From a virus (Duplodnaviria; Heunggongvirae; Uroviricota; Caudoviricetes), in IMG/VR virus record IMGVR_UViG_2671180727_000008, positions 1 to 5,133 of that record: a stretch of 5,133 nucleotides of DNA; one strand, written 5' to 3'. Below are positions 1 to 5,133 of this stretch, piece after piece. The stretch's first letter is position 1. Each line of letters starts with the position of its first letter. Under the pieces are notes generated by a model. That model saw nothing but the letters and a program-made list of their open reading frames with translations. It ran no database searches and was not told where the DNA came from. The translations under genes were made by a program, and so were the position numbers.

Positions 1-74
1 CGTGTACGCCGCAATGCACGGGATGGTCGCTATAAGCTGATTGGTTGATGAAATTAGGGCCCGCTCTGGCTGGC

Positions 75-271
75 GGGTCCTTTCCGGTGATCCAGAACGT
101 TACGGGGCGTCAGGCGCGCAGTTTTTCGCTATTTGTGAAAATTTTCCGGTTTAAGGCGTTTCCGTTCTTCTTCGTCGTAACTTAATGTTTTTATTTAAAA
201 TACCCCCTGAAAAGAAAGGAAATGACAGGCGCTGAAAACGGGCTTTTTGGCCTCTGCCGTTTCCTTTCTCT
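75..271 (+). other. cos: Phage cohesive-end packaging site (cos): right-end sequence, cosN-like nick region (about 96-120) and cosB with three R-type repeats (R3 157-170, inverted R2 about 213-226, R1 257-270) flanking an AT-rich, IHF-site-like spacer (171-210)
   Basis: Near-identical, by eye, to the lambda right-end/left-end junction as I recall it: '...ccggtgatcc-gttacg|gggcg...' followed by 'ttttcgctattt(g)tgaaaattttccggtttaaggcgtttccgttcttcttcgtc(g)taacttaatgtttttatttaaaatacc...gaaaagaaaggaaa(t)gacagg...ggctttttggcctctg(c)cgtttcctttctctg'. The repeat cgtttcc[g/t]ttct occurs twice directly and once inverted, which is the arrangement of the terminase small-subunit binding sites in lambda cosB. 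The 12-nt segment after 'gttacg' (104-115, gggcgtcaggcg) differs from the lambda cohesive end GGGCGGCGACCT, so this is a related but distinct cos. Similarity to lambda stops abruptly after 'cctttctctg' (about 271). Confidence 0.85.
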
Positions 272-772
272 GATTTTGTTGCTGTTTGTCACGGCCTATC
301 GCCAGAAAAAACTCTCATGCTTGCGTTGAAATCAGGCTCTACACTAAAGTAGTCGATAACGCGCCACTGGCTTCACTTTATGGTCGTGGCCTACTTCTGC
401 ACTATCGCAACAGCCTTACGAGTCCTGCTGGTAAGCTGTTGAGTAAGCAGAATACGGATTACAGGGCATCCTATGCGTATTGTGGTGGATCGAACACAAC
501 CGCTCAGGTGAAACCCGTTTCGTTACTATTATAGGAAAATCTTCATACCCAACTTGCTTGATAACTTCTTCTGGTTGTTTTAACCATGTAGAGATGATAT
601 TTCCCTGAAAAATTGCTTTCCCTCTGACTAGATGCGCATACCACATTTTGTCTTCGACATAGAACCGCGCAGAAATGATTACTCCACAGATACGGTTCTT
701 TCGTCAATTCATTATGGGATGGGCTCAAAAGGGAGAGCTCAACAATAAAGTTCTGGTAGGATAATTGTATGC

Positions 773-784
773 TTACAATTGTAA
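773..784. repeat. Perfect 12-bp palindrome TTACAATTGTAA in the AT-rich region upstream of the orphan gene; candidate operator
   Basis: Read directly: 773-784 ttacaattgtaa is its own reverse complement. The half-site-like 'aattgta' also occurs at 763-769. It lies about 190 bp upstream of the orphan CDS start. Confidence 0.45.
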
Positions 785-904
785 TGAAAGGAGAGTTAGA
801 GCCTGGTGTGATTCTGTGTGTAAAATTTTAGCAAATTACGTTTAATTAAGTGTCGTAACACACCATGCCTGTCAGATATTACACTTATCATAGAGTGTAT
901 GATA

Positions 905-934
905 TTGCTTTTCTAAACAATAAGCTGTTATATT
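905..934 (+). promoter_or_regulatory. Putative sigma70-type promoter for the orphan gene (-35 TTGCTT 905-910, 18-nt spacer, -10 TATATT 929-934)
   Basis: Hexamers read directly from sequence. The region is AT-rich, so such matches are frequent by chance; the position 40-70 bp upstream of the candidate start at 974 is suggestive only. Confidence 0.25.
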
Positions 935-973
935 TTATGGGTATTGTGTTTAATTTTTAATGACGGCTCTAAC

Positions 974-1909
974 ATGACCCCTGATGCAGTTTTGATTGCT
1001 AAAGCAATACTAATGTTGAAAGCAGATGTTGATTATACAAAAGATTATGTATTCCCTATTGCATTATCTTTTTTATCGGCGCTTATGGGAGGCTTAACTG
1101 CTTATTGCATCAATAATAGGCAAGAGAAGATTAAAATAGAAACGGAGAAATTTAATTCTGCTAATACGCTTATGATGGTTTCTTTTCAGATGATAAATAC
1201 ACTTGTGGGAATTAAAAGTAGTTATATTGGTTTGAGATCTAGAGATCCGATATTAAGAGCGCTGGCAATAAATGAATTTTTATTTAACGCCGGGGAGGTG
1301 AATTTCGATATTAGCCGTCTTTCATTTATAAAAAAGATACCCACAGCTAATAAATCTCTATTTGAGAGGTTTGTTTTTTTTATTAAGTACAAGATACTAA
1401 AACATGAACTTATTATGCCGTCAGATGAAGAAATTGGAAACTCATGGAGGAATATTGCTCGAATTGATGCTTTTTTGTTTAATTATAATTTTGTTTTGAA
1501 AAGTTTAGTTGTCAGGAATCAGCTTGATTCAGATTTAAAGAAACGTTTGTCTAATATTGCCAGTAAAGACAAGCCAGTGTTTGAAATTAAATTGGATGAA
1601 ATAAAGAAAGAAATTGGTGCTAGTGAGTTGTCAAAATATATTGATTTGACAGAAAGTATAGTGGCGTTGATCGATTATCTCATAATGGAAATTAATTCAT
1701 TTATTATGGAGTTCCCGAAGGTGGCGGAAAGTAATATTGAGTTATCTAAGGTGAATAAAGCTAAATTATCAACAATTGTTCTCAATAAGCCAGCATATTT
1801 GGCTGCATTGATTCCAATTCCACAACCTGACTTTGAATTAGTATCTTTACTAGTGGGTATGAGCCCAGAAGAAGCAAAGCAAAGATATTCGTATTCTGGT
1901 TGGCACTAG
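974..1909 (+). CDS. Hypothetical protein, 311 aa, with a predicted N-terminal transmembrane helix; orphan cargo (moron-like) gene, function unknown
   Basis: Long open frame (944..1909 in the ORF track) in DNA I estimate at roughly one-third G+C, where stops are frequent in non-coding frames, so a frame this long is unlikely by chance. The track start at 944 is TTG; the first ATG is 974, and another in-frame ATG is at 1013. No convincing Shine-Dalgarno precedes any of them, so the start is uncertain. The hydrophobic stretch YVFPIALSFLSALMGGLTAYCI (about residues 24-45 from 974) looks like one membrane-spanning helix, followed by a K/E/I/L/N-rich, probably helical, domain of about 265 aa. I see no Walker A, HxH, DxD or other catalytic motif. 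Same strand as the phage late genes. Confidence 0.75.
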   Translation: MTPDAVLIAKAILMLKADVDYTKDYVFPIALSFLSALMGGLTAYCINNRQEKIKIETEKFNSANTLMMVSFQMINTLVGIKSSYIGLRSRDPILRALAINEFLFNAGEVNFDISRLSFIKKIPTANKSLFERFVFFIKYKILKHELIMPSDEEIGNSWRNIARIDAFLFNYNFVLKSLVVRNQLDSDLKKRLSNIASKDKPVFEIKLDEIKKEIGASELSKYIDLTESIVALIDYLIMEINSFIMEFPKVAESNIELSKVNKAKLSTIVLNKPAYLAALIPIPQPDFELVSLLVGMSPEEAKQRYSYSGWH

Positions 1910-2038
1910 TAGATATAGTGACATACCTTTGCGAAGCGCTGTATTGCTACGTGTATTGCTTTTTAGCTGTGTTTTGATAGAGAGAGCCATTTATTTCATT
2001 AAAAATCATTCAGTTCCTTTCATATTTGACTCATGTAG

Positions 2039-2830
2039 CCGAAACACGAATTTAATTACCAGCAGGCGGTTGAGCGCCTTCCTGGTGAAGATCCGGCTCA
2101 ACTGAACGATCCGGCTTACCGCCGTCTGCGTATCATTACCGATAACCTCAAACAGGAAGAGCACGCGATTGTCCAGGTGGAAGAAATACAGGCGGTAAAT
2201 GCTGTGTTGTATGGCAAATATACGATGGAAGGAGACCAGTTCGAGAAAATTGAGGTCGATTTTGGCAGGTCGACGAAGAATAACATCACTCAGGGTAGTG
2301 GTAAGGAGTGGTCAAAACAGGATCGTGACACGTTCGATCCTACACATGATCTTGACCTCTACTGCGACCAGGCCAGCGGTCTTGTGAATATTGCCATTAT
2401 GGACGGTACCGTCTGGCGTCTTCTGAATGGTTTTAAGCTGTTCCGCGAAAAACTGGATACCCGTCGCGGTTCAAATTCTCAACTCGAAACGGCAGTGAAA
2501 GATCTGGGCGCAGTGGTGTCCTTCAAGGGGTATTACGGCGATCTGGCCATTGTGGTGGCGAAAACGTCTTATATAGCAGAAGACGGTATCGAAAAACGTT
2601 ATCTGCCGGAGGGCATGCTGGTTCTGGGGAATACTGCTGCAGATGGGATCCGTTGTTACGGTGCCATTCAGGATGCGCAGGCGTTGTCCGAAGGTGTGGT
2701 GGCCTCTTCCCGTTATCCGAAACACTGGCTGACGGTGGGGGATCCCGCCCGTGAATTTACCATGACGCAGTCCGCGCCGCTGATGGTGTTGCCGGACCCG
2801 GATGAGTTTGTGGTGGTACAGGTGAAATAA
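2039..2830 (+). pseudogene. E: Major capsid protein E, 5'-truncated (C-terminal about three-quarters only; no start codon or RBS at the junction)
   Basis: The frame opens right after an in-frame TAG at 2036-2038 and translates PKHEFNYQQAVERLPGEDPAQLNDPAYRRLRIITDNLKQEEHAIVQVEEIQAVNAVLYGKYTMEGDQFEKIEVDFGRS...TRRGSNSQLETAVKDLG...RYPKHWLTVGDPAREFTMTQSAPLMVLPDPDEFVVVQVK. This aligns by eye with lambda gpE from about residue 80 (..PKHEVNPQMTLRRLPDEDPQNLADPAYRRRRII..) to its C-terminus (..GDPAREFTMIQSAPLMLLADPDEFVSVQLA). The ORF track entry 2177..2830 is the same frame called from an internal GTG. The sequence upstream of 2036 is AT-rich and unrelated to the E N-terminus. Confidence 0.9.
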
Positions 2831-2837
2831 TCCGTGA

Positions 2838-2868
2838 GCGGGGGCGAAATGCCCCCGTGTCTTTTTTC
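2838..2868 (+). terminator. Rho-independent terminator-like hairpin (7-bp G/C stem cgggggc/gcccccg, 5-nt loop gaaat) followed by a T-tract, between E and FI
   Basis: Read directly: 2839-2845 cgggggc, loop 2846-2850 gaaat, 2851-2857 gcccccg (perfect complement), then tgtcttttttcac with a run of six T at 2862-2867. It sits 8 nt after the E stop codon (2828-2830). Confidence 0.6.
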
Positions 2869-2881
2869 ACAGGGGGCTGAT

Positions 2882-3256
2882 ATGGCAACGAAAGAGCAAA
2901 ATCTGAAACGGCTTGATGAACTGGCCCTGATTCTGGGGCGTGAGCCGGATATATCCGGGAGTGCCGCAGAGATAGCGCAGCGGGTGGCGGAATGGGAAGA
3001 GGAAATACAGTCATCCGGCGAGGATGTTCAGGTTGGGGATACGGTGATCCGGGAGCGGGAAACCGCGGCTCATGATGTTCGTGAGGATACATCCGGTGCG
3101 TTAACGCGCATCAGAGTTCTGACCTGCCTCCATCTCTGTGGCATTGATGGTGAAACAGGGGAATCCGTTGAGATTGCGGATGTTGGTCGGGTGATTCTGA
3201 TTATGTCCTCAGATGCAAAAACACACGTTGATGGCGGAATGGCTGTTTATGCGTGA
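2882..3256 (+). CDS. FI: DNA-packaging / head assembly protein FI (lambda gpFI homolog), 124 aa
   Basis: ATG at 2882 preceded by SD-like 'aggggg' (2871-2876). The N-terminal region MATKEQNLKRLDELALILGREPDISGSAAEIAQRVAEWEEEIQ resembles lambda FI (MTKDELIARLRSLGEQLNRDVSLTGTKEELALRVAELKEELDD, as recalled). Position immediately after E matches lambda gene order. The track ORF 2834..3256 starts from an upstream GTG that lies inside the terminator hairpin, so 2882 is preferred. Confidence 0.8.
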   Translation: MATKEQNLKRLDELALILGREPDISGSAAEIAQRVAEWEEEIQSSGEDVQVGDTVIRERETAAHDVREDTSGALTRIRVLTCLHLCGIDGETGESVEIADVGRVILIMSSDAKTHVDGGMAVYA

Positions 3257-3602
3257 TTTTCAGAATGCCTTTGATGCTGCCCTTGCCGGGGTGGACAGTA
3301 CGATTGTTGAAGTGATGGGGCTCTGTGCACAGTTCACCTCGGGGGCACAGTGTGGCGGAGAAGTTCAGGGGGTTTTTGACGATCCGGAGTCGCTGGGATT
3401 TGCCGGTAGCGGGGTCCGTATTGAAGGAAGCAGCCCGTCATTATTTGTGCGGACGGATACGGTTCGTGCTGTGCGGCGTGGTGACACGCTGACCATTAAT
3501 GGTGAGACGTTCTGGGTGGATCGTGTTTCTCCGGATGACGGGGGCAGCTGTTATCTCTGGCTCAACCGTGGGCAACCACCCGCCGTTAACCGGCGACGAT
3601 AA
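3249..3602 (+). CDS. FII: Head-tail joining / tail attachment protein FII (lambda gpFII homolog), 117 aa
   Basis: MRDFQNAFDAALAGVDSTIVEVMGLCAQFTSGAQCGGEVQGVFDDPESLGFAGSGVRIEGSSPSLFVRTDTVRAVRRGDTLTINGETFWVDRVSPDDGGSCYLWLNRGQPPAVNRRR aligns along its full length with lambda gpFII (MADFDNLFDAAIARADETIRG...GVFDDPENISYAGQGVRVEGSSPSLFVRTDEVRQLRRGDTLTI...FWVDRVSPDDGGSCHLWLGRGVPPAVNRRR). The start at 3249 is chosen by homology; the track ORF starts at an upstream in-frame ATG (3213). The start overlaps the FI stop (ATGCGTGA), suggesting translational coupling. Confidence 0.92.
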   Translation: MRDFQNAFDAALAGVDSTIVEVMGLCAQFTSGAQCGGEVQGVFDDPESLGFAGSGVRIEGSSPSLFVRTDTVRAVRRGDTLTINGETFWVDRVSPDDGGSCYLWLNRGQPPAVNRRR

Positions 3603-3617
3603 ACGCAGGGTGAAATT

Positions 3618-4151
3618 ATGGCGATAAAAGGGCTTGAGCAGGCGATTGATAATCTGAGCCGGGTTCGTAAAAACGCCATTCCGGCGGCTTCTGCAATGAC
3701 CATTAACCGCGTGGCCACAACGGCGATTAATCAGTCTTCATCACAGGTTGCCCGGGAAACCAGGGTGAGACGGAAACTGGTTAAGGAACGGTCCAGACTG
3801 AAACGGGCCACGGTCAGAAATCCGAATGCCAGAATTATCGTTAACCGCGGTGATCTCCCGGTGATTAAGCTGGGGATCAGGATGCCGGGGCGTCGTCCGG
3901 ACAGCATACTCAAAGCCGGTCAGCATCGTTATCAGCGGGCATTTATTCAGCGATTAAAAAATGGTCGCTGGCATGTCATGCAGCGTGTGGTCGGGAAAAA
4001 CCGTTACCCCATTGATGTGGTGAAAATCCCGATGGCGGCCCCACTGAAACAGGCGTTTGATGAGAATGTTGACCGTATCCGGCGTGAACGTCTGCCCGGA
4101 GAACTGGCATACGCGCTGAAACAACAACTGAGGATTGCGATAAAACGATGA
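3618..4151 (+). CDS. Z: Minor tail protein Z (lambda gpZ homolog), 177 aa
   Basis: MAIKGLEQAIDNLSRVRKNAIPAASAMTINRVATTAINQSSSQVARETRVRRKLVKERSRLKRATVRNPNARIIVNRGDLPVIKLG...AFIQRLKNGRWHVMQRVVGKNRYPIDVVKIPMAAPL...[25 protein letters not shown] closely matches lambda gpZ at both ends. A central segment (about residues 86-110) is shorter and divergent relative to lambda Z as I recall it. ATG at 3618 has SD-like 'gcagggtga' upstream. Confidence 0.9.
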   Translation: MAIKGLEQAIDNLSRVRKNAIPAASAMTINRVATTAINQSSSQVARETRVRRKLVKERSRLKRATVRNPNARIIVNRGDLPVIKLGIRMPGRRPDSILKAGQHRYQRAFIQRLKNGRWHVMQRVVGKNRYPIDVVKIPMAAPLKQAFDENVDRIRRERLPGELAYALKQQLRIAIKR

Positions 4152-4543
4152 AACATACTGATATCCGTGCTGCAGTGCTGGATGCACTGGAGCTGCATGA
4201 ACACGGGGCGACGCTGTTTGATGGTCGCCCCGTTGTTTTTGACGAAGAGGATTTTCCCGCGGTCGCGGTTTATCTGACGGATGCAGAGTATACCGGTGAA
4301 GAGCTGGATGCAGATACCTGGCGGGCCACACTGCATATTGAGGTGTTTTTACCAGCACAGGTACCGGATTCGGAGCTGGATTCGTGGATGGAAAGCCGGA
4401 TTTATCCGGCGATGACTGCGATCCCGGCACTGGCAGACCTGATTACCACGATGGTTACGCAGGGCTATGAGTATCGTCGTGATGACGATATGGCGTTATG
4501 GAGTTCTGCGGATCTGACTTATTCCATTACATACGAGATGTGA
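4148..4543 (+). CDS. U: Tail tube terminator protein U (lambda gpU homolog), 131 aa
   Basis: [131 protein letters not shown] is collinear with lambda gpU and the same length (131 aa). The start overlaps the Z stop (ATGA). Confidence 0.95.
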
Positions 4544-4550
4544 GGACGAT

Positions 4551-5133
4551 ATGTCAACACCAAATCCCCTTGAGCCGGTAAAAGGTGCCGGTACCACCCT
4601 GTGGGTTTATAACGGTCAGGGTGACGCCTATGCAAACCCGTTGTCAGACGATGACTGGCTGCGACTGGCTAAGGTGAAGGATCTGACGCCGGGCGAGATG
4701 ACGGCAGAACCCTACGATGATAACTACCTGGATGATGAAGACGCGGACTGGACCGCGACCGGGCAGGGGCAGAAGTCTGCAGGAGATACCAGTTTTACGC
4801 TGGCCTGGAAACCGGGAGAAGAAGGTCAGAAAGGGCTTATAGGCTGGTTTGAAAGCGGGGATGTGCGGGCCTATAAAATCCGTTTTCCGAACGGCACGGT
4901 GGATGTGTTTCGTGGCTGGGTCAGCAGTATCGGTAAGGCCGTGACGGCGAAAGAAGTGATCACCCGCACGGTGAAAGTGACCAACGTGGGCAAACCTTCT
5001 GTAGCGGAAGAACGCAGCAAAATTACGCCGGTCACTGCGATTAAGGTGACGCCGACATCCGGTACGGTGGCAAAAGGGAAAACAACCACCCTGACGGTTT
5101 CTTTTGAGCCGGAAAGTGCAACCGACAAGACGT
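4551..5133 (+). CDS. V: Major tail protein V (lambda gpV homolog), N-terminal 194 codons; CDS continues beyond the window end
   Basis: ATG at 4551 preceded by SD 'gagga' (4542-4546). The translation [86 protein letters not shown]...[44 protein letters not shown]... matches lambda gpV (..[123 protein letters not shown]..). It is missing from the ORF track only because there is no stop codon before the window ends. Confidence 0.95.

Follow-up and report, generated by a model that had tools for sequence, protein, structure and literature searches.

Positions 1-2046 of the 5,133-nucleotide stretch of DNA analysed here (the window) very probably form the right-hand end of an integrated phage satellite, belonging to the helper-embedded PICI (HE-PICI) class, 11capE type, at site E:Phage_cap_E:80, a reading to which we assign a probability of about 0.87. 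This explanation accounts best for the window by joining the right end of the satellite, which comprises the end of an AlpA-like gene, a cos sequence, a cargo slot, an arm motif and the attR core, to the capsid gene E of a prophage from 2037. The window opens 75 bp before cos, and the remainder of the satellite and the left half of its helper were read from related genomes only. The element class is already published and no new kind of system is added here. Tommasini, Mageeney & Williams (2023, NAR Genom Bioinform; PMC10111431) described HE-PICI Eco567.11capE as an island of ~11 kb in E with its own capsid gene, and reported 201 instances at the E site (collection n=220), a 10-bp identity block and a segment of 258 bp that shares 90% identity with the cos of the helper.

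Structure of the window

Sequence comparison divides the window into three blocks, a lambda-like cos (75-279), unrelated DNA (280-2036) and gene E again from 2037 (Table 1); similarity to phage ends at 279 and restarts at 2037 within E. The succession of cos, unrelated DNA and mid-E on which the original prediction was built is borne out, as is the absence of Nu1, A, W, B, C and D from the interval, none of which lies in 280-2036. The non-coding backbone that follows cos occupies the place where Nu1 starts in phages. Over positions 1-463 the window aligns at 86% identity with the TIR-cargo satellite of MLI108K3. A promoter and terminator scan of 1-2900 found no enrichment, the sole terminator-like site being a hairpin at 2838-2858, after E.

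Table 1. Features of the window, with strand and the basis of each assignment
Feature	Positions	Strand	Basis
AlpA-like winged-helix gene, 3' end (last 15 codons and stop; 127 aa)	1-48	+	Strain 10 CDS L001 19665-20048 ends at window 48
cosQ GGGTCCT	75-81	+	Same in all aligned satellite and phage cos sequences
cosN region	97-124	+	Alignment with lambda, mismatch list
cosB, lambda-type R3, I1 region, R2, R1	157-269	+	Alignment with lambda/DE3 and helper cos of strain 10 and MLI108K3
Non-coding satellite backbone	280-463	.	Common to sister satellites; 0 genes annotated or called there in genomes compared
Variable cargo slot, GC about 30-40%	464-2002	.	No similarity to sister satellites from ~464 to ~2003-2018; GC profile
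Cargo gene, 311 aa	974-1909	+	N-terminal hydrophobic helix, then helical bundles
Doubled TGTATTGC motif, arm-type site of attP/attR, diagnostic of HE-PICIs	1938-1960	+	Paired repeat copy next to int
attR core AGCCGAAACA, crossover with prophage gene E	2037-2046	+	10-bp identity block, empty-site comparison
Helper major capsid gene E, 3' fragment, codons ~80-342, phage-21-like allele	2039-2830	+	Pfam Phage_cap_E
Helper FI	2882-3256	+	Pfam Packaging_FI; annotation of identical O145 prophage
Helper FII	3249-3602	+	Pfam Phage_attach; annotation of identical O145 prophage
Helper Z	3618-4151	+	Pfam Minor_tail_Z; annotation of identical O145 prophage
Helper U	4148-4543	+	Pfam Phage_tail_U; annotation of identical O145 prophage
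Helper V, cut by window end	4551-5133	+	Pfam Phage_TTP_12; annotation of identical O145 prophage

The AlpA-like gene stands directly upstream of cos. Its 127-aa product matches Pfam PF05930 (Phage_AlpA), is 36% identical to the satellite's own AlpA, and has an AlpA family regulator as its best PDB match (E 2e-9), with no other chain below E 0.45 in a phmmer search of the PDB; similarity to the Nu1 winged helix is weak (E 0.15). An Rpp-like role for this protein, the only candidate next to cos, was considered and rejected at the sequence level, there being no phmmer match to any Rpp chain (RppC entries 6HLK/6HN7) and the protein being an AlpA paralogue by sequence.

Insertion into gene E

The right-end 2 kb, at 99.95% identity, follows a complete satellite of ~11.2 kb in other genomes, where the gene order is int, AlpA, Bro-zone genes, primase, SSB, E-like capsid, D-like decoration, AlpA-like, cos, cargo and attR. 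In strain 10, MLI108K3 and K56-43-un, TerS/Nu1, TerL, W, portal, S49 protease, D and an 82-codon E fragment stand directly left of int, and the 3' fragment of E stands directly right of the satellite, the insertion point being E codon ~79-80. Contigs encoding an identical 311-aa cargo protein keep the order int ... cap-dec-AlpA-like, cargo, prophage FI-FII-Z-U without exception (10/10), and in six of the ten the E 3' fragment is called between the cargo gene and FI; the int and AlpA left end, the primase/SSB zone and the late-zone capsid gene, which all lie outside the window, are present in these ten contigs and in L001 of strain 10.

A 10-bp core, AGCCGAAGCA, flanks the strain 10 element on either side (L001 10868-10877 and 22037-22046, 11,169 bp apart), and the window displays attR only, AGCCGAAACA. 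The uninterrupted attB of O145 RM9872 reads ...gtcaAGCCGAAACAcgaattt..., and the intact E gene at this empty site (342 aa) is 100% identical to the window from 2037 (codon 79). The window copy of the doubled TGTATTGC motif ends 81 bp before the core centre, and a second copy, adjacent to int (L001 ~11004-11030), begins ~132 bp past the centre of the attL core; both spacings agree with those published for the doubled arm motif tgTGTATTGCantgTGTATTGCa, ~81 bp upstream of the attP centre and ~132 bp downstream of it (PMC10111431). The cargo gene, the AlpA-like gene and E all lie on the + strand, so that the insert is co-oriented with the capsid gene. The junction is a site-specific att core.

Terminase, portal and the rest of the head module, which had been taken to be deleted, are present to the left of the ~11-kb element in related complete genomes, an arrangement that the original prediction had itself named as refuting it. 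The interval is an insertion joined at a clean site-specific att core and not a deletion scar; the deletion reading fails because those genomes keep the head genes directly left of the integrated element, and the proposal of ordinary prophage decay that spared cos gives way to insertion at an att core.

The E fragment, in translation, aligns to positions 77-329 of the Pfam Phage_cap_E profile and is 96.7% identical to gene 7 of phage 21; from 2037 the sequence agrees at 100% with intact E genes of O145 prophages. Positions 1-2043 are 99.95% identical to satellites lodged in lambda-like E alleles, and this identity is lost exactly within the core, where the window passes into its phage-21-like allele; such a core-bounded switch of E allele points to an independent site-specific integration. 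Coverage of the full window at >=80% was found in 0/5,426 complete E. coli genomes, and a 49-mer spanning the junction had no match in the genome contigs searched. A 36-mer likewise had none in the metagenome contigs, a 30-mer matched a single IMG/VR contig (L020), whose cargo is different, and no record of the truncated-E product was found.

The cos sequence

Positions 73-279 share ~90-92% identity with the cos regions of lambdoid phages, among them the 'cos site' annotated in phage DE3 (E 2e-77 to 4e-73). With cosQ and the R sites placed as in lambda cos, cosQ matches lambda at 7/7 bases, R3 (CGTTTCCGTTCT, 157-168) at 12/12, the inverted R2 (213-224) at 11/12 and R1 (CGTTTCCTTTCT, 258-269) at 12/12. 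At 105-116 lies the predicted 12-nt cohesive end, GGGCGTCAGGCG where lambda has GGGCGGCGACCT, with 7/12 bases matching and 5/12 differing, and beyond it there are two further differences, at 120 and 122. Eleven of the 20 mismatches to lambda in 75-279 fall within 94-122. The claim that cosN and the three R repeats were conserved almost base-for-base thus stands for the R repeats and fails for cosN, which is the most diverged part of a cos whose cosQ and R sites are almost unchanged.

The cos alignment had suggested that the variant cosN was specific to satellites, but this was ruled out by four IMG/VR loci in phage context with the same cohesive end. In all, the variant end GGGCGTCAGGCG was found in 52 satellite loci and these 4 phage-context loci, three of which have Nu1 and TerL following in the fetched DNA, 98-99% identical to those of lambda-type helpers. 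Its occurrence in these phage-context loci suggests that the variant cosN can be cleaved. A literature search for the variant cohesive-end sequence returned nothing relevant. The window cos is plausibly functional, given that its cosQ and R sites match those of resident helpers and that its cosN also occurs in phage contexts; against this, the cohesive end of the satellite differs at 5/12 bases from the cos of the helpers in which it sits.

We collected 80 satellites via the AlpA-like protein, a search independent of the cos sequence, and 79 were informative. None of these (0/79) paired a cosN of lambda type with a cosB of lambda type. Satellites that, like the window's, lack a lambda-like TerS and have R sites of lambda or near-lambda type all had the variant end GGGCGTCAGGCG, and a lambda cohesive end was always accompanied by a different cosB and the satellite's own TerS.

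The cargo slot

Sister satellites have TIR, Abi, TerS or other genes in this slot. The N-terminal hydrophobic helix of the 311-aa protein encoded here is probably membrane-spanning. Searches of Pfam, NCBIfam and PADLOC for its function gave nothing convincing, its sole PHROG is one of unknown function, all of its homologues are hypothetical proteins, and literature searches by accession found no match. The cargo gene may be of benefit to host or satellite, plausibly by acting against phages.

Packaging and alternative explanations

For the founder element, in NRG857c, mitomycin induction causes the composite of prophage and satellite to excise and replicate, after which the satellite excises precisely and restores E, an excision measured by qPCR and sequencing (PMC10111431). 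The excised satellite would then rely on its own primase and origin for replication, its lambda-type R3, R2 and R1 would be bound by the TerS (Nu1) belonging to the terminase of a lambda-type helper, TerL would nick its cosN, and the packaged DNA would receive helper tails. This use of cos is an inference; an attempt by the authors of PMC10111431 to demonstrate virions of this satellite type failed. The suggestion of a cos satellite that lacks terminase and is packaged in trans was essentially right, although the satellite is an insert of ~11 kb and not a truncated prophage.

That a lambdoid prophage lost or replaced everything from Nu1 to mid-E, sparing cos by chance, with the low-GC segment of 1.7 kb as a moron or filler, is what the window viewed alone would show (cos, foreign DNA, mid-E), and decay does occur around such elements, the region left of a sister satellite in IAI39 having been lost to an IS3 element. 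We nevertheless regard such a loss as extremely improbable. The DNA left of cos is the end of the satellite's AlpA-like gene and not phage DNA (Rz and lambdap79 in lambda), the alignment diverging upstream of column 14; phage lysis genes directly left of position 1 are excluded by the sequence of 1-74; the right junction coincides exactly with the 10-bp att core, from which the HE-PICI arm motif is 81 bp distant; and in three complete genomes the head genes lie 11 kb leftward. Granted that the element is a satellite, it is possible, though less likely than not, that it builds its own capsids from E-like and D-like proteins for an 11-kb genome, with portal, protease, terminase and tails from the helper. 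Every satellite of this type carries, directly upstream of cos, homologues of D and of E, the latter 346 aa long and ~42-45% identical to the helper's E, and 11.2 kb is ~23% of the lambda genome, which, judged from lambda packaging limits, would fall short of what a lambda-size head requires unless multimers were packaged. EcCICFT073, the best-studied relative, nonetheless goes into phage-sized capsids (PMC6739421), and knockout of a PICI capsid gene was tolerated (PMC10111431).

The identity of the helper bears on a further explanation, namely that the HE-PICI is stranded at this site by a mismatch of terminase and cosB, a defective helper or a damaged left part, its cos then doing nothing unless superinfection brings in a compatible lambda-type phage. 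Two genomes with a phage-21-like E allele were examined, and in neither is the terminase small subunit or cosB of lambda type: O145 RM9872, whose allele is identical to that of the window, has a 21-type cosB and TerS, and K56-43-un (allele 97.8% identical) has another non-lambda TerS, its satellite bringing its own TerS and cosB. Because the window satellite lacks its own TerS and its R sites are of lambda type, and the terminases found with this allele elsewhere are non-lambda, it may depend for packaging on a helper other than the resident prophage. In strain 10 frameshifts affect several helper tail genes, and the satellite int is truncated in IAI39; PMC10111431 notes that many helpers look truncated and that satellites of this kind may await a new one. 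On the other hand, lambdoid head modules are mosaic and a lambda-type Nu1 could lie upstream, in the left arm of the helper that the window does not include, and the near-identity of the satellite across genomes and its fresh integration junction argue for recent activity. We consider stranding unlikely, and prefer to read the window as the end of an HE-PICI that a lambda-type helper would package.

Relationship to known elements

The element shares with the 11capE group its position at codon ~80 of a lambdoid capsid gene, co-orientation with that gene, the 10-bp block, the doubled TGTATTGC at the published spacing, a size of ~11 kb, the order int-AlpA-Bro zone-primase-SSB-capsid (from related genomes), a cos-like segment ~90% identical to helper cos, and the lack of terS. 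Nothing essential separates the two, the window copy being distinguished by its particular 311-aa cargo gene and its phage-21-like E allele. The paper on that group does not dissect cos (PMC10111431), and the variant cohesive end and the combinations of cosN and cosB are not noted there.

EcCICFT073 and other Rpp-type cos PICIs (Fillol-Salom et al. 2018, 2019; PMC6092414, PMC6739421) are likewise Gram-negative elements with no terS, a cos near the 3' end, and similar size and zone organisation, and they need a lambda/80-type helper terminase, as the present satellite would. In EcCICFT073, however, cosQ and cosN are phage-like and an unrelated cosB is read by an Rpp-TerS heterodimer, whereas here cosB is lambda-type and cosN diverged; EcCICFT073 lies in the chromosome and not inside its helper. 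Relative to the cos of phage lambda itself, cosQ and the sites R3, R2 and R1 are conserved, as are the spacing of these elements and the I1 region that separates R3 from R2; the cohesive end (5/12 bases) and two flanking bases differ, and no Nu1 follows R1. Finally, cfPICIs (Alqurainy et al., bioRxiv 10.1101/2022.09.08.507074) resemble these satellites in encoding their own major capsid protein, but are reported to encode all capsid-making proteins and to borrow only helper tails, whereas the related complete elements here have only E-like and D-like genes and not a full set of capsid, portal, protease, head-tail connectors and terminase.

Significance

The window illustrates a trap for annotation, in that a 5-kb view of the right end of a satellite within a prophage mimics the loss of packaging and head genes with cos retained. 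It leaves as leads the variant cohesive end and the pairings of cosN with cosB, the possible mismatch of the lambda-type cosB with the non-lambda terminases found alongside this E allele in other genomes, and the cargo gene in a slot otherwise occupied by TIR or Abi. We attach low odds, well short of an even chance, to the proposal that the cos of this satellite family is kept distinct from that of the resident helper by either of two routes and, separately, that the 311-aa protein could be a new anti-phage gene. If selection and not shared descent is responsible, an altered cosN would offer, in addition to Rpp and cosB, a second way to separate the packaging or end-joining of a satellite from that of its helper, for example by stopping the ends of the satellite from annealing to those of the helper. 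The biology is the reverse of what the window appears to show: a mobile parasite splits its helper's capsid gene and holds it hostage until excision.

Insertion of a satellite in gene E

Window 73-279 is 90-92% identical to the cos regions of lambda and many other lambdoid phages (E-values around 1e-73 to 2e-77), and these matches include DE3, in which the stretch is annotated as 'cos site'. Comparison of the window with phages gave no similarity across 280-2036. From 2037 there follows a lambdoid late operon, in which Pfam matches identify the 3' portion of E followed by FI, FII, Z, U and V; the operon is 100% identical to E. coli O145 prophages and its E part is 96.7% identical to gene 7 of phage 21. 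The order proposed in the original prediction, of cos, then unrelated DNA, then the middle of E, is thus borne out in its coordinates by both sequence reading and phage comparison. A strong terminator-like hairpin (9-bp stem with 7 G-C pairs, then a T run) is located at 2838-2867, directly 3' of the E stop codon and between E and FI.

The prediction also held that the head module had been deleted between cos and E, and here related genomes contradict it, since they retain Nu1 through D to the left of an inserted element. Window 1-2050 is found as one block in seventeen complete E. coli genomes. In strain 10, the prophage genes nohA (Nu1), terminase large subunit, W, portal, S49 protease and D, with an 82-codon 5' fragment of E, precede an element that begins with genes for a tyrosine integrase, AlpA, DUF2971, SWIM, Icd-like and DUF4222 proteins, primase and SSB, and continues with a complete capsid gene resembling E, a decoration gene resembling D and the gene for a 127-aa AlpA-like protein (3' end at window position 48); on the right follow cos, the gene for a 311-aa protein and the remaining 3' fragment of E. 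This layout is repeated in MLI108K3 and K56-43-un and, within reach of their flanks, in 10/10 contigs with the exact 311-aa protein, while helper D or TerL lies left of the integrase gene in four IMG/VR loci (L022, L026, L049 and L142). A 10-bp direct repeat, AGCCGAAGCA, bounds the element, its copies being 11,169 bp apart, and the E gene of O145 RM9872 is uninterrupted, agreeing with the window at 100% identity from its codon 79 (window position 2037) onwards and having gtcaAGCCGAAACAcgaattt at the site. Occupied site, empty site and att core together are the signature of site-specific integration; the cos-to-E interval is an insertion and no head genes were deleted. The proposal of a cos satellite packaged in trans survives in spirit, although the object is different, the satellite being the 11-kb insert.

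Tommasini, Mageeney and Williams described in 2023 a class of 'helper-embedded PICIs', whose founder, the 11-kb island Eco567.11capE, is integrated into a lambdoid prophage's gene E and has its own capsid gene and a 10-bp identity block (PMC10111431). The site, named E:Phage_cap_E:80, has 201 instances, and a doubled TGTATTGC motif flanks the attP centre, 81 bp upstream of it and 132 bp downstream (PMC10111431). We recovered this doubled motif independently as repeat family D2, and the element is a member of the published class, which settles the identity of the feature. By qPCR and sequencing, the authors showed that the prophage-satellite composite is excised and replicated and that precise excision of the satellite comes afterwards; they failed to obtain virions of the element, noted that a 258-bp segment is 90% identical to the helper's cos, and presumed packaging by the helper's cos machinery (PMC10111431). 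Like them, we infer that packaging proceeds through the satellite cos.

Features of the satellite and of related loci
Feature	Position	Remark
Second AlpA-like winged-helix gene, 127 aa	window 1-48 (continues upstream; L001, the strain 10 locus, 19665-20048)	directly upstream of cos
cosQ	window 75-81	same as lambda
Predicted cohesive end	window 105-116	GGGCGTCAGGCG; lambda GGGCGGCGACCT
R3	window 157-168	same as lambda
R2	window 213-224	one base off lambda
R1	window 258-269	same as lambda
Doubled TGTATTGC motif, right arm	window 1938-1960	ends ~81 bp before core centre
Doubled TGTATTGC motif, integrase side	L001 ~11004-11030	~132 bp after core centre
Slot, MLI108K3	L013 18425-19567	TIR-domain gene
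Slot, IAI39		TIR-domain gene
Slot, K56-43-un	L152 17859-19852	abortive-infection family gene and TerS

Structure and distribution of the variant cos

The window cos was aligned with those of lambda/DE3, two resident helper prophages and three sister elements and the mismatches were listed, the cosQ and R-site positions being those we take from the known lambda cos. Almost base-for-base preservation, as originally claimed, holds for the R repeats but fails for cosN, where 5/12 bases of the cohesive end are changed. Two more changes from lambda follow at 120 and 122, and the interval 94-122 contains 11 of the 20 mismatches counted across 75-279. Compared with the helpers that harbour the satellite in strain 10 and MLI108K3, seven positions differ in 105-122 (the 12-nt end and next 6 bases), while cos outside this interval is ~95% identical.

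In this alignment, the variant cosN is common to all four satellites and the three cos sites from phages or helpers all have the lambda sequence, which suggested a satellite-specific sequence. A scan of IMG/VR for the variant returned 56 loci, 52 of them satellites; in nearly all of these, cos is preceded by the capsid, decoration and AlpA-like genes, and in the one that begins at cos (L017) it is followed by TIR cargo and the 3' fragment of E. The four remaining loci (L132, L137, L145 and L150) combine phage-type upstream sequence with lambda-type R sites, which rules out satellite specificity, and in three of them Nu1 and TerL are 98-99% identical to those of the strain 10 helper. Judged from these sequences, the variant is a natural allele of lambdoid cos and not a satellite invention, and the presence of near-identical terminases beside either cosN version argues that it is cleavable.

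We also tabulated cos types in 80 IMG/VR satellites (L051-L130) gathered through the AlpA-like protein, independently of cos sequence: 49 have the variant cosN, 29 the lambda type and 2 other versions. Within this sample, lambda-type and near-lambda R sites accompany the variant cosN only. Every lambda-type cosN in it is paired with a different cosB ('GGTGGTGG' type), downstream of which the satellite has a TerS of its own with 34-39% identity to Nu1; lambda cosN and lambda cosB occur together in 0/79 informative satellites. The two types combine non-randomly, a pairing that shared descent of cos modules may explain and that we regard as a lead rather than a result. EcCICFT073 presents the opposite pattern: its cosN and cosQ are phage-like and its foreign cosB is read by an Rpp-TerS heterodimer (PMC6739421), whereas here cosN has diverged and cosB is lambda-type.

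Genes flanking cos

The 127-aa AlpA-like gene adjoins cos in every satellite of this type, and its product, at 36% identity to the element's AlpA, is a paralogue of it. Alignment with the Nu1 DNA-binding domain is weak (31% over 48 aa, E 0.15), and the protein gave no sequence match to RppC.

Beyond cos, the slot between the conserved backbone, which extends to ~463, and the att arm, which begins at ~2003, shares no sequence with sister satellites, and its contents differ again in further satellites; this cos-to-attR slot (window 464-2002) looks like a swap site, a hotspot for defence or cargo. Immune systems are carried at the 5' or 3' ends of PICIs (PMC11364771). The window slot has a GC content of 30-40% and encodes the 311-aa protein, for which Pfam and NCBIfam gave no match and PADLOC no convincing one, and whose PHROG family is of unknown function. 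All source-named examples among its 17 homologues come from Enterobacteriaceae, and its confident model (pLDDT 85) has an N-terminal hydrophobic helix, then helical bundles. Its position in this slot allows a reasonable guess at a role in defence, and no more than a guess. About 190 bp upstream of the gene start, a perfect 7-bp inverted repeat seen by eye, AATTGTA-TGCT-TACAATT (window 763-780), may serve as an operator or form a small hairpin.

Mobility, decay and the resident helper

This copy shows signs of recent mobility. The satellites of L004, L005, L009 and L011, which sit in lambda-like E alleles, differ from window 1-2043 by one mismatch (99.95% identity), and similarity stops inside the att core, past which the window continues into a phage-21-like E allele and the others into the lambda-like one. 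Since the allele switches exactly at the core, these sequences indicate that nearly the same satellite was inserted separately, by integrase, into different helpers; homologous recombination further downstream does not fit a switch at that point.

The FII, Z, G, T and tape-measure genes of the strain 10 helper are annotated as frameshifted pseudogenes (L001 23279-28756); this helper is probably defective, though its satellite looks intact. IAI39 (L014 7430-9912) is an example of real decay around a prophage-satellite composite: an IS3 element truncates the satellite integrase, the helper has lost its left half, and the region adjoins tRNA-Arg and a second integrase fragment.

The E allele and helper late genes of the window (2037-5133) are phage-21-like, and its satellite has lambda-type R sites without a TerS. 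O145 RM9872, with the identical E allele, has a 21-type small terminase and cosB (L151 2380-3150); in K56-43-un, with a 97.8% identical E allele, the helper TerS and cosB are not lambda-type (L152 2660-3428), and the embedded satellite supplies a TerS of its own, with 48% identity to that of the helper, together with a matching cosB. If the left arm of the window's helper, which lies outside the window, resembles these two, the satellite's cos may go unrecognised by the resident prophage, and packaging would then depend on a helper of lambda type.

What the first reader, a model, noticed from the sequence alone, without database searches (positions are those of the whole stretch)
730..2038. 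AT-rich cargo island with a membrane-anchored orphan protein in place of the head genes
Directly after cosB and directly before a truncated E gene sits a block I estimate at roughly one-third G+C, against more than 50% in the flanking phage genes. It encodes a single 311-aa protein (974..1909) with one predicted N-terminal transmembrane helix and a long helical K/E/N/I-rich domain with no motif I recognise. The compositional break, single-gene organisation, possible own promoter and operator-like palindrome, and position inside a prophage fit a horizontally acquired moron. Such genes are often superinfection-exclusion, abortive-infection or other defence determinants, frequently membrane-anchored. 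It may belong to no described family, but that is inference from architecture only.
Basis: partly seen in the sequence, partly recalled or inferred. Interest (0 to 1): 0.75.

Follow-up and report, generated by a model that had tools for sequence, protein, structure and literature searches.

The report
Satellite cargo gene, not a head-gene deletion
The AT-rich block is real, but it is the variable cargo end of an already described phage satellite (a helper-embedded PICI) inserted into the prophage's capsid gene E, and it carries one conserved, probably membrane-anchored protein of an uncharacterised family that is a reasonable but untested anti-phage candidate.

Summary
Window 730-2036 is 32.7% G+C against 53.7% in the E-to-V genes, and it holds one intact 311-aa ORF (974..1909) with one hydrophobic N-terminal helix and an all-helical body.

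The setting was misread. No head genes are missing. In the complete E. coli genomes that carry this junction, an ~11-kb satellite sits inside gene E at codon ~80, flanked by an 11-bp duplicated core (AGCCGAARCAC; window 2037-2047). This is the published '11capE' helper-embedded PICI (Tommasini et al. 2023). The cos in the window belongs to the satellite. The 'truncated E' is the attR half of a split E gene.

The AT-rich gene lies in the satellite's cos-to-attR segment, whose content differs between sister satellites. It was apparently captured from a lambdoid I-J tail-operon slot, because a remnant of gene I lies upstream of it.

The protein matches phrog_21267 (function unknown) and has no Pfam, NCBIfam, PADLOC or fold match. 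It is under purifying selection (dN/dS ~0.11). Homologues recur in PICI 3' ends, a P2 tin/old-type hotspot, lambdoid I-J slots and small islands.

An anti-phage role is plausible (~0.5) but untested. The satellite architecture is already known; the gene is a new candidate in a known kind of hotspot.

The parts
1..48 (+). 3' end of the satellite's 127-aa AlpA-family HTH gene, the last conserved gene of the satellite late zone before cos
   Evidence: Window position 1 = L001 19722 and the CDS is L001 19386..19769. Pfam Phage_AlpA E 7.6e-9. phrog_2790 E 1.1e-49.
73..278 (+). Satellite cos site. The cosN-equivalent 12-mer is at 105-116 (GGGCGTCAGGCG). The lambda-type cosB R3/R2/R1 repeats are retained.
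   Evidence: 90% identical over 206 nt to the helper prophage's own cos upstream of nohA in L001, with differences clustered in the cosN 12-mer (helper GGGCGGCGACCT). PMC10111431 reports a 258-bp, 90% match between 11capE and its helper at the cos position.
367..528 (+). Pseudogene remnant: residues ~126-180 of a gpI-like tail assembly protein
   Evidence: tblastn with the gpI-like proteins of prophages L003 and L007, E ~5e-8. The contiguous L013 version hits phrog_32 'tail assembly protein' at E 1.6e-12.
521..702 (-). Segment inverted relative to sister satellite L013 and to the Enterobacter locus L023. It carries the last ~19 codons of the gpI remnant (644-700, minus strand).
   Evidence: blastn: window 521-702 = L013 14434..14253 at 89.6%, with collinear flanks. 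tblastn: gpI residues 183-201 map to window 700..644. No long terminal inverted repeats. All 17 E. coli copies share the window's orientation.
690..973 (+). Upstream region that travels with the gene. It holds a weak sigma-70-like element, TTGCTT-N17-TTATAT, at 905-933.
   Evidence: Window 690-2046 is 80% identical to E. cloacae locus L023 9724-11069. Both hexamers are conserved in L023. The element falls below the scan's threshold and is not above chance.
974..1909 (+). Cargo gene: a 311-aa predicted single-pass membrane protein (TM residues 25-46) with a ~265-aa helical domain, family phrog_21267
   Evidence: ORF. phrog_21267 E 7.8e-132. Homologues. dN/dS 0.11. AF2 pLDDT 85.6. Topology statistics.
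1910..2036 (+). Satellite attR arm, with two TGTATTGC repeats (1940-1947 and 1952-1959) that are probably integrase arm-type sites
   Evidence: The same 12-bp-spaced pair lies upstream of int at the attL side (L001 10727, 10739; L013 5070, 5082; L025 254, 266). It lies at the attR side in every intact satellite examined (L001, L013, L019, L020, L025), whatever the cargo. 0.16 occurrences are expected per window. Arm homology to L019, L013, L025 and L023. The role as arm sites is inferred.
2037..2047 (+). att core AGCCGAAACAC, the identity block duplicated at attL as AGCCGAAGCAC
   Evidence: attL, attR and intact E compared directly. The 100% match to intact-E prophages starts at 2037. PMC10111431 reports a 10-bp identity block at site E:Phage_cap_E:80.
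2039..2830 (+). attR half of helper major capsid gene E (codons ~80-342). It is split by the satellite, not deleted.
   Evidence: Pfam Phage_cap_E profile positions 119-329 of 329, E 3.1e-38. RefSeq annotates the E N-terminal fragment at L001 10354..10599 and the C-terminal fragment at 21760..22548. Intact E is L002 2766..3794.
2882..4543 (+). Helper prophage genes FI (2882-3256), FII (3252-3602), Z (3618-4151) and U (4148-4543); V starts at 4551
   Evidence: Pfam Packaging_FI, Phage_attach, Minor_tail_Z and Phage_tail_U. 100% identical to O145:H28 prophages.

Best explanation
The AT-rich block is the accessory ('cargo') end of an ~11-kb phage satellite of the published 11capE helper-embedded PICI type. 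The satellite's tyrosine integrase has inserted it, co-oriented, into codon ~80 of gene E of a lambda-like helper prophage. The window shows the satellite's last conserved gene (AlpA-like), the satellite's cos, a decayed stretch, one cargo gene, the attR arm and core, and then the rest of E followed by FI-V (shown).

The cargo cassette originated as a moron in the I-J junction of a lambdoid tail operon and was captured together with the 3' end of gene I (shown by the remnant; the direction of transfer is inferred).

The gene encodes a conserved, selectively maintained 311-aa protein with one N-terminal transmembrane helix, probably N-out/C-in, and a cytoplasmic helical-bundle domain of no known fold (predicted).

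Most likely function (inferred, not shown): a stand-alone anti-phage determinant that protects the lysogen and so benefits both satellite and helper. My preferred mechanism is that the cytoplasmic helical domain senses an infection cue, and the unusually conserved TM helix (KDYxFP...SAxxGG) then oligomerises to compromise the inner membrane, giving abortive infection.

Approximate confidences: satellite cargo setting 0.95; anti-phage role of any kind 0.5; this particular Abi-type mechanism 0.25.
For: Setting:
- Strain 10 has intact head genes, then an E fragment, int, AlpA, primase, SSB, a capsid gene, a decoration gene, an AlpA-like gene, cos, the 311-aa gene and the rest of E.
- An 11-bp core is duplicated at both junctions, and intact E has a single copy.
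- The published description of 11capE matches in site, size, own capsid gene and cos.
- The cos is 90% identical to the helper's.
- TGTATTGC repeat pairs lie in both att arms.

Variable cargo:
- 364 of 5,426 genomes carry this late module, but only ~17 carry this gene.
- Sister satellites carry an REase-like gene, terS + DUF2971 (PDC-S31), or other hypothetical genes.
- PICIs are reported to carry immune systems at their 5' or 3' ends (PMC11364771).

Origin:
- A gpI remnant lies upstream of the gene.
- Homologues lie directly after gpI and before J in three lambdoid prophage lineages.

Real protein:
- dN/dS is 0.11.
- There are 309 family representatives and a confident AF2 model.

Defence-like distribution:
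- A 69% homologue is at the 3' end of a non-embedded Citrobacter PICI.
- A 27% homologue is in the gpA-cos (tin/old) hotspot of phage P2_AC1, next to the validated TIR system (PMC9122126).
- An 84% homologue is next to a SIR2-like gene.
- The gene is AT-rich in every context.

Membrane effector idea:
- The TM segment is the most conserved part of the family.
- K/R residues are enriched on its C-flank in 45 of 55 members.
Against: - There is no experimental evidence for any function.
- There is no similarity to any PADLOC model, to Tai or to any solved or viral predicted structure beyond generic four-helix bundles.
- The hydrophobic segment is only borderline by Kyte-Doolittle (1.6), and AF2 draws it as part of one long helix (21-84), so membrane insertion is itself a prediction.
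- No promoter or terminator above chance was found, so expression in the lysogen is unproven.
- Hotspot residence is only statistical evidence. In Rousset et al. 2022 just over a third of cloned hotspot systems showed activity.
- The P2_AC1 homologue (gp01) is not one of the three genes covered by the validated system's models.
- The window itself does not contain attL or the satellite backbone. That part rests on near-identical complete genomes.
Confidence: 0.5

Rival explanations
1. Superinfection exclusion at the inner membrane. The protein sits in the membrane and blocks genome entry of incoming (probably lambdoid) phages, as HK97 gp15 does, and does not kill the cell.
For: - The ancestral position is inside a lambdoid tail operon, between I and J. 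This is the same kind of slot as the HK97 gene 15 moron, whose inner-membrane product blocks DNA entry in a manner dependent on the phage tail (PMC3594210).
- It has a single conserved TM helix.
Against: - The positive-inside statistics place the ~265-aa domain in the cytoplasm, not the periplasm.
- From my own knowledge, known injection blockers are small or expose their domain outside the cytoplasm.
- There is no sequence relation to YebO/gp15 (no Pfam hit).
Confidence: 0.2
2. A moron with a function other than defence: a host-fitness or envelope-related factor, or an accessory of the phage or satellite life cycle (for example lysis timing or tail-related).
For: - Morons have diverse roles such as Lom, Bor and SopE (PMC3594210).
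- The gene is co-oriented with late operons in both the prophage and satellite contexts, so it would be read through late in infection (PMC10111431).
- There is no defence-model match.
Against: - It is absent from ~95% of satellites with the same late module, so it is not a core satellite function.
- It also occurs in a P2-like phage hotspot, a non-embedded PICI and small islands with unrelated backbones.
- Two of those slots are experimentally established anti-phage hotspots.
Confidence: 0.25
3. One reading: a defective prophage lost Nu1 through D and the 5' part of E, and a moron was acquired in their place directly after the prophage's own cos.
For: Within the 5.1-kb window alone, cos is followed by foreign DNA and then a 5'-truncated E.
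Against: - Every complete genome with this junction that I inspected has the full head module, an E N-terminal fragment and an integrase-bearing satellite between them.
- The junctions share a duplicated core at the published HE-PICI site (PMC10111431).
- The cos differs from the helper's own cos in its cosN core.
- Window 1-48 is the end of a satellite AlpA-like gene, not a lambdoid gene upstream of cos.
Confidence: 0.03
4. A decaying or non-functional ORF carried passively in junk DNA between cos and attR.
For: The neighbouring 286-973 stretch is decayed and rearranged. No promoter above chance was found.
Against: - The ORF is intact in all contexts examined.
- dN/dS is 0.11 over dS 0.76-1.7.
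- Conserved motifs persist down to ~25% identity.
- The AF2 model is confident.
Confidence: 0.03

Closest known systems
11capE-type helper-embedded PICI (HE-PICI), site E:Phage_cap_E:80 (Tommasini, Mageeney and Williams 2023, PMC10111431)
   Same: - Integration inside codon ~80 of a lambda-E homologue with a ~10-bp identity block.
- Size of ~11 kb and co-orientation with the late gene.
- The int-AlpA / Bro / primase-SSB / late-zone order.
- An E-family capsid gene and a decoration gene of its own.
- A cos ~90% identical to the helper's.
   Different: Nothing in the architecture differs. The paper does not discuss the post-cos cargo, this gene, the gpI remnant or the cosN difference.
Immune-system cargo at PICI ends and the cos-proximal hotspots of P4 and P2 (Fillol-Salom et al. 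2022, cited via PMC11364771; Rousset et al. 2022, PMC9122126)
   Same: - It sits in a variable, cos-adjacent segment whose content changes between otherwise similar elements.
- Sister cargo includes REase-like and PDC-S31 candidates.
- A homologue sits in the P2 gpA-cos hotspot.
   Different: This protein has not been tested. It matches no described defence family.
HK97 gp15 moron (Cumby et al. 2012; review PMC3594210)
   Same: - A horizontally acquired gene with deviant GC inside a lambdoid tail operon.
- It encodes an inner-membrane protein.
- The precedent function is superinfection exclusion.
   Different: - gp15 is a small YebO-family protein lying between the tail chaperone and tape-measure genes.
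- This protein is 311 aa, unrelated in sequence, lies between I and J, and has a large, probably cytoplasmic domain.
Tai (tail assembly inhibition) systems of PICIs, prophages and P4-like satellites (He et al. 2024, PMC11364771)
   Same: A single-gene determinant found as a moron in lambdoid prophages and in satellites.
   Different: - No homology: tblastn does not hit phi80, and hhalign against TaiEcA (PHI80_63, 204 aa) gives probability 0.3%.
- The locations differ. In PICIs Tai lies next to pri, and in phages it lies upstream of the packaging module.
Lactococcal AbiP-type single-gene abortive infection proteins (recalled from my own knowledge, not checked here)
   Same: An N-terminal membrane anchor plus a cytoplasmic domain, encoded by a single AT-rich gene on a mobile element.
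   Different: No sequence or structural comparison was made. This is an analogy of architecture only.

Membership tests
HE-PICI, 11capE type (E:Phage_cap_E:80) | Integrated within a cognate of lambda gene E at about codon 80, with a short identity block at attL and attR | tested here: met
   attL is GTCAAGCCGAAGCAC|TTAGC. attR is CATGT|AGCCGAAACACGAATTT. Intact E has GTCAAGCCGAAACACGAATTT at nt 232-252. The match to intact-E prophages starts at window 2037.
HE-PICI, 11capE type (E:Phage_cap_E:80) | PICI gene organisation (int, AlpA, Bro zone, primase/SSB, late zone), co-oriented with the interrupted late gene | tested here: met
   Seen in L001, L013, L019 and L020, which carry the same right end. 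The window itself holds only the last 48 nt of the late zone, so for the source genome this is inferred from 99.9-100% identity over window 1-2040.
HE-PICI, 11capE type (E:Phage_cap_E:80) | A cos site similar to that of the helper, with no terL | tested here: met
   90% identity over 206 nt to the helper cos in L001. No terminase large subunit lies between attL and attR in L001.
HE-PICI, 11capE type (E:Phage_cap_E:80) | Excision after helper induction, restoring E | not testable with these tools
   Shown experimentally for Eco567.11capE in PMC10111431. Not shown for this copy.
Anti-phage cargo of a satellite hotspot | The locus content varies between otherwise homologous elements | tested here: met
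   Five different cargo sets follow the same late module. The gene is in ~17 of ~364 such satellites.
Anti-phage cargo of a satellite hotspot | The gene confers phage resistance when expressed | not testable with these tools
Known defence protein families (PADLOC-DB v2.0.0) | A significant match to a defence-system HMM | tested here: not met
   The only hit is a spurious type IV Cas8 match at E 0.024. The P2_AC1 homologue gp01 also has no hit, whereas its neighbours gp02-04 match TIR-TM, 1TM-TIR and 2TM-TIR.
Tai (tail assembly inhibition) | Homology to TaiEcA (phi80 orf63) or its relatives | tested here: not met
   tblastn against 50,697 phage records, phi80 included, hits only P2_AC1. hhalign of family profile A2 against PHI80_63 gives probability 0.3%.
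phrog_21267 (PHROGs v4, unknown function) | A full-length profile match | tested here: met
   E 7.8e-132, residues 1-311 against profile positions 1-291 of 291.
Moron (sense of Juhala/Hendrix, as summarised in PMC3594210) | [quoted passage not shown] | tested here: met
   Gene GC is 0.31-0.37 against flanks of 0.38-0.56 in six contexts.
Moron (sense of Juhala/Hendrix, as summarised in PMC3594210) | Own promoter and terminator allowing expression from the repressed prophage | tested here: inconclusive
   The consensus scan finds no + strand promoter and no terminator. A weak TTGCTT-N17-TTATAT element at 905-933 is conserved in the E. cloacae copy. Transcript mapping is needed.
HK97 gp15 / YebO | Sequence membership of the YebO family | tested here: not met
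   No Pfam family reached E 0.1 apart from two sub-threshold unrelated hits. The resemblance is of architecture and location only.

The most novel reading that the evidence does not exclude
phrog_21267 and its ~300 wider relatives form a new single-protein anti-phage family with a previously unseen helical fold. A conserved transmembrane helix would act as the effector and a cytoplasmic bundle as the sensor. The family began as a tail-operon moron of lambdoid phages and has been passed repeatedly between phages and their satellites (PICI 3' ends, P2 cos-proximal hotspot).
Probability: 0.35. Interest if true: 0.55.

Novelty: new member of a known kind. Interest (0 to 1): 0.4.

Why it matters
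The analysis corrects a misreading. What looks like a crippled prophage with a moron in place of its head genes is a helper prophage carrying an embedded satellite, and gene E would be restored when the satellite excises.

It also adds detail that the paper describing these satellites does not cover:
- Their post-cos segment behaves as a cargo hotspot.
- One cargo cassette can be traced, through a leftover piece of gene I, to a lambdoid tail-operon moron slot. This is a concrete example of cargo moving from phage to satellite.

The cargo protein is a tractable candidate for a new single-gene phage-resistance determinant. It is small, conserved, of unknown fold, and present in three kinds of anti-phage hotspot. 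Many such candidates exist, however, and only an experiment can raise its value.

Tried and rejected
1. **Domain searches (Pfam, NCBIfam, PADLOC).** Nothing significant. Ten distant family members also have no Pfam domain.
2. **Sequence search of the PDB with the family profile.** Nothing below E 0.03.
3. **Fold searches on the confident AF2 model.**
   - Foldseek against the PDB and BFVD gives nothing at E <= 0.001.
   - AFDB50 was not available.
4. **Two-gene system hypothesis.**
   - The ~201-209-aa ORF upstream of the homologues is the phage's gpI.
   - The 151-aa ORF in E. cloacae is unrelated to anything in the window.
   - No partner is conserved across contexts.
5. **Tai membership.** Rejected.
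6. **Membership of the validated P2_AC1 TIR/1TM/2TM system.** Rejected. The homologue is a fourth gene, separated by ~750 bp.
7. **Active invertible switch at 521-702.** Not supported. There are no long inverted repeats, and all 17 E. coli copies have one orientation.
8. **Remnant of terS (Nu1) after cos.** No similarity.
9. **Profile search of the 5.8-billion-protein set with the wide alignment.** It was limited by the candidate cap and added only one usable member.
10. **Genome-contig scan with the AlpA-like protein.** It returned only 3 loci, because the collection holds one genome per species.
11. **Rfam scan of the window.** No hits.
12. **Fillol-Salom et al. 2022 (Cell).** Not held in the library, so it is cited only through He et al. 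2024.
Full report

Yes for composition and coding content.
- G+C is 0.327 over 730-2036 and 0.326 over the ORF (third positions 0.29). It is 0.537 over 2037-5133 and 0.48 over 1-285.
- The only long ORF is 974..1909, 311 aa. Its ATG is supported by the N-termini of 17 homologous clusters.
- A 19-residue Kyte-Doolittle scan gives one segment at the conventional TM threshold, residues 25-46.
- An AlphaFold2 model built on the family alignment is confident (pLDDT 85.6, pTM 0.75) and entirely helical.
- Downstream lie the C-terminal 263 codons of a lambda-E-type capsid gene, then FI, FII, Z, U and V. Upstream lies a lambda-type cos.

**2. What the surroundings really are.**

- No complete E. coli genome holds the whole window. 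The part from 2037 onward is 100% identical to O145:H28 prophages with an intact E gene.
- Window 280-2040 occurs in 17 of 5,426 genomes.
- In the best of these (strain 10, L001) the head genes are all present: nohA, terL, W, portal, protease, D and the first ~80 codons of E.
- Then comes an ~11-kb insert: tyrosine integrase, AlpA, DUF2971, SWIM, Icd-like, DUF4222, primase, SSB, an E-family capsid gene, a decoration gene, a second AlpA-family gene, cos, the 311-aa gene. After it comes the rest of E.
- The two junctions share AGCCGAARCAC, which is present once in intact E at nt ~236-246.
- This is the '11capE' helper-embedded PICI of Tommasini, Mageeney and Williams (PMC10111431). That element is an 11-kb satellite inside gene E (site E:Phage_cap_E:80) with a 10-bp identity block, its own capsid gene and a cos ~90% identical to the helper's. 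The authors found 201 instances and showed excision after induction.
- I confirmed the cos relationship: 186 of 206 nt are identical.
- I also found paired TGTATTGC repeats in both att arms of every intact satellite examined. These are probably arm-type integrase sites. They show that window 1910-2036 is the satellite's att arm and not cargo.
- So the head genes are not replaced, the cos is the satellite's, and E is split, not truncated.

**3. The post-cos segment is a variable cargo slot.**

- 364 genomes carry a satellite with the same capsid-decoration-AlpA-cos module. Homology to strain 10 usually stops just after cos.
- Sampled sisters carry, between cos and attR:
  - a restriction-endonuclease-like gene on the other strand (L013);
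  - terS plus a DUF2971 protein that matches PADLOC candidate PDC-S31 (L019);
  - three hypothetical genes plus DUF3892 (L020);
  - terS plus a 94-aa ORF, in relatives integrated at chromosomal sites near thiM and clpS (L021, L022).
- He et al. 2024 state that PICIs carry immune systems at their 5' or 3' ends (PMC11364771).

**4. Where the cassette came from.**

- Window 286-973 has no intact ORF.
- Window 367-528 (+) and 700-644 (-) encode the last ~75 residues of a gpI-like tail assembly protein. The contiguous version in L013 hits phrog_32 at E 1.6e-12. tblastn with the gpI-like proteins of prophages L003 and L007 confirms the match.
- In three lambdoid prophage lineages (Citrobacter freundii L003-L006, Lelliottia L007-L009, Enterobacteriaceae G50 L029), homologues of the 311-aa gene lie directly after that type of gpI and directly before J.
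- The simplest reading is that a moron from the I-J junction was captured into the satellite's late zone together with the end of gene I. This fits the 'late gene capture' proposed in PMC10111431.
- In the window lineage a 180-bp piece (521-702) was later inverted, which broke the remnant.
- The same cassette plus att arm (window 690-2046, 80% identity) lies in an E. cloacae chromosome next to a SIR2-like gene. This is probably a decayed satellite end.

**5. The protein.**

- It matches phrog_21267 (unknown function) end to end. It matches nothing in Pfam, NCBIfam or PADLOC.
- Close relatives (37-96% identity) are confined to Enterobacteriaceae.
- A profile search of 1.84 billion cluster representatives finds 309 relatives, mostly 270-320 aa. 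Ten that I sampled have no Pfam domain.
- dN/dS against the Enterobacter and Citrobacter orthologues is 0.11.
- The gene is 31-37% G+C in every context.
- Conserved motifs are KDYxFP and SAxxGG in the hydrophobic helix, WRNxxR...NYN, and FPxIAESNIELS.
- The hydrophobic helix is the most conserved segment. K/R residues are enriched on its C-terminal flank in 45 of 55 members, which favours N-out/C-in with the large domain in the cytoplasm.
- Fold searches give only generic helical bundles.

**6. Other contexts.**

- A 69% homologue sits at the 3' end (after an AlpA-like gene and Nu1-like terS) of a non-embedded Citrobacter PICI.
- A 27% homologue (pairwise E 8e-23) is gp01 of phage P2_AC1. It lies between gpA and cos, in the tin/old hotspot of Rousset et al. 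2022.
  - Its neighbours gp02-04 are the experimentally validated TIR/1TM/2TM system (PMC9122126).
  - gp01 is a separate gene that those models do not cover.
- Other homologues lie in integrase-bearing islands or small islets.
- No partner gene is conserved across contexts.

**7. Function.**

- Nothing tested here shows a function.
- The distribution (one gene alone; always AT-rich; in two experimentally established anti-phage hotspots and a tail-operon moron slot) makes an anti-phage role the best single hypothesis, at about 0.5.
- Given the predicted cytoplasmic domain and the conserved TM helix with a small-residue motif, I favour an abortive-infection-type membrane effector (about 0.25). 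A gp15-like block of genome entry comes next (about 0.2; PMC3594210).
- A non-defence moron function remains open (about 0.25).
- The protein is not a Tai.

**8. Promoter and palindrome claims.**

- The consensus scan finds no + strand promoter and no terminator, and the total count is below that of shuffled sequence.
- The 7-nt-arm palindrome at ~763-780 is unremarkable in AT-rich DNA.
- A weak TTGCTT-N17-TTATAT element at 905-933 is conserved in the E. cloacae copy. This is only suggestive.

**9. Verdict.**

- The element is an already described helper-embedded PICI.
- The gene is an uncharacterised but conserved cargo protein, a new candidate in a known kind of hotspot.
- Interest is moderate (0.4). 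It would rise if a phage-resistance phenotype were shown.

Noticed in passing
window 105-116 (cosN-equivalent), compared with L001 ~4200-4215: The satellite's cos is 90% identical to the helper's and keeps the cosB R3/R2/R1 repeats. The differences cluster in the 12-nt cohesive-end core (GGGCGTCAGGCG against the helper's lambda-type GGGCGGCGACCT). This may bear on packaging specificity, perhaps together with the adjacent AlpA-like gene.
   Followed up: partly
window 521-702, compared with L013 14253-14434 and L023 ~9540-9724: A ~180-bp segment is inverted relative to a sister satellite and to an Enterobacter copy, which breaks the gpI remnant. It has no long terminal inverted repeats, and all 17 E. 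coli copies have the same orientation. It looks like a fixed rearrangement and not a switch.
   Followed up: yes
window 1940-1947 and 1952-1959; L001 10727 and 10739: Paired TGTATTGC repeats 12 bp apart occur upstream of int at the attL side (checked in L001, L013, L025) and at the attR side of every intact satellite examined (0.16 expected per window by chance). They are probably integrase arm-type binding sites.
   Followed up: partly
L028 6168-6854 and L020 7051-7737: The 228-aa hypothetical cargo protein (phrog_28570) of E. coli satellite DS26-1 is 81% identical to the ORF directly upstream of the 311-aa homologue in a Leclercia island. Cargo genes from these hotspots therefore co-circulate and stack.
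   Followed up: partly
L014 (phage P2_AC1) 105-1022, minus strand: P2_AC1 gp01 (305 aa), a distant homologue of the cargo protein, is a fourth gene in the gpA-cos hotspot. It lies next to, but is not part of, the three-gene TIR/1TM/2TM system validated by Rousset et al. 2022. Whether it contributes to the lysogen's phenotype is unknown.
   Followed up: partly
L019 7191-7949 (minus strand); L001 12246-13067: DUF2971 proteins occur both as post-cos cargo in a sister satellite (PADLOC candidate PDC-S31, E 7.6e-26) and in the 5' 'Bro zone' of the satellite in strain 10 (weak PDC-S31 hit, E 1.2e-4).
   Followed up: no
window 2037-5133, compared with L001 21760 onward: The helper part of the window is 100% identical to O145:H28 prophages that lack the satellite. 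In strain 10, which has the identical satellite end, FII, Z, G, T and H are frameshifted. No complete genome among 5,426 holds the whole window, so this satellite/helper combination is not represented there.
   Followed up: no
L021 and L022: Satellites with the same capsid-decoration-AlpA-cos late module are also found outside prophages, next to thiM and clpS. The module is therefore shared between embedded and chromosomally integrated PICIs.
   Followed up: no
L029 4934-6289: In the Enterobacteriaceae G50 lambdoid prophage, an HxlR regulator and a metallo-beta-lactamase-fold gene with a weak Anti-Pycsar Apyc1 hit lie between K and the gpI-like gene, next to the I-J moron. The tail operon of this prophage carries several accessory genes.
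   Followed up: no
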